Assembly (NCBI GenBank): GCA_964586255.1
Contig: CAZPGE010000006.1
Span: 1 to 61,826, forward strand
Origin: an uncultured Candidatus Saccharibacteria bacterium
GTDB lineage: Bacteria > Patescibacteriota > Minisyncoccia > Phycocordibacterales > UBA2100
DNA length: 61,826 nt
Direction: 5' to 3'
Both the position numbers and the translations under genes were made by a program. The notes below the pieces were generated by a model, which ran no database searches, had not been told where the DNA came from, and worked only from the letters and a program-made list of their open reading frames with translations. How positions within the stretch are numbered: the stretch's first letter is position 1; each line of letters begins with the position of its first letter. This document shows, one piece after another, positions 1 to 61,826 of this stretch.

Positions 1-3
1 CAC

Positions 4-88
4 GGGCATGTGGCGGAACTGGTATACGCGTACGTCTCAGAAGCGTATGTCGCAAGACTTGGGAGTTCGAGTCTCCCCATGCCCACCA
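4..88 (+). tRNA. tRNA-Leu(CAG)
   Basis: GGGCATG/CATGCCC acceptor stem followed by A-CCA; D-loop GGAACTGGTA; anticodon arm TACGT-CTCAGAA-GCGTA; long variable arm; T-loop GTTCGAGTC. Confidence 0.96.
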
Positions 89-95
89 AATATTT

Positions 96-806
96 ATGGA
101 ACTTAAAAATGCAGCGGTCGTACTGACGGGAGGGGCTCGGGGCCTCGGCGCAGCGCTTGCACGCGAGCTCACTCACCGTGGAGCACACGTACTCATTTCA
201 GACATCGATAGTACTGACCTCACTGACCTCGGTGTCGAACTCGATAGTCCGACGATGCATTGCAATGTGACGGACCGCGAGCAGGTCGAGGCGCTCGGCC
301 GCGCGGCGATAGACGAATGGGGCGCTATAGATATATGGATAAACAATGCGGGCATCTGGATGCCGTATGCGCCTGCTGAGAACATAGATTTTGGAAGGGC
401 GCACCAGCTTATCGAAGTAAACTATTTCGGCCTCGCATACGGCATGCTTGAAGCAATCAAGCATATGCGTGAGCGCAAAAGTGGCGTAATCCTCAACACA
501 ATCTCTGTGCGCGCTCTCAAGGGTAAAGCGCTTGGCGCTGCGTACTCGGCTAGTAAATTTGCGGCAGAAGGATTTACGCAGTCCGTGCGCGATGAGGTAA
601 AGGAGTCGGACATACGCGTGATCGGCGTGTATCCATATCGCATCAAAACAGGTCTTTTCGGTGAGAATAAACACGAGGATTATGATCAGTCGATGGAGCC
701 CGCGGATGTCGCGAAAATCATCGTCGATAATCTGGCAAAGAGGGAGCCTGCTGAGCACGTTGAGATATGGAAAGCGGACGATGTACGCACAAAGCAGACA
801 GTATGA
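96..806 (+). CDS. Classical short-chain dehydrogenase/reductase (SDR)
   Basis: TGGARGLG nucleotide-binding motif, NNAG, and catalytic YSASK (YxxxK). Confidence 0.92.
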   Translation: MELKNAAVVLTGGARGLGAALARELTHRGAHVLISDIDSTDLTDLGVELDSPTMHCNVTDREQVEALGRAAIDEWGAIDIWINNAGIWMPYAPAENIDFGRAHQLIEVNYFGLAYGMLEAIKHMRERKSGVILNTISVRALKGKALGAAYSASKFAAEGFTQSVRDEVKESDIRVIGVYPYRIKTGLFGENKHEDYDQSMEPADVAKIIVDNLAKREPAEHVEIWKADDVRTKQTV

Positions 807-1558
807 ATCCCGTTAGAAATAGCCCGTCCCGTAGGCCCAAGGGGCGCGCAAGCGCGGGCGCGATTTCTAACGGGATGAACGTGCGCGCCGTGAAAACGAG
901 GGTCTTCGTAGAGTGCGAAGACCTGTTTGAGTTCATACGGGCACATGTCCCGACTCTTAAAGAACGGAGCGTACTGGTGGTTACTTCGAAAATAGTCGCG
1001 CTTTCAGAGGGGCGCACGGCGAATATACAAGATACAGCTGCTGTCATCCGCGCTGAATCAGAGTGGCAAAAAGAATCAAAGCTCGGGAGCGTGACGCTCA
1101 AAGATGGAATCCTTATGTGGAATGCCGGTATAGATTCTTCCAATGCCAATGACAAGATAGTCCTCTTGCCCAAAGATTCGTTTTCCGCTGCAAAGAAGAT
1201 TCATTCGGAAATCTTGCGACTCTATACGATGCAGAATGTCGGGGTCATCATCGTTGATAGTCGGGTGATGCCGCTTCGCGCCGGCGTCGTCGGAATCGCA
1301 TTAGGATACGCAGGATTCAAGGGTCTGCGAGATTATCGAGGCCAAAAAGATATATACGGCCGAAAGATGCAATACACACAGACCAATCTTGCGGATTCGC
1401 TCGCGACCTCAGCGACCTTTGTGATGGGAGAAGGAGATGAGCAGCAGCCACTCTGCGTGATAGAAGATGCACCTGTGGAATTTGTGCAGCGCGTACAGCG
1501 CGGAGAGCTTCGCATCGATATTAAAGATGATATGTACGGACCTCTTATGAAATTTTAA
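803..1558 (+). CDS. CofE-like (F420-0:gamma-glutamyl ligase family) protein
   Basis: VVTSKIVALSEG, NAGIDSSN, IIVDSRVMPLRAGVVGIALG, RDYRGQKDIYGRKM and GEGDEQQP motifs. Start is either ATG 803 (overlapping the SDR stop) or ATG 875. Confidence 0.85.
   Translation: MNPVRNSPSRRPKGRASAGAISNGMNVRAVKTRVFVECEDLFEFIRAHVPTLKERSVLVVTSKIVALSEGRTANIQDTAAVIRAESEWQKESKLGSVTLKDGILMWNAGIDSSNANDKIVLLPKDSFSAAKKIHSEILRLYTMQNVGVIIVDSRVMPLRAGVVGIALGYAGFKGLRDYRGQKDIYGRKMQYTQTNLADSLATSATFVMGEGDEQQPLCVIEDAPVEFVQRVQRGELRIDIKDDMYGPLMKF
807..876. repeat. Palindromic MITE/REP-like element with 14-bp terminal inverted repeats, in frame in the cofE-like 5' end
   Basis: ATCCCGTTAGAAAT (807-820) and ATTTCTAACGGGAT (863-876) are exact reverse complements. 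ATGAA occurs at both 803 and 875, 72 bp apart. Confidence 0.7.
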
Positions 1559-1560
1559 AC

Positions 1561-2586
1561 ATGAAGAAAAAAGACTCTTCACCTCTCATCGGTGACATTA
1601 TAAAAAAGATAGCGCCCCGCATTGGTGCGAAGGTGGTGATAGAGCCCGAATGGGGTATTGCAGGGCAGATTACATTTAAAAATGGTCTCAAATCCTATTT
1701 TCGATTCAACAGTATCGGTATCAACACACTCGGGGCAGCGGAGATAAGTAAAGACAAAGATTATGCCAATTTCTTCATGCGAAAGATGGGATATCCCACG
1801 ATTCCTGGAAAGACATTCTTTAGCAAAGCGCACTGTGAATCGCTCGGCGTGAAGCGTGGTGCAAGAGAAGCCTGCTTCTATGCAAAAAAGATTGGTTTCC
1901 CAGTCATAGCGAAACCCAATAGCGGGAGTCAGGGAAAAGGTGTGTATCTCGCTCGCAACGAGAAAGAATTGCGAGGTGCGCTTTTATCCATCTTCACGTT
2001 GGACAAAGTCGCTCTCGTGCAAGAAGTGGTGCAAGGGGATGACTACAGGATTGTCGTACTCGACGATAGAGTGATTTCGGCGTACCGGCGCATACCGCTC
2101 AATGTGGTAGGCGACGGCACGTCGACGATTCTGCAGCTTCTCAAGAGGAAGCAGAGGGAATTCGTCGCTGCGAGCCGTGACACACGCCTCAACCCAGACG
2201 ACCCGCGGATACAGAATAAACTTCGAGCTCGAAACTTGAGCCTGGGCTCAGTCCTTCCTCGAGGCGAGAAAGTCTTTCTTTTGGATAATGCGAACCTTTC
2301 CTCCGGGGGAGATGCCGTCGATGTTACGAATATCCTCCACCCCGGATACAGGAAAGTCGCGGTGAGTCTCACGCGTGATATGGGGCTTCGGCTCTGCGGT
2401 GTCGATTTGATGACAGAGGGGGATATTACCAAGCCACCAGAGTACTATAGGATTATTGAGATCAACTCTGCTCCCGGTCTTGATCACTACGCACAGAAAG
2501 GAAGGGCCCAGCGCCGTATCGTCGAACAGCTCTATGAAGAAGTATTGAGAAGTATGAGCGAGACGAAGAGAGTCAAGAGGCGCTAG
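1561..2586 (+). CDS. ATP-grasp ligase, cyanophycin synthetase/GshAB-type ATP-grasp domain (stand-alone)
   Basis: GFPVIAKPNSGSQGKGV, DYRIVVLD, RRIPLNVVGDG, ANLSSGGDAVDVT, CGVDLM and IIEINSAPG. Confidence 0.85.
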   Translation: MKKKDSSPLIGDIIKKIAPRIGAKVVIEPEWGIAGQITFKNGLKSYFRFNSIGINTLGAAEISKDKDYANFFMRKMGYPTIPGKTFFSKAHCESLGVKRGAREACFYAKKIGFPVIAKPNSGSQGKGVYLARNEKELRGALLSIFTLDKVALVQEVVQGDDYRIVVLDDRVISAYRRIPLNVVGDGTSTILQLLKRKQREFVAASRDTRLNPDDPRIQNKLRARNLSLGSVLPRGEKVFLLDNANLSSGGDAVDVTNILHPGYRKVAVSLTRDMGLRLCGVDLMTEGDITKPPEYYRIIEINSAPGLDHYAQKGRAQRRIVEQLYEEVLRSMSETKRVKRR

Positions 2587-5012
2587 CGCCAGTATTTTCG
2601 CGCGAATCCAACATAGCCCCCTATCCCTAAAAGTATGAGCGCTAAAAGGGTGAGCAGGAACAGTGTCCAATCGGTGTCACCCGCTGCTGCAGCAGCTGCG
2701 ACCTGTCCGCGAGTCTCTTCGACGGTCACCGGCGTTTCCTCAGAGGTTAGTGTTTGAGCGGGAATTTGAGCGAGATGCTCTGGAGGCGTATCCCCCTCAA
2801 CTTCTTCCGCAGCACCCGCAAGGATTTCGGCGATAGGCGTACTTGTGGCCTCGGTATTCGCACTTGCAGGGGATGTTGTCGCTATTTCAACAAGTGGGGT
2901 CGTCGTGGCCATCGTTATCACAGGTGTAGACGTAGCAGTCTCAGTCGTGACCAAAACCCCTCCTCCTGTATTCGACGTTGTCTTTGCTGCGGGTCTCGCA
3001 AAACTCGTAAGGAGAGAATTCCAAGTCCTGCCAGTCGCGCCAGGTATAGCGTATTCAGTCGCCCAAATGCGAGTTAGGTCGCTTGCCGACGTGGGCTCTA
3101 CGCCGCCATCGCTTTGCTGAAGCGAAGCGAGGTAGTCGGATGGGTAGAGTCCTCCCACGCTCCACGAAGTTTGCTGTTGTCCGAGTGCCGCAATCGCCTG
3201 CATGGTCCAGCTTGTCGCAGAACTGTTTGCAAAACCTCCCGTGTTTTGCTGCTGCAATCTCAGGTAACTTTCCGCCTTCGTGATTGCTGCGGATACGCCA
3301 GAAAGAGAGCTCAGTGGCGCGAGTGATTGCACGGCGGCGGCGGTGACGTCGACGCCACCTACCCATGACCCGTTTTCCTGCTGTCTCGATAGGATGAATG
3401 CCACGCTCTTGCTTATCATCTCGTCGGCGCTGCTGTATCCCGCATGCGTGAGGGGGAAGAGTGCAAAAATATCATCGTTGTCGAGCGAGGCGTCGCCTAT
3501 TTGCGTGCCGTCGAAGCTCGCTACTATCGGGGCGATGTAGTCGACGCTCGTGCCCGCATACGGGTCAATGCCAAGCGCCATGAGTGCCATTGCGTGGCGA
3601 ATATTATCTTGTACTCCTGAGAGGCCCGGGGCAGTGCTCTCGAGAAATGCCTTGAGCTTGGCCTTTGCTTCGCCTGGATCCGCCGCTGCGAAAGCTATCG
3701 CTGCCCAGTCAGTGAGCAACGAACTGCTGAAGGAACCATCTGCTTCCTGCTTGCTCGAAAGATATGCGAGTGCTGCGGGCACGTTGAAAGTGATATGGCT
3801 GACACCGCCGCCACCACCGCCACCACTTCCGCTCCCGCTTGGCTCGGGTTCCAGGTTTTCTTCCTGAATCACTTCGCGGAGCGCGATGACCCTCACGTCC
3901 TTGGAACTCGACGTGGCATTCGTAATGAAGTTTGTGTAGATAAGTGACATCGTGTCGCCGACGACGAGCGGTAGCGTAATGAGACCTCGCGTCTCTTCGT
4001 ATATACCGTTGTGATACAGCGCCCAATAGGAGGTGCTCGGGTCTTTTATGCCATCGATACTATCGGCGAAAAGGCCTACACCAGCGAACTCGACGAGCTC
4101 ATAGCTCTCTATGTGCCCTTCGTTTTTCGCCTCAACGAGAGCACATATGCCAAGGTACGAATCGGAGAAGTCGTGAGACGAGCCGGTTGTATCCGATACG
4201 GTGCATGCGCTAGGAAGAGAGATGTTGTGGTAGGTATCAAGGAGCGCGTCGATGTGGATATCGACACTAAAATCGAGCGTCGTCTCAGTAAACGTGACTG
4301 GGTCATATGCAGTCAAGACGAGCGAAACAGTGTCACCTGAGGTAAGCGGTAATTCAGACGCGCCGACGTTTGAGCCCGTACCATTTAGATTCAGTTTCCA
4401 GTAACTGTTGGGCAAGGTCGTTCCGTTGACACTGTTGACGAAAAGCCCAAATCCGAAGTCAGCAAATTCGATACTCTCAACCGCGCCTTCATCGACCGCT
4501 TGTTGCAGTGCACATATGGCGAGGTACTCAGTACTCGTGCTAATGGGAAATATATGTGCGATTCCGGTCGCGTCTGCTACCTCACAGCCGTTGTGTAGAT
4601 GTATGGTACTTTCGAGAGCGAAGCCTTGTTGAACTTGCTCTTCCTGCAGCTCGACCGTGACATGAAATGAGGCGGTGCTCGTATTGCCGTGGCTGTCGGT
4701 GGTGCTGCATTCGACGAGTGTATCGCCGAGGGGGAATGAATCCGTACCTGATGCAGGATTGCAGATGACAATTACGCTTTCGTCGATATTGTCGGTTGCG
4801 CTCACGTCGTACGAAGCGGAGAGAACAGCATCTGCGTCTGTCGTGGAGAGTACGATATCCTGTGCGCCGCTCAATACGGGCCCGATGCACTCTGGCAACG
4901 TACACGGCTCTTCAAAGTCACTACCTCCCGGTGCTTCTTCGGATTGCGCATAGGAAACAACAGGAATAAGGAGTAGAGAGCTTACAACGAGCGTGACCCA
5001 GGCATTTTTCAT
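2583..5012 (-). CDS. Surface protein: signal peptide, HYR domain, 2x DUF4430 (transcobalamin-like beta domain), prenyltransferase-like alpha/alpha barrel, C-terminal TM anchor
   Basis: GLFVNSVNG..YWKLNLNG..G..GDTV and GLFADSIDG..YWALYHNG..GDTM; QxxDGSF/QQENGSW/QQNTGGF repeats; HYR-like SATDNID..GDTLVECSTTDSHGNTSTASFHVTV; hydrophobic C-terminus ending RKYWR. Confidence 0.8.
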   Translation of the reverse strand: MKNAWVTLVVSSLLLIPVVSYAQSEEAPGGSDFEEPCTLPECIGPVLSGAQDIVLSTTDADAVLSASYDVSATDNIDESVIVICNPASGTDSFPLGDTLVECSTTDSHGNTSTASFHVTVELQEEQVQQGFALESTIHLHNGCEVADATGIAHIFPISTSTEYLAICALQQAVDEGAVESIEFADFGFGLFVNSVNGTTLPNSYWKLNLNGTGSNVGASELPLTSGDTVSLVLTAYDPVTFTETTLDFSVDIHIDALLDTYHNISLPSACTVSDTTGSSHDFSDSYLGICALVEAKNEGHIESYELVEFAGVGLFADSIDGIKDPSTSYWALYHNGIYEETRGLITLPLVVGDTMSLIYTNFITNATSSSKDVRVIALREVIQEENLEPEPSGSGSGGGGGGGVSHITFNVPAALAYLSSKQEADGSFSSSLLTDWAAIAFAAADPGEAKAKLKAFLESTAPGLSGVQDNIRHAMALMALGIDPYAGTSVDYIAPIVASFDGTQIGDASLDNDDIFALFPLTHAGYSSADEMISKSVAFILSRQQENGSWVGGVDVTAAAVQSLAPLSSLSGVSAAITKAESYLRLQQQNTGGFANSSATSWTMQAIAALGQQQTSWSVGGLYPSDYLASLQQSDGGVEPTSASDLTRIWATEYAIPGATGRTWNSLLTSFARPAAKTTSNTGGGVLVTTETATSTPVITMATTTPLVEIATTSPASANTEATSTPIAEILAGAAEEVEGDTPPEHLAQIPAQTLTSEETPVTVEETRGQVAAAAAAGDTDWTLFLLTLLALILLGIGGYVGFARKYWR

Positions 5013-5031
5013 ATACGCGATGCGAGATTAT

Positions 5032-5568
5032 TTAATAACTTTGCTTGTAACGCCACTCAATCAAATCTCCCGCGTGGACAGTAGTCTCTGATACTCCCGC
5101 GTTTGAAGATTTGTCATTTACATAGAGAAACCAGTAGTAGCCGTCCTCTGCGTGCTTGCCGTTGATAGATTCGACAAAGAAGCCAAGCGAAGGGTATTCC
5201 TTTCCTGTAAACACAAGCCCGTCTGACGTCGCGGCCTGCATAGCAGAAAGAAGTGAAGCTCCGTCTTGAGTACAGGGCACGTAGACAGCGCTTTCGATAG
5301 TGATGCGGATGCTGGAGTTGCATGGAAGTGTCGATTCTCGCGCCGTAGGAGTGGGTGCTTCAGGCGACACTTGTGGCTGCACGGAGGCGTTGCCCGGCTG
5401 GGGTACATCAATGACGATGTCTGCACGAGTTTCGTCGAGAGTCGATGTCGCAGCGAAATCGCCGGGACCGTATGAAATTGTGACGTTTGGACGATCGCCA
5501 TACCAAAGCGACGCGACAATGCCCGCGACGAGAAGTGATGCGATTGAGATATAGATTTTGTTCGTCAT
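5032..5568 (-). CDS. Membrane-anchored DUF4430 (transcobalamin-like C-terminal domain) protein
   Basis: N-terminal TM helix, Pro/Thr linker, then LGFFVESINGK..YYWFLYVNDK..AG..VHAGDLIEWRY. Confidence 0.85.
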   Translation of the reverse strand: MTNKIYISIASLLVAGIVASLWYGDRPNVTISYGPGDFAATSTLDETRADIVIDVPQPGNASVQPQVSPEAPTPTARESTLPCNSSIRITIESAVYVPCTQDGASLLSAMQAATSDGLVFTGKEYPSLGFFVESINGKHAEDGYYWFLYVNDKSSNAGVSETTVHAGDLIEWRYKQSY

Positions 5569-5572
5569 AGGT

Positions 5573-5603
5573 ACAAAAACAAAAAACTCCGCCCGAAGCA
5601 GAG
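5573..5603 (-). terminator. Intrinsic terminator in the riboswitch expression platform
   Basis: Minus strand CTCTGC-TTCGG-GCGGAG followed by TTTTTTGTTTTT, 4 nt before the ATG at 5568. Confidence 0.8.
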
Positions 5604-5651
5604 ATTCTAGAAAGCACGCGTGTATGCACGCATGATTTCCTGCTCGGGAAT

Positions 5652-5767
5652 ACGTTTGAACGATAATCGGACTTTAACCGTTGCGGCACAGTGGAGGAAT
5701 TTCACCCCTCTTCCTATTCGCCGTTTCTATTTTGGCGAATTCCCGCTTTCGCGAGACAGTCAAACGT
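5652..5767 (-). ncRNA. Cobalamin riboswitch aptamer (compact, short-P6 type)
   Basis: Minus strand AGGAA-GAGGGGTGAAATTCCTC-CACTGTGCCGCAACGGT-TAAAGTCCGA matches the GGGAA / GGTGNAANTCC / CTG..GCAACNGT / AAGYCNG core. An 8-bp closing stem ACGTTTGA/TCAAACGT brackets it, and it lies upstream of DUF4430 genes. Confidence 0.9.
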
Positions 5768-5775
5768 GGATGTGC

Positions 5776-5803
5776 ATTGTATGCTTGCGTGAAATATGCG
5801 CAA
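5776..5803 (-). promoter_or_regulatory. sigma70-like promoter for the riboswitch leader
   Basis: Minus strand TTGCGC-N16-TACAAT; predicted +1 near 5769, immediately before the aptamer closing stem. Confidence 0.65.
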
Positions 5804-5860
5804 TGTGCATAGGCCATTACAAAAGAGAATCCGGGAAGCACAAGTGCTATAGTGGCGGGA

Positions 5861-7198
5861 ATGCGAGGTTTCGAGGAAATATTCAAAGGACAAAAAGTAA
5901 CGATGCTGGGTCTCGGCCTCTTGGGTCGCGGGGTAGGTGACGCGGAATTCTTGGCACGTTGTGGCGCTCTAGTGACGGTGACAGACAAGAAAACCGAGAC
6001 AGAATTGGCGGAATCGGTCGAGCGCTTGAAACACTATCCGAACATCATGTTTCATTTAGGAGGGCACCGCGAAGAAGATTTTACAGATGCGGACCTCGTG
6101 ATAAAAGCTGCGGGGGTGCGATCTGATTCGCCAGAGATTGCGGCTGCACGTGCCGCAGGCGTGCCCGTGACGATGTCGACGGCACTTTTCGCGAAGTATG
6201 CGTCCGAAGCCGGTGCGAAAATCGTCGGCGTCACGGGGACACGCGGGAAATCAACTATTTCGCACATGATATTTCATGTGCTGAAGTCAGCAGGTCGCCG
6301 GGCGCACCTTGGCGGCAATGTGCGCGGCATTTCGACACTCGCAATGCTTCCTGAAGTGCAGTCGGGAGACGTCGCCGTCTTGGAGCTCGATTCGTGGCAA
6401 TTGCAGGGTTTTGGCGAGCTCTCGATGAGTCCGCACATAGCCGTGTTCACCAACCTCATGCCGGACCATCAGAACTACTACTCGTCGATGGAAGAGTACT
6501 TTGCCGACAAAGCCAACATATTCCGCTTTCAGCGTCCGGAGGACGCTCTTATCGTCGGGCACAGTGTTGAAGACCGCGTGCGAACAGCTTCCGCCAGCTG
6601 GCGGACGCCCGTTGAGCCCACTGTACCTGGCGACTTGCCCAAGGACTGGCAGCTCAATATTCCTGGAGGACACAATAGATACAATGCGTCGCTCGCGTCC
6701 TCTGCACTCCTTGCACTCGGTCTAACGGCAGAAACTATACGCGCCGGGCTTGAAACATTTGATGGTGTGGAAGGCAGGCTCCAACTCGTCAGTGAAAAAG
6801 ATGGAGTGAAAATCTACAATGACAACAACGCGACCACGCCTGAGGCAACAGTCGCTGCGCTCCGCGCTCTCTCGGGGGATTATCGACTTCGTAAGTCGTT
6901 AATTTTGATAGCCGGTGGGTCGGACAAAGGTCTCGATCTCACTGAGCTTGTCTCTGAAATACAAGAGTCCTGTAAAGGCGTCTTCCTGCTTGCAGGGACC
7001 GGTACCGACAAGCTCAAGGAGAAGTTGCCGGAAACACCCGTATTCGATTCTCTCGATGCTGCTCTCCGCGCTGCTTTTGATACGGCCAAGCAAGGTGACA
7101 CCTTGCTTTTCAGCCCTGCGTTCGCGTCATTCGGCATGTTTAAAAACGAGTACGACCGCAACGACCAATTTCTGGCTCTCATCAAGTCGCGCATATGA
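5861..7198 (+). CDS. murD: UDP-N-acetylmuramoyl-L-alanine--D-glutamate ligase
   Basis: GLGLLGRG, VTGTRGKSTI, LELDSWQL, TNLMPDHQNYY, YNDNNATTPEAT, AGGSDKG and LFSPAFASFGMFKNEYDR. Start placed at ATG 5861, after an extended -10 (TGcTATAGT). Confidence 0.93.
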   Translation: MRGFEEIFKGQKVTMLGLGLLGRGVGDAEFLARCGALVTVTDKKTETELAESVERLKHYPNIMFHLGGHREEDFTDADLVIKAAGVRSDSPEIAAARAAGVPVTMSTALFAKYASEAGAKIVGVTGTRGKSTISHMIFHVLKSAGRRAHLGGNVRGISTLAMLPEVQSGDVAVLELDSWQLQGFGELSMSPHIAVFTNLMPDHQNYYSSMEEYFADKANIFRFQRPEDALIVGHSVEDRVRTASASWRTPVEPTVPGDLPKDWQLNIPGGHNRYNASLASSALLALGLTAETIRAGLETFDGVEGRLQLVSEKDGVKIYNDNNATTPEATVAALRALSGDYRLRKSLILIAGGSDKGLDLTELVSEIQESCKGVFLLAGTGTDKLKEKLPETPVFDSLDAALRAAFDTAKQGDTLLFSPAFASFGMFKNEYDRNDQFLALIKSRI

Positions 7199-8472
7199 TA
7201 CCTACACATATACATATGGTAGGCGTTGGCGGTATCGGAATGTCCGCTCTCGCGCAGCTCCTGGCTTCTCGTGGTCACGCAGTGGTGGGTTCGGATAGAG
7301 AAGAGTCTCCGGTGACGGATATGCTCGCTCAAAAAGGCGTGGAAGTGATAATCGGGCACGATGGATGCAATATCGCGGCGAACACGGAGCTGCTCATTTA
7401 TAGCGACGCCGTACCGAGCAGCAATCGCGAGAGGGCACGCGCACAAGAAATGGGGATTCCGGAAATGTCGTATTTTGAGGCGCTCGGACTCATTTCGAAA
7501 ACAGCGAGAACCATTGCGGTGAGCGGCACGCACGGCAAGACTACCACCACAGGGATGATCGCGAAGATTTTGCGTGATTGCGATAAGTCTCCCACGGCAA
7601 TTGTCGGCTCCATCGTTCGGGATTTCGAGTCGAATTTCCTGCCGGGAAAAGAGGAGCTGCTTGTCGTCGAGGCATGTGAGTATCGTGACCATCTCCTCAA
7701 GCTTCATCCGGAGATACTCGTCATCACCAATATCGAACTCGATCACACGGATTACTTCCCGGACCTTGAGGCGCTCCAGGCGACGTTTCGGAAAGCCGCC
7801 GAGGCAGTCCCTGCTCACGGTATTATCGTGACCAATCCGTATGATCCCGTGATTGCGGCGGTCTTGGGCGGTGCAAAGGCTCCCATTATCGACTACACGA
7901 CGCAGAGTGTCCCCGAGCTCGCACAGATAGGGGAGTTTAACCGTGACAATGCGAGGGCTGCCAAGGCCGCCGCGCGCACGGCATTCCCGCACTTGCAGGA
8001 AGAGTACATAGACAAATCCCTGCTGGGCTTTAAAGGCTCCTGGCGACGGTTTGAATATCGCGGAGTGACGCCGGGGGGCGCGCTCGTGTATGACGACTAT
8101 GCGCATCACCCGACCGCTATAGAAAAGACGATAGCAGCAGCTCGCGAGAGGTTCCCCGACAAGAAAATAATTGTCGCCTTCCACCCACATACATACAGTC
8201 GCACGCGCTCTCTCATGCAAGAGTTTGCGCGCGCGCTTGCGACTTCTGATGAGAGCATCATCGCGCCTATTTATGCTGCGCGCGAAGAGGCAGATCCTGC
8301 TGTGACAAGCGAAGTGCTCGCCGATGTGACGCGCAGACTGGGAGGGGATTCACGAGCACTCAGCACATTCGACGAAATCCGCGACAAACTGCTCGGATAC
8401 GACGACCAATACCTCATCATCACGATGGGCGCAGGAGATATTTACAAAGTAGCCGAACAGATCGCCGACTAA
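7195..8472 (+). CDS. murC: UDP-N-acetylmuramate--L-alanine ligase
   Basis: HMVGVGGIGMSALA, AVSGTHGKTTTT, VVEACEY, ELDHTDY, RRFE, DDYAHHPTAI, FHPHTYSRT and TMGAGDI. Confidence 0.95.
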   Translation: MIPTHIHMVGVGGIGMSALAQLLASRGHAVVGSDREESPVTDMLAQKGVEVIIGHDGCNIAANTELLIYSDAVPSSNRERARAQEMGIPEMSYFEALGLISKTARTIAVSGTHGKTTTTGMIAKILRDCDKSPTAIVGSIVRDFESNFLPGKEELLVVEACEYRDHLLKLHPEILVITNIELDHTDYFPDLEALQATFRKAAEAVPAHGIIVTNPYDPVIAAVLGGAKAPIIDYTTQSVPELAQIGEFNRDNARAAKAAARTAFPHLQEEYIDKSLLGFKGSWRRFEYRGVTPGGALVYDDYAHHPTAIEKTIAAARERFPDKKIIVAFHPHTYSRTRSLMQEFARALATSDESIIAPIYAAREEADPAVTSEVLADVTRRLGGDSRALSTFDEIRDKLLGYDDQYLIITMGAGDIYKVAEQIAD

Positions 8473-8938
8473 CTATAGAGTAAATGGCAAACGAGCGGCA
8501 TAAAATCAATTATGCCGCTCGTAAATACGGATCACTGTTTCGAGCTGAGATCTTGTTAAAGGATAGGTTTCGGGATGCTCAGCCGCTTTCCTGTAGAAAC
8601 CGATGTCACGCTCATTTCTCGGCTCGGGGATTCCCATACGCGGCGCCAGGCCCGATTGGCTCAATATCCCCATAGCAGTGATGTTGTTGAAGACATTTAC
8701 GAGCTTATCAAGCTCGCCCGCGTCGATTGCACGATGTGCGCCATCTCTCATGAACGAATTGAGTTTCTCGAGCATTTCCGACCCTCCTCTTGGCTGAACG
8801 GACTTATATCACCCCTGCGTGTTACAGTCTAGCTCATGGGAACACTTTCAAATAGTTGCGTCACCGGTAGGCAATCTCGAGTCCATCACTATAGGCGCGG
8901 GAGATATTTATAAAGTGGCAGAACAGATCGCTGACTGA
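8418..8938 (+). repeat. 55-bp imperfect direct repeat: murC 3' end (8418-8472) duplicated at 8884-8938
   Basis: The copies encode ITMGAGDIYKVAEQIAD* and ITIGAGDIYKVAEQIAD*. Differences fall at wobble positions, plus TAA versus TGA. Confidence 0.9.
8506..8775 (-). CDS. Orphan hypothetical protein (89 aa)
   Basis: Open frame with a strong SD (AGAGGAGG) upstream and natural composition; no family recognised. Confidence 0.7.
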   Translation of the reverse strand: MLEKLNSFMRDGAHRAIDAGELDKLVNVFNNITAMGILSQSGLAPRMGIPEPRNERDIGFYRKAAEHPETYPLTRSQLETVIRIYERHN

Positions 8939-8939
8939 T

Positions 8940-9377
8940 ATGGAGGAACCCGTACTTCATTCAAAACGACATGTAGCTGTATACGTTGCGTATCGCCGCT
9001 CACCGAACGGCACGTTTGAATTCTTTTTACAAAAGCGCGATATGAATGCTCCGACTCACCCGGGCATCTTCAGTATGTTCGGCGGTGGCACCGAAGATGA
9101 AGAGGATCCAAGGGCGGCCCTCATGAGAGAAGTCAAAGAAGAGCTCTGTTATGAACCGAAAGATCCTCTATATCTTATGAAGTGCGAGCGCTCAGTAGCA
9201 GTCTTTTACGTATTCATCGAAGCGGTTGGGCAAAACTTCGAGCGGCTTGTGGATGTCCAAGAAGGGGAATATGGAAAATTTCTCACTCTCGGCGACATGC
9301 AAAAAACCGAAGTGTCCGCTATCGCCCGGCTCATTACTACGGATATTAGTGAATGGTTGATGGGGAGTGGTCAGTGA
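8940..9377 (+). CDS. NUDIX hydrolase
   Basis: Nudix box FGGGTEDEEDPRAALMREVKEEL. Confidence 0.88.
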   Translation: MEEPVLHSKRHVAVYVAYRRSPNGTFEFFLQKRDMNAPTHPGIFSMFGGGTEDEEDPRAALMREVKEELCYEPKDPLYLMKCERSVAVFYVFIEAVGQNFERLVDVQEGEYGKFLTLGDMQKTEVSAIARLITTDISEWLMGSGQ

Positions 9378-9420
9378 GGCTGCATTGCGGACAGGAGGTG
9401 ACGATGGTAGCGTCATTCCT

Positions 9421-10113
9421 ATGAATGAGTCTTCAGAGCTTAGCGTTGGGAAGCTTTCAATAGTAGGAACACCGATAGGCAATCTCGGTGACCTCTCGTT
9501 TCGCGCGTTATGGAATCTCAAGGAGTGCTCCGTTATTTATGCTGAGGACACACGCGTAATATCGAAACTTCTTACACACTATGGCCTCCATAAGTCGCTT
9601 CAGCGTCTCGATGCTGCTACCGAGATAAAAAAAGCAAAAGATGTGTGCGATCGAATTGAAGCCGGTGAACACGTCGTCTATGTATCGGATGCGGGAACTC
9701 CGGGTATTTCCGACCCTGGCGCACGGCTCGTCGCGTATGTCCGCGCGCATATGCCCGAGGCACTCATAGAGGCCATACCTGGCCCCTCGGCACTCACTGC
9801 AGCGCTTTCTATTGCTGGGATAGATGCACCCACATTCACATTCTCCGGTTTCGCGCCTCATAAGAAAGGACGCCAGACTTTTATTAAGGAGCTCGCCAAG
9901 AGTGCCATCCCCGTCGTCTTATACGAGTCGCCACACCGTATACAAAAGCTTCTCTCTGAACTTGATGCAGTGGGTATACAGAAAGTGAGCATCGGACGCG
10001 AGCTAACGAAGCTCCATGAAGAAATGCTCGTGGGTACCCCCAAGGAGCTCTCCGATAGTCTCAAAAAACGTAAGGCGGAGCGGGGAGAATTCGTGGTAAT
10101 TGTCGAGCCGTAG
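9421..10113 (+). CDS. rsmI: 16S rRNA (cytidine1402-2'-O)-methyltransferase
   Basis: IVGTPIGNLGDLSFRA, AEDTR, VSDAGTPGISDPG, IPGPSA, YESPHR, RELTKLHEE and GEFVVIV. Start uncertain (9367 or 9421). Confidence 0.93.
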   Translation: MNESSELSVGKLSIVGTPIGNLGDLSFRALWNLKECSVIYAEDTRVISKLLTHYGLHKSLQRLDAATEIKKAKDVCDRIEAGEHVVYVSDAGTPGISDPGARLVAYVRAHMPEALIEAIPGPSALTAALSIAGIDAPTFTFSGFAPHKKGRQTFIKELAKSAIPVVLYESPHRIQKLLSELDAVGIQKVSIGRELTKLHEEMLVGTPKELSDSLKKRKAERGEFVVIVEP

Positions 10114-10178
10114 TCATTGGGATTGTGCACAGGAGAGCAAAAATTGGAGCCACCGTGACCAGAGGGTATACTCTCGAT

Positions 10179-10427
10179 ATGACACTCGACACGCTCATTA
10201 TGCTCTCTGGTGCATTTGTCGCGACACTCCCTTTTTTGGGCTTCCCCAATTCGTGGGATTCTGCCCTCTTCTTTATCGCGGGCGCATTTGTCATTGGCCT
10301 CGGTATCGTCGTACGACGTCGCGGAGGTAGCTTCGGCGCCGCCTCCTCGCGGGACACACGTTACGTAGAACATCAGCATTCGCAGGCAGAGATGTCGCAC
10401 CCTGAGACTTCGCATGGTCAATCATAA
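10179..10427 (+). CDS. Small two-TM membrane protein
   Basis: Two hydrophobic segments (MLSGAFVATLPFLGFP; ALFFIAGAFVIGLGIVV) followed by RRR. TATACT lies 6 nt upstream of ATG 10179. Confidence 0.7.
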   Translation: MTLDTLIMLSGAFVATLPFLGFPNSWDSALFFIAGAFVIGLGIVVRRRGGSFGAASSRDTRYVEHQHSQAEMSHPETSHGQS

Positions 10428-11655
10428 AGCGAGACAGCGAAGGAGGATTGGAGCGGTCCTTTTTGGCGTGGCCGCGCCGGCGGTAGTCGCAGCCGGACTC
10501 TTCATATCGCTCTCGTCCCCTTCGGCGGTCTTCTCTCGCATCGCCACGTCGTCCCCGCTGGTTGGAATTACTGAGCCTGAGAAGCCCCGCGTTGCGCATG
10601 TTCAGACACCAAACGCTGTAAAAGCCATTTACATGTCTCAGTGCGCTGCAGGTACGCCATCCTTTCGCAAGGATCTTATGCAGCTTATTGATACGACTGA
10701 GCTCAACGCCATCGTCATCGATATCCGCGATTACACGGGCAAAATATCGTTTCCTGTAACAGACCCTGCGCTCTCGCCATATATATCGGACGAATGCGGT
10801 GCGCCCGACATGAAGGACTTTGTGAAAGAATTGCACGACAAAAATATCTACGTGATTGGGCGCATCACGGTATTTCAAAACCCTGCATACACGAAAGACC
10901 ATCCTGATCAGGCGGTGCAAAGGGCAGGCGGAGGCGTCTGGAAAGACCACAAGGGCCTTGCGTTTGTCGATGTGGGCGCAAAACCATATTGGGATACCGT
11001 GGTATCGCTTGCAAAGGAGTCGTACGACATCGGATTCGACGAACTCAATTTCGATTACATACGTTTTCCCTCCGACGGCCCGATGAAGGAAGCGGTCTAC
11101 AAGTGGAGTAGTGGTAAGTCAAAACCCGAAGCCCTCGAAGAATTCTTCGCGTATTTACACAACGCTATCAAGGACACAGGGATGAAAACGTCGGCAGACC
11201 TCTTCGGAATGACGACTACCAATACCGACGACCTCAATATCGGACAAGTACTGGAGCGTGCGCTTCCGTATTTCGACTACATTGCACCGATGGTCTATCC
11301 ATCGCACTATCCTTCGGGCTTCAATGGCTATACAAAGGTGAATGAGCATTCATACGATATTGTGCATTTTGCGATGAGCGAAGCGGTGCGGCGCACTGTG
11401 GCGACCACGACTTCTGTCGAAGGGCTTACACATACCCGTATCGGCACATCGACGCCAGCCATCTATAGCAAACCAGCATATCCCGCGAGCAAAATGAGGC
11501 CGTGGCTTCAAGATTTCGACTATCCGGTCGAGTACACGCCTGCGATGGTGCGTGCGCAGATTCAAGCAAATACTGACGCAGGTCTCAATTCGTACCTCTT
11601 TTGGGACCCGGCCAACAAATACAGTAGTCTGCGACAGATAGTCTCAGCGCAATAA
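10414..11655 (+). CDS. Putative glycoside hydrolase, DUF4015 family, N-terminally anchored
   Basis: VKAIYM, ELNAIVIDIRD, IYVIGRITVFQ, GFDELNFDYIRFPSDG, SADLFG, IAPMVYPSHY and RPWLQDF. Confidence 0.8.
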   Translation: MVNHKARQRRRIGAVLFGVAAPAVVAAGLFISLSSPSAVFSRIATSSPLVGITEPEKPRVAHVQTPNAVKAIYMSQCAAGTPSFRKDLMQLIDTTELNAIVIDIRDYTGKISFPVTDPALSPYISDECGAPDMKDFVKELHDKNIYVIGRITVFQNPAYTKDHPDQAVQRAGGGVWKDHKGLAFVDVGAKPYWDTVVSLAKESYDIGFDELNFDYIRFPSDGPMKEAVYKWSSGKSKPEALEEFFAYLHNAIKDTGMKTSADLFGMTTTNTDDLNIGQVLERALPYFDYIAPMVYPSHYPSGFNGYTKVNEHSYDIVHFAMSEAVRRTVATTTSVEGLTHTRIGTSTPAIYSKPAYPASKMRPWLQDFDYPVEYTPAMVRAQIQANTDAGLNSYLFWDPANKYSSLRQIVSAQ

Positions 11656-11705
11656 ACGGCGCTTGCCTGTCTGCTGGCGCAGACGCTTCTTGGTATACTT
11701 TCTCT

Positions 11706-13637
11706 ATGTCCGATCATCACGACGATCACTCCCACCAAGATCACAAGCCGCATCCGGATCAATTTGACGATGATAGGCGCATCACATACTTCGCCTCTAC
11801 GCACACGCGCGGGAAGCGCGAGATGTTTGGTATTCGCGCAATCGACAGAGGAAAGCACATATATGTGATCGGCAAGACGGGTATGGGCAAATCGACCATG
11901 CTCGAAAACATGGCGATTCAAGATATCCAAAACGGCGAAGGTATCGCGTTCATTGATCCGCACGGCTCGACGGCGGAAAAACTTCTCGATTTCATCCCGC
12001 AGGAGCGCATCTCGGATGTAGTGTACTTCGCGCCCTTTGACACCGACTACCCTCTAGGCTTCAACGTGATGGAGGATGTGGGGTACGACAAGCGCCATCT
12101 CGTGGTCTCCGGTCTCATGGGCGCACTCAAGCGCATATGGGTCGATGCGTGGAGCGCGCGCATGGAATACATCTTGCAAAATACATTGCTCGCTCTTCTC
12201 GAGTACCCAGATTCGACACTGCTCGATGTGAATCGAATGCTCACCAACAAGACATTTCGCAACGCGGTCATCGAGGTGATAACCGACCCCATCGTGAAAG
12301 CATTTTGGGTAGAAGAGTTCGCTGCGTTCACCGATACGTACACGCGCGAGGCGACGCCGGCGATTCAAAACAAGATAGGCCAGTTCACCGCGAATCCTCT
12401 GATTCGCAACATCGTGGGCCAAGCGAAATCCAGTTTCGACCTGCGTAAAATAATGGATGAAAAGAAAATCTTTATTGTCAACCTCTCCAAAGGGCGGATG
12501 GGCGAGACCAACGCATCCCTCCTCGGCTCGATGCTCACCGTCAAGATTTACCTCGCTGCTATGTCGCGTGCCGACGAACCCGCTGCGCGTATGGCGAAGC
12601 TTCCGCGATTCTATTTTTATGTGGACGAATTCCAGTCGATGATGAACGAGGCATTTGCCGACATTCTTTCGGAGTCGCGTAAATACAAGCTCGCGCTTAC
12701 GCTTGCCAACCAATACATCGAACAGATGGAAGAGGAGGTACGCGACGCCGTATTCGGCAACGTCGGTACGCTTATCGTGTTTCGAGTAGGTCCGTTTGAT
12801 GCGGAAGTCCTTGAGACGGTTTTTGAGCCAACCTTCACGCCGGAGGACTTGGTGAACCTGGGCATTGGGCAGATATACCTTACGCTCATGATAGACGGTG
12901 TTGGTTCTGCGCCATTTTCATCAGAGACAATCCCGCCCATAGAGCCACCTCATGTCACATACCGTGATGATGTAATTATGACCTCGCGTCATGCGTACGG
13001 CCGTCCGAAAACTACGGTGGAGAAGCATATCCATGAGAAGCAGGCGGAGTTTATCCCGCCACCGCGAGAGAAGAAAGAAAAACGTGATTTTCGACCAAGC
13101 GGTCCAAGGTACGAACCCTCTCCTGTGGTTGCTCCTATCGAGAAGCTTCGCGAGACACGGCCTGAGCCTCAGCCTGCCTCTGCCGTGGTGAGACACGAAC
13201 CTGCGCAGTCGTTTCCGCACAGAAGCGACGCGCCAAGACGAGAGCAAAGAGAAGTTGAGCACCGCGGTTCACTACGTGATGCCATCGAAAAAGCTCGTGC
13301 AGAGGGAATCGCGTCTACACCACTGCCGTCGCAACCATCGCGCTCTCCGCTCGATATGATGCGCGAGAAAAAAGCCCAGAAACATGGACAGCAACCACAA
13401 GAGCCGCGAGCACAGGAGCATCGCGGAGAGGAGCGCAGAGAGCATCAGTCAAAGCCGCCGCAGCAAGAATCGCGACATGAGCCAGATCCCGCGCACGCAG
13501 ACATTCCGAAAAAGCCAGAGGGGCGAGAGCGTGATGAGCGCCCACGACACGAACATGTGGGGGAAGTGTCGCACCAAGTCCTCCAGAGAGTCATCAACGG
13601 ACGTGGCGGCCATGTCCGCGACAACGACGATCTCTAA
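11706..13637 (+). CDS. VirD4/TraD/HerA-like P-loop ATPase with a long charged, low-complexity C-terminal tail
   Basis: Walker A GKTGMGKS, FIDPHG, Walker B YFYVDEFQ, SESRKYKLALTLANQY and VFGNVGTLIVFRVG. Confidence 0.85.
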   Translation: MSDHHDDHSHQDHKPHPDQFDDDRRITYFASTHTRGKREMFGIRAIDRGKHIYVIGKTGMGKSTMLENMAIQDIQNGEGIAFIDPHGSTAEKLLDFIPQERISDVVYFAPFDTDYPLGFNVMEDVGYDKRHLVVSGLMGALKRIWVDAWSARMEYILQNTLLALLEYPDSTLLDVNRMLTNKTFRNAVIEVITDPIVKAFWVEEFAAFTDTYTREATPAIQNKIGQFTANPLIRNIVGQAKSSFDLRKIMDEKKIFIVNLSKGRMGETNASLLGSMLTVKIYLAAMSRADEPAARMAKLPRFYFYVDEFQSMMNEAFADILSESRKYKLALTLANQYIEQMEEEVRDAVFGNVGTLIVFRVGPFDAEVLETVFEPTFTPEDLVNLGIGQIYLTLMIDGVGSAPFSSETIPPIEPPHVTYRDDVIMTSRHAYGRPKTTVEKHIHEKQAEFIPPPREKKEKRDFRPSGPRYEPSPVVAPIEKLRETRPEPQPASAVVRHEPAQSFPHRSDAPRREQREVEHRGSLRDAIEKARAEGIASTPLPSQPSRSPLDMMREKKAQKHGQQPQEPRAQEHRGEERREHQSKPPQQESRHEPDPAHADIPKKPEGRERDERPRHEHVGEVSHQVLQRVINGRGGHVRDNDDL

Positions 13638-13695
13638 TCCACACCCACGGATTGCCTGAAGCGATTCTGCGCGCCTGTGAGCAATAATGGTGTTC

Positions 13696-15039
13696 ATGAA
13701 GCAGGCGATACTCGCCGCAATTATAGTGCTCGGTCCACTTGTGGTACGCGCTGATGTTGCGCAATTTGTGTTTACGACGACAGCTCAGACTGTGGCACCG
13801 AGTGTTGCGACTGAGCAAGTGACGCTTGAGGCGCAGGATGCGTCGGGCCAGCCCGTGAGTGGAAGTACACTCTGTATCCGCATCACATCCTCATCAGGAA
13901 GCGGGCAATTCTCTACGAACACCTCCTGGAGTGACCCTCTGTCTACACTGACACTCACACTGAGCTCAAATCAATCTCGCAGGAATTTCTACTACCGGGA
14001 TGCGTCGAGTGGGTCCCACATACTATCAGCTGAGGCCGCGCCCCGACCGGACGGAAGCACGTGTACGCAATGGTCGCCGGATAGCGGCGTGTCGTGGACC
14101 GCGAGCCACACGGTGACCGTCTCGGGGAGCACTCAAACGACAGAGCAAAACAATACCGCGACTACGACACCATCAGAGAATCAAACGACGAATACAACAC
14201 CGATACAAAATACCCCGGTGACTTCGTATGTGGCGCCCCCTGAGCCGACACTTTTTGCCGACGCTGGCTTAGATAGGGTCGTGATAGTGGGAGCACATAC
14301 AGAATATGTCGCCCGCGCATACAATCGGAAAAAAGAGCCTGTAGGTAACGCGAGTTTTCGATGGAATTTCGGCGATGGCACGACCGCTACTGGCCCATCT
14401 GTCTTGCACCATTTCGAATATCCGGGCAAGTACGTGGTTGTCGCCTCTATATCTCAAGATACGGAGTCGGTCTCGGACCGAATTATCGTGACTGCCGAAC
14501 CTGCGCAGCTCGGTTTCTTTGTCGAGCAAGATGGAAGCGTCAGGATTGATAACAATGCGGGGCGGGACCTCGACCTCTCAGCGTGGATCGTGCGCGCGTT
14601 CTTCCGGGAGTTTTTACTGCCCGAGGACTCAATCATCCTTGCTGGTGCATCTATGCGTATTTCGACCAAGACAATCGGATTCTTTGCAGGACCAGAGACT
14701 GAGCTCGCATACCCCAATGGCGCCCTTGCACTCAAGAGTAATCAAGCGTCTAAGACGGAGGTTGCGCCACCTCCATCTCCAGCGCCAATGCCCATCGTAC
14801 GTGCTCAAACGTCGGTCGCATCAAAAAGGACGCGAACGGTCACTGAAGACGCTGAACAGAAAATCGACCCGATATTCGAGCCCGTGGCAACTTCGCAAGT
14901 TGCCGCGGCTGCTGCAGTTTCGCTCGGAGGCTACTGGTGGCTGGGCGCGCTCGCGCTCGCGGGGATTACTGGGGCTGGTGCAGTAGTAATGAGACGTATG
15001 CGTAGCGGGGAGTGGGATGTGATTGAGGATTCACAATAA
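13696..15039 (+). CDS. Secreted/anchored PKD-domain surface protein (signal peptide, Ig-like region, Thr linker, PKD, lamin-tail-like domain, C-terminal TM)
   Basis: ADAGLDR..FRWNFGDGTTATG..HHFEYPGKY (PKD); IDNNAGRDLDLSAW (LTD-like); C-terminal TM followed by RRMR. Confidence 0.75.
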   Translation: MKQAILAAIIVLGPLVVRADVAQFVFTTTAQTVAPSVATEQVTLEAQDASGQPVSGSTLCIRITSSSGSGQFSTNTSWSDPLSTLTLTLSSNQSRRNFYYRDASSGSHILSAEAAPRPDGSTCTQWSPDSGVSWTASHTVTVSGSTQTTEQNNTATTTPSENQTTNTTPIQNTPVTSYVAPPEPTLFADAGLDRVVIVGAHTEYVARAYNRKKEPVGNASFRWNFGDGTTATGPSVLHHFEYPGKYVVVASISQDTESVSDRIIVTAEPAQLGFFVEQDGSVRIDNNAGRDLDLSAWIVRAFFREFLLPEDSIILAGASMRISTKTIGFFAGPETELAYPNGALALKSNQASKTEVAPPPSPAPMPIVRAQTSVASKRTRTVTEDAEQKIDPIFEPVATSQVAAAAAVSLGGYWWLGALALAGITGAGAVVMRRMRSGEWDVIEDSQ

Positions 15040-15058
15040 GCAGTGTAGTCTACTCAAC

Positions 15059-15931
15059 ATGACAGAGCAGAAGACGGTGCTAGTGACAGGCGGCGCGGGA
15101 CTTATCGGTTCGCACCTCATCGAACTGTTGCTCAAACAAGGATATCGCGTTGTTTCGCTCGACAACTACTTCATCGGTAAAACGGAAAGTCATATCGATG
15201 GCGCTGAATACGTGCAGGGTAATACCAAGGATATAGAGCAACTACTCGGGAAAGAAAATCCGGCAATCATCTTTCATCTTGGCGAGTATTCTCGTGTCGA
15301 GCAGAGCTTCGACGATATTGCGCTCGTGTGGGAGTCCAACGTGGAAGGGACGTTTCGTGTACTCGAGTACTGGCGCAAGCGGAAGTGCAAGCTCGTGTAT
15401 GCCGGCTCGAGCACCAAATTCTCCGACGAAGGTGCAGGCAGAAATCAATCGCCCTACGCGTGGATGAAAGCGAGCAATACAGAGCTCGTCACAAACTACG
15501 GCGAGTGGTACGGGCTTGAGTATGCCATCGCATACTTTTCCAACAATTATGGCTCGCGAGAGCTTTCAGAAGGTCAGTATGCATCGGTGATGGGACGCTT
15601 CAAAACTCAGTATGCGAAGGGAGAGCCGATTACCGTGGTTTCCCCGGGGACGCAACAGCGCCGATTGACGTATGTGGGCGATACAGCGCGCGCTCTTCTC
15701 ATGATAGGAGAAAAAGGAACGGGAGACGACTATGGAATAGCGAGCCCGGAAGTGTACTCGATTCTCGAGATTGCGAAAATGTTTACCGACAATATCGTGA
15801 TGATGCCGGAACGTAAGGGAAATCGTATGGACTCGGTAGTCGACACGACGCGTATCGAGAAAGAGTTTGGCTGGAAGCCAGAGATGACAGTGAAAGAATA
15901 TATCGAGTCACTCAAAAAAGACACAACGTAG
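15059..15931 (+). CDS. NAD-dependent epimerase/dehydratase
   Basis: VLVTGGAGLIGSHL, YAGSS and YAWMK (YxxxK). Confidence 0.88.
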   Translation: MTEQKTVLVTGGAGLIGSHLIELLLKQGYRVVSLDNYFIGKTESHIDGAEYVQGNTKDIEQLLGKENPAIIFHLGEYSRVEQSFDDIALVWESNVEGTFRVLEYWRKRKCKLVYAGSSTKFSDEGAGRNQSPYAWMKASNTELVTNYGEWYGLEYAIAYFSNNYGSRELSEGQYASVMGRFKTQYAKGEPITVVSPGTQQRRLTYVGDTARALLMIGEKGTGDDYGIASPEVYSILEIAKMFTDNIVMMPERKGNRMDSVVDTTRIEKEFGWKPEMTVKEYIESLKKDTT

Positions 15932-15932
15932 T

Positions 15933-16616
15933 ATGGAGAGAAAGAAGACGGCCGTCTTAATATCTGGGCAACATCTTCAGGCTGAGGGGTGGGACGAGGT
16001 GATGTGGGGCGACCCGTCCGTTGGTCGCGAAGGCCGAATTGCCAGAGGGCTCATCGAGGCTCTCCGATGGGACGCTGAGATGATTGGATTTGGCACCGGT
16101 GCATCAGAGCGTGATGGCAAAAAGGAGGCGGATATCATCTATGAATATGCACAAGAGCACATTAGTACGCTACCGGCCTTTTCTGATTTAGAGGACCCAT
16201 CGGGTTGGCTTGCTGAACGGGCAGTTATTGACCGTGTGACGCAGAATACTCGTGAAGAAGTGAAGGCTGCAGCCGAGATTGCTATAAGCCGCGGCATAGA
16301 GCGTATCGTTCTCGTTTCGAGCCCCACACATATCTTTCGAGCCCATCAGAGTGCGCTCTCCCTTTTCTCATCTGACGAGCGATTCGGCAATCTTGCTCAC
16401 GAACTCTATGCTGTTTCGTCAGACGTTCCGTATGCAGGTGCGACTGTCGATGACGTCGTCATTATCGAGCCGCCGCATCGAGGTGATTTGCCAAGGATAC
16501 TTTTTCATACAAATGCGAAGCGCATCTTTCAATTCTTGAAAGATGCGGATGTTGCTCGCGGATTTAATGATGCGTGGGGAATCCTCATCGACGAGTGGAA
16601 GAAAAAATTACTATGA
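15933..16616 (+). CDS. YdcF/DUF218-like protein (tentative)
   Basis: TQNTREE..AA and VLVSSPTHIFRA resemble the DUF218 S.NT.EN and LVTS..H..RA motifs. Confidence 0.5.
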   Translation: MERKKTAVLISGQHLQAEGWDEVMWGDPSVGREGRIARGLIEALRWDAEMIGFGTGASERDGKKEADIIYEYAQEHISTLPAFSDLEDPSGWLAERAVIDRVTQNTREEVKAAAEIAISRGIERIVLVSSPTHIFRAHQSALSLFSSDERFGNLAHELYAVSSDVPYAGATVDDVVIIEPPHRGDLPRILFHTNAKRIFQFLKDADVARGFNDAWGILIDEWKKKLL

Positions 16617-17836
16617 AGCGCATACTTATCTTTTCGCTTACGTACCACCCCTTTGTGGGTGGAGCGGAGGTTGCGATAAAAGAAATTACAGACCGCATCG
16701 ACCAGGCTGAGTACGCCTTTGACATGGTGACGCTGCGATTCGACTCTTCGCTTCCGAAAGTCGAAAAGCGCGGCAATGTGACGATACACCGTGTAGGCCC
16801 CTCGGTCGCCGGTGCGAAAGTATCCGACAGGAATCTTCCCCTTACGCTACGTCTGGCCAAGGCACTTTTCCCTTTTACTGCCTGCGCAAAGGCTCTCATG
16901 CTTAGTCGAACGAACGCATACGACATGACATGGGCGATGATGGCCAATTCCGCCGGTTTTGGGGCACTCTTTTTCAAATACTTCCGCCCCACAATGCCGT
17001 ATTTTCTAGAGCTTCAAGATGGTCGGGCATTCGCCGACATGCCGAAGCGTCGCCCTATTTTGCGGCTGATATGGCAGCTTTATGCGCGTGTCTACCTGAA
17101 GGCAGACAAAATCAAGGCGATATCGCACTTTATCGAGCGAGAAGTGCGAGGTATGGGGTATGAGAAGGAAGTTGTGGTCATACCCAACGCGGTTGATGTG
17201 GCGAAGTTCTCGCGTGAAGTACCTGAAGAGAAGCTGGCGGAAGTGAAAGCGAAGCTCGGGAAGCGAATGGGAGATGTGTTTCTCTTCACGGCTTCCAGAC
17301 TCGTTCTTTCTCGTGGCGTAGAAGATACCATACGTGCGCTCGCTTTTCTGCCCGCCAACGTCAAGCTGCTTGTCGCGGGCGCCGGGGAGGATAAAGACAA
17401 GCTCGAGAAGATTGCGTATGACATCGGTGTTGCGGAGCGAATTCTTTTTGTCGGGCACATCGATCATAGTGAGCTCCCGGTATATTACAAAGTATCGGAT
17501 ATCTTCGTGCGGCCGTCAGTAATCGAAGGATTCGGCAACTCGTTTGTGGAAGCATTTGCGGCAGGCATACCGGTAGTCGCGACACCTGTCGGTGGTATAC
17601 CAGATTTTCTTACCGACCCCGACAAGGACCCCGATTCCGAACCGACAGGAATCTTTTGTGAAGTCAACAATCCCGAGTCCGTGGCACGCGCAGTGGAAAG
17701 ATATATGAATGACCCGGCCCTCACTGAGCGGATACGGAGAAATGCAAAAGAGCTTGCGGCGCAGAAATATGATTGGAACATCGTGGCCGAAAGCATGAAA
17801 AAACGAGTGTTTGAGTCTTTGACAAATAGTGGATAA
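16613..17836 (+). CDS. Glycosyltransferase family 4
   Basis: GGAEV, VIPNAVD, RPSVIEGFGNSFVEAFAAGIPVVATPVGGI. Confidence 0.92.
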   Translation: MKRILIFSLTYHPFVGGAEVAIKEITDRIDQAEYAFDMVTLRFDSSLPKVEKRGNVTIHRVGPSVAGAKVSDRNLPLTLRLAKALFPFTACAKALMLSRTNAYDMTWAMMANSAGFGALFFKYFRPTMPYFLELQDGRAFADMPKRRPILRLIWQLYARVYLKADKIKAISHFIEREVRGMGYEKEVVVIPNAVDVAKFSREVPEEKLAEVKAKLGKRMGDVFLFTASRLVLSRGVEDTIRALAFLPANVKLLVAGAGEDKDKLEKIAYDIGVAERILFVGHIDHSELPVYYKVSDIFVRPSVIEGFGNSFVEAFAAGIPVVATPVGGIPDFLTDPDKDPDSEPTGIFCEVNNPESVARAVERYMNDPALTERIRRNAKELAAQKYDWNIVAESMKKRVFESLTNSG

Positions 17837-17892
17837 CGGACTTGGTCATACCTGCTAAATAGTGTTTGATTGTGGTGGAGGAGGGAAGCACC

Positions 17893-18060
17893 ATGTCCCC
17901 ATTCTTTCTCTTTCCGATCCCCATCGAGCTCGTCCACAAGGAGTTCACGAAGCAGATGATGGCCCAGATGGCCATCGCGCACTCTGTCCTCGCGATGAAC
18001 ACCCACGTGGTGACGCAGCTATCCTGGGTATGCTCGCGACTCATGGTCGCGATGCGGTGA
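17893..18060 (+). CDS. Orphan small protein (55 aa, Met-rich)
   Basis: GGAGGAGG SD upstream of ATG 17893, followed by a hairpin terminator; no family recognised. Confidence 0.55.
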   Translation: MSPFFLFPIPIELVHKEFTKQMMAQMAIAHSVLAMNTHVVTQLSWVCSRLMVAMR

Positions 18061-18087
18061 CGCCAAGGCGTCACGTTCACTAAGCTA

Positions 18088-18119
18088 CGAACGGGGCCAT
18101 TCGCGCCCCGTTTCGCTTT
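18088..18119 (+). terminator. Hairpin/terminator after the orphan ORF
   Basis: AACGGGGC-N7-GCCCCGTT followed by TCGCTTT. Confidence 0.55.
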
Positions 18120-18145
18120 GTCTCAACCAGAGATACAATGTCGCG

Positions 18146-19195
18146 ATGAAACGAGTCGCCATCGTAGGAGGTGGGATATTTGGCGCTACGGCGGCTATCT
18201 ATGCATCGCGCGCCGGTCATGACGCGCATCTTTTTGAGCGCAGCGCAGGACTGTTGCAGGCCGCTTCAGGTATAAATCAGTACAGGTTGCACCGTGGTTA
18301 TCACTACCCGCGCTCACCTGAGACTGCTCGCTCCGCTGCTGAATCCGAGACCTCTTTTAGGGAGGAGTATGGAGAGGCTGTCGTAGATGGGGGGCGACAT
18401 CTCTATGGCATCGCGCGCGAGGGTAGCAAGGTTTCTCCTGAGGCATATCGCGCCTTTTGTGACTCTCAAGGTCTTACGTATCGCGAAATCGACGGAGCGG
18501 GCATCGTCGACGTTGGGCGCGTCCCCCTATTGATTGAGGCGGTGGAAGCGCGCTATGACCCTGCAGTGCTCCGCGGACTTGTGGAGAAGAAGCTTACGGA
18601 GAGTGGAGTCTCGGTACATTTGAATACAGGCGCGACGCCGAGTCTTGCTGATGAGTACGATGCGATCATCATCGCTGCGTATGCTCAGACGAATGCAGTG
18701 AGCGGCATGTTTGCAGATTTGCAAGAAAAGTATCAGTTTGAAGTATGCGAAAAACCCGTCGTTAGGATGCCCGAGCGTTTTGCGCGAACGGATCTCGTGA
18801 TCATGGACGGACCGTTTATGTGTGTCGATCCGCTCGGGGATTCAGGGCTCTTTGTTCTTGGTAATGTTGTCCACGCTATTCATGCAACCAATGTGGGATT
18901 TGTGCCAGAGATACCCGAAGAGCTTGAGGCGCACCTTGATCGTGGCATTGTGAAGAATCCGAAGCAGTCTCGATTCAATGCATTCATAGAAGATGGCGCG
19001 CAATATATTCCGGCTCTCGGGGAGGCCGAGCACGTTGGGTCGCTCTTTACCGTGCGCACCGTGTTGCCGAACCTCGATTCGACCGACGCTCGCCCGACGC
19101 TCGTCACTTTGCTCAACGAGCGTGTCATTAAAATATTCTCTGGCAAAGTGGGGAACTGTGTCGAAGCCGCGCGGAAGGCCGTATCGCTACTTTGA
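18146..19195 (+). CDS. FAD-dependent oxidoreductase (DAO/LhgO-like)
   Basis: VAIVGGGIFG, ASGINQYRLHRGYHYPRS and SGKV. Confidence 0.85.
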   Translation: MKRVAIVGGGIFGATAAIYASRAGHDAHLFERSAGLLQAASGINQYRLHRGYHYPRSPETARSAAESETSFREEYGEAVVDGGRHLYGIAREGSKVSPEAYRAFCDSQGLTYREIDGAGIVDVGRVPLLIEAVEARYDPAVLRGLVEKKLTESGVSVHLNTGATPSLADEYDAIIIAAYAQTNAVSGMFADLQEKYQFEVCEKPVVRMPERFARTDLVIMDGPFMCVDPLGDSGLFVLGNVVHAIHATNVGFVPEIPEELEAHLDRGIVKNPKQSRFNAFIEDGAQYIPALGEAEHVGSLFTVRTVLPNLDSTDARPTLVTLLNERVIKIFSGKVGNCVEAARKAVSLL

Positions 19196-19199
19196 AGAA

Positions 19200-20063
19200 T
19201 CAGTTAAGCAGCTCGTGGATGTGAAGGATGTCCGCTCCGAAACGTCCCGCAGTAGTCACCGTACTTCCCTCGGTAATTGATGCGAGATACGCTGCGACTT
19301 CGCAGGTGAGCGGTTGGTCCGTCGATTCAAAAATCACGACCCCGTCTCTTTTAAGGGTCTGATCATTCCATTCGTAGACGGTGCCACTTAGCGCACGTAC
19401 CTCGATGCGGTGCTCCTTTGATTGCGAAATCCGGTCGATACTAGATATAAACGACGCATTGTCATACGCGAGCTCCGTGACGAGCTTGTCGCACGGAGTT
19501 TCTCCCGCTTCGCGGCTCACATATGCCCCGTTGCGAGGCTTCCCGAGAAGGTCATAGGCAAGTGAGAGGTGATGCGTGAGGAGGTTCATCTCGATACTCT
19601 CTGAAAAGGTGCCGTACTTATTCCACACGCACTCTACGGAGGCGATCGTATCGTTTGCGAGGAGGCGTCGCATTTCTTGATACGCGGGATGGTAGAGAAA
19701 GACGTAGCCGGTCGCGAGCGTGCAGCCTTTTGTATCCGCGAGAGCAGCAAGGGCTTCCGCTTCCGCTGCTTTGAGAGCGAGGGGTTTTTCACACATGACA
19801 TGCTTTCCCGCTTCGAGCATCATGCGCGCGATATCCGCATGCGTATCAATCGGTGTGGCAATCCAGACGGCTTGTATATCAGTGCGCTCGCAAATCTGCG
19901 CAGCACTCATCTTTCCGATACCTTGTAGCTCCGTCGCTTCACTGTCCTCTTCGCCCTTGGTGGCATAGGCCGCGAGCTCGCTTTGAGCGGCGAGTTCGCG
20001 CGCGACATTCTTGCCCCAGCGACCGGTACCGAAGATTGCTGTTTTGACGCGCTTTCCCGACAT
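19200..20063 (-). CDS. Gfo/Idh/MocA family oxidoreductase
   Basis: AIFGTGRWG, WIATPIDTH, GKHVMCEKPLA and GYVFLYHP. Start placed at ATG 20063, not 20618. Confidence 0.87.
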   Translation of the reverse strand: MSGKRVKTAIFGTGRWGKNVARELAAQSELAAYATKGEEDSEATELQGIGKMSAAQICERTDIQAVWIATPIDTHADIARMMLEAGKHVMCEKPLALKAAEAEALAALADTKGCTLATGYVFLYHPAYQEMRRLLANDTIASVECVWNKYGTFSESIEMNLLTHHLSLAYDLLGKPRNGAYVSREAGETPCDKLVTELAYDNASFISSIDRISQSKEHRIEVRALSGTVYEWNDQTLKRDGVVIFESTDQPLTCEVAAYLASITEGSTVTTAGRFGADILHIHELLN

Positions 20064-20087
20064 GCGTACACTATACGATATACCCGT

Positions 20088-21203
20088 ATGCGCGTCCTCC
20101 TTGCCACTGGCATTTTTTATCCTGATGTGGGCGGCCCTGCCACGCACGTGCGAAAGATTGCAGAGCACTTTTCCGGACTCGGATGGGGCGTGACCGTTGT
20201 GGCGTTTGGCGAACGACCGAGCGATGAGGTAGTGCCGTATCGCGTCGTTCGTACGAGTCGAAACATGCCGAAGCTTGTGAGCTGGCTTGTATACGCGTTC
20301 ACCGTAATGCGAGAGGCTGCACGAAGCGACGTGGTGTATGCATTCGACCTCACCACGGCCGGTATGCCCGCAGCCGCCTCTGCGGCCCTGTGGAGGAAAC
20401 GATTCATCGTGCGCATCGGGGGAGATCCTATTTGGGAAAGAGAAGCAGAGGCGGGGCGGCGCCTCATTCCGATGGACGAGTACTATATGAAAGGTCTCTA
20501 CATGCAGGACAGACCTCGGCTCTACCGAGTCTTGCGGCGAGTCGTTCGTTCGGCGGATCGCATCGTCGTCTACAATCAGCGTTTCAAAGATTTCTATGTC
20601 ACGTATTTTGGTGCACATCCGTCGAACGTCACCGTCGTAAAAAATCCTGTTCTGCCGAAAGAAACATCGTCGAGAGAATCAGATACACGGACCTGCATCT
20701 TCGCGGGAAGATTTGTCGCGTACAAGAATTTGGAGCGCGTCATCAAAGCAGCGGCGAAGAGTTTTCCGAAGTATCCGAACGCGCGGCTCCTCTTTGTGGG
20801 TGATGGTCCTGAGCGCGGGGCGCTCGAGACGCTCGCAGAGCAGCTCGGCGTGCCGCTCACGATACGTCCCAAGACCAATCAGAAATCACTTTTTCAAATG
20901 ATTAGGGGTTCATCAGTCGCACTCGCGCCGGCCTTGAGCGAATTCAATCCGAATTTTATCTTGGAGTCGCTTTCCCTCGGGAAGCCGGCGCTCATCAGCA
21001 AGAATCACGGGTTGTCAGTCGACGTACCCGACATGATGGAGTTTGATCCCATGGATGTGGATTCGCTTGCCGCAGCGTTTGACAGGATTCTTTCGGACGA
21101 TGGGTATGCGAAAGCCGAGGCAGCGGTCCACTCGTTACCTCTCGATTGGAGGTGGGACGATGTCCTTTCTTCGCAGGAATCTATAGTCCGCAGCATGCTA
21201 TGA
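20088..21203 (+). CDS. Glycosyltransferase family 4
   Basis: YPDVGGPAT, FAGRFVAYKN and SEFNPNFILESLSLGKP. Confidence 0.88.
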   Translation: MRVLLATGIFYPDVGGPATHVRKIAEHFSGLGWGVTVVAFGERPSDEVVPYRVVRTSRNMPKLVSWLVYAFTVMREAARSDVVYAFDLTTAGMPAAASAALWRKRFIVRIGGDPIWEREAEAGRRLIPMDEYYMKGLYMQDRPRLYRVLRRVVRSADRIVVYNQRFKDFYVTYFGAHPSNVTVVKNPVLPKETSSRESDTRTCIFAGRFVAYKNLERVIKAAAKSFPKYPNARLLFVGDGPERGALETLAEQLGVPLTIRPKTNQKSLFQMIRGSSVALAPALSEFNPNFILESLSLGKPALISKNHGLSVDVPDMMEFDPMDVDSLAAAFDRILSDDGYAKAEAAVHSLPLDWRWDDVLSSQESIVRSML

Positions 21204-22279
21204 CACGCGTACTTTCGATATCGGCGGATCGTTCCAAGATGGGAATACTTGTGCCGGGGAGTGCAGCCTACGCGCGCCAAAAGGCATATGCGGAAAAACT
21301 CGGCACACTCGATATCATCGGATTTTCACTGCAGACCGATTCCTTCACAGAAGTACGCGACGGCGCACTTCGTATGTACCCCACGCGCTCCGTCACGAAG
21401 TTTTTATACGGTCTGAATGCAATTTTCATGGCGGCCAAGATGCCATGGCCCGATGTCGTATCGGTGCAGGATCCGTTCGAGACGGGGCTCATCGGACTGA
21501 TCATTTCCCGCTTCGTGCAAAAGCCACTCCATGTGCAAGTGCATACGGACTTTCTCGCGCCCGAATACGCACGTCACTCTCTGCTCAACCGCTTTCGCGT
21601 ATGGGTGGCAGGAATCGTATTGAAGCGCGCCGCTCGCGTGCGCGTCGTATCTGAGCGCATACGGATATCGATACAAACTCAGTATGGGTTGGATGTACCG
21701 GTATCTGTGCTCCCCATCTTTGTGGATATCGAGAACATTCGATCGGCTGGACCCGACCAAACGCTTTCTGCGCGTTTTGAACGGTATTCAAAAAAGATGT
21801 TGTATGTAGGACGACTCGAGCCGGAGAAACACCCGTGCCTCGCGCTTCGTGCATTTGCAAAGGCAGCACCACAAGGCGCATGCCTTATCGTCGTGGGATC
21901 GGGAAGTGAAGCTGCGTACCTCAGAAAACTCGCTTCAGAATTAGGAGTCACTGACAGGGTCTTTTTTGAAGGGGAGACGAGCTCGGCCCCGTACTATGCG
22001 CTCGCCGATCTTGTGCTCGTGACATCGCGATATGAAGGATACGGACTTGTCATCGTGGAGGCGCTTGCCGCCGGGAAACCGGTGCTCTCGACAGACGTCG
22101 GAATTGCACGTGAGGCTGGCGCTCTCATGGCTTCGGAGCACGAGTATGCGGATGCTCTGCGCAGATGGTTTGTGGATGGACCTCGAGAAGGCCGGCTTAC
22201 GGGCTACCCGTATGCAAATTTCGAGGAATATGTTGCAGCATACTGTGCTGACATCGAGGCGTGCATAATGTCCGCGTAA
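21200..22279 (+). CDS. Glycosyltransferase family 4
   Basis: LYVGRLEPEK and TSRYEGYGLVIVEALAAGKPVLSTDVG. Confidence 0.9.
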   Translation: MTRVLSISADRSKMGILVPGSAAYARQKAYAEKLGTLDIIGFSLQTDSFTEVRDGALRMYPTRSVTKFLYGLNAIFMAAKMPWPDVVSVQDPFETGLIGLIISRFVQKPLHVQVHTDFLAPEYARHSLLNRFRVWVAGIVLKRAARVRVVSERIRISIQTQYGLDVPVSVLPIFVDIENIRSAGPDQTLSARFERYSKKMLYVGRLEPEKHPCLALRAFAKAAPQGACLIVVGSGSEAAYLRKLASELGVTDRVFFEGETSSAPYYALADLVLVTSRYEGYGLVIVEALAAGKPVLSTDVGIAREAGALMASEHEYADALRRWFVDGPREGRLTGYPYANFEEYVAAYCADIEACIMSA

Positions 22280-22296
22280 CGGCTACAATCCTCGTC

Positions 22297-24282
22297 ATGG
22301 CGGACACGCAGCCTCTCGTAGGGTTTATAGGCCAAGGGTTCATCGGGAAGAACTACGCCGATGACTTTGAGCGTCGTGGATACAAGACGGTGCGCTACGC
22401 GCTCGAGGAGCCCTATGTGGCAAATAGAGACAAAATAAAAGATTGCGATTTCGTACTCATCGCTGTGCCTACACCGACGACTCCATCGGGCTTCGACTAC
22501 TCTATAGTGCGCTCGGCAATATCGTTGGTGGGGAAGGGCAAGGTCGCCGTCGTCAAGTCGACTATTGTTCCCGGCACTACAAAAGAGCTTCAAGCGGAAT
22601 TTCCTGACAGGATAGTTTTTTACTCTCCGGAATTCCTGAGCGAGGCGACTGCGGCACACGATGCCGCATACCCCTTTATGAATATCGTCGGTCTCACGGA
22701 AGATGCGCCCCGTCAAAAAGCAGTAGCAGAGAAGCTCCACGCGATCTTACCTGATGCACCATTTTCGCAGACGTGCTCGAGCACCGAGGCCGAGATAATC
22801 AAATATTCTCACAACGGAAGCGGCTATACGCAGATAATGTTTTTCAACCTCATGTTCGATCTCGCGAACTATCACGGATGCAACTGGAATATGATACGTC
22901 GCGCCATCGAGGCAGACCCACTGGTCAACAATCGATATGCGCGTCCGATTCACAAGAGCGGTCGAGGGGCGGGCGGCCACTGCTTCATCAAGGACGTAGC
23001 GGCGCTCCGTGCTGAATATAGCGAAAAGATTGGCAATGAGGCTGGCGTAGCCCTTTTTGAGGCAATGGAGCGGAAAAATATCGAGCTTCTCAAAGGTACG
23101 GGCAAAGACCTCGACCTTCTTTCGGGTGTGTATGGTGAGGGCGTACTCAATGTCCCAACGGTCAAAGTGGAGATGCCAACACTGAGCGCGGTTCGCGGCG
23201 ATGTGCGGGTGCTTATCTGTACTGAAGCGCTCGACAGGAGCGATCCGATGCTCGGATATTTCCACGGATGGGTGAAAGAATTCGCGCGGCACGCGTATCG
23301 CGTCCATGTGTTGTGTCTCGGATATGGTGATCGGACGTTGCCACCCAATGTGATGGAGCATACGCTTGGTAAAGAGTCGATGCGAAAGGGTAATAGATTC
23401 TTTAAGCGCTTCATATATTCGGCTCGATTCATGCGTCATGCATGGCGGTTGCGCAGTGAATATGACCTTGTGCTCGTGCACCTCAGCTCCGAATTCGCCG
23501 TCGTAGGTGGCGTATTTTGGAAAATTCTCGGCAAGCGTCTCGGTTTCTGGCACAACGATGCTGAAGCGTCACTCTTTGCGAGGATGGCCATCGGATTCTC
23601 AAACGTGGTTTTCTATTCGAACCCCAATTCCTTTGCGGTTCGGTATCCGCATTCGCGCTTCGTGCCGATGGGTATCGAGTCCGATATGTACACACTCGAA
23701 CGTTCGGCAGCAAAAGAGTCGCTACTCTTCCTCGGCCGGATCAGTCCGAAAAAGAATCTTGGTGCAATCATCGGTGCATTTGCGAGCGTGCGCGAGAATG
23801 TGCAAAATCTCAGTCTCGATATCTACGGCGAGCCGCGTCAGGGAGATGTGGAGTATGCTGCGAAGCTTCGCTCGCAGTATGCACAGCTCGAACGCACGGG
23901 AGCGCTCTCGTACAAGGGGAGTATTCTACATGACATGACTCCCGCGGCGTATGCATCTCACGAAATATTCGTGCATGCCGGCTCCGTGCACGGCTCGAAA
24001 AAGACTCTCTATGAGGCAATGGCCGCAGGCTGCCTCGTCATCACTTCAGAAGAGGAAGTGAGGGATGTTATTGACCCGCGGCTTTTCCTTGAGGAGTCGA
24101 CTGAGGAACATATCGCAAAAGCTATTCGCGCAGCCCTCTCGCTCTCAGAGGAGAAGCGTGAACACGCGCGCTCAGTGGCACGTGCGTATGTGCGACGTGA
24201 ACACGGACTCTCATCGGTTGTTCCTGCGGTACTCGAGATGCTCTCACGCGAGGGCGGCGAGCAATCGCACCATCACGCATGA
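22297..24282 (+). CDS. Fusion: UDP-glucose/GDP-mannose dehydrogenase-like region + GT4 glycosyltransferase
   Basis: GFIGQGFIG, IAVPTP, VVKSTIVPGTT, SPEFLSE, AEIIKY and GAGGHCFIKD, then LFLGRISPKKN and KTLYEAMAAG. Confidence 0.85.
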   Translation: MADTQPLVGFIGQGFIGKNYADDFERRGYKTVRYALEEPYVANRDKIKDCDFVLIAVPTPTTPSGFDYSIVRSAISLVGKGKVAVVKSTIVPGTTKELQAEFPDRIVFYSPEFLSEATAAHDAAYPFMNIVGLTEDAPRQKAVAEKLHAILPDAPFSQTCSSTEAEIIKYSHNGSGYTQIMFFNLMFDLANYHGCNWNMIRRAIEADPLVNNRYARPIHKSGRGAGGHCFIKDVAALRAEYSEKIGNEAGVALFEAMERKNIELLKGTGKDLDLLSGVYGEGVLNVPTVKVEMPTLSAVRGDVRVLICTEALDRSDPMLGYFHGWVKEFARHAYRVHVLCLGYGDRTLPPNVMEHTLGKESMRKGNRFFKRFIYSARFMRHAWRLRSEYDLVLVHLSSEFAVVGGVFWKILGKRLGFWHNDAEASLFARMAIGFSNVVFYSNPNSFAVRYPHSRFVPMGIESDMYTLERSAAKESLLFLGRISPKKNLGAIIGAFASVRENVQNLSLDIYGEPRQGDVEYAAKLRSQYAQLERTGALSYKGSILHDMTPAAYASHEIFVHAGSVHGSKKTLYEAMAAGCLVITSEEEVRDVIDPRLFLEESTEEHIAKAIRAALSLSEEKREHARSVARAYVRREHGLSSVVPAVLEMLSREGGEQSHHHA

Positions 24283-25328
24283 GTTCGCCTCGGCTTTTGG
24301 TGTTTACTCAGACAGTCGATCTCCATGACCCTGTCCTTGGTTTTTTTCACGGTTGGCTGAGTGCCTTTTCGGGTGCATTTCCACACATCCATGTCGTGTG
24401 CCTCAAGGAAGGGCATCATGGCCTCCCTGAGAGCATACATGTGCATTCGCTCGGCAAGGAGCGTGGCGTGGGCCGTATGGGCTACATATGGCGATTCTAC
24501 CGACTCGCGTGGTCTCTGAGGGGCGAGTATGACGCGGTTTTTGTGCACATGAATCCAGAGTATGTTGTGCTCGGGGGCCTCCTCTGGAGGCTTATGGGGA
24601 AGCGAGTGTACCTGTGGCGCAATCACTGGTCGAGCGGCCTCCTTACCGATATCGCGGTCACGCTCTCGCACAAGACATTCTGCACGTCAAAGTCTTCATA
24701 CATTGCGAAGTTTAAAAAGAATGTGCTGATGCCGGTGGGTATAGATACAGATATATTCAAGCCAGTCGATGGCATCATGAGAAAGCCTATGAGCGTCCTC
24801 TCTCTTGGTCGTATAGCTCCTTCGAAAAACATCCACGTCATGCTCGAGGCGTTCAAAATCCTCAAAGAGAAAGGTATTGATTTCACCGCCTCTATATACG
24901 GCGATGCACTGCCGAAGGATGCAAGCTATCTGTCGGCGCAAAAGAAATATGTGACCGAGAATGGTCTTGAAGACCGGGTGTATTTTTATCCTGGAGTACC
25001 GAATCGCGAAACTCCCCAGATATTTTCTGCACACCAAATCTTTCTCAATGCGAGCGCGAGCGGTATGTTCGACAAGACCATGTTCGAAGCGGTTTGTTGC
25101 GGTGCCACTACGCTCGCGTGCAGCAAGGACTATGGCGAGTTCGCGGGTCTTACATACACCTTTGATGCGGACGACGTACAGTCGCTCGTAGCACGATTAG
25201 AGGAGTATCTCGCAAAGAGCCAAGAATCTATCCAAGGTGAGGCGCTCTCTTTACGTGCTCGCATCGAGGAATCGCACAGCCTTCATGCGCTTCGAAATCG
25301 GCTCTTCCAAGAGATGAGCACCTCCTGA
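24279..25328 (+). CDS. Glycosyltransferase family 4
   Basis: PVGIDTD, LSLGRIAPSKN and FDKTMFEAVCCG. Confidence 0.88.
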   Translation: MSSPRLLVFTQTVDLHDPVLGFFHGWLSAFSGAFPHIHVVCLKEGHHGLPESIHVHSLGKERGVGRMGYIWRFYRLAWSLRGEYDAVFVHMNPEYVVLGGLLWRLMGKRVYLWRNHWSSGLLTDIAVTLSHKTFCTSKSSYIAKFKKNVLMPVGIDTDIFKPVDGIMRKPMSVLSLGRIAPSKNIHVMLEAFKILKEKGIDFTASIYGDALPKDASYLSAQKKYVTENGLEDRVYFYPGVPNRETPQIFSAHQIFLNASASGMFDKTMFEAVCCGATTLACSKDYGEFAGLTYTFDADDVQSLVARLEEYLAKSQESIQGEALSLRARIEESHSLHALRNRLFQEMSTS

Positions 25329-25329
25329 T

Positions 25330-28077
25330 ATGCGCTTTCTCTACTTTGGCATCTACGATTCCGATTTCTCGCGCAACAGAATCTACATGCGCGCGCTCCG
25401 CGACGCAGGTCACGAAATCATCGAATGTAGGGACAATAGTCGAGGGTTGCTGAAGTACATCGGACTGGTGCAACGTCTTCGCACACTGAAAGGTTCGTAC
25501 GACGTCATTATTGTCGGATATCCCGGGCACATCGTCGTTCCTCTTGCGCGGCTCTTTGGTGCGGCTCCGGTCGTATCCGATCTTCTAGGCTCTCTTTCGG
25601 ACGCTGCAGAGCATACGTACGATGCCGGATTTTTTGTGCGGAAGTTGTACGCTTGGGTGGACCGGCTTGCAATTGCCTGCTCAGATATCGTTCTCGTTGA
25701 CAGTGAACTTCAGAAGGAATTTATGCAGAGTCGCTTTGGTAGCGGGAAGAAATATCGTGTTGTGTACACGGGGGCGGATGAAGAGGTATTCGGACCTCGC
25801 GGGGAGCGGAATATCACAGACACTGAGCCATTTGTTGTGCTGTTCCGGGGCAGACTAATTCCGCAGTCGGGCATCATGCATATATTGGATACCGCAGAAA
25901 GTTTGCAAAACGACAAGCGGTTTGCATTCCGGATCATCGGATATGGTCCGCTGCTTAAGGCTGTGCGTGAGCGTGCCGGCGGATTATCGAATGTAGAGCT
26001 TATCTCAGAGCACATTTCTTTTGACGAGATGCGCCGTTTGACGCTTGATGCCGACGTCAGTCTCGGTCAGTTTGGGGACAATGCGCGATCGGACCGCAAT
26101 ATACCACACAAAGCATTTGAATCGATTTCTATGGGTATTCCGTATCTTTCTGCACGGGTGCCCGGAATATCTGAACTACTTGAGGATGAGGTGTCGTGTC
26201 TTATGGTGCCTCTCGAGAACGCAGCGGCAATCAAAGCTGCTCTCGAGCGGCTTCAAGACGACCGCCCGCTTGGAAAGCGACTAGCTGAGACGGCGCGCGC
26301 GGTGTACGAATCACGTGCTTCGGCCCGCGTTATTTCTTCAGCAATTACCGCCATCTCCACCTCATGCATCGAAGCAAAGAAAAAGCTAACCGCACGAGAT
26401 TTTCCACGTATGGGGAAGCGTGAGGTGGTTGTCGTACTGGTCTTGCTAGCGGCATTCATTGCCATACGTATGCCCGGGCTCTCTCTCCCGTACCATCAGG
26501 ATGAGTGGAAGATGGGAGAGATTATGCGCTCGCACATTGTGGGGGGTCTTGCCGCGCACCCACCATTAAGCGAACTGACATATCGATTGACAGCGAATAT
26601 CGTTGGTGCAGACAATATGCGCGCCGCTCCGCTTCTCTTTGGCGGTATGTCCTTACTGCTCCTATACGCTGTTGTGCGTCGTAGGGCAGGCGAGGTGGCC
26701 GCGCTCATCGCCGCAGGGCTCTATACGCTTTCTACCTACAGCGTTTTCTCTTCACTCATGATAGATGTCGATGGCGCCCTCTTGGCCACGGTCCTCCTGC
26801 TTGCTGTCTATGCGTATGACAGATTTCTGTCGAGCGAATCTTTTCGCGCGTCTGCGCGCTGGCTTGTGGTCGCCGCTTCTGTCTGCGTCGCGGGACTTCT
26901 CACAAAGCTGAGCGCTATTCTCATTGTAGGCGCCCTCCTCTCTGATTACGTGTGGGAAAAGCGCACTCAAATCACACCGCGCATGCTTTGGTACGGATTC
27001 CTCGCCGTGACTGGAGCAATATTGCTTTCGGTGCTCGGCATCTTTCTTCTGCGTACAGTGGTGCCAGGGTTCGATTTGCAGGAGATTATCATTCATATTC
27101 TTTACTTCGTCGATTTTGCACATCGCGGGTACTTTCAAACAGCCATCCAGGCATTCAAAGCCGTGATGTATCTATCTCCGCTTCTCGTCGTACCCTTGTT
27201 ACTTCTGAATTCGGCTGTATTCGCGCGGATGCGGATATTTTTCGTGTACCTCGGACTTGCGTTCTTGTTCTTCTTTGTGTTGTTTGATTTCTCGCACGGC
27301 GCGCTCGACAAGTACCTCCTTCTCACGGCAGCTCCACTCTCTGGGATTGCTGGTGCAATACTCGCATCCCGCATCTCGGGCCTCACGAAACGGGACGTAT
27401 ACCTCGGGGCTGTGCTCGGGGTGCCGCTTGCCATCCTGCTCTTCGCGCTCAATTTCCTTCCGCACGATGTTGTCCCGCTCTACCCAAAGGGTGCATGGGT
27501 CTCAAGGGTCCTCTCCGCTGACTGGCGCATACTCTTTCCCTTTACGGGCGGCAATGGTCCCATTGGAGTGTATCTATCTGTTCTCTTTATCGGTGTGAGC
27601 TTTGCCGTATGTGCCGCTCTCGCCGCTCTCGCGCGCTGGGGATCGCATGCGCGTATATATCTGGTCGCTCTCATTCTCGTCGGATGCGCTTATATGGGTG
27701 TATTTACTCAAGAGTTCATTTTTGGACGGATCAATGGAAGTGCCCCCAACGTTGTCCGCGAGAGCCTCGCGTTCATTGCCGCATCGCCTTCAATACAAAG
27801 CGTCATCACGCATGGAGACACAGGCGCATATGAGCTAATTGGGATAGGGAAATATGCGGGAAGATTTTACGCAGTGCCCGAATATGAGGACGGGCATAAG
27901 GAGCGATTTAAAGAACATGATGGCTACTACCTGGTAGTAAATGTGCCACTGCTCAATCCGGATGGTTTCTACGCGAAGTATTTTGCCACATGCGAATCTG
28001 TATTTCATGCCATCTCGGGTCGCATTCGGTCCGACGTGTACGACTGTGCGAAACGCGATCCGTACGCTATAAAGTAA
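25330..28077 (+). CDS. Fusion: GT4 (GT-B) + multi-TM GT-C (ArnT/PMT-like) glycosyltransferase
   Basis: N-terminal half: FRGRLIP..G and PHKAFESISMGIP. C-terminal half: YHQDE, HPPL, more than 10 TM helices and TK motif. Confidence 0.8.
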   Translation: MRFLYFGIYDSDFSRNRIYMRALRDAGHEIIECRDNSRGLLKYIGLVQRLRTLKGSYDVIIVGYPGHIVVPLARLFGAAPVVSDLLGSLSDAAEHTYDAGFFVRKLYAWVDRLAIACSDIVLVDSELQKEFMQSRFGSGKKYRVVYTGADEEVFGPRGERNITDTEPFVVLFRGRLIPQSGIMHILDTAESLQNDKRFAFRIIGYGPLLKAVRERAGGLSNVELISEHISFDEMRRLTLDADVSLGQFGDNARSDRNIPHKAFESISMGIPYLSARVPGISELLEDEVSCLMVPLENAAAIKAALERLQDDRPLGKRLAETARAVYESRASARVISSAITAISTSCIEAKKKLTARDFPRMGKREVVVVLVLLAAFIAIRMPGLSLPYHQDEWKMGEIMRSHIVGGLAAHPPLSELTYRLTANIVGADNMRAAPLLFGGMSLLLLYAVVRRRAGEVAALIAAGLYTLSTYSVFSSLMIDVDGALLATVLLLAVYAYDRFLSSESFRASARWLVVAASVCVAGLLTKLSAILIVGALLSDYVWEKRTQITPRMLWYGFLAVTGAILLSVLGIFLLRTVVPGFDLQEIIIHILYFVDFAHRGYFQTAIQAFKAVMYLSPLLVVPLLLLNSAVFARMRIFFVYLGLAFLFFFVLFDFSHGALDKYLLLTAAPLSGIAGAILASRISGLTKRDVYLGAVLGVPLAILLFALNFLPHDVVPLYPKGAWVSRVLSADWRILFPFTGGNGPIGVYLSVLFIGVSFAVCAALAALARWGSHARIYLVALILVGCAYMGVFTQEFIFGRINGSAPNVVRESLAFIAASPSIQSVITHGDTGAYELIGIGKYAGRFYAVPEYEDGHKERFKEHDGYYLVVNVPLLNPDGFYAKYFATCESVFHAISGRIRSDVYDCAKRDPYAIK

Positions 28078-28081
28078 GCAT

Positions 28082-29491
28082 ATGCATTTTGACAACGAGA
28101 CATTGCATTACTTTGACAAGCATGCGCATGCGCGGTCCGATTGGAGGCAGCGTAACTCTTTTTACTACAACGATGTGGAATCGTTCCTCGCCTTCCTTGT
28201 TCCGCCTGGCGCGACCGTGCTGCACGCCGGTGCCGATTCATCGGCACTTCTGCGTAAGCTGGCGCCTAGGAGTGGTTTGGGTATTCACCCAAGCGCACCG
28301 ACTATTTCGCAAATTCAGTACACTGATAAATCATTATCCTACGTACAAGGTGAGCTTGGCGAGGTATCAGAGACATTTGAGTTTGTGGTATTTTCGGACA
28401 TTTTGGGGCACGTACATGACGTCGAGGCGGTGTTGAGGGAAGCCTCTGATTGCATATTCTGGAATGGTCGGATTGTCATAACCCAATACAGTGCTCTGTG
28501 GGAGCCGATTCTTGACCTCGCATCAAGAATTGGTCTCCGCATGCCGTCGGCGAAACAGAGCTGGCTCTCTGGTGGAGACCTCGAAAACTTTGCTCGACTC
28601 GCTGGCCTCGAAGCCGTACGGCGTGGCACACGCGTGCTCGTGCCCTTCTACATCCCTCTTGTGAGTACGTTTTTTAATAAATATCTCGGAAATATCTTTC
28701 CATTTACTCGACTCGGCCTCTATCATTACGTCGTCCTTCGTAAGCAGAATGCTCGCTCATCGATCGAGAAACCGACGCTCTCCATTGTCGTGCCAGCTCG
28801 CAATGAAGCGGGGATGATAGATACGATTCTTCGTGACCTCACAGCACTCGACTGCATGACCGAGCTCATTTTCGTCGAAGGACATTCGAACGATAAGACC
28901 TATGAGGCGATTGAGCGGGCGGTAACGGGCTACGAGGGTGATAAGAAGATTCTTTATACGAAGCAGACAGGAAAGGGGAAGGGCGATGCGGTTCGGAAGG
29001 GATTTGATATGGCTACGAGCGATATCATTACAATCTTCGATGCAGACATGACTGTACCTGCGGCAGATATACCGAAGTTTTACCGCGCAATTGTAGAGAA
29101 CAGAGGTGATTTCATCAATGGATCACGTCTTGTATATCCACTCGAGAAACAATCAATGCGTTTTTTGAATTTCCTCGGCAACAAATTCTTTAGTCTCGCG
29201 TTTAGCTGGTTGCTCGTCACGCGCGTCAAAGACACGCTGTGTGGAACCAAGATGCTCTGGCGTAACGACTATAAAGAGATACAGGCAGGTCGGGCATTTT
29301 TCGGCGATTTCGACCCGTTCGGCGACTTTGACCTGCTGTTCGGCGCATCCAAATTAAATCGGAAAATCATTGACCTCCCAGTCCACTACGGCGAACGTAC
29401 CTACGGGACAACCAATATCCAGAGGTGGAGTCACGGATGGTTGCTTCTCAAGATGGTAGTCTTCGCTATGCGAAAGATAAAATTCATATGA
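28082..29491 (+). CDS. Methyltransferase-like domain + GT2 (Dol-P-Man-synthase-like) fusion
   Basis: LSIVVPARNEAG, FVEGHSND, GKGDAVRKG, IFDAD, NGSR, DTLCGTK and DFDLLFGA. Confidence 0.85.
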   Translation: MHFDNETLHYFDKHAHARSDWRQRNSFYYNDVESFLAFLVPPGATVLHAGADSSALLRKLAPRSGLGIHPSAPTISQIQYTDKSLSYVQGELGEVSETFEFVVFSDILGHVHDVEAVLREASDCIFWNGRIVITQYSALWEPILDLASRIGLRMPSAKQSWLSGGDLENFARLAGLEAVRRGTRVLVPFYIPLVSTFFNKYLGNIFPFTRLGLYHYVVLRKQNARSSIEKPTLSIVVPARNEAGMIDTILRDLTALDCMTELIFVEGHSNDKTYEAIERAVTGYEGDKKILYTKQTGKGKGDAVRKGFDMATSDIITIFDADMTVPAADIPKFYRAIVENRGDFINGSRLVYPLEKQSMRFLNFLGNKFFSLAFSWLLVTRVKDTLCGTKMLWRNDYKEIQAGRAFFGDFDPFGDFDLLFGASKLNRKIIDLPVHYGERTYGTTNIQRWSHGWLLLKMVVFAMRKIKFI

Positions 29492-30156
29492 CCTTTTCAG
29501 AGGAACATTTTGATGCGATTGCGGATGAGTACGACTATTGGAAGAAAAAGAATGCGTATTATCACGAGAATCTAAAGGCGTTATACGGGAGCTATATCCC
29601 AAAAGGTGAGCGCGTCTTGGAGATAGGATGCGGTACGGGGGATATTCTTGCGCGACTTGAACCGAGAGAGGGGAGAGGGGTGGATGTGAGCGAAGAGATG
29701 GTGGAGATTGCGCGCCGCAAATATGCGGACAAATCAAACCTTCAGTTCGAGCGCGAAGATATATTTGCAAGCACGAGCATGTTCGGATACCCCTACATCT
29801 TTCTTGCGGACGTACTCGAGCACGTGGGTGATTTGGGGAGTTTTGTGCGACAACTTGCCGCCCGCACGGATGCCGGTAGTACGGTCGTTATTTCCGTGGC
29901 CAACCCACTGTGGGAGCCGGTCTTGATGATTGCCGAGAAGTTGCATATGAAAATGCCCGAAGGACCGCATACACGTGATTCAATACATGAGACCGAACGC
30001 ATCTTCCGTGAGTCCGGTTTTACTCTCGTCGAGCGGGGCTTTCGGCTCCTTGTCCCTAAAAAGATTCCCGGGGCGGATTGGATAAATGCACGCTTCTACC
30101 GCCTACCGTTCCTGCGCCGCCTTGGCTTCGTCGTGTATTGGGTGCTTAAGCGCTAG
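29488..30156 (+). CDS. Class I SAM-dependent methyltransferase
   Basis: VLEIGCGTG, GVDVSEEM and DVLEHV. Confidence 0.9.
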   Translation: MTFSEEHFDAIADEYDYWKKKNAYYHENLKALYGSYIPKGERVLEIGCGTGDILARLEPREGRGVDVSEEMVEIARRKYADKSNLQFEREDIFASTSMFGYPYIFLADVLEHVGDLGSFVRQLAARTDAGSTVVISVANPLWEPVLMIAEKLHMKMPEGPHTRDSIHETERIFRESGFTLVERGFRLLVPKKIPGADWINARFYRLPFLRRLGFVVYWVLKR

Positions 30157-30616
30157 CGGAAGATTTCGTGTCCCCTTTAGAATCCCGAAATACAAGGTGT
30201 CTATAGCTGAAATAGTTCATGACTGCTATGAAGATGCCACTTATGAACTGGGCGACCAGGTAGTGTAGATGCGCATACTGCACGAAGGTATATATGAGCG
30301 TAGTATTGATCCCCAGTCCGACGAGGATGACGATGAGGAATAGAGATGCCTGGGATTGTAGTCGGCTTCTCGAGGCATCTTCGAAGGTCCAGAATTTCTG
30401 CAGAGTAAAGCTTACGAAAAAAGCCACCATAAATGCGATGACCGATGAGGTTAGGTACCATAGACCAAAGACGTGCGTGAGAAGGAAGAGGATTCCGAGA
30501 TTGACTGATGTCGCTGCGCCACCGGAGATGACGAAGCGGATGAGTCGCATGAAGAGTGGATGGTTTGTATTGACACGTGCGAGCGCGTTTTGTATGGAGG
30601 GCAAGAGATTTGCCAT
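30146..30616 (-). CDS. GtrA family protein (lipid-linked sugar translocase-like)
   Basis: RFVISGGAATSVN, F.L.KFWTF and NYFSYRHLVF; four TM helices. Confidence 0.9.
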   Translation of the reverse strand: MANLLPSIQNALARVNTNHPLFMRLIRFVISGGAATSVNLGILFLLTHVFGLWYLTSSVIAFMVAFFVSFTLQKFWTFEDASRSRLQSQASLFLIVILVGLGINTTLIYTFVQYAHLHYLVAQFISGIFIAVMNYFSYRHLVFRDSKGDTKSSASA

Positions 30617-30725
30617 AAAGAAGAATCGTACGCGCGAAGTGTAGCACATGGGGCACCAAAATTGGTCCTAGCCCCTTATTTCGCGCGATGATATAGTGTA
30701 TCCCTAAACACTCTTACAGCTCGCC

Positions 30726-31697
30726 ATGTCTGATTTTTATAAAGGAAAAAAGGTACTTGTGACTGGCGGCGGCGGCTTCATTGGCAGCCATGTCGTAGAC
30801 ATGCTCGTCGATAGTGGTGCAAAAGTCACGGTGCCGGTGCGTACCAAGGGGAAGACAGAATTCCTAAAAGATGTACTCGATCGCATATCCATCGTCGAAG
30901 CGGACCTGCGTGATCGTTCGCGTGTCGATGCGCTCATGCAGGGGCAAGAAGTAGTTCTCAATCTGGCTGCTGCAAAAGGTGGGGGCATAGCACATAGCAT
31001 GCAGCACCACGGCAGCCTTTTCCGTGACAACATGTCGCCATTCCTTCAAGTGCTTGATTCTGCGAGGGAGGCGGGCGTGGAGCGCTTTCTTGTGGTGAGC
31101 TCGGCTTGCGTGTATTCGCGTGACGCGAGCAATCACGCGCTCGAATCGGAAGGATTTCTGGGCGTCCCGGAGGCGGCAAATGCCGGATACGGCTGGTCAA
31201 AGAGGATGGAGGAATACCTTGGGCAAGCGTACGCAGAGGAATTCGGTATGAAAATCGCTATTGCCCGCATGTACAACGGATATGGTCCACGAGACGACTT
31301 TTTCGCAGAATACAACCACGTCATCCCGGGGCTCATCAAACGGATATTCGAGGGCGAAAATCCTCTCGTCGTATGGGGCACTGGAACGCAAACACGTTCC
31401 TTTATCTATGCTACCGACTTCGCCCGCGGTATCCTCGAGGTCTGCGAGAAATATGCGGTAGCGGACCCGCTCAATATTGGAAGCGATGAAGAGATATCGA
31501 TTGGTGATTTGGCACGATTACTCATAGAGCTTTCCGGTAAGGAAGTGACAGTCGAATTTGATACGACGAAACCGGACGGGCCGATTCGTCGTAGTGCCGA
31601 TACGAGCAAAGCTTTCGAGAAAATTGGTTTCCGCACCGAAGTGTCTCTGCGCGAAGGTTTGAAGAAAAGCATAGAGTGGTATAGAGAAAACGTGTGA
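30726..31697 (+). CDS. NAD-dependent GDP-sugar epimerase/reductase (Fcl/GME-like)
   Basis: VLVTGGGGFIGSH, LAAAKGGGI, SSACVY, YGWSK, YGPRDDF, HVIPGLI, TRSFIY and KPDG. Confidence 0.85.
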   Translation: MSDFYKGKKVLVTGGGGFIGSHVVDMLVDSGAKVTVPVRTKGKTEFLKDVLDRISIVEADLRDRSRVDALMQGQEVVLNLAAAKGGGIAHSMQHHGSLFRDNMSPFLQVLDSAREAGVERFLVVSSACVYSRDASNHALESEGFLGVPEAANAGYGWSKRMEEYLGQAYAEEFGMKIAIARMYNGYGPRDDFFAEYNHVIPGLIKRIFEGENPLVVWGTGTQTRSFIYATDFARGILEVCEKYAVADPLNIGSDEEISIGDLARLLIELSGKEVTVEFDTTKPDGPIRRSADTSKAFEKIGFRTEVSLREGLKKSIEWYRENV

Positions 31698-31702
31698 TAG
31701 GT

Positions 31703-32368
31703 ATGAAAGTGACCCTCATTGGTGCAACTTGGAACGAGTTTGAAGCGGCAAGCGCGGTATTGCCCAAAATTGATCGCACGGTCGTGGACGAGATCATCAT
31801 TGTCGACGCGGGGTCCACCGATGGTACGGTTGAATTCTGCAAGAGTCAGGGATACACGGTTTTCCAACAGATTGAGCCCGGGTACGGATCGGCCATAAAG
31901 GAGGCGGTCGCGAGAGCGAGAGGAGATATCATCATCGAATTCCCGCCCGACGGCAATTCTATGCCCGAGAGAATTCCGGATGTCGTCAGAAAGCTCCAAG
32001 AAGGATACGACTTTGTCATTGCGTCGCGCTACAAAGACGGTGCAAAAAGCGAAGATGACGACTTTCTCACCACGATAGGGAATTGGGGGTTCACATTTGT
32101 TACCAACATGCTTTTCTGGAGCTCGTACACAGATTCCCTCGTCGGCTTCCGAGGGTACTACAAGAAATCGTACGACAAACTACACATGACAGCGAGAGGG
32201 CTCGATTGGTCCATCCAGATGCCCATTCAATTCAGAAAAAAGCGCATGCGCGTCGCAGATATACCAGCCGATGAACCGAAGCGCATCGGCGGCGTCCGTA
32301 AAATGAAGCCGTTTAAAACAGGGTGGCGCATCCTCAAGACACTTATCAAGGAGCGGTGTATTGTATAG
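31703..32368 (+). CDS. Glycosyltransferase family 2 (polyprenol-phosphate glycosyltransferase-like)
   Basis: IIVDAGSTDGT, GYGSAI and VIASRY. Confidence 0.87.
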   Translation: MKVTLIGATWNEFEAASAVLPKIDRTVVDEIIIVDAGSTDGTVEFCKSQGYTVFQQIEPGYGSAIKEAVARARGDIIIEFPPDGNSMPERIPDVVRKLQEGYDFVIASRYKDGAKSEDDDFLTTIGNWGFTFVTNMLFWSSYTDSLVGFRGYYKKSYDKLHMTARGLDWSIQMPIQFRKKRMRVADIPADEPKRIGGVRKMKPFKTGWRILKTLIKERCIV

Positions 32369-32372
32369 GCCT

Positions 32373-33629
32373 ATGTATACCAACATATCCCGCTGCCGCA
32401 TCTGCAGTAATGAAAATCTGGAACAGGTTCTCGACCTCGGAGAGCAGTTTCTCTCCTCCGCGTTCGTAAAGAACAATGAGGATGAAGAGCTCTCAAAGGC
32501 TCGTGTCCCGCTCACGCTCTTACTATGCGATGCATGTGGTCTAGTGCAGCTGCGAGAGACGGTGGACAGAGACCTCATGTATCGGAGCTACTTCTATCGT
32601 TCCGGCGTGAATCCGATGATGCGCGACGCGCTCGCAGATGTGACGCGCGATATCAAGGCGCACTCGAATCTCAAAGAAGGCGACGCGGTGCTTGATATCG
32701 GTTGCAATGACGGGACCATGCTGACGTACTTCCCGATAACGATGCGTCGCATTGGTATGGACCCGGCGCAAAACATCAACAGGCATTCTCTCGATACGTC
32801 CATCACGATTATCGAGGACTATTTTTCAGCCGAAAAAGCGAGGGCAGCAAATGATGGAAAACTTTTCAAGGCAGTGTCGTCGGTAGCGATGTTTTATGAT
32901 CTCGACGATCCCAACACATTTGTGCGTGAAGTGAAATCAATACTTGCGCCGGACGGTACGTGGTGCGTGCAGCTGAGTTACCTTGCGACTACCATACAGA
33001 CGATGAACTTCTACGATATCTGCCACGAGCACCTGCTCTACTACTCTTTGCGGACGCTCAAATTTCTCATGGAGCAACACGGACTCAAGATCATCGACGC
33101 GTCGCTCAACGATGTAAACGGTGGCAGCCTGCGCTTTTTTGCGGTGCATGCCGACGACCCGAGAGATGTTTCTCCGTCGCTGCGCGCTATCGAGGAGGCA
33201 GAGGAGCAGCTCGAGCTCTCAAAGAGCGATACGTACAAACGATTCAACGACTCCATTCAACATCTGAAAAGTATCGTCCTCGATTTTATCGAACAGGAGA
33301 GAACGAATGGGGGACTCGTCGTGGGGCTCGGTGCATCTACCAAAGGGAATGTGCTGCTCCAATATTTCGGTATCACCAAAGAATCACTGCCGGTGATTAG
33401 CGACCGTTACGCCGAAAAGGTAGGTCTGCGAACTCTCGGCACCGATATCCGCGTGGTTTCGGAAGAAGAGGCACGCGATATGCATCCCTCTGCCATGCTG
33501 GTCCTTATCTGGTTCTTCAAGGATGAGCTTCTCAAGCGAGAGCGCGACTACCTTGAACGAGGAGGGAAACTACTCTTTCCCATGCCATATCCGCACGTGG
33601 TCACCAAAGAGGGGGAGAGACGGCTATAA
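32373..33629 (+). CDS. NDP-hexose C-methyltransferase (Zn-binding N-terminus, SAM domain, C-terminal domain)
   Basis: CRIC..LDLG..CDACGLVQL, VLDIGCNDG, DICHEH, DVNGGS and GASTKGNVLLQY. Confidence 0.88.
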   Translation: MYTNISRCRICSNENLEQVLDLGEQFLSSAFVKNNEDEELSKARVPLTLLLCDACGLVQLRETVDRDLMYRSYFYRSGVNPMMRDALADVTRDIKAHSNLKEGDAVLDIGCNDGTMLTYFPITMRRIGMDPAQNINRHSLDTSITIIEDYFSAEKARAANDGKLFKAVSSVAMFYDLDDPNTFVREVKSILAPDGTWCVQLSYLATTIQTMNFYDICHEHLLYYSLRTLKFLMEQHGLKIIDASLNDVNGGSLRFFAVHADDPRDVSPSLRAIEEAEEQLELSKSDTYKRFNDSIQHLKSIVLDFIEQERTNGGLVVGLGASTKGNVLLQYFGITKESLPVISDRYAEKVGLRTLGTDIRVVSEEEARDMHPSAMLVLIWFFKDELLKRERDYLERGGKLLFPMPYPHVVTKEGERRL

Positions 33630-33658
33630 TTGACACTGGGCTATTTTAGAGTTATAAT
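33630..33658 (+). promoter_or_regulatory. Perfect consensus sigma70 promoter
   Basis: TTGACA-N17-TATAAT. Confidence 0.85.
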
Positions 33659-33705
33659 GTAGACAGAGGCAATCGCCTCGCTGATTTCATATTTGGGAGG
33701 TGTAG

Positions 33706-34221
33706 ATGACACCAGACAGAGCGACTCTTCTCGGTGAACTGCTCGCTGAGCTTGCCGCGGACCCCAAGGGGTTCATCCCGGACGCTGCCTGGGCGTCGGC
33801 TCAAAAGGCCTTCGCCTTGCCGTACATCGAGCTTGCGTTCGTTCGGCGGTCACCTGAGGGGGAGCTGCAGGTCCTGCTCTCTCATCGCACTGATGTCGAC
33901 TGGAATGGTTGGCATCTGCCAGGTGGACTGTGGCGCACGAAGCAGACGCTTGAAGAAGCGATTGCGGCGCTGTCTCGGCGCGAGATTGGGCTCCTCGAAC
34001 CGCCGACGATTCTCGCGAAGGGGGAGTGGGAGAAATGGCATGACCACCCCTACGGGTATCCCGTAAGCCACGTCGTGATTCTTCACAACGACAATGTCGT
34101 CGAGAGCGATACGGTGCAGTGGTTTACTTCGCCACCGAACGCAATGATCGACGATCATGGGCATCACACGCAGTTCTTCAACAATGTCGTACGGCAGGTG
34201 ACCAAAGACCGGCTCGTATGA
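33706..34221 (+). CDS. NUDIX hydrolase (GDP-mannose mannosyl hydrolase-like)
   Basis: WHLPGGLWRTKQTLEEAIAALSRREIG; GGGAGGT SD upstream. Confidence 0.75.
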   Translation: MTPDRATLLGELLAELAADPKGFIPDAAWASAQKAFALPYIELAFVRRSPEGELQVLLSHRTDVDWNGWHLPGGLWRTKQTLEEAIAALSRREIGLLEPPTILAKGEWEKWHDHPYGYPVSHVVILHNDNVVESDTVQWFTSPPNAMIDDHGHHTQFFNNVVRQVTKDRLV

Positions 34222-34227
34222 CGATAG

Positions 34228-34264
34228 ATGCACCCGCCCCTCCGGCGGGTGCATATTCTTTTTT
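34228..34264 (+). terminator. Intrinsic terminator between convergent genes
   Basis: ATGCACCCGCC-N5-GGCGGGTGCAT followed by ATTCTTTTTT. Confidence 0.85.
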
Positions 34265-34289
34265 AAATCTGCTTCGGTCTTCCTGCAAG

Positions 34290-35072
34290 CTACGTTGTTG
34301 GTTTGCGCAGTACCCACCAGTTGGGGAGTGAATGCGCCTGGTCCTTAGTGTATCCTCGACGCTTTAAGAGCAATTCGTCTGCGACCATTTGGATGTGCGG
34401 CAGTGCGCGTTGTGCAGGCGTGTATTCTGAGAAGTCGTACATAGAGTGGTAGAAGTACCACTGACTGAGACTGCGCTTCATGTTAGCTTTCAAGAAGTCG
34501 AGGGTCCACGGTATATCGTCGAGTAGTAAGTATCCACCAGGCTTGAGGAGGTCGTGTGCGAGCAGCATAGCCGGCATATCGATATAAAACGTATGGTGGC
34601 CATCGATATAAATCACGTCGTATTTCTCATCATTCTTGAGCATCTCAAAAAGCGTCCAGGAGTACGTACCTGTCGGGTTTGATAGGAACGTAATGCCCCG
34701 GGTATCCGTGCCCTTTATCGTGAGCTCGCGCATGTGACTATCGCACACACTTCTAAAGTCGCAGCCGACATATGACACGCCGTGAGCACGCAAGAGTTCG
34801 AAACGATCAAAGCGGGGGAACTCACCGATCCCGACTTCCAGGAACGAACCGCCGCTCATCGATGATATGATTTTTTTTACATGCTCCTCTTTGCTCACTC
34901 GTGAATCCTCTGCAGTTTCCTGGCTCTGATGTACGGAACCGGCATTCTTGACCTTGAACGCGTACCATAATGGAGCGAGTGCTATATGCCTCAGTCGCTT
35001 GCCGATTCGGACCCAAGCGAGTGCAGTGGCACGACGTATACCCATATTTCGTATTCGGTTGATGATGTTCAT
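34290..35072 (-). CDS. Class I SAM-dependent methyltransferase (Methyltransf_24-like)
   Basis: FLEVGIG, DVIYIDGHH and LLKPGGYLLLDD. Confidence 0.8.
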   Translation of the reverse strand: MNIINRIRNMGIRRATALAWVRIGKRLRHIALAPLWYAFKVKNAGSVHQSQETAEDSRVSKEEHVKKIISSMSGGSFLEVGIGEFPRFDRFELLRAHGVSYVGCDFRSVCDSHMRELTIKGTDTRGITFLSNPTGTYSWTLFEMLKNDEKYDVIYIDGHHTFYIDMPAMLLAHDLLKPGGYLLLDDIPWTLDFLKANMKRSLSQWYFYHSMYDFSEYTPAQRALPHIQMVADELLLKRRGYTKDQAHSLPNWWVLRKPTT

Positions 35073-35077
35073 GCAGA

Positions 35078-36343
35078 TTACGATTTAGCTTGCCAGAAAA
35101 GATACCCGAAACATACGAATGTAATGAATTGGTGAATAACCGTGACCCAGATTGCACCCCAGATGCCGTAAAGTGGCAGCATTACGACAAAGAGGCCAAT
35201 CTTCAGGATGGGCAGAATAGCTTGAGAAATATACAGCTCCCGTTTTTTCAGATGCGCCGTGAGAGCAGAGCTAAATATAGCGCTGGGTGTAAAAATTAGC
35301 GATAGCGCCAGCGCCTGTGTGTAGATGACCGCCCCTACATACGCGGGAAAAAGAATCTTGAATAGAAACGGAGCGGCTATCACGTACGCCAGGGCCGCAA
35401 GGAACATAAGCCCTACGAGCATGAACGTTTTGCGTGGGAGCGTTGTACGCAGTTCAGAAAAGTCTCGCTCGCTTATCTTTGGAATCGCGACTCGTATGGG
35501 TATATCGGCGAGAAGCTTAAGTTGTGCAATAGGTGTCTGTGCGAACGAGTACATAGCGAGCGGTGCAGCACCCAAGTAGTGAAATACGAGCACTTTATCG
35601 ATATTTTCTCCGACCTTGCCGAGCACTCCCATGAAGCTCAGGTGCTTTACGAATGGAAGCGTTTCAGGGTCGATCGTCGAGCTCGGTCTGAATTTTCGAA
35701 TAGTTGCACGATAGAGTACGACGTTCATCAGAATGCCTGTACAAAAATATGAGAGGAGAATGATGATCGGGTTTTCAAAGAAAAACACCGTGATAATGAG
35801 TACCGCTGCGGGGATGATATCAGCGATGCTATCGTACACAGCCTGCGTACGAAAGTCTTTTTTTCCGGAAATGAATTGGCTAAAGAGCGAATACGCGGAG
35901 AGGATTGGATTCAAAGCAGCAACGAGCAAGAATGATACGCCAAGTACTGCATTGTCTTGTAGAAAATAGTAGGAAGCAACGCCAAGTGATAGTGTCACAG
36001 AGATGAAGCTCCAGCGTAGGTAATCGCGGGCTCCCGCTCGCAGCGCCCCTTCGTACCCACGCGCGACAGTCTGTACGACTACCGTGCTCATGCCAGTGAG
36101 GGACAGTGCACCGATTATTCCTGCACCAGCGAGCACGAATCGAAAGGTGCCGAATACCTCTGGCGATATCCAATTTGCCATGGCTGTCGCCACTAAGAGG
36201 GAAGCGACCATGCCAATGGCTTTCGCGAGGGTCAGCCAAAAGCCGCCGTGCATGACATACAGCATGTCCGTCTTCGTATAGACTTCGCTCCACCGGGCTA
36301 CGGCACGAAATGTACTCTTGAGCGACCTAAACATTCCGTCCAT
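35078..36343 (-). CDS. Wzx-type oligosaccharide flippase
   Basis: About 12 TM helices; L.PE.FG.F motif in the N-terminal part; GIWGAIW near the C-terminus. Confidence 0.85.
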   Translation of the reverse strand: MDGMFRSLKSTFRAVARWSEVYTKTDMLYVMHGGFWLTLAKAIGMVASLLVATAMANWISPEVFGTFRFVLAGAGIIGALSLTGMSTVVVQTVARGYEGALRAGARDYLRWSFISVTLSLGVASYYFLQDNAVLGVSFLLVAALNPILSAYSLFSQFISGKKDFRTQAVYDSIADIIPAAVLIITVFFFENPIIILLSYFCTGILMNVVLYRATIRKFRPSSTIDPETLPFVKHLSFMGVLGKVGENIDKVLVFHYLGAAPLAMYSFAQTPIAQLKLLADIPIRVAIPKISERDFSELRTTLPRKTFMLVGLMFLAALAYVIAAPFLFKILFPAYVGAVIYTQALALSLIFTPSAIFSSALTAHLKKRELYISQAILPILKIGLFVVMLPLYGIWGAIWVTVIHQFITFVCFGYLFWQAKS

Positions 36344-36402
36344 GCTACAGCGAAAGTTCTCTGCGTGCCAGTAATACCACATAATGATACAATCCGGCAC
36401 GT

Positions 36403-37587
36403 ATGAATGATGTAGTAGATGTGACCACCTCATCGCCATCGGTAAATTCCATCAGTACGATTTTGCTCCGTCCCTTTTTTGTCGCTTACATCGCCTGCCT
36501 CATTGCAATCGCGAGCCTCTCGCTCTACTTTCTGCCGCATATCCTTCAGGGTGATGCAGTTAGCTATGTCGATGCAGCCAAGGCATATGCAGGAAATGTC
36601 CATCTTAATATCAGCCTTCCTTCCGGACCTCTGACTCGCGAGACCGTCACTCCGGAGATTGTCGCGGTGCATCGCATGCTTACCTCAACGCTGGGCATAG
36701 AGACATTACGACTCTTCGCGTGGATTACGGGTTCGTTTGAGGTGGGGTGGCTTGTCATGGATACTTTCCTGCTTTTTGGCGGCAGCATCGCACTCTACCT
36801 GCTCCTTGCGAGATTCTACGAGAGTGACAGCGTGGCATTTATCGGTGGGCTTTTCTACGCCGGCAATTATTCGATGCTTTCGCAGGGGATGGGCTATTTC
36901 ATGGATATAGGCGGATGGTTCTTCTATCTCCTCGCTCTCCTACTGATCTATCTCTATATAGAATCTTCCAATTACCGGATGCTTGTCATCGCAGCGCTCA
37001 TCATCGCACTCGGTGGTTTATTTAAGGAAAATGCGTATATGGCGTGTATTCCGATTGCCGCAATAATATTGTTTGAATACTACCGCAGACCGCTCGCCCT
37101 TCTCGCGCGGTCGGTGCCCCTCGCTTTAATCGTCACCCTGCCCGCTGTGGTGCAGCATATCTACATGTATCGTGAATATGGATACACGTACTCATATTGG
37201 GTAAATCTAAGTCAAGATTTTTACGAATACGACTCCGTCCTCATCGAGTATTTCAAGAGTTTTGGCTCACTTTTGACGTTTCTCGCTCCCATCGCAATGC
37301 TCGGGGTGTATGAGTTCGTACGCCGTTTCAATGACCCTGGGCTCACTCACAAGAAGAAAGTCTTCCTCGTATCTGTGCTTGCGTCATCTATTCCGGCCGT
37401 ATTATGGCCTGCGATTACTCAGCGAGTTCTTTTCCTGGCTGTTCCTGGGCTCATTCTGCTCGCGGGATTGTGCATCAAGCGATTCGAGCGATATTGGTAC
37501 GCCTTCGTACCGCTTATCATTTTGTATCTGCTCGCGGCTCTCACGATGGATTCCTTTATTCTCAACTACGTAAACCTGCCGATTTAG
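36403..37587 (+). CDS. Multi-TM protein, probable GT-C glycosyltransferase (or Wzy-like)
   Basis: GDAVSY in the first loop, FKEN motif, about 10 TM helices. Confidence 0.6.
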   Translation: MNDVVDVTTSSPSVNSISTILLRPFFVAYIACLIAIASLSLYFLPHILQGDAVSYVDAAKAYAGNVHLNISLPSGPLTRETVTPEIVAVHRMLTSTLGIETLRLFAWITGSFEVGWLVMDTFLLFGGSIALYLLLARFYESDSVAFIGGLFYAGNYSMLSQGMGYFMDIGGWFFYLLALLLIYLYIESSNYRMLVIAALIIALGGLFKENAYMACIPIAAIILFEYYRRPLALLARSVPLALIVTLPAVVQHIYMYREYGYTYSYWVNLSQDFYEYDSVLIEYFKSFGSLLTFLAPIAMLGVYEFVRRFNDPGLTHKKKVFLVSVLASSIPAVLWPAITQRVLFLAVPGLILLAGLCIKRFERYWYAFVPLIILYLLAALTMDSFILNYVNLPI

Positions 37588-37588
37588 T

Positions 37589-38686
37589 ATGTCGCGAAAG
37601 CCCATCGTGCATCTCGCGTATACAGTCCCGTTCGGTCGAACGCGCGCCAGGCGTGCGCTCGACAAAGCGCTTCGACTGATGCATGTGACTCCGCTACACC
37701 GATTTGCACACGATGCGCTCATTCCTTGGCAGCATCCGATACGCGCGCCCCATAGCATCACGCATAATCTTCTCGATGCTATTCGCGTGCGCGGGTACGA
37801 TGTCCGCCTCTATAGTTTATATGAGCACACGGTCGCAGACATCAAGGAGGGCGATATTTTCATCGGCCAACCAGTACCTCGTGGCGGCTTCGGTGCTCAA
37901 AGGTCGCACACGGACGATCCCGATTCCGTGACGTCACGGACCATTCGGGAATTTCCAAGCGTCAGGAACTTCATCATTATGCCGTACGCGCACGATGCGG
38001 AGTATTCGCTTTTCGCTAAAGATCTCTTTAAGACAAATGCCGCAGCGGGTGGCGGCGCTATATTTATTGGCGGCGCAATATGGGAGCGCGATTGGAAAGA
38101 ACGGTCGCCGCTTGCCGATATTGGAGATTTTCGGAAAATACATCTCACAAAGATGGGCATTGATGCGAGAGAGTACAAGTGGGTCAAGACGGGCTTCAAC
38201 CCGAAGGGGAAAAGAAAATACTTTTATATCGGTCACACGGCTTGGTACAAAAATACGCCGCAGCTTGAGCAGATTGCGAAGGCTATGCCGGAACACTCAT
38301 TCATCCACATCGGCGGGGGAGAGCTGCGCGGCTGGGAGAATCGTGGCTTTGCATCCCTCACGCCTGCCTTTATGCGGGCACTCGCAGAAGAATGTGATAT
38401 TTTTGTAAATGTCAGCACTGCAGACCCTCAGGCGACGACGATTGTGGAGCAGATGTGTTTCGGATTCGCCGTCGCATGTACTCCTGAAACTGGCTATGAC
38501 TATCCAACTCTTGCGACACTACGTACGCACGAAACTGATCACAATGTCCGGGTTCTTTTAGGTTTACAGAATGAAGACGAGGAGGCGCTCCTTGCGCACG
38601 CACGTGAACACCGGAGAATTGCCGAAGAGAAACACGGATGGTCCCAATTCACGGACAAAGTTCTAGATTTCGTGGGAATCCATTAA
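37589..38686 (+). CDS. Probable GT-B glycosyltransferase (divergent)
   Basis: YFYIGHTAWYK, DIFVN..DPQATTIVEQMCFG; glycan-locus context. Confidence 0.55.
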   Translation: MSRKPIVHLAYTVPFGRTRARRALDKALRLMHVTPLHRFAHDALIPWQHPIRAPHSITHNLLDAIRVRGYDVRLYSLYEHTVADIKEGDIFIGQPVPRGGFGAQRSHTDDPDSVTSRTIREFPSVRNFIIMPYAHDAEYSLFAKDLFKTNAAAGGGAIFIGGAIWERDWKERSPLADIGDFRKIHLTKMGIDAREYKWVKTGFNPKGKRKYFYIGHTAWYKNTPQLEQIAKAMPEHSFIHIGGGELRGWENRGFASLTPAFMRALAEECDIFVNVSTADPQATTIVEQMCFGFAVACTPETGYDYPTLATLRTHETDHNVRVLLGLQNEDEEALLAHAREHRRIAEEKHGWSQFTDKVLDFVGIH

Positions 38687-38698
38687 ATCCGGTCAGTC

Positions 38699-39121
38699 TT
38701 ATTCACCCTGTACCTCCCAATTGGTGATTTTTCGCTTTAATTGTTCGTGAAGGGGAATATTCAGGCGAAAGGTGTCGCTCTCATAATTCTCGCCACCGCG
38801 GGGCCCGTTTACAAAGCTCAAAAAGGCACATTTTTCCAGTGCGATGAATTCATGAGCTTCGCCTTTGTCCCAGCGGGTCACATCATTTTGTTTGACCACG
38901 AATTTCTCAACCTTCTTACTCCCTTGCTTTCGACTGTAGGCCTGCATGCTGCCGAAAAGCATAAAATCGACTTGTCGGGATTTCTTATGGAAGTGATTTC
39001 CTCGGACTGACCCTTTGTTTGAATACACGATAACGCAGTGCTGGTACGGTTCTTTGACAAAAATATCCATTATGGTTCCGCGAGCGTCTTTGAAATCGAT
39101 CTTTCTCTTTTCTCTTTTCAT
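38699..39121 (-). CDS. Cupin (RmlC/WxcM-like NDP-sugar isomerase/epimerase)
   Basis: FKDARG, RGNHFHK and GEAHEF. Confidence 0.75.
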   Translation of the reverse strand: MKREKRKIDFKDARGTIMDIFVKEPYQHCVIVYSNKGSVRGNHFHKKSRQVDFMLFGSMQAYSRKQGSKKVEKFVVKQNDVTRWDKGEAHEFIALEKCAFLSFVNGPRGGENYESDTFRLNIPLHEQLKRKITNWEVQGE

Positions 39122-39125
39122 ATGG

Positions 39126-40331
39126 CTACTCTATAACATGAGGCGTAACGAATCTCAAATGAGGGAATTTTGGAGAAATTTTGCTTTTCAAGAAATCTGC
39201 GATATTCCAGGCGAGAATGAGAGCGTGAGTAACTTCTTCGTTTATGGCGTCGTCAGAACGAATCGGAAGGTGCGAGCCAGGAGTATATTTGCCTATTTTC
39301 AGAGGGGATGCGTCGGTGGCGAAATCAATCAGTGTGGTGTCTATTCCGCAGTAATTGAGGAGTGTATTTCCTTTGGCAGCTGCACCGATTGCAACGATTT
39401 TCCCGCCTCCTGACCGAGCCTCCACCAATTCTTTCAGCAAATGTATCTTGCAGTCCCTGACGCTTGCTGCGAATTTCTTCCACGTATCTACATCGTAGAG
39501 TCCCGACTCTTCTTCGAGGGCTATCTGCTTTTCGACGAGTGGACTTTCTTCACCATATCCGACGAAGATTCGAATCGATCCGCTCATGTAGTCATTTTCC
39601 TCAAGATGGGTTATGGATAGGCCGAATTTCTTGAAGAAGGGTACCAGAGGCTTCACCGCAATGTACGAGACATGCTCGAGGTATACCACATCGAAATGTT
39701 TCTTCTTGATGATCTCTCGGAAGTACGGGAGTTCAATGACAAAACTGCCGCTTTTGTCCAAAATTGAGACCACGGCATTCATGAACTCATCAAGCGGGGA
39801 AATGTGGTTGAAGGCATTCGTTATCGTTATTGCTTTTGCACGACCTTTTTCCAAGATCTTTTTTGCAGACGAATCATTGAAAAAATCATTGATGGTCGGA
39901 ATCCCATTCTTCTCAGCAAGGGCGACGATGTTGGGAGCCGGGTCGACTCCCTGGATTGCTGCTCCAAGATCTCTGAATGCACCGAGGAGCGTGCCGATGT
40001 TGCTGCCGATATCTACCACTAGATCACCCTTCTGCACCCCTGCACGCTCACTCACCTCCTTCGCCATGTCTGTGAAGTGTTTTACGGAGATTTTGGAATT
40101 ACCGGAGTCGTAGCTGTAGTCGTTCTCCTGGTAGCGTACTTCTGCGGGTACGACGAAGCTGTTCATGCCGTGTCCGCACTGTTGACAGAGAAGGACCGAA
40201 AGAGGATAGCGTCTCTCCGCTTCTTGAAGCTGGTCTTCTTTGAGAAAGAAATCCGCTAGAGGATGGAATCCAAGGTCGAGCACGCTTTTAAGCTCGTCAG
40301 AACCGCACAAAAGACAGCTGGTTACTTTCAT
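39126..40331 (-). CDS. Second NDP-hexose C-methyltransferase
   Basis: CLLC..LDLG..CQQCG, VDIGSNIG, YLEHV and GAAAKGNTLLNYCGI. Confidence 0.88.
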   Translation of the reverse strand: MKVTSCLLCGSDELKSVLDLGFHPLADFFLKEDQLQEAERRYPLSVLLCQQCGHGMNSFVVPAEVRYQENDYSYDSGNSKISVKHFTDMAKEVSERAGVQKGDLVVDIGSNIGTLLGAFRDLGAAIQGVDPAPNIVALAEKNGIPTINDFFNDSSAKKILEKGRAKAITITNAFNHISPLDEFMNAVVSILDKSGSFVIELPYFREIIKKKHFDVVYLEHVSYIAVKPLVPFFKKFGLSITHLEENDYMSGSIRIFVGYGEESPLVEKQIALEEESGLYDVDTWKKFAASVRDCKIHLLKELVEARSGGGKIVAIGAAAKGNTLLNYCGIDTTLIDFATDASPLKIGKYTPGSHLPIRSDDAINEEVTHALILAWNIADFLKSKISPKFPHLRFVTPHVIE

Positions 40332-40717
40332 AGCGAGATCTTATCATCCATGAAGGGACCATCTTTGAATGCGTATACGAGCGCATCCTCAGTGAATCGC
40401 ACTTCATGCCAGCCCCTCAAGATGAGCAAACATTGCCCGGGCGTGACATCCATCTTTTCAATAAGGTCTCCTTTTTCGTCAAAAATACTAGCCTCGATCG
40501 CACCTGTCATGACTACGAGGGCTTCTTGAGGTTGCTGAGTGGTTTTCACGAGCTTCTTATGGGAGTGCTTAGCGACCACATGGCCTTTCTTGCGGTTCAT
40601 CAGGAGAAGTTGGATGGTCGCTGCGGGATCCGTGGCAGGGAACGAGCCCTCTTTAATCGACGCAAGATCTACGTGAATTGCATAGACCTCTTCTCCTGAT
40701 TTAATTTCAGTTGTCAT
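40328..40717 (-). CDS. Cupin-fold protein (WbuC-like)
   Basis: KHSH..QEALVVMTG, GWHEV and K.GPF. Start placed at ATG 40717. Confidence 0.65.
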   Translation of the reverse strand: MTTEIKSGEEVYAIHVDLASIKEGSFPATDPAATIQLLLMNRKKGHVVAKHSHKKLVKTTQQPQEALVVMTGAIEASIFDEKGDLIEKMDVTPGQCLLILRGWHEVRFTEDALVYAFKDGPFMDDKISL

Positions 40718-41675
40718 TGGGGTGCGCGAGGTCGTAATCGAGCATTGCCCGGACAATCTCGTGGAACTTCATTTTCGGTTTCCACCCGAGCTTTTCAATC
40801 TTCGACGCATCTCCGAGAAGGAGGGGCACTTCGTTAGGGCGTTTGTACTTGTCGTCTATTTTGACGAATTTGTCCGAATCAAGACCCACGTACGAGAATG
40901 CTTCTTCGAGGAACTCCCGTATCGTATGAGTTTCTCCGGTCGCGACAACATATACGTCCGGCTTCTCTTGCTGCATTATCAGATATATCGCTTCTACGAA
41001 CTCGGGAGACCATCCCCAGTCGCGTTTCGCATCAAGGTTGCCCAGTACGAGTGAGTCTTGTAGACCCAGCTTAATCCTCGCGACCGCTTTGCTGATCTTT
41101 TTGGTGACGAATGTGCCTCCTCTCCTTGGACTCTCGTGATTGAAGAGAATACCCGTCGTAGCGAACATTCCGTAGCCGTCTCTGTACTGCCTCGTGAGGT
41201 GATAAGCCGCTAGTTTCGCGACCCCGTACGGACTCTGGGGCATCATCGGAGTATTCTCATTGTATGGCGCTGGTGCACCCGGGACACCGAACATCTCCGA
41301 CGACGATGCTTGGTAGAACCTCGTCTTAGGAGATATTTTGCGGAGCGATTCTAGGACATTGAGCACGCCGATCGTATTGGTCTCGAGCGTGTACTGAGGT
41401 ACTTCAAAAGACACCTTTACGTGTGACATTGCTCCAAGATTATAGAATTCATCAGGCTTCACTTCCGAAATGATGCCGGAGATGGATGGGCTATCGGTAA
41501 GATCGGCGTGGTAGGTATGGAAATGCGGATCTGAGTGAAGGTGGTCAATGCGTCCCGATGCAAAGGAAGAAAGTCGGCGCATAAGGCCGTGCACCTCGTA
41601 TCCTTTTGAGAGCAGGAGCTCAGCTAAATAAGAGCCGTCTTGGCCAGTTACCCCGCTGATAATTGCTTTTTTCAT
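40707..41675 (-). CDS. gmd: GDP-mannose 4,6-dehydratase (copy 1)
   Basis: [56 protein letters not shown] and [11 protein letters not shown]. Confidence 0.95.
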   Translation of the reverse strand: MKKAIISGVTGQDGSYLAELLLSKGYEVHGLMRRLSSFASGRIDHLHSDPHFHTYHADLTDSPSISGIISEVKPDEFYNLGAMSHVKVSFEVPQYTLETNTIGVLNVLESLRKISPKTRFYQASSSEMFGVPGAPAPYNENTPMMPQSPYGVAKLAAYHLTRQYRDGYGMFATTGILFNHESPRRGGTFVTKKISKAVARIKLGLQDSLVLGNLDAKRDWGWSPEFVEAIYLIMQQEKPDVYVVATGETHTIREFLEEAFSYVGLDSDKFVKIDDKYKRPNEVPLLLGDASKIEKLGWKPKMKFHEIVRAMLDYDLAHPNDN

Positions 41676-41848
41676 ATAGGAACCGCCAATATATCACATA
41701 TCGGCAAATTTTTAACCCGCCAATAAATTCATTGTGATGTCTGTATTCATCATAGAAAGCTACTTTCTTTGGAGGAATCTCCAAGAAGAAAGCAATACTA
41801 GCAGACTGCTATTCTCCGGACAAGCTATCTCTGCTATCATACAAAATC

Positions 41849-42538
41849 ATGCGTTCGGTCGCTGTTGTGGGTTCACAAGGATACGTAGGGAGTGTTATCT
41901 ATGAACGGCTTCTTCGCTCTTCAGAATACGTTCCAGAAGGGGTTACAAGAGAAAACTACGCACTCAAGAAGGAGAAGGATTTTGACATACTCATCAATTG
42001 CGCGATGCCATCTGGGAAGTTCTTGGCCAACAGTAATCCCGAGATTGATTTTAAAGAAACAGTAGAGAAAACAGCGAATCTTTTATATGGATGGAAATTT
42101 AAGAAATTCGTCCAAGTAAGCACTATATCAGCGCGCTGTCAGATTGATACTGTGTATGGCCGCCACAAAGCTGCAGCAGAGAAGTTATGTGATTTTGGCG
42201 GCAATCTCATTGTCCGCCTCGGGGCACTCTATGGCGCGGAAATGAAAAAAGGCGTGCTTGTTGACATGATGCAAGACAAGAAGGTTTACGCAAACGCAGC
42301 AAGCCGCTACTCTTTTATTTCTGTATCCTTTTGCGCAGATTGGGTAGTGTCGAACCTTGATCAGGAGGGCACTGTAGAGATTGGGGGAAAGAACGCGATT
42401 GCTTTGAAAGATGTAGCAGAGCATATAGGGGCGAATGTGGAGTTTGAAGGAGCTATTCATCATCTTGATATAGAAAGTACGGAGGAGCTCCCGGAAGCAA
42501 GCGACGTCCTGTGTTTCCTTGATACGTTGAAAGAATGA
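41849..42538 (+). CDS. Short NAD-dependent epimerase/dehydratase-like protein
   Basis: VVGSQGYVG and YGRHK (YxxxK); AT-rich coding sequence. Confidence 0.7.
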   Translation: MRSVAVVGSQGYVGSVIYERLLRSSEYVPEGVTRENYALKKEKDFDILINCAMPSGKFLANSNPEIDFKETVEKTANLLYGWKFKKFVQVSTISARCQIDTVYGRHKAAAEKLCDFGGNLIVRLGALYGAEMKKGVLVDMMQDKKVYANAASRYSFISVSFCADWVVSNLDQEGTVEIGGKNAIALKDVAEHIGANVEFEGAIHHLDIESTEELPEASDVLCFLDTLKE

Positions 42539-42567
42539 CACGGCATTGCTGCTCGTGTTGCTCGGGG

Positions 42568-43569
42568 CTATTGGAGAGGATTAAGGAATATAGCTCTGAA
42601 GTTTTTAAATAATAGACGCACAACTCGTTCTGCTCGAGCTTGTGTTCTTACAAATCTGCGGGAAAGATACCAAAAGAAAAAGCGTTTTGCTGCTTGCAGG
42701 CGAATGTAGTTTCTTTTGAGGAATGGATCGCGGGTAATGTAATCAATATCTTTCTCCCTTATAATTCTCTTCTCGACCACTCTTCCTGTCCTGGTTAAAA
42801 AGTCGTTGTGGCGTAAGAAGAATAGCCGAGCATTTCTCTGGATTGTTGAGTGTGCCGACATGACGCCAGGAGCCGTTCTTGTTTTCCCCCAGCTGATGTC
42901 AGAGCGATAGTTAATCCAAAAAGCCCCAGACTTCATTCCGTGGAGCATCTTTGCCCGCAGTACAACGTCTGCGTCATCGAATTGTCCGGGGGCAAACAGC
43001 TCGTCGAGATACCCAATTTTCTTTAGGATGTCAGTTCGAAATGCAATAGGTCCTCGATTGATCATGTTACGAATCGCAAATGTATTTCGCGGGAGAGACA
43101 AAAACTCTCGCGCTGCATAATCAGAGTAACGGGGGGTGCCTTCGCTATCTCCTTGTTCTACATTAAGCGCCGTTCTGCTCGAAACGGCAAAGATGTCATC
43201 GAAAGCGCGAAGAGGGTACGTAAAGCGCCGTTCCCATCCTTTTTCTTCGATAACGACATCGTCCTGGAGGGTGATGAGATACTCCTCTTGCGCAAGCCGG
43301 AATCCGATATTATTGGCTCTGAGCTCGTAGACATTTTCTGCAGTCGTGATGATGAGGTTTTTAAGAAGAGCGGCCTTGGTATCCTTAAGAAACTGTTCGC
43401 TGATCCTTTGAGATGCATCAGTGCACCCATCGAAAACCAAAATCAAGTTAAATGGCGTGGTGGTGTTATTCAAGATTCCCGCCAGGACTCTAGGAATAAG
43501 TTTCTCTTGATTGTGTATACTGATGACAATATCAAGAGCAGTGAGAGGTTTTAGATTTGTAGACGTCAT
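42568..43569 (-). CDS. Glycosyltransferase family 2
   Basis: [27 protein letters not shown] and DDAD. Confidence 0.82.
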
Positions 43570-44501
43570 GCGCTTTTAAACGAATCTTTGAACCATACGT
43601 ACGTACTCGCTAGTCCTTGCTCTAGCGGAATTGTGTGTTTCCAACCGAGTGCGTGAATCTTGCTCACATCGAGGAGTTTTTGCGGCGTACCGTCGGGTTT
43701 TGAAGTGTCCCAAACGATTTCTCCAGAATACCCGACCACTGACCGTACCATATCAGCGAGTTCTTTGATGTTTACATCTTCGCCCGTACCGATATTGATG
43801 ATAGAGGGGTAGTTGTACGTTTCCATGAGGAAGACACAGGCACCTGCCAGATCGTCTGCGTGCATGAATTCCCGCCTGGCTGAACCGGAGCCCCACACTA
43901 CGACCTCGGCCGCGCCCTTCCCTTTCGCCTCGTGGAAACGTCGCATCAGTGCGGGAAGGACGTGCGAACGCTCGGGAGAGAAATTGTCGTTCGGGCCATA
44001 GAGATTCGTCGGCATGACGCTGATGAAATTCGAGCCGTACTGTCGGCGATATGCCTGACACATCTCGATGCCAGCGATTTTCGCTATGGCGTATGCGCTG
44101 TTCGTCTCCTCAAGCGGTCCCGACATCAAGTACTCCTCTTTGATAGGCTGCGGCGCCATCTTTGGATAGATGCATGAGCTTCCTAGGAAGAGAAGTTTCT
44201 TTACGCCAGAGAGATGCGCCTGATGCAGAACATTGGTCTGAACGATGATATTTTCACGGAAGAAATCCGCTGGGTACGTATTGTTGGCGAGAATGCCGCC
44301 AACACGAGCAGCTGCGAGAAAGACATACTCGGGTTTCTCGGTCTCGAAAAAGGCTCGAACCGCTTCCGAATCCATAAGCTCGAGCTCATCGTGCGTGCGC
44401 GAGACTATGTTTTTGTAGCCATGCTTTTGCAATTCGCGCATGATCGCGGAGCCCGCGAGACCGCGATGGCCGGCGACATATATCTTCGCGTCTCTATCCA
44501 T
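43566..44501 (-). CDS. fcl: GDP-L-fucose synthase
   Basis: [59 protein letters not shown] and KPDGTP. Confidence 0.95.
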
Positions 44502-44508
44502 ATGGGCA

Positions 44509-44982
44509 TTAGAGGACCTTTTTCAGACCCTCGATTCGAGTTCTTACGTTCGGATGAATCGAGTCATCATCAAGGTCGAACCATTTCGTTTTGCTGTGTT
44601 GCTCATCGAGCACGATCGATGCGCTGTCGATGACACAATAGAAGTATATATCCACCGCATGATAGTTCACGCCCTCAAAGATTGATGTTTCGTTTATTTC
44701 GTTTATCGCGCCCACATAGGTGAGTGCGGACGGATCGACTGAGATCCCGATCTCTTCTTTGGTGATACGTATTGCCGCCTGTATGAAATCTTCGTTTTTG
44801 TACATACGACTTCCGAAGCTATAGTATTCACCCTTGTATGGTTCATTTTCACGAAGTCCGAGCAGGATGTGCTTCTTTTGAGCGTCCAGAAACAAAATAT
44901 CAACAGTGACGATGGGGGAGTCTTCCATTCCCTGTCGGTACCGATCTGTGGGGAGTTTCCCGCCGATGGGTAGGTTGCTCAT
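44509..44982 (-). CDS. GDP-mannose mannosyl hydrolase-like NUDIX (Gmm/WcaH-like)
   Basis: [34 protein letters not shown]; lies between gmd and fcl. Start placed at ATG 44982. Confidence 0.8.
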
Positions 44983-46019
44983 GCGGGCTCGTTCTCCAGC
45001 GCACCAAGATCTGCTTCCACCATCAGTTTGATGAGCTCTTTGAATGTCACTTTCGGCTCCCAGCCAAGCTCTTTCTTCGCTTTCGACGCATCGCCAAGCA
45101 GCAGGTCGACCTCTGCGGGTCGGTAATAGTGTGGGTCGATCTCTACGAGTACTTTTCCGGTCTTTTTGTCTACGCCTCGTTCTTTCGCGCCTTTTCCCTT
45201 CCATATGATATCGAAACCAAGAATACGCCCTGCTTCCTCCACGAGTTCGCGTACGGAATGCATCTCGCCCGTCGCGAGGACGTAATCGTCGGGCTTGTCC
45301 TGCTGGAGCATGAGCCACATACCTTCGACATACTCTTTTGCATACCCCCAGTCGCGCTTCGCATCGAGATTTCCGAGATAGAGCTTCTCTTGCTTGCCGA
45401 GCTTAATCCGCGCCATGCCGGCCGTCACCTTGCGCGTGACAAAGGTCTCACCGCGGCGTGGGGATTCATGGTTGAAAAGGATGCCGTTGACGGCAAACAA
45501 CCCGTAGCTCTCGCGGTAGTTTTTTGCTATCCAAAATCCGAAGACTTTGGCGCACCCATAGGGCGAGCGGGGGTGGAACGGTGTTTTCTCGCTTTGCGGC
45601 GTCTCGGCGACTTTTCCAAACATTTCCGATGACGAGGCTTGGTAGAAACGTGTCTTTATACCTGTCTCTCGTATCGCGTCGAGCATACGCAACGTGCCGA
45701 GCGCATCCACATCCGCCGTGTATTCGGGAATATCGAAGCTCACGCGGACGTGGCTCTGCGCGCCAAGATGATAAATCTCATCGGGACGGACCTTTTCGAG
45801 GATGCGGTTCAGACTGCTCGTGTCAGAGAGGTCACCATAATGCAGTCGTAGCCGGACGTTCTTTTCGTGCGGGTCCTGCAAAATGTGTTCTATACGGCCC
45901 GTGTTAAAGCTGCTCGAACGCCGGATGATGCCGTGTACCTCGTATCCCTTTTCAAGCAAGAGTTCGGCGAGGTATGAGCCGTCTTGGCCTGTAATGCCGG
46001 TAATGAGCGCTTTTTTCAT
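44979..46019 (-). CDS. gmd: GDP-mannose 4,6-dehydratase (copy 2)
   Basis: [49 protein letters not shown] and [13 protein letters not shown]. Confidence 0.96.
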
Positions 46020-46108
46020 AGGGTCTTTTTTGTGCATGGTATCCCCGCACACCCTCTTTCGCAAGGAAACTGTTGCAACAGAGAGGTCTCGCGTGCATAC
46101 TGCACCCC

Positions 46109-46939
46109 ATGAAAAAGGGTGCGGCGAAGAAAAGCGCAAACAACGGCCCGCGATGGGTTGCAGTTTCCGGTGGTTTCGACCCCATCCACATTGGACATGT
46201 TCGGATGTTCAGAGATGCAAGAAAATATGGCGACAGGCTTGTCGTGATAGTCAACAACGACAACTGGCTCGTGAATAAGAAAGGATATGCGTTTATGCCG
46301 GAGACTGAACGCAAAGAGCTCATCGAGTCGCTCCCTTTTGTAGACAAAGTCGTTCTCACCGACCACAAGCGGGGAGAGAGTGACACGAGTGTCATCCGTG
46401 CGCTTCGCGCGGTAAAGCCTCACATCTTCGCCAACGGCGGGGATAGAAAGAAACTTTCGGATATCCCCGAGGCGGCAGTGTGCCAAGAGCTCGGTATCGA
46501 CATGGTCTTCAATATAGGTGCAGGCGGGAAAATACAATCCTCTTCGTGGATGATTCAGAATGCGAGCAGGCCTGTAAAGCGCAGCGTACGTCCGTGGGGG
46601 GAATACTACGGTTGGGACCAGGGCGGTGGCTGGAATCTCAAGACTATATATATAAAGCCGAAGAGCCGCCTGAGTCTGCAGTATCATCATTTCCGTACGG
46701 AGTGTTGGCTGCTCGTAGAGGGCGATGCGGTCGCTACGGTACACGATACGAAAGGTAAGGTGTCTAAGATTGCCCTCAAAAAAGGTGTCACGCAGTGTAT
46801 AGGGAAGAAACAAGTGCACCGGCTCGAATCAAAGAGGGGCGGTGTCGTCGTCGAGGTTGCATATGGTCGCTTCGATGAAGACGACATTGTTCGGCTGGAA
46901 GACGACCACGGCCGCCCCACAAAGCGGGTGCGCTCATGA
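46109..46939 (+). CDS. Fusion: HIGH-type nucleotidyltransferase (RfaE/TagD-like) + type II phosphomannose isomerase cupin
   Basis: [18 protein letters not shown] and GGKIQSSS; then RPWG.Y, LSLQYH, HRLES and EDDIVRLED. Confidence 0.85.
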
Positions 46940-46952
46940 TAGAATGCCGACC

Positions 46953-49220
46953 ATGACCGCACTCGAGAAGACGCTCAGATGGATTGCACTTGGCGGTATC
47001 TTTGCCCTCCCTTTTGTAGCCCTCATTGTCTCGTCATCCCTCTTTTTTCCCTACATAACCGGTAAGAACTTTGCGTTTCGCATACTGGTAGAAATAACCA
47101 CTGCGGCCTGGCTTGCTCTTGCAATCGTGAACCCAGCGTATCGACCGCGCCGCTCTCTCGTCCTTGGCGCCCTCGCACTCTTTGTATTCATCATAGGCCT
47201 CGCGGATATTTTTGGTGCGTACGCATTCAAGAGCCTTTGGAGCAACTATGAGCGCATGGACGGGTGGGTGACTATCGCACATCTCCTTGCATATACGATT
47301 GCCGCGTCGGCGATGTTGAATACGGAAAAACTATGGCGATGGCTGTTTTGGACGTCGCTCGGCGTGTCAGCCTACCTCTCTCTCTATGGCCTGTTGCAGG
47401 TTACGGGCAAAGTTGCGCTCGGTCTCGGCGGCGTTACGGGACTTAGTGGCCGAATCGACGGTACGTTTGGCAACCCAATTTACTTTGCCGTGTACATGCT
47501 CTTCCACGTCTTTATTGCTGCCATGCTGCTGGGGCAGCAGTGGGTGGAGAAAGGGCCAGGGAAGCGACTCTATATATCCGTAGCATATGGCTCCGTCATT
47601 GTGCTCGATACGGCCGCCCTCCTTCTCACAGGTACCCGCGGAACGATGCTCGGGCTCATAGGAGGTACTTTGTTGACGGCATTCCTCATGCTGATTCTGG
47701 CTCGAAATTCACGCAACGTGTGGCGTGCCTCCGCTGCGGTCGTAGTAGGTATCGTAGCACTGACAGGTATTTTCATGCTGGTCAAAGACCAGGCCTGGGT
47801 GCAGCGTATCGGATTCTTGCAGCGTCTCGCGAGCATTTCGCTTTCGGACCAAACAACCGAGTCTCGCTTTGTGAACTGGTCTATGGCGTGGGAAGGGGTA
47901 AAGGAGCGACCTTTACTCGGATGGGGACAGGAGAACTATGCACTCGTCTTCGACAAGTACTACGACCCACGCATGTACAAACAGGAGCCGTGGTTTGACC
48001 GTGTGCACAACATTGTCTTCGACTGGCTCGTGGCTGGGGGTTTTATGGGACTCTTCTCATACCTCGCAATCTTTGGAGCGGTGCTCTGGGTTCTTTGGCG
48101 ACCGACCGTCGAGGAAGGAAGTACTGAGGCTAGCAAGCCGTACGTGCGATCGGGCGGTTTTACGATTGCAGAGCGAAGCATCCTCACTGGTCTTCTTGCC
48201 GGGTACTTCGTCCACAATTTCTTTGTGTTCGACAACGTGACGAGCTACATCCTTTTTGGCACCATACTTGCGTTTATTGCACACAGATCGTCCAAGGCGT
48301 CAGGCGCGCCCGCTATTCCAGCTTCGCGCCCCCTATCACAGAATGTCCTCCCCTATGTTGCGGTACTCTGCGCGATAGCACTGCTCTTCGCGGCATGGTC
48401 GGTGAATCAGAAGGCGCTTGCAGCGAATCGGCTCTTGCTCAGTGCACTCAATCCACAGAGCGATGCTTTGATGAAGCTTGACGCTCTTCAAAAGTCTATA
48501 GAACTCGGGACGTATGGCATGCAGGAGGCGAGAGAACAGCTCTCACAGATGGCAGCCACGGCGAGTGGCTCTTCTGGTGTGTCCGACGATGTGAAGAAAA
48601 AGTACTTCGAGACTGCTATCAGCGAGATGCAGATGCAGGCGGCGGCGTCGCCGCTCGATGCGAGATTCCCGCTTTTCATCGGCGTTGTGTACTCAGCTTT
48701 TGGGCAGTATGACAATGCGAAAGTCGCCTATGAAAAAGCGCTTGAGTTGTCGCCGAAAAAACAGTCGATCATGTATTTGCTCGGTGAGAATGCGGGCGTG
48801 AGGGGCGATAGCACCACTGCGCTTTCGTACTACAAGCGAGCGTATGAACTCGAGACATCCAACCGCGAGGCCGCGATGCAATATGCCGCTGCTCTTATTC
48901 GCTTGGGCCAATCAACAGCGGCGGAAGCGCTCATCGCTCCGTATATAGAGAGTGGAAACGCTGCGGACCCACGTATCCTCGCTGCGTATCGCGCGAATAA
49001 TCAAATATCTAGAGCGATTCCAATATGGGAAGCAGGAGTTCGCGCCAATCCCGAAGATGTGCAGGGATACTTCACCTTGGCTGCAATCCACTATCTCTCA
49101 GGCAACTCGGCGAAAGCGATTGCGATACTCGAAGATGTAAAGCGCAAATTACCCGGCGTCGCGGTACAAGCCGATCCAGTGATTGAACAAATACGAGCGG
49201 GCACTGCGGTCGTCCAATAA
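46953..49220 (+). CDS. O-antigen-ligase-like (WaaL/PglL, Wzy_C) membrane protein with C-terminal TPR repeats
   Basis: GTFGNP, LLLTGTRG, ERPLLGWG.EN, DRVHN..D.LV..G; TPR-like YEKALELSPKK. Confidence 0.88.
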   Translation: MTALEKTLRWIALGGIFALPFVALIVSSSLFFPYITGKNFAFRILVEITTAAWLALAIVNPAYRPRRSLVLGALALFVFIIGLADIFGAYAFKSLWSNYERMDGWVTIAHLLAYTIAASAMLNTEKLWRWLFWTSLGVSAYLSLYGLLQVTGKVALGLGGVTGLSGRIDGTFGNPIYFAVYMLFHVFIAAMLLGQQWVEKGPGKRLYISVAYGSVIVLDTAALLLTGTRGTMLGLIGGTLLTAFLMLILARNSRNVWRASAAVVVGIVALTGIFMLVKDQAWVQRIGFLQRLASISLSDQTTESRFVNWSMAWEGVKERPLLGWGQENYALVFDKYYDPRMYKQEPWFDRVHNIVFDWLVAGGFMGLFSYLAIFGAVLWVLWRPTVEEGSTEASKPYVRSGGFTIAERSILTGLLAGYFVHNFFVFDNVTSYILFGTILAFIAHRSSKASGAPAIPASRPLSQNVLPYVAVLCAIALLFAAWSVNQKALAANRLLLSALNPQSDALMKLDALQKSIELGTYGMQEAREQLSQMAATASGSSGVSDDVKKKYFETAISEMQMQAAASPLDARFPLFIGVVYSAFGQYDNAKVAYEKALELSPKKQSIMYLLGENAGVRGDSTTALSYYKRAYELETSNREAAMQYAAALIRLGQSTAAEALIAPYIESGNAADPRILAAYRANNQISRAIPIWEAGVRANPEDVQGYFTLAAIHYLSGNSAKAIAILEDVKRKLPGVAVQADPVIEQIRAGTAVVQ

Positions 49221-49249
49221 TTGCGTTGGTAAAAAGGGTGCGTTACAAT
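49221..49249 (+). promoter_or_regulatory. sigma70-like promoter driving the intergenic RNA
   Basis: TTGCGT-N17-TACAAT; the G at 49256 follows 6 nt later. Confidence 0.75.
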
Positions 49250-49255
49250 ACGCTC

Positions 49256-49534
49256 GTGAGTGCCACAAAGTGTGGCTCTTAGATTGAAAGTCGTGCAAGT
49301 ACTCGCCGCAAGGCGGGTATTGCATTTGGACCAGCTGACTATACGCCATCTGCGTTGTTGCGGGCGCCCGAACGCAATTCTCACCGTACGGCTTGTACGG
49401 CTCGAACCGCATTCTGCCCGCGCCTAGCACCTGGCGCATCTCAGCGGACCCAATCCATGCGTTGTCATTGTCGCCGTCAGTGGTACTCTTTGAGTAGCAC
49501 TAAAGGGCGTATTGCGGAGGGCGGCGGCACTCAC
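49256..49534 (+). ncRNA. Unclassified structured ncRNA candidate (~280 nt)
   Basis: Terminal 9-bp stem GTGAGTGCC/GGCACTCAC; long-range ATACGCC/GGCGTAT; GCAA-capped hairpin with G-U pairs on the plus strand; at least four further hairpins; no credible ORF. Confidence 0.6.
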
Positions 49535-49924
49535 ATAAGACTTTCACTTTTTTGGAGCTCGCACCCGTCCTCCGCCATGCGCCTTTGGTGCCCCATTTAG
49601 GGGCACTTTTGCGTAGGCGGGTGCGAGCTCCAAAAAAACGAAGGGGGTCGGGGAAACTGTAGTTTCCCCGTGTAGGAATGTCTTGAAAACCGAGAGGTTT
49701 TCAAAGCAAAGCTTTTTGCGTGCTCGCACCCGTCCTCCGCAATGCGCCTTTGGTAATGCAAAAGGTTGCTCCGGACGGGTGCGAGTCAGCTCGCCCTATG
49801 GCTTTGTTCGCCCGCCTGCTGGCGGACTCACATGCGCATTTCGCTTCGCGAACCGGATGAAAAGCGGTCAACCACTTTTCATTCCTCCGCCATGCGCCTT
49901 TGGCACCCTTAATGGGTGCTTTTA
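49500..49924. repeat. Four copies of a ~20-bp motif CCTCCGCMATRCGCCYTT embedded in hairpin modules
   Basis: Direct copies at 49569-49588, 49734-49753 and 49884-49903; inverted copy at ~49500-49520. 20-bp IR 49548-49567/49618-49637; 13-bp IR 49723-49735/49773-49785. Confidence 0.85.
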
Positions 49925-50207
49925 CATTTCGGTGTGCGGGCGACAAAAAAGAATGTACTGATGTATTCACGAGCTATTTGGAGCGTCACGCTGTATTAAG
50001 AAACTTGAGAGAGACTCTTAAGTGAAAACTCGCTCACATAATATTTCTCAACTCTTTTTTCTCGTTTAAAAAATAAAAAAGTTATCCACATTATTTAAAC
50101 GAAAAACAATTTATTGCGAGCGTGAGTGTAATAATAAATTAAACGCTGTAGCGTTTCGCGCGCGAAGCGAAGGTCGAGTTTAATACTCACAATCATTTAT
50201 AACCACC

Positions 50208-50276
50208 ATGGCAAAGGCAAAAAAGAAGAAGGCCACAAAGAAGAAGACGGCCAAGAAGGCAAAGAAACACCGATAG
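50208..50276 (+). CDS. 22-aa Lys/Ala-rich micropeptide MAKAKKKKATKKKTAKKAKKHR
   Basis: ATG..TAG open frame with an A/T-rich leader, repeated AAG codons and its own terminator; below the ORF-track size cut-off. Confidence 0.7.
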   Translation: MAKAKKKKATKKKTAKKAKKHR

Positions 50277-50289
50277 TATCGGTGTCTAG

Positions 50290-50315
50290 AAAAGACCTCC
50301 GCAAGGAGGTCTTTT
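50290..50315 (+). terminator. Intrinsic (potentially bidirectional) terminator
   Basis: AAAAGACCTCC-GCAA-GGAGGTCTTTT. Confidence 0.88.
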
Positions 50316-50530
50316 CGTTTTCTTTCGCTACCGAAGCGTAGCTTCGGCATCGCTTGTTGAGAGAAAACGAAAAGACGGCCGGAGACGGGGCCCCACCTAA
50401 ATGGGGAGGCGAGGCGGGGCCTGCGCGCGTTCGCAAGTGCGAACGACGTGTGGGCCTTTTCTTTTGATGCCTGAAATATCGCTAGTTCGCGTCAATGGAA
50501 TCAAAGAGACGCGGGTGGTAGGATACGTGG

Positions 50531-53056
50531 ATGTCATTTTGGAAAGGATTATTCGGCGACGCGAACGTTGCGGCGCTCAAAAAGGCGCGGCCTATTGTCG
50601 CGGCAGTCAATGCTCTAGAGCCCGATTTCAAGGTTCTCTCCGACGAGGATCTGAGGGCCAAGACCAGTGAGTTTAAAGGGCGGCTTGCAGGAGGCGAGAC
50701 GCTCGAAGACCTAGCGCCGGAGGCTTTTGCGGCTGTTCGCGAAGCCTCGCGCCGCACCCTCGGACAGCGCCATTTCGACGTGCAGCTCATCGGCGGCATG
50801 ATATTGCACAACGGCGACATCGCCGAGATGCGCACCGGTGAAGGTAAGACACTCGTCGCCACGCTTCCGGCGTATCTCAATGCGCTCAGCGGCAAAGGTG
50901 TACACGTGGTTACCGTCAACGATTACCTCTCGCGTCGTGATGCGTCGTGGATGGGGCAGATATACCATGCGCTCGGCCTTACGGTGGGAGTGCTCAACCA
51001 CGAGTCCTCGTTTATCTATGACCCGTCGCATGTACCGGAGGAGCTCAAGCAAGAAGAGGAGGATCTGCAGGACAAAGAGGGAGGTTTCAAGGTCATGCAC
51101 GACTTCCTGAAGCCTTGTACGCGCAAAGAAGCGTATGCGGCCGATATTACCTACGGGACGAACAACGAATACGGATTTGACTATCTGCGCGATAATCTCG
51201 AGTACGAGAGTGCCAACCTTCGTCAGAGATTGCCACAAGACGGTGGCTACAATTTTGCCATTGTCGATGAAATTGACTCGATTCTTATCGACGAGGCGCG
51301 CACCCCGCTCATTATTTCTGCTCCGGTAGCTGATGCTGAGGCTCTGTACGGGCGCTTTGCGACTATCGCCCGTACGATGGTCAGAGAAGAGGACTTTACT
51401 GTGGACGAGAAGCACAAACAGATCATAATGACCGATGCTGGCATAGAAAAGGCCCAAGACGCGCTCGGCATAGACAATATATACACAGATGCCGGCATTA
51501 AGATGGTGCACCACCTTGAGACTGCAGTGCGGGCGAAGGCGATTTTCGAGCGTGACAAGGATTATGTAGTCAAAGATGGTGCCGTCGTCATTGTCGACGA
51601 ATTCACGGGCCGGCTTCAGCCAGGTCGCAGATGGTCAGAGGGGCTTCATCAGGCGATCGAGGCAAAGGAAGATGTCGCCGTTCAGCAGGAATCGAGGACC
51701 TTCGCGTCCATCACATTCCAAAACTATTTCAGGCTCTACGGCAAGCTTGCGGGCATGACGGGTACAGCAGCCACTTCCTCCGAGGAGTTCTACAAAGTGT
51801 ATGGCCTCAACACTGTGAGTGTGCCTACCAACAACCCCGCACAGAGATCTGACCTCGACGACCTTATTCTCCAGACCGAGAACGGAAAGATGCGTGCCAT
51901 CGCAAAGCGGGTACGGGATTTGCATGAAAAAGGACAGCCAGTCCTTATCGGTACGGTTTCAGTCGAGAAGAACGAACTTCTTGGAGCGTATTTTAAGCAG
52001 GAAGGTATCCCGCACGAAGTACTCAATGCGAAGAACCATGAGCGAGAGGGCGAGATAATCGCGCAGGCGGGTCGTAAAGGCGCTGTCACTATAGCGACGA
52101 ACATGGCTGGTCGCGGAGTCGATATCAAGCTCGGTGGTAACCCGGGCACACCTGAGGAGTACGAAGACGTGAAATCTCTCGGTGGTCTTTTTGTGCTCGG
52201 CACAGAGAGGCACGAAGCTCGTCGTATCGACAACCAATTGCGTGGTCGCTCTGGCCGCCAAGGTGATCCTGGTGCGACGCAGTTTTACGTTTCCCTCGAA
52301 GACTCCCTCATGCGCGTGTTTGCCTCTGATGTCATCAAGAGGGTAATGGGGACGTTTAACATTCCCGAAGATGAGCCGATCTACAATTCGATGATTACGC
52401 GTGCGCTCGAAAAAGCACAGACCCGAATCGAGGAGATAAATTTCGATGCACGAAAACATGTTCTCTCGTACGACGATGTACTCAACATCCAGCGCCAGAG
52501 TATTTACGCGCGCCGTCGAGCACTGCTCACAGGGGGTGAGGAAGCGGTGGAAAGTGAACTCGAGAGACTTGCCGCCGCGGACGAATCATTTACCGCAGAT
52601 ATTGCCAAGAAAAAAGAGCAGCTTGGAAACGTGTTCATTCCAACTGTTCGTAGAATATTGCTACAGGGTATCGACTTCCTCTGGGTTGAGCATCTCGAGG
52701 CGATGGAGTACCTTCGTTCAAGTGTGAATCTGCGCGCATATGGTCAGCGTGACCCGCTCGTCGAGTATAAGAAAGAAGGACTGAAATTATTCCAAACGAT
52801 GGAGGAGACGTACGCTACTCACGTTCGTTCTCTTATACCAAATATTGTGAGTACTCCCGGCGCGCAAACATCTTCGCCTCAGCAGCGCTCAGTAACCAAA
52901 GCAGTCGCGTCGATCACGGCGACGTCCGACACTCCGTTAAAGAAAGAATATGGTCGCAATGATAAAGTCGTCATATCGAATGGCACCGATACGAAAGAAA
53001 TGAAATACAAAAAAGCGGAGCAGCTACTTTCGGAGGGCTGGCGCATCGTTGGGTAG
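50531..53056 (+). CDS. secA: Preprotein translocase ATPase SecA
   Basis: EMRTGEGKT, VVTVNDYL, IVDEIDSILIDEARTPLIIS, KLAGMTGTA, IATNMAGRGVDI and RIDNQLRGRSGRQGDPG. Confidence 0.98.
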   Translation: MSFWKGLFGDANVAALKKARPIVAAVNALEPDFKVLSDEDLRAKTSEFKGRLAGGETLEDLAPEAFAAVREASRRTLGQRHFDVQLIGGMILHNGDIAEMRTGEGKTLVATLPAYLNALSGKGVHVVTVNDYLSRRDASWMGQIYHALGLTVGVLNHESSFIYDPSHVPEELKQEEEDLQDKEGGFKVMHDFLKPCTRKEAYAADITYGTNNEYGFDYLRDNLEYESANLRQRLPQDGGYNFAIVDEIDSILIDEARTPLIISAPVADAEALYGRFATIARTMVREEDFTVDEKHKQIIMTDAGIEKAQDALGIDNIYTDAGIKMVHHLETAVRAKAIFERDKDYVVKDGAVVIVDEFTGRLQPGRRWSEGLHQAIEAKEDVAVQQESRTFASITFQNYFRLYGKLAGMTGTAATSSEEFYKVYGLNTVSVPTNNPAQRSDLDDLILQTENGKMRAIAKRVRDLHEKGQPVLIGTVSVEKNELLGAYFKQEGIPHEVLNAKNHEREGEIIAQAGRKGAVTIATNMAGRGVDIKLGGNPGTPEEYEDVKSLGGLFVLGTERHEARRIDNQLRGRSGRQGDPGATQFYVSLEDSLMRVFASDVIKRVMGTFNIPEDEPIYNSMITRALEKAQTRIEEINFDARKHVLSYDDVLNIQRQSIYARRRALLTGGEEAVESELERLAAADESFTADIAKKKEQLGNVFIPTVRRILLQGIDFLWVEHLEAMEYLRSSVNLRAYGQRDPLVEYKKEGLKLFQTMEETYATHVRSLIPNIVSTPGAQTSSPQQRSVTKAVASITATSDTPLKKEYGRNDKVVISNGTDTKEMKYKKAEQLLSEGWRIVG

Positions 53057-53545
53057 GTTCAAATTTGCCCACATACGAGCTCTTTACAGAGCTCACAAAT
53101 TGTCGTGTATATTATTGCGGCGTCATGAGCGTTGTAGCCCGCGAGTTAGCACAATAGCAGCCCATCGCGTCTGAGGAAGCTGCGCATTCGATTGGCATGC
53201 CGAAAAGTAAACGACATTGTATGACCATATGCTGAGCGCAAACATACAAGCCCGAGAAATGATCGACGCATTTGCAGTAATCTCGGCTGCCGAGATGGCT
53301 TTGTATAGCGACGCATCTCGGCGAGCTCGCTTCGCCGAGTATTAACACAAGATCACGATATCTAAGAGGGGCTGACGGCAGGACGCATCGCGTCACATAA
53401 TCAGGCATCATGCAGATGAGGCACGATATGCGAGATGCGCAGACCGATGCCGCTCCGTATGCTCGCGTGTGCGTGACCACTCGCGTGCTGACCTTTGTTG
53501 TGCACGTATACAGGCGTATGCCGCTCTGCTAGGATTTGCGCATCT

Positions 53546-54976
53546 ATGGCTGTCTATGAGCCCACTATTGGCCTCGAAATACATGCTGAGCTTCGTACAC
53601 AGACGAAGATGTTTTGTAGCTCCAAGAACGATCCTGATGAGACCAAACCCAATGTAAACATTTGCCCGGTGTGCCTTGCGCATCCCGGGACGCTGCCGGT
53701 AATCAATGAGGAGGCGGTTCGCCATGTGTTGCGCGTCGGCACTGCGATCGGCTCTACGCTCGCGGACTATACGGAGTTTGACCGGAAGAATTATTTTTAC
53801 CCAGATTTGCCGAAGGGGTATCAGCTGAGCCAGTTTGAGTTTCCGCTCGTTGCAGGCGGAGAGCTTGCCGGTGTCCAGATAACGCGCATACATCTCGAGG
53901 AGGATACAGCGAGCTCAATGCACGACGAGGTGACTGGTGAGACTACGATAGATTACAACCGTGCCGGGGTACCTCTCATGGAGCTCGTTACCGAGCCGGT
54001 TATTAAGAGCGCGGAACAGGCGGGAGAGTTCGCCCGCGAGCTCCAACTTCTCTTGCGCTTGCTGGGAGTGAGTGAAGCGAATATGGAAAAGGGGGAGATG
54101 CGTGTAGAAGCAAACGTGTCTGTGGCAAAGCCCGGGGAGCGCTCAGTGGCGTATGTCGAACTCAAGAATATAAACTCGTTCAATACCATGGAGCGAGCAG
54201 TCCGCTATGAGATACAGAGACAGACTGAAGCTCTTGAGCGCGGTGAGGTGATAGTGAAAGAGACACGCGGATGGGATGATGCAAAACAGTCGACATTTGC
54301 TCAGAGGATCAAGGAGGGAGGGGCAGATTACCGTTATTTTCCAGACCCCGATTTGCCCAGCCTACGTCTCAGTGAGATTGGGGGTATGAGCGCGGCGCAT
54401 ATACGCGCTACGCTACCTGAGCTTCCTCAGGAGCGTCGAGCGCGGTATATAGCTATGGGCGTCAAGCCAGAAGATGCCGATGCTTTTTTGAAAGATGAGC
54501 GGTTCGGCGCATTTTACGACAAAGTGTGCACGGGCGAGTACTCCAGGCATGCGATTCTTGCGAGCAACTATATCGCCAACGATCTGGTAAAAATCGTCCG
54601 AGACATCGAGAGTCGAGATTCAGTGCATAGCGCTGAAATGCCTATTTCGGCCGATAACTTCAGGATACTCATAGAAATGCTCGCGACTCAGAAAGTGTCT
54701 TCTCGCGCGGCTAAGGATGTTCTACGAATGAGTATCGCTGAGGGAAAATCGCCGGTAGAAGTTGCGCAGGAGCACGACCTTTTGATAAAGAGCGATGCAG
54801 CAGCATTGCAGGGTGTAGTTGACGTTGTCTTGAGCCGCAATGCGAGCGTAGCTGGTGAGTACAGGGCAGGGAAGTCATCTGCACTGGAGTATCTCTTGGG
54901 ACAGTGCATGAAGGAGCTCCGTGGCGCCGGCGACCCGCTCGTACTGAGAGATCTACTGAAACAAGCACTGATGTAG
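53546..54976 (+). CDS. gatB: Asp-tRNA(Asn)/Glu-tRNA(Gln) amidotransferase subunit B
   Basis: IGLEIHAEL.TQTKMFC, HPGTLP, RKNYFYPDLPKGYQ, HLEED, DYNRAGVPLMELVTEP, KETRGWD and YRYFPDPDL. Confidence 0.97.
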   Translation: MAVYEPTIGLEIHAELRTQTKMFCSSKNDPDETKPNVNICPVCLAHPGTLPVINEEAVRHVLRVGTAIGSTLADYTEFDRKNYFYPDLPKGYQLSQFEFPLVAGGELAGVQITRIHLEEDTASSMHDEVTGETTIDYNRAGVPLMELVTEPVIKSAEQAGEFARELQLLLRLLGVSEANMEKGEMRVEANVSVAKPGERSVAYVELKNINSFNTMERAVRYEIQRQTEALERGEVIVKETRGWDDAKQSTFAQRIKEGGADYRYFPDPDLPSLRLSEIGGMSAAHIRATLPELPQERRARYIAMGVKPEDADAFLKDERFGAFYDKVCTGEYSRHAILASNYIANDLVKIVRDIESRDSVHSAEMPISADNFRILIEMLATQKVSSRAAKDVLRMSIAEGKSPVEVAQEHDLLIKSDAAALQGVVDVVLSRNASVAGEYRAGKSSALEYLLGQCMKELRGAGDPLVLRDLLKQALM

Positions 54977-55055
54977 GTTTGCGTGATTCAGCACTTATCC
55001 ACCGAAGTCTCGGCAATCCGAGTCGCCGAGATGTGGCTCAAGATATACTTATCTC

Positions 55056-56012
55056 ATGTCTGATGAGATTGTTCTCGGCAACAAAACATACGTGTCTTCA
55101 AAACGCGCGGCGAAAGCATGCGGGTATGCGCAGGATTATGTAGGCCAGCTTGCGCGCGCCGGCCTAATCGATGCGCAGCGTATAGGAGGTCTCTGGTACG
55201 TCTCTATGGACTCTTTAGAGGGTTATAAGCGCAATGCCGAGGGCTATGCACCGAAGCTCCCTGAGACAATCCAGGCACCAAGAGAGCTCGATACAATCGT
55301 GTCATTCGACGGGAAAGATTACGTCTCTGCTGCAAGAGCCGCAAAGCTGACCGGTTACAATCCCGACTACGTGGGCCAACTGGCGCGCGGTGGCAAGATT
55401 CTTTCGCGACAGGTCGGGAATCGCTGGTACGTAGAAAGAGAGGGCTTGTTGGCCCATAAAACACAAAAGGATTCACTTCTCGCTGTGGTCCAGGCTGAGT
55501 CTGTCGGCTTGCAGCGGCCTTTAGAAACGACAACCGCGGTACACCAGCAGATTGCGCAGGCTCATGAGCCTTATCTAACGTATATACGTGAAGACCAGCA
55601 CTTAATGCCGGTACTTCACTCTAAACCAGAGCAGCCGGTGTCTTCCGCCTCTGTGGAGGGTGTCGCTTCTGAATCGCACTCGGTGCCCATACGCGTTGTT
55701 CGTCGCATGAGCCCATCAACACCTGTCAGGAGCATGGGTAAGCAGACATCACGAAGAATGCGCACATCCGCAATGACTATAAATAAAGCCGTAAAAGCTG
55801 TGGCCGCTCTGACCGTCGTCATCGTCGTGTCGTACGGTTTCGTTTCAATTAAGTCCGAGTCGATCTATGCATTTTTTCGCCCAGATTCTTCTTCTTCGGA
55901 AGCACCTAAGAACGATTCTATGGTAGCAGGTGCTTCCATTGCCTTTGAGAGAGTGGGCGACATGATTGAAAATCTCGTCTCTCCTGAGATACGGTATTCC
56001 CGAAACAGGTAG
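55056..56012 (+). CDS. Protein with two MerR/excisionase-like (HTH_17-type) domains and a C-terminal TM segment
   Basis: YVSSKRAAKACGYAQDYVGQLAR.G.I...RIGGLWYV and YVSAARAAKLTGYNPDYVGQLARGGKI..RQVGNRWYV; TM segment VAALTVVIVVSYGFV. Confidence 0.8.
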   Translation: MSDEIVLGNKTYVSSKRAAKACGYAQDYVGQLARAGLIDAQRIGGLWYVSMDSLEGYKRNAEGYAPKLPETIQAPRELDTIVSFDGKDYVSAARAAKLTGYNPDYVGQLARGGKILSRQVGNRWYVEREGLLAHKTQKDSLLAVVQAESVGLQRPLETTTAVHQQIAQAHEPYLTYIREDQHLMPVLHSKPEQPVSSASVEGVASESHSVPIRVVRRMSPSTPVRSMGKQTSRRMRTSAMTINKAVKAVAALTVVIVVSYGFVSIKSESIYAFFRPDSSSSEAPKNDSMVAGASIAFERVGDMIENLVSPEIRYSRNR

Positions 56013-56028
56013 GTAGATTTTGTGAGAC

Positions 56029-56054
56029 AAAAGGCGCTCGAGTGAGCGCCTTTT
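56029..56054 (+). terminator. Intrinsic terminator
   Basis: AAAAGGCGCTC-GAGT-GAGCGCCTTTT. Confidence 0.88.
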
Positions 56055-56425
56055 CTTCATGTTGGGAATCACACATCAAATTTGCTGCTGTAAGCCCGCA
56101 TGATGGCGACCCGTACTCGCGAGAAATGGCTATGTTGTGTACCTCGTTTAGACGAGTCGGTGCTGTAATTCCTAATCAAATCTCAAAGATACAACGTACG
56201 GCCAGCGAGGATGGGCTATTTTAGATGTAGAGAGAGCTCATGTTGTCGTTTTCGCTAAAATATTTCCGCACAGCCAAATATTTTTACGTATTGGACGAAG
56301 AAATGTCCGATAAATATTTTGTTCAATGTTGTCCACACGAATGAACGTCCGTTATACGTCCGATAGCCGAAAAGACTAGTAAAATACTAGATAAATCGCA
56401 TGCCCGACCACATGAAAAGATACTC

Positions 56426-59400
56426 ATGAGTGACGAAATTTTTTTTGATGGACAACGATTCATTTCGGCAGCTGAAGCTTCTTCAGCAGCTGACCTTTCT
56501 CGCGACTATGTCGCACGTTTGTGCCGCGACGGAAAAGTGAAGGGGCGACGTATCGGCAAAAACTGGTACGTCCATGAGGATTCTCTCAAGCATTTTCTGG
56601 TCGAACAAAGTCACGCAAAAGAGGTCCGAAGAGGGCAGCTCTCAAACGAGCGCACAAAGGAGTATTTGTTGGCACACAGAGTATCGTCGCCAACATCGTC
56701 TGATTTGCAGCAAGTGTTTCCAGAGAATCGTGCAGAGGAGTCGACCGAAAATCTCATTCCAATACGGCGCATTGTCGAGAGTGACGTGAGAGAGGCGCGT
56801 GCGACAAAAAGTCTTGCGTCTCACGCGATGCATGTGCAGCGCGCGTTACAAACAAAGGCTCTCGCGAGAGGCGAGGGTGCGGTGCGCTTCGCGCCCTCAA
56901 TGCTTGCTACACCGTCGGGCGTACACGAAGCTGTCGTGCGGACACTCGGGCATGGAAGCATACATGTACCAGTGCACACACTTACGCCGTTTGCGGAGTT
57001 TTTCCAAAAGTTTGTCGCGATGCTCGTCGCGTTTTCCATGACGTTTGGTACGTATGCGCTTGTCGATCCATCATATGCGCGGTTTGCCATAGATTCTATT
57101 CAAGGCAGCGCCACCTCTGTCTCGGATGTGTATGTGCGCGTCACGGGAGGAGGAGCCGGCGCGCTCCTCGAGCGCTCGCGAGAGAAGATGTTTTTTGCTG
57201 CGGAGAATCCCAATGCGGCTCTCGCACAAGTTTCTGGCGCGGCGCTTGCGTTTATCCCTGACACTGTGCGCAATCTCGCACGCGCAGTAAACTCTGGCAT
57301 CGACGATTTGGTTTATGCCATTGCCTTCCCGGACTCTGTAACAAGTTCATTGGCACATGCGCCGACCGATGGAGCTTCTGTGTCTGTCGAGATTGCGCCC
57401 TATGCGCGAGGAACGCAAAATACTTCCTTGAGTGCGACGCTCGCACAAACTCCCGCCGCGCAATCGAGTGCACCGATCGTACAAAATTTAAATTCAACTC
57501 CCATAACCGTCGTGGAGCGCCGTGTTGAGACGGAGCGAATCGTTTCAGCTGTGGGCGGTATCACGGAGGACTACCTCAATCAGCGTCTGAATACGCTAGA
57601 GAGCCAGATTACAGGCCGTCTTTTGGGTGCTTCTTCAGGCGGAGGCGGTGGATACACGACAATCAACAACAACTACCAGATGATTGCCCAGTCGAATAAC
57701 ATCGACAAATTGGGCTCTGTCACGATAGAAAATTCGACTTTCTCGGGAGGAACCATCACGGGGGCTACGATAACTGGAGGTTCTGTTGAGGCGGGTAGTC
57801 TTACCGGAGTTTTAGGCGTCGGGCAGGGTGGTACCGGAACATCCACCGCCCCAAGTTATGGGCAAGTCCTCCTCGGCAACGCGTCAGGCGCCTATGACTT
57901 GGTAGCTACATCATCGCTCGGCATTACTGGTGGGGGCGGCGTTTCATTGTCCGCTGCGAATACGTGGACCGCGCTCCAGTTCTTCTCCGCGAGCGCCTCA
58001 TCAACAAATTTTTCAAACTTTGGCACGGCATATTTCGGTGGAACTGCCACCTCGACGTTTGATAGCGGCGGTAATCTCTCGCTTGCCGGTACGTTGAGTG
58101 TAACCGGAAGTACCACGCTCGCAAATGCGACCACCACCAATCTCTTCTCCACTACCGCGAGCTCGACGAATCTCTTCTCCACCTCCGCATCGTTTGGCTC
58201 GCTCTCGGTGCTTGGCGCACTCACACAGACAGGTCTCGGCACATTTGCCAACGGGTTCGTCTCACAAGCATCGTCCACCGTGGTTGGTGCGTTTACCACG
58301 ACCGGTACCAACACCTTTGGTGGTGCGCTCAACATCACGGGAGCGATTACATCCACCGCCGGCACCGCCAATACATTCCCGTATGCCTCTACCACCGCCA
58401 TCACTGGCACGAATATTTTCTCTACTACCGCATCTACGACCAACCTCACAATCTCGAGCCTCGCCTCCGGCTCTATCCTCAAGGCGACGACCGGGGGGTC
58501 CGTCATCGCTGCGACTGCGGGCACAGACTTTGAGAGTGCGCTCACATTCTCATCACCTCTCTCTCGTATCGCCAACACTATCTCTATTCAAAATGCTGCG
58601 GCAGATGGTTCCACAAAAGGTGCAGCTTCCTTCACCGCGAACGACTTCGATGCGACCACGGGCAACATCTCGCTCGACTACACCAACGGCCAGGCCGCAT
58701 CCGCTTCCACCAAAGGCTTCCTCACATCTGCGGATTGGACAACTTTCAACACGAAACTTGCGTCATCGTCCATCTCAAATTCGGCGATGGTTGCAGCGCT
58801 CCTCAGTGATGAGACGGGGACAGGAAGCGTCGTGTTCTCTGCGAGCCCGACATTTACCGGTACGGCCGTCTTTGCGAATACGACAAATAGCGGCACGCTC
58901 GGCGTGACCGGTCTCTCGACCCTGACGGGTGGTTTCGTATCGCAGGCATCGTCCACAGTAGTGGGAGCATTCACAAACACCGGAGCGGCGACATTTGGCT
59001 CGACGCTTGCTGCCTCCGGTCTGGCGACATTTGGAAACGCCTCTTCGACACTCTTCTCCAATACTGGAGTGGCGTACTTTGGCGGCAGTGCGACGACTAC
59101 GATAGATAGCGCTGGCAACCTTATCGTGGCCGGGACAATCAGCGGCGCGGGTCTTTCTGCTTGTTCTGGTAGTAGCGACAAGCTTCTTTGGAACTCCACG
59201 ACGAAACAATTCTCATGTGGCACTGATCAGTCCGGAGGTGGCGGCGGGTCGGATGTGAACTGGACATTTTTCAACAATAGCGCACTCCGCCCATCAACCA
59301 CGACGAACCAAGTGCTCATCGGCGGCACTGCGACGACCTCCTCAGCGAGACTGCAGGTCATCGGCGGTCTCTTCACCGACTATGCATCGTCTACGGTGCT

Positions 59401-61826
59401 CTCAAATTTTGGAACCGCGTACTTCGGTGGCACGGCGACGACCACCATCAACTCTGCGGGCAACGTCGCAGTGGCAGGGACGCTCGGTGTGACCGGTAAC
59501 ACGACACTCGCAAATGCGACCACCACCAATCTCTTCTCCACTACCGCGAGCTCGACGAATCTCTTCTCCACCTCCGCATCGTTTGGCTCGCTCTCGGTGC
59601 TCGGTGCACTCACACAGACAGGCCTCGGTACGTTTACCAATGGCTTCGTCTCGCAAGCGTCGTCGACGGTGGTGGGAGCGTTCACTACGACCGGCACCAA
59701 CACCTTCGGTGGCGCACTCAATATCGCAGGTGCCATCACCTCGACCGCGACTACCGCGAACACATTCCCATACGCCAGCTCGACCGCACTCACTGGCACG
59801 AGCATCTACTCATCTACAGCGTCCACTACCAACCTCACAGTCTCTGGCATCCAGTCATCACTCATCGTCACGAGTGCTTCCGGCGCTGCGTCTGCATATT
59901 CGGGCTCGACCTGTACGAACCAGTTCGTCCGCTCGCTCAACGGCGCTGGTATTGCGACATGTGCGTCTATTGCTGCAGCTGATCTTGCGAATGCGGATTG
60001 GGGAGACATTACAATCTCAGGCGGCGTGGCGTCGCTTGATGCTGATACCGTCTCGGACAGCGAGATTGATTACGCCACCGTCACACTCGCCGACTTCACC
60101 AACGATGCGGACTACGTGAAGTGGGCCTCTGCGACATCCACGCTCTGGAAGAGCGCAGGACTCCTCTCGACCGCATCATCGACCATCGGCGGCGGCACTC
60201 AGGCAAGTGGTCTCACTGTCTCGGGTGGCGCGACGACAACGGGGAACCTGAAGGTTAATGGCACGTCTGCTCTCGATGGCGCGGTAACAGTTGGTAATGG
60301 GTCTGTTTCTCTCAGCACCTCTGATAAAGGGTTTCTATACAACGCTTCCCTTCTCTCCGGCTACATTCCGGCTAACACGAACCTGCAGAGCGCAATCAAC
60401 GCTACGCGAAGTCTCTTCTTCAATATTGATTCAAATAACGATGATTCTGATACAAGAGCCATCATCTTTGCAAAAAATAGTTGGAATGAGTCAGGAACTG
60501 AACTAATGAGACTCAGCGAAAATGGCAACCTCGGCATCGGCACCACCACGCCGTGGGGCAAACTCTCTGTACAGGGCTCAGCCGGTCAATCCAATCCTCT
60601 CCTCGACATCGCGAGCTCAAGCAATGCGTCATATTTCTCCATCTCCAATCTCGGTGCCATTGCCGCAACCGGTGCATTTACCTCCACCGCAGGAACTGCC
60701 AACACCTTCCCGTACGCTTCATCGACCGCCCTCTCAGTCTCCGGCGCTCTCTACTCCGGCACCGCAAGCACCACGAATCTCACCGTCTCGGGCGTGCCAT
60801 CTTCTGTGCTCGTGACCAATGCGTCCGGTGTCGTCGCCGCAGCATCCGCTCAGACATGCACCAATCAATTCATCCGCTCACTTTCCGCTGCATACGTCGC
60901 AACATGTGCGAGCATCGCATCGACTGATTTCGCGAATGCCGATTGGGGCGACATGACGGTATCTGGTGGCGTGGTCACGCTCGATGCCGACACGGTCTCC
61001 GACAGTGAAATCGACTACACGACCGTCACTCTCGCCGATTTCACCAATGATGCCAACTACGCCAAGACAAACGTCGCGAACTCGTGGACTGCGCTCCAGT
61101 CCTTCTCCACAGGTGCGTCCTCTACACTATTGTCCGTGTTCGGCACCACTTACTTCGGTGGCACCGCGACAACGACCATCGACTCAGTGGGCAACGTCGC
61201 GGTGGCAGGGACGCTCGGTGTAACAGGCAACACGACACTCGCAAATGCAACCACAACAAGCTTCGCCATCACCAACATCACAAATGGCCTTCTCTCCACA
61301 AATGCCAACGGCTCCGTGGTTGCCACCACCTCCGTCGGCGCTGGCTACATCACCGGTACGCTCGGCACCATCAACGGCACGACGCTCGGCAGAGGAGACA
61401 GCATCACCATCACAGCCGCTTCCTCTACGCTTCTCGCGAACAATAATTCTTGGACCGGTCTCAACACGTTCGCGAATGCGACCACGACACTCCTCAGCGG
61501 TACCACTGCTTGGTTTACGACGTTCATTGGCAACCTCACCGGCAACGTGACCGGCAACGCCTCCACTGCTACCGCTCTCCAGACCGGCAGGACTATCAAC
61601 GGCACCACCTTTGACGGCACGGGGAACATCACCATCACCGCTGCATCGTCGACACTCCTCGCCAACAACAACACGTTCTCGGGCGCGAATACGTTCACGA
61701 GCGCCATTACTTCCACCGCAGGCACGGCCAACACCTTCCCATACGCGAGCTCGACCGCCCTCTCAGTCTCAGGCGCTCTCTACTCCGGCACCGCAAGCAC
61801 CACGAATCTCACCGTCTCGGGCGTGC
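56426..61826 (+). CDS. Giant (>=1800 aa, 3'-truncated) protein: N-terminal HTH, TM helix, then Ser/Thr/Gly/Ala-rich repetitive fibre/adhesin-like ectodomain
   Basis: ATG 56426 gives MSDEIFFDGQRFISAAEAS..SRDYVARLCRDGKV..RRIGKNWYV; TM segment FVAMLVAFSMTFGTYALV. The same frame reads sensibly at 58202, 60242 and 61742 (spot-checked, not every codon). It contains ELMRLSENGNLGIGTTTPWGKLSV. Absent from the ORF track, presumably because it has no stop in the window. Confidence 0.88.
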   Translation, partial: MSDEIFFDGQRFISAAEASSAADLSRDYVARLCRDGKVKGRRIGKNWYVHEDSLKHFLVEQSHAKEVRRGQLSNERTKEYLLAHRVSSPTSSDLQQVFPENRAEESTENLIPIRRIVESDVREARATKSLASHAMHVQRALQTKALARGEGAVRFAPSMLATPSGVHEAVVRTLGHGSIHVPVHTLTPFAEFFQKFVAMLVAFSMTFGTYALVDPSYARFAIDSIQGSATSVSDVYVRVTGGGAGALLERSREKMFFAAENPNAALAQVSGAALAFIPDTVRNLARAVNSGIDDLVYAIAFPDSVTSSLAHAPTDGASVSVEIAPYARGTQNTSLSATLAQTPAAQSSAPIVQNLNSTPITVVERRVETERIVSAVGGITEDYLNQRLNTLESQITGRLLGASSGGGGGYTTINNNYQMIAQSNNIDKLGSVTIENSTFSGGTITGATITGGSVEAGSLTGVLGVGQGGTGTSTAPSYGQVLLGNASGAYDLVATSSLGITGGGGVSLSAANTWTALQFFSASASSTNFSNFGTAYFGGTATSTFDSGGNLSLAGTLSVTGSTTLANATTTNLFSTTASSTNLFSTSASFGSLSVLGALTQTGLGTFANGFVSQASSTVVGAFTTTGTNTFGGALNITGAITSTAGTANTFPYASTTAITGTNIFSTTASTTNLTISSLASGSILKATTGGSVIAATAGTDFESALTFSSPLSRIANTISIQNAAADGSTKGAASFTANDFDATTGNISLDYTNGQAASASTKGFLTSADWTTFNTKLASSSISNSAMVAALLSDETGTGSVVFSASPTFTGTAVFANTTNSGTLGVTGLSTLTGGFVSQASSTVVGAFTNTGAATFGSTLAASGLATFGNASSTLFSNTGVAYFGGSATTTIDSAGNLIVAGTISGAGLSACSGSSDKLLWNSTTKQFSCGTDQSGGGGGSDVNWTFFNNSALRPSTTTNQVLIGGTATTSSARLQVIGGLFTDYASSTVLSNFGTAYFGGTATTTINSAGNVAVAGTLGVTGNTTLANATTTNLFSTTASSTNLFSTSASFGSLSVLGALTQTGLGTFTNGFVSQASSTVVGAFTTTGTNTFGGALNIAGAITSTATTANTFPYASSTALTGTSIYSSTASTTNLTVSGIQSSLIVTSASGAASAYSGSTCTNQFVRSLNGAGIATCASIAAADLANADWGDITISGGVASLDADTVSDSEIDYATVTLADFTNDADYVKWASATSTLWKSAGLLSTASSTIGGGTQASGLTVSGGATTTGNLKVNGTSALDGAVTVGNGSVSLSTSDKGFLYNASLLSGYIPANTNLQSAINATRSLFFNIDSNNDDSDTRAIIFAKNSWNESGTELMRLSENGNLGIGTTTPWGKLSVQGSAGQSNPLLDIASSSNASYFSISNLGAIAATGAFTSTAGTANTFPYASSTALSVSGALYSGTASTTNLTVSGVPSSVLVTNASGVVAAASAQTCTNQFIRSLSAAYVATCASIASTDFANADWGDMTVSGGVVTLDADTVSDSEIDYTTVTLADFTNDANYAKTNVANSWTALQSFSTGASSTLLSVFGTTYFGGTATTTIDSVGNVAVAGTLGVTGNTTLANATTTSFAITNITNGLLSTNANGSVVATTSVGAGYITGTLGTINGTTLGRGDSITITAASSTLLANNNSWTGLNTFANATTTLLSGTTAWFTTFIGNLTGNVTGNASTATALQTGRTINGTTFDGTGNITITAASSTLLANNNTFSGANTFTSAITSTAGTANTFPYASSTALSVSGALYSGTASTTNLTVSGV
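58118..61826 (+). repeat. Intragenic repeat modules of the giant protein
   Basis: 58118-~58400 resembles 59508-~59790 (first ~95 nt identical); ~59830-60110 resembles ~60775-61055; ~60685-60797 resembles ~61713-61826. Confidence 0.85.

Follow-up and report, generated by a model that had tools for sequence, protein, structure and literature searches.

A probable microgene for a lysine-rich peptide with a candidate DnaA box upstream of secA in ultra-small Patescibacteria

Within a 61,826-nt stretch of DNA (hereafter the window) from an 861-kb CPR genome, a 22-codon ORF upstream of secA is very probably a real, translated gene (referred to below as the microgene), and comparison of genomes shows that it is kept across the whole class of ultra-small CPR/Parcubacteria to which its host belongs. 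The unit is predicted to consist, in this order, of a DnaA box, a promoter, a structured leader with a GGTCG motif, an AU-rich start without SD, the ORF and an intrinsic terminator (Table 1), and it appears to be transcribed autonomously and independently of secA. Its product would be an unstructured or helical polycation. The full functional reading that we put forward, a DnaA-linked DNA counter-ion or compaction peptide, is tentative, and we give it somewhat less than an even chance.

Table 1. Features of the microgene and its surroundings (positions in the window)
Feature	Position	Strand	Remarks
DnaA box TTATCCACA (consensus aAGTTATCCACA)	50082-50090	+	~39-40 nt upstream of the -10
Extended -10 TGTAATAAT	50127-50135	+	near-invariant in the alignment
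5' leader hairpin, CGCT/AGCG closing	50144-50169	+	present in folds of all genus-level leaders
Leader motif GGTCGA	50172-50177	+	
AU-rich spacer without SD, before the start codon	50178-50207	+	
Microgene, 22 codons and TAG	50208-50276	+	product MAKAKKKKATKKKTAKKAKKHR
Small hairpin CACCGAT-AGT-ATCGGTG over the last codons and the stop	50268-50284	+	
Intrinsic terminator: 12-bp perfect stem, GCAA loop (4 nt), T-rich tail GTTTTCTTTC	50289-50326	+	stem 50289-50316
Lineage-specific structured insert	50317-50465	+	z-score -6.5
Extended -10-like element of secA TGGTAGGAT	50516-50524	+	6 nt before the secA ATG

A preliminary description of this DNA had reported a lysine-rich 22-aa ORF free of acidic residues ahead of secA, an AT-rich leader and a terminator 13 nt past the stop codon, all of which were recovered here: the peptide contains 12 Lys and zero acidic residues, the 30 nt 5' of the ATG are AT-rich, and a perfect stem begins at the 13th base after the stop. 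The residue types that follow Met number five (A, K, T, H, and R), not six as had been counted. The intact peptide would be of ~2.4 kDa and would give no useful tryptic fragments. GC content is ~33-35% over positions 49900-50200 and ~53% nearby. The microgene is single-copy in its own genome and is shorter than the length handled by standard gene callers; therefore, annotation likely misses it. Relatives do not share the small hairpin that spans the end of the ORF, and this hairpin is probably incidental.

When the segment 50100-50540 was compared with 40 relatives by DNA similarity, 14 other genomes were matched, and 12 of these matches span the leader or the ORF. The ORF in all 12 opens with ATGGCA and encodes 14-27 K/A residues with a little T, G, or S, most copies terminate in Arg or Lys, a GC hairpin and a T run are located downstream, and promoter, leader, and terminator recur together with the ORF. 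The reading frame is thus conserved in relatives that were found by DNA similarity alone, and the core of the preliminary description, a separate microgene with its own terminator and a very basic product, is well supported by comparative evidence. Dozens of further genomes across the class carry the ORF as well. An IUPAC pattern representing the first 13 codons matched 40 of 151 genomes of the order (the reversed control matched 6 genomes) and, in the class, 65 of 301; the K/R-rich matches that we inspected are nearly all short ORFs with terminators, and the remaining ones are K-rich N-termini of ordinary proteins (RpoD, RecA, uS9, uS10, and bL21). A pattern-free sample of the class was obtained by anchoring on SecA in 120 genomes, in 106 of which as much as 2.5 kb ahead of secA was read. 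It comprises 31 loci with a K/A/R/T-rich ORF (12-106 aa) and 75 loci without one, and 28 of the 31 ORFs are followed by a terminator in the next 70 nt. These prevalence figures are lower bounds because the search covered either the secA neighbourhood or one strict pattern. Class-wide, the microgene is among the better conserved features of its neighbourhood.

In total, 82 unique ORFs of 12-114 aa (median 23) were collected across the class. On average they consist of 50% K, 20% A, 12% R, 8% T, and 3% each of V and P; acidic residues are absent from nearly all of the peptides, which mostly begin with MAK, MAA, or MAT and mostly end with R or K. Peptide length is 14-28 aa within the genus of the window and its near relatives, and the peptide alignment has a mean column identity of 60% with many indels. 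At the same position, long forms of 106 and 114 aa (the latter in L055) are K/R/A/P repeat proteins. Charge, composition, and termini are what selection acts on. A six-frame HMM search with the peptide alignment returned the query alone, its pre-filter being unable to seed on short low-complexity peptides, and homology of such peptides rests here on the common promoter, leader, and synteny and not on the peptide sequences. Among 377 genomes of other Patescibacteria classes, the pattern gave short poly-K ORFs with terminators in 11 of 15 inspected cases; a DnaA box was found for only one of them, none has GGTCG and none is located near secA or hpf, and they may be analogues and not homologues. 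At the non-CPR secA loci covered by a scan of SecA contigs, no ORF of this kind was found ahead of secA.

Several lines of evidence argue for translation of the microgene. Differences between five independent equal-length pairs are distributed 7/13/25 over the codon positions (chi-square p 0.004), and the comparison of synonymous and nonsynonymous changes that had been proposed as a check gave 18 versus 15 codon changes in the same pairs, with 20% synonymous expected (p 1e-5). Composition follows a strict 3-nt periodicity, with C at codon position 2 and a variable base at position 3. At the genus level, AAG and AAA codons occur in a ratio of 120:23, compared with 54:46 genome-wide, a preference that limits slippery A runs; long A runs make ribosomes slip. 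None of the 82 family ORFs uses TGA as the stop codon, compared with 26% genome-wide (p 3e-11). The lack of an SD is no objection since the 16S 3' end, which reads ...GGATTCATTCC, has no CCUCC and an SD-like 4-mer precedes only 12% of starts genome-wide. The start signal found genome-wide is TGnTAnnnT at -15 to -7 (T-15 G-14 T-12 A-11 T-7), which is typical of leaderless mRNAs.

These observations bear directly on the possibility that the locus encodes a non-coding or dual-function small RNA of ~185 nt, in which the ORF would be incidental and the purine-rich (AAG/GCA) tract and GGUCG would act as RNA. Promoter, 5' hairpin, and intrinsic terminator do have the size and shape of an sRNA gene, DnaA-box-driven sRNAs occur in L259 and L273, the conserved 5' GGUCG is left unexplained by a pure coding model, and purine tracts are stop-free in any frame. 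Against this, the bias at the third codon position, the synonymous excess, the strict periodicity, and the avoidance of TGA all argue for translation, the ATG and the in-frame stop are conserved beside terminal Arg codons, and the neighbouring RNA region contains no CGACC complement to GGTCG. We therefore consider the RNA explanation very unlikely.

The promoter of the microgene is laid out in a similar way across families. A box-anchored alignment of 47 loci sharing the common 9-mer reads aAGTTATCCACA, ~17 nt, TTGnnn, ~17 nt, and GATAAT, followed by 7-8 nt, (A)GGTCG, a variable AU-rich stretch, and the ATG; the -10 has the form TGnAATAAT in the genus of the window and GATAAT elsewhere. Transcription presumably starts ~7 nt past the -10. 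Single-sequence folds of the genus-level leaders all show a hairpin that is closed by a CGC(W)...(W)GCG stem and varies inside; the fourth pair of the stem covaries (CGCA/TGCG to CGCT/AGCG). RNAalifold predicted no structure for the leader alignment because the hairpin interior does not align. This hairpin is confined to the genus and its near relatives and is missing where GGTCG directly follows the -10.

Of 49 loci, 47 carry the (G)GTCG motif itself in the 140 nt ahead of the ATG; among the 31 ORF loci of the class sample, 26 carry GGTCG in the 170 nt ahead of it. Because in other families the motif directly follows the -10 (7-8 nt past it in L022, L032, L057, L135, and L136), its probable place is the 5' end of the mRNA or close to it. 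The own genome contains five copies of GGTCGA-N2-3-TTA, and the microgene copy alone sits behind a promoter and a leader. Two pairing partners of the motif were considered and rejected: nearby small RNAs (the neighbouring RNA region being the one that has no complement, as described above) and the 16S 3' end (whose tail is given above). The resemblance of (A)GGTCG to 16S AAGUCGUAAC amounts to a non-significant overlap of 4 nt. GGTCG is explained neither by a pure coding model nor by a polycation model.

Upstream of this promoter lies a perfect copy of the canonical strong DnaA box, one of 10 perfect boxes genome-wide. Of 50 family loci, 36 have a perfect box in the same (+) orientation, and the majority of the others are one mismatch off. 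In the class sample, a perfect box was found within 300 nt upstream in 23 of the 31 ORF loci (8 loci have no perfect box), compared with 4 of the 75 ORF-less loci when the whole region read was considered (Fisher p 8e-13). The distance between box and -10 is fixed at ~40 nt across families, and, with its centre near -50 and this fixed spacing, the box looks like a transcription-factor site. It is a candidate DnaA site and not a proof of regulation; whether DnaA would activate or repress the microgene cannot be told from sequence.

A perfect box inside an AT-rich island of ~260 bp might also be expected if the locus were, or flanked, a replication origin or a DnaA-titration site with the microgene as a passenger. 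There is, however, a single conserved box and no cluster, cumulative GC skew climbs steadily over the contig without a switch, and the flanking genes are co-oriented. Besides, dnaA is located on a different contig in this genome, in a closed, single-contig relative of 837 kb it is 370 kb distant, and the fixed spacing between box and -10 is that of a promoter element. These data make an origin or titration site extremely unlikely.

Downstream of the ORF, 80 of the 86 family loci have a terminator-like hairpin with a T run no more than 70 nt past the stop, the distance between stop and stem being 2-69 nt across the family. In the window, the terminator is followed by the structured insert, in which an inverted repeat (50309-50326/50359-50376) reuses the terminator tail and a second terminator-like hairpin with a T run is located at ~50417-50465. 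The segment 50365-50429 matches another contig of a relative (G003) at 82%, and no Rfam family matched in the region. In most relatives, the structured segment is missing and secA comes ~50-100 nt after the terminator, which argues against the earlier suggestion that the peptide is a ligand of the neighbouring structured RNA; the insert does not belong to the conserved unit. The ATG of secA (50531) is a start of the leaderless type, and equivalent TGnTAnnAT elements are present 6-9 nt ahead of secA at other CPR loci.

Synteny with secA, which was also to be checked, is strong within the order, where the microgene is directly upstream of secA at 16 of 18 inspected loci. In other orders, the order is microgene, hpf, and secA, sometimes with pdaD (pyruvoyl arginine decarboxylase) or speH (AdoMet decarboxylase) in between. 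The downstream neighbour therefore varies (secA, hpf, speH, or none), and stand-alone copies were found in L012 and L026. Linkage of hpf and secA is common in other bacteria, and thus the adjacency of hpf may reflect an inherited gene order and not a functional relationship.

This arrangement raises the possibility of a cis-acting leader peptide or attenuator, in which translation of a poly-Lys uORF modulates read-through into hpf, pdaD, or secA, the nearest precedents being trpL-type leader-peptide attenuators and regulatory uORFs such as SecM-secA and SpeFL. The position of the terminator directly after the ORF and the synteny with secA are in line with such a mechanism. In some lineages, a DnaA-box promoter heads a microORF-hpf-pdaD-secA cluster, and in loci lacking the ORF the box stands ahead of pdaD; the polyamine genes in the cluster would suit a poly-Lys sensor. 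However, the spacing between stop and terminator is variable, no conserved antiterminator or alternative pairing was found, secA has its own -10 and is separated from the ORF by two terminators within the window, and the downstream genes differ, with stand-alone copies and copies in other classes. Moreover, leader peptides of 106-114 aa are implausible, and the AAG bias speaks for a product that has to be made accurately. Attenuation thus appears quite improbable. A Sec-secreted or host-directed peptide was rejected because the peptide has no hydrophobic signal segment.

What the product does may be approached from what varies and what is kept. Charge and composition are conserved and length and exact sequence are not, which leads us to read the polycation as a generic nucleic-acid counter-ion or condensing peptide that would be a minimal analogue of a protamine or an H1 tail. 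Its synthesis would probably be tied to DnaA status, since the consensus box is found at a fixed promoter distance class-wide, and the polycation could then be supplied for DNA in step with replication. DNA as the target is favoured by the DnaA box and by a continuum to long forms resembling H1/HC2. DnaA binding and DNA (not rRNA) as the target are inferences, as would be any direction of the effect of DnaA. The 114-aa form of L055 scored 20.9 bits with HC2 (PF07382), which is below the Pfam gathering cut-off of 40, a 42-aa form scored 7.5 bits, and the 22-32-aa forms gave no match to this model. In a protein-database search, the 114-aa form had a few unnamed low-complexity matches only and a 40-aa form had none. 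A K/A(/P/T)-rich repeat composition, nearly always without acidic residues, was found for the 82 family ORFs. At ~+14 per 22-aa peptide, a very large amount of the product would be needed to neutralise an appreciable part of a 0.86-Mb chromosome.

The main rival, and a serious one, is that the peptide is a small, lineage-specific component of the ribosome, or binds rRNA in some other way, as an analogue of bS22/eL41/mS38, bL37, or bTHX that fills an rRNA pocket or replaces lost mass in the reduced CPR ribosome. The same polycation chemistry would bind rRNA equally well. In size, charge, and unannotated status, the peptide matches bS22, a protein with 61% K/R that came to light in Borrelia only by cryo-EM (PMC10618245). 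CPR ribosomes are reduced, being without uL30 and often without uL1 or bL9, and uS19 of Parcubacteria carries an A/K-rich tail of ~25 aa (PMC9297842). The position of the microgene directly upstream of hpf in other orders points in the same direction, and the exclusive use of TAA and TAG as stops and the AAG bias are in keeping with a well-expressed gene for translation. This explanation is weakened by several observations. Four family peptides gave 0 matches in NCBIfam or Pfam at E<=10, including the models for bS22, bL37, bTHX, and eL41, and a profile search of the PDB with the family alignment gave 0 chains at E<=10. A peptide that fits an rRNA pocket is expected to have a fixed length and a conserved sequence, but family members range from 12 to 114 aa and vary freely in sequence even within the genus, whereas Borrelia bS22 is almost invariant and differs at one residue across its genus (PMC10618245). 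The adjacency of hpf, as noted above, may be inherited. To our knowledge, a DnaA-box promoter is no feature of ribosomal protein genes. A sequence-tolerant polycation fits these data better than a peptide made for one rRNA pocket, and we give the ribosomal explanation only a modest chance of being right. Our literature search found no paper on the microgene or on the structure of a Paceibacteria ribosome.

It was also considered whether the peptide replaces polyamine synthesis, and this idea was rejected. The own genome is without homologues of pdaD and speH by tblastn, and in the class sample these genes are nearby in ~14% of cases with the micro-ORF and ~14% without it; thus, there is no complementary pattern.

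CPR/Patescibacteria represent a large share of bacterial diversity, and the organisation of DNA and ribosomes in their tiny cells is almost unknown. The microgene is a first candidate member of a DnaA regulon in the phylum, and its anatomy (DnaA box, promoter, leader motif, ORF, and terminator) is clean and testable. If its product is a DNA counter-ion under DnaA control, it would be the shortest known chromatin-type protein and would provide a new link between replication initiation and chromosome charge balance. If it is ribosomal, a CPR-specific ribosomal protein would be added. A wider proposal is that in Paceibacteria a DnaA-controlled promoter switches on a polylysine/alanine peptide of 12-30 residues that neutralises and compacts DNA, as a bacterial counterpart of the supply of S-phase histones or protamines, because the small size and poor metabolism of the cells would not let them depend on polyamines and large chromatin proteins. 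Promoters of the same DnaA-box type would also be found ahead of pdaD, speH, and hpf in sister lineages, and together they would form a DnaA regulon devoted to charge balance; this we regard as unlikely.

Several known systems resemble parts of this unit. With regard to its promoter, the closest likeness is to sda in Bacillus subtilis and to further small DnaA-regulon genes with a consensus box in the promoter. The sda promoter has consensus DnaA boxes upstream of the core promoter and ties a small effector to replication status. However, Sda is a folded kinase inhibitor unrelated to the microgene peptide, and the microgene has a single candidate box at ~-50. As a short ORF upstream of secA (and, in some relatives, of pdaD or speH), the microgene recalls SecM-secA, SpeFL-speF, and the MAGDIS uORF of AdoMetDC. 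Unlike these, it ends in a terminator of its own at variable spacing, secA is served by a separate promoter, the gene downstream of the microgene is not constant, and the peptide is without a signal sequence or an arrest motif.

At the level of the product, bS22/eL41/mS38 (and also bL37 and bTHX) are similar in having 20-35 aa with >55% K/R, in being usually unannotated and, like the microgene peptide, in being likely helical on RNA; the microgene peptide has a much simpler composition (only K/A/T/R), no sequence match was found, length ranges over 12-114 aa, and the promoter contains a DnaA box. Hc1/Hc2, the HC2 family (PF07382), AlgP, and the lysine-rich HU tails of actinobacteria are likewise K/A(/P/T)-rich low-complexity polycations, and the 106-114-aa forms of the family resemble HC2 repeats, proteins of the HC2 type being expected to condense DNA. 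Most family members, however, are 5-10x shorter than any described nucleoid protein, the microgene peptide has no folded domain and no developmental cycle is known here. Protamines and polyamines share with the peptide a small size, a high charge, and tolerance of sequence, but the peptide is gene-encoded and Lys-based, and not Arg-based or a metabolite. In some relatives, at a minority of loci, the microgene clusters with the genes for arginine decarboxylase and AdoMet decarboxylase.

Most relatives lack the highly structured insert that lies upstream of secA in the window. Besides hairpins rich in GC, it contains an 18-nt inverted repeat, in which the terminator tail of the microgene is reused, and a second hairpin that resembles a terminator (z-score -6.5). 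Its segment 50365-50429 matches a different contig of a related genome (G003) at 82%. One possibility is that the insert is a mobile module of terminator or spacer type; another is that it is a small RNA. Downstream of it, secA carries an extended -10-like element close to its start codon and appears to be leaderless. Genome-wide, starts are preceded by a signal of T-15, G-14, T-12, A-11 and T-7, just 12% of them have a Shine-Dalgarno (SD)-like 4-mer, and the 16S rRNA 3' end on contig C11 reads ...GGATTCATTCC, with no CCUCC anti-SD present there.

DnaA boxes were also found at other genes upstream of secA in relatives of the same class. At two loci from which the microgene is absent (L180 and L192), a perfect box is followed by pdaD-hpf-secA, pdaD being an arginine decarboxylase gene, and at L203 boxes lie 5' of both hpf and speH. 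Polyamine and hibernation genes may therefore share this promoter type with its DnaA box. At two further loci (L259 and L273), a DnaA box and an adjoining near-consensus promoter (TTGACA or TTTGAC, 17 nt, TATACT or TATAAA) are located approximately 500 nt upstream of the microgenes and are followed by approximately 70 nt of untranslatable sequence with a terminator at its end, which suggests a putative small RNA driven by the DnaA box. Judged by its boxes, contig C2 offers at its start a stronger candidate for oriC than the locus in the window does, although dnaA itself is on another contig (C4). Elsewhere in the window, an AdoCbl-II riboswitch match scored 37.6 bits, barely over the Rfam gathering score of 36.5 bits.

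Features located in the window, the genome and its relatives
Feature	Location	Strand	Remark
Extended -10-like element TGGTAGGAT of secA	window 50516-50533 (including start region)		6 nt 5' of secA ATG
Highly structured insert, ~150 nt	window 50317-50465		between microgene terminator and secA
Two perfect DnaA boxes, 20 nt apart, and a third near-box	C2:1518-1546		start of contig
AdoCbl-II (cobalamin) riboswitch aptamer match	window 5658-5726	-	Rfam
K/R/A/P repeat protein	L055 (Patescibacteria SAG AM-311-L09) 241-585		
K/T/A-rich N-terminal extensions	L020, L025, L029, L034, L042, L044, L141-L143, L145, L146		

Other Patescibacteria classes (L275-L283, L286 and L287) also have poly-K/A micro-ORFs, which stand alone, encode 14-45 aa and have terminators; secA/hpf synteny was not found for them. 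Among seven out-of-class micro-ORFs, one has a DnaA box and none has GGTCG, the conserved leader motif of the microgene family. These micro-ORFs may have arisen independently. Within the class, many nucleic-acid-handling proteins (such as RpoD, RecA, DnaB-like, uS9, uS10 and bL21) bear K/T/A-rich N-terminal extensions, and polybasic tails seem to be a habit of the lineage. At three loci (L055, L213 and L187), the microgene position upstream of secA is occupied by K/R/A/P repeat proteins of 64-114 aa (for example, MATKRKTARKPAKRK...RRRK). Because such proteins take this place in some lineages, the predicted products form a continuum, with a 12-aa peptide at one end and an H1-like protein at the other.
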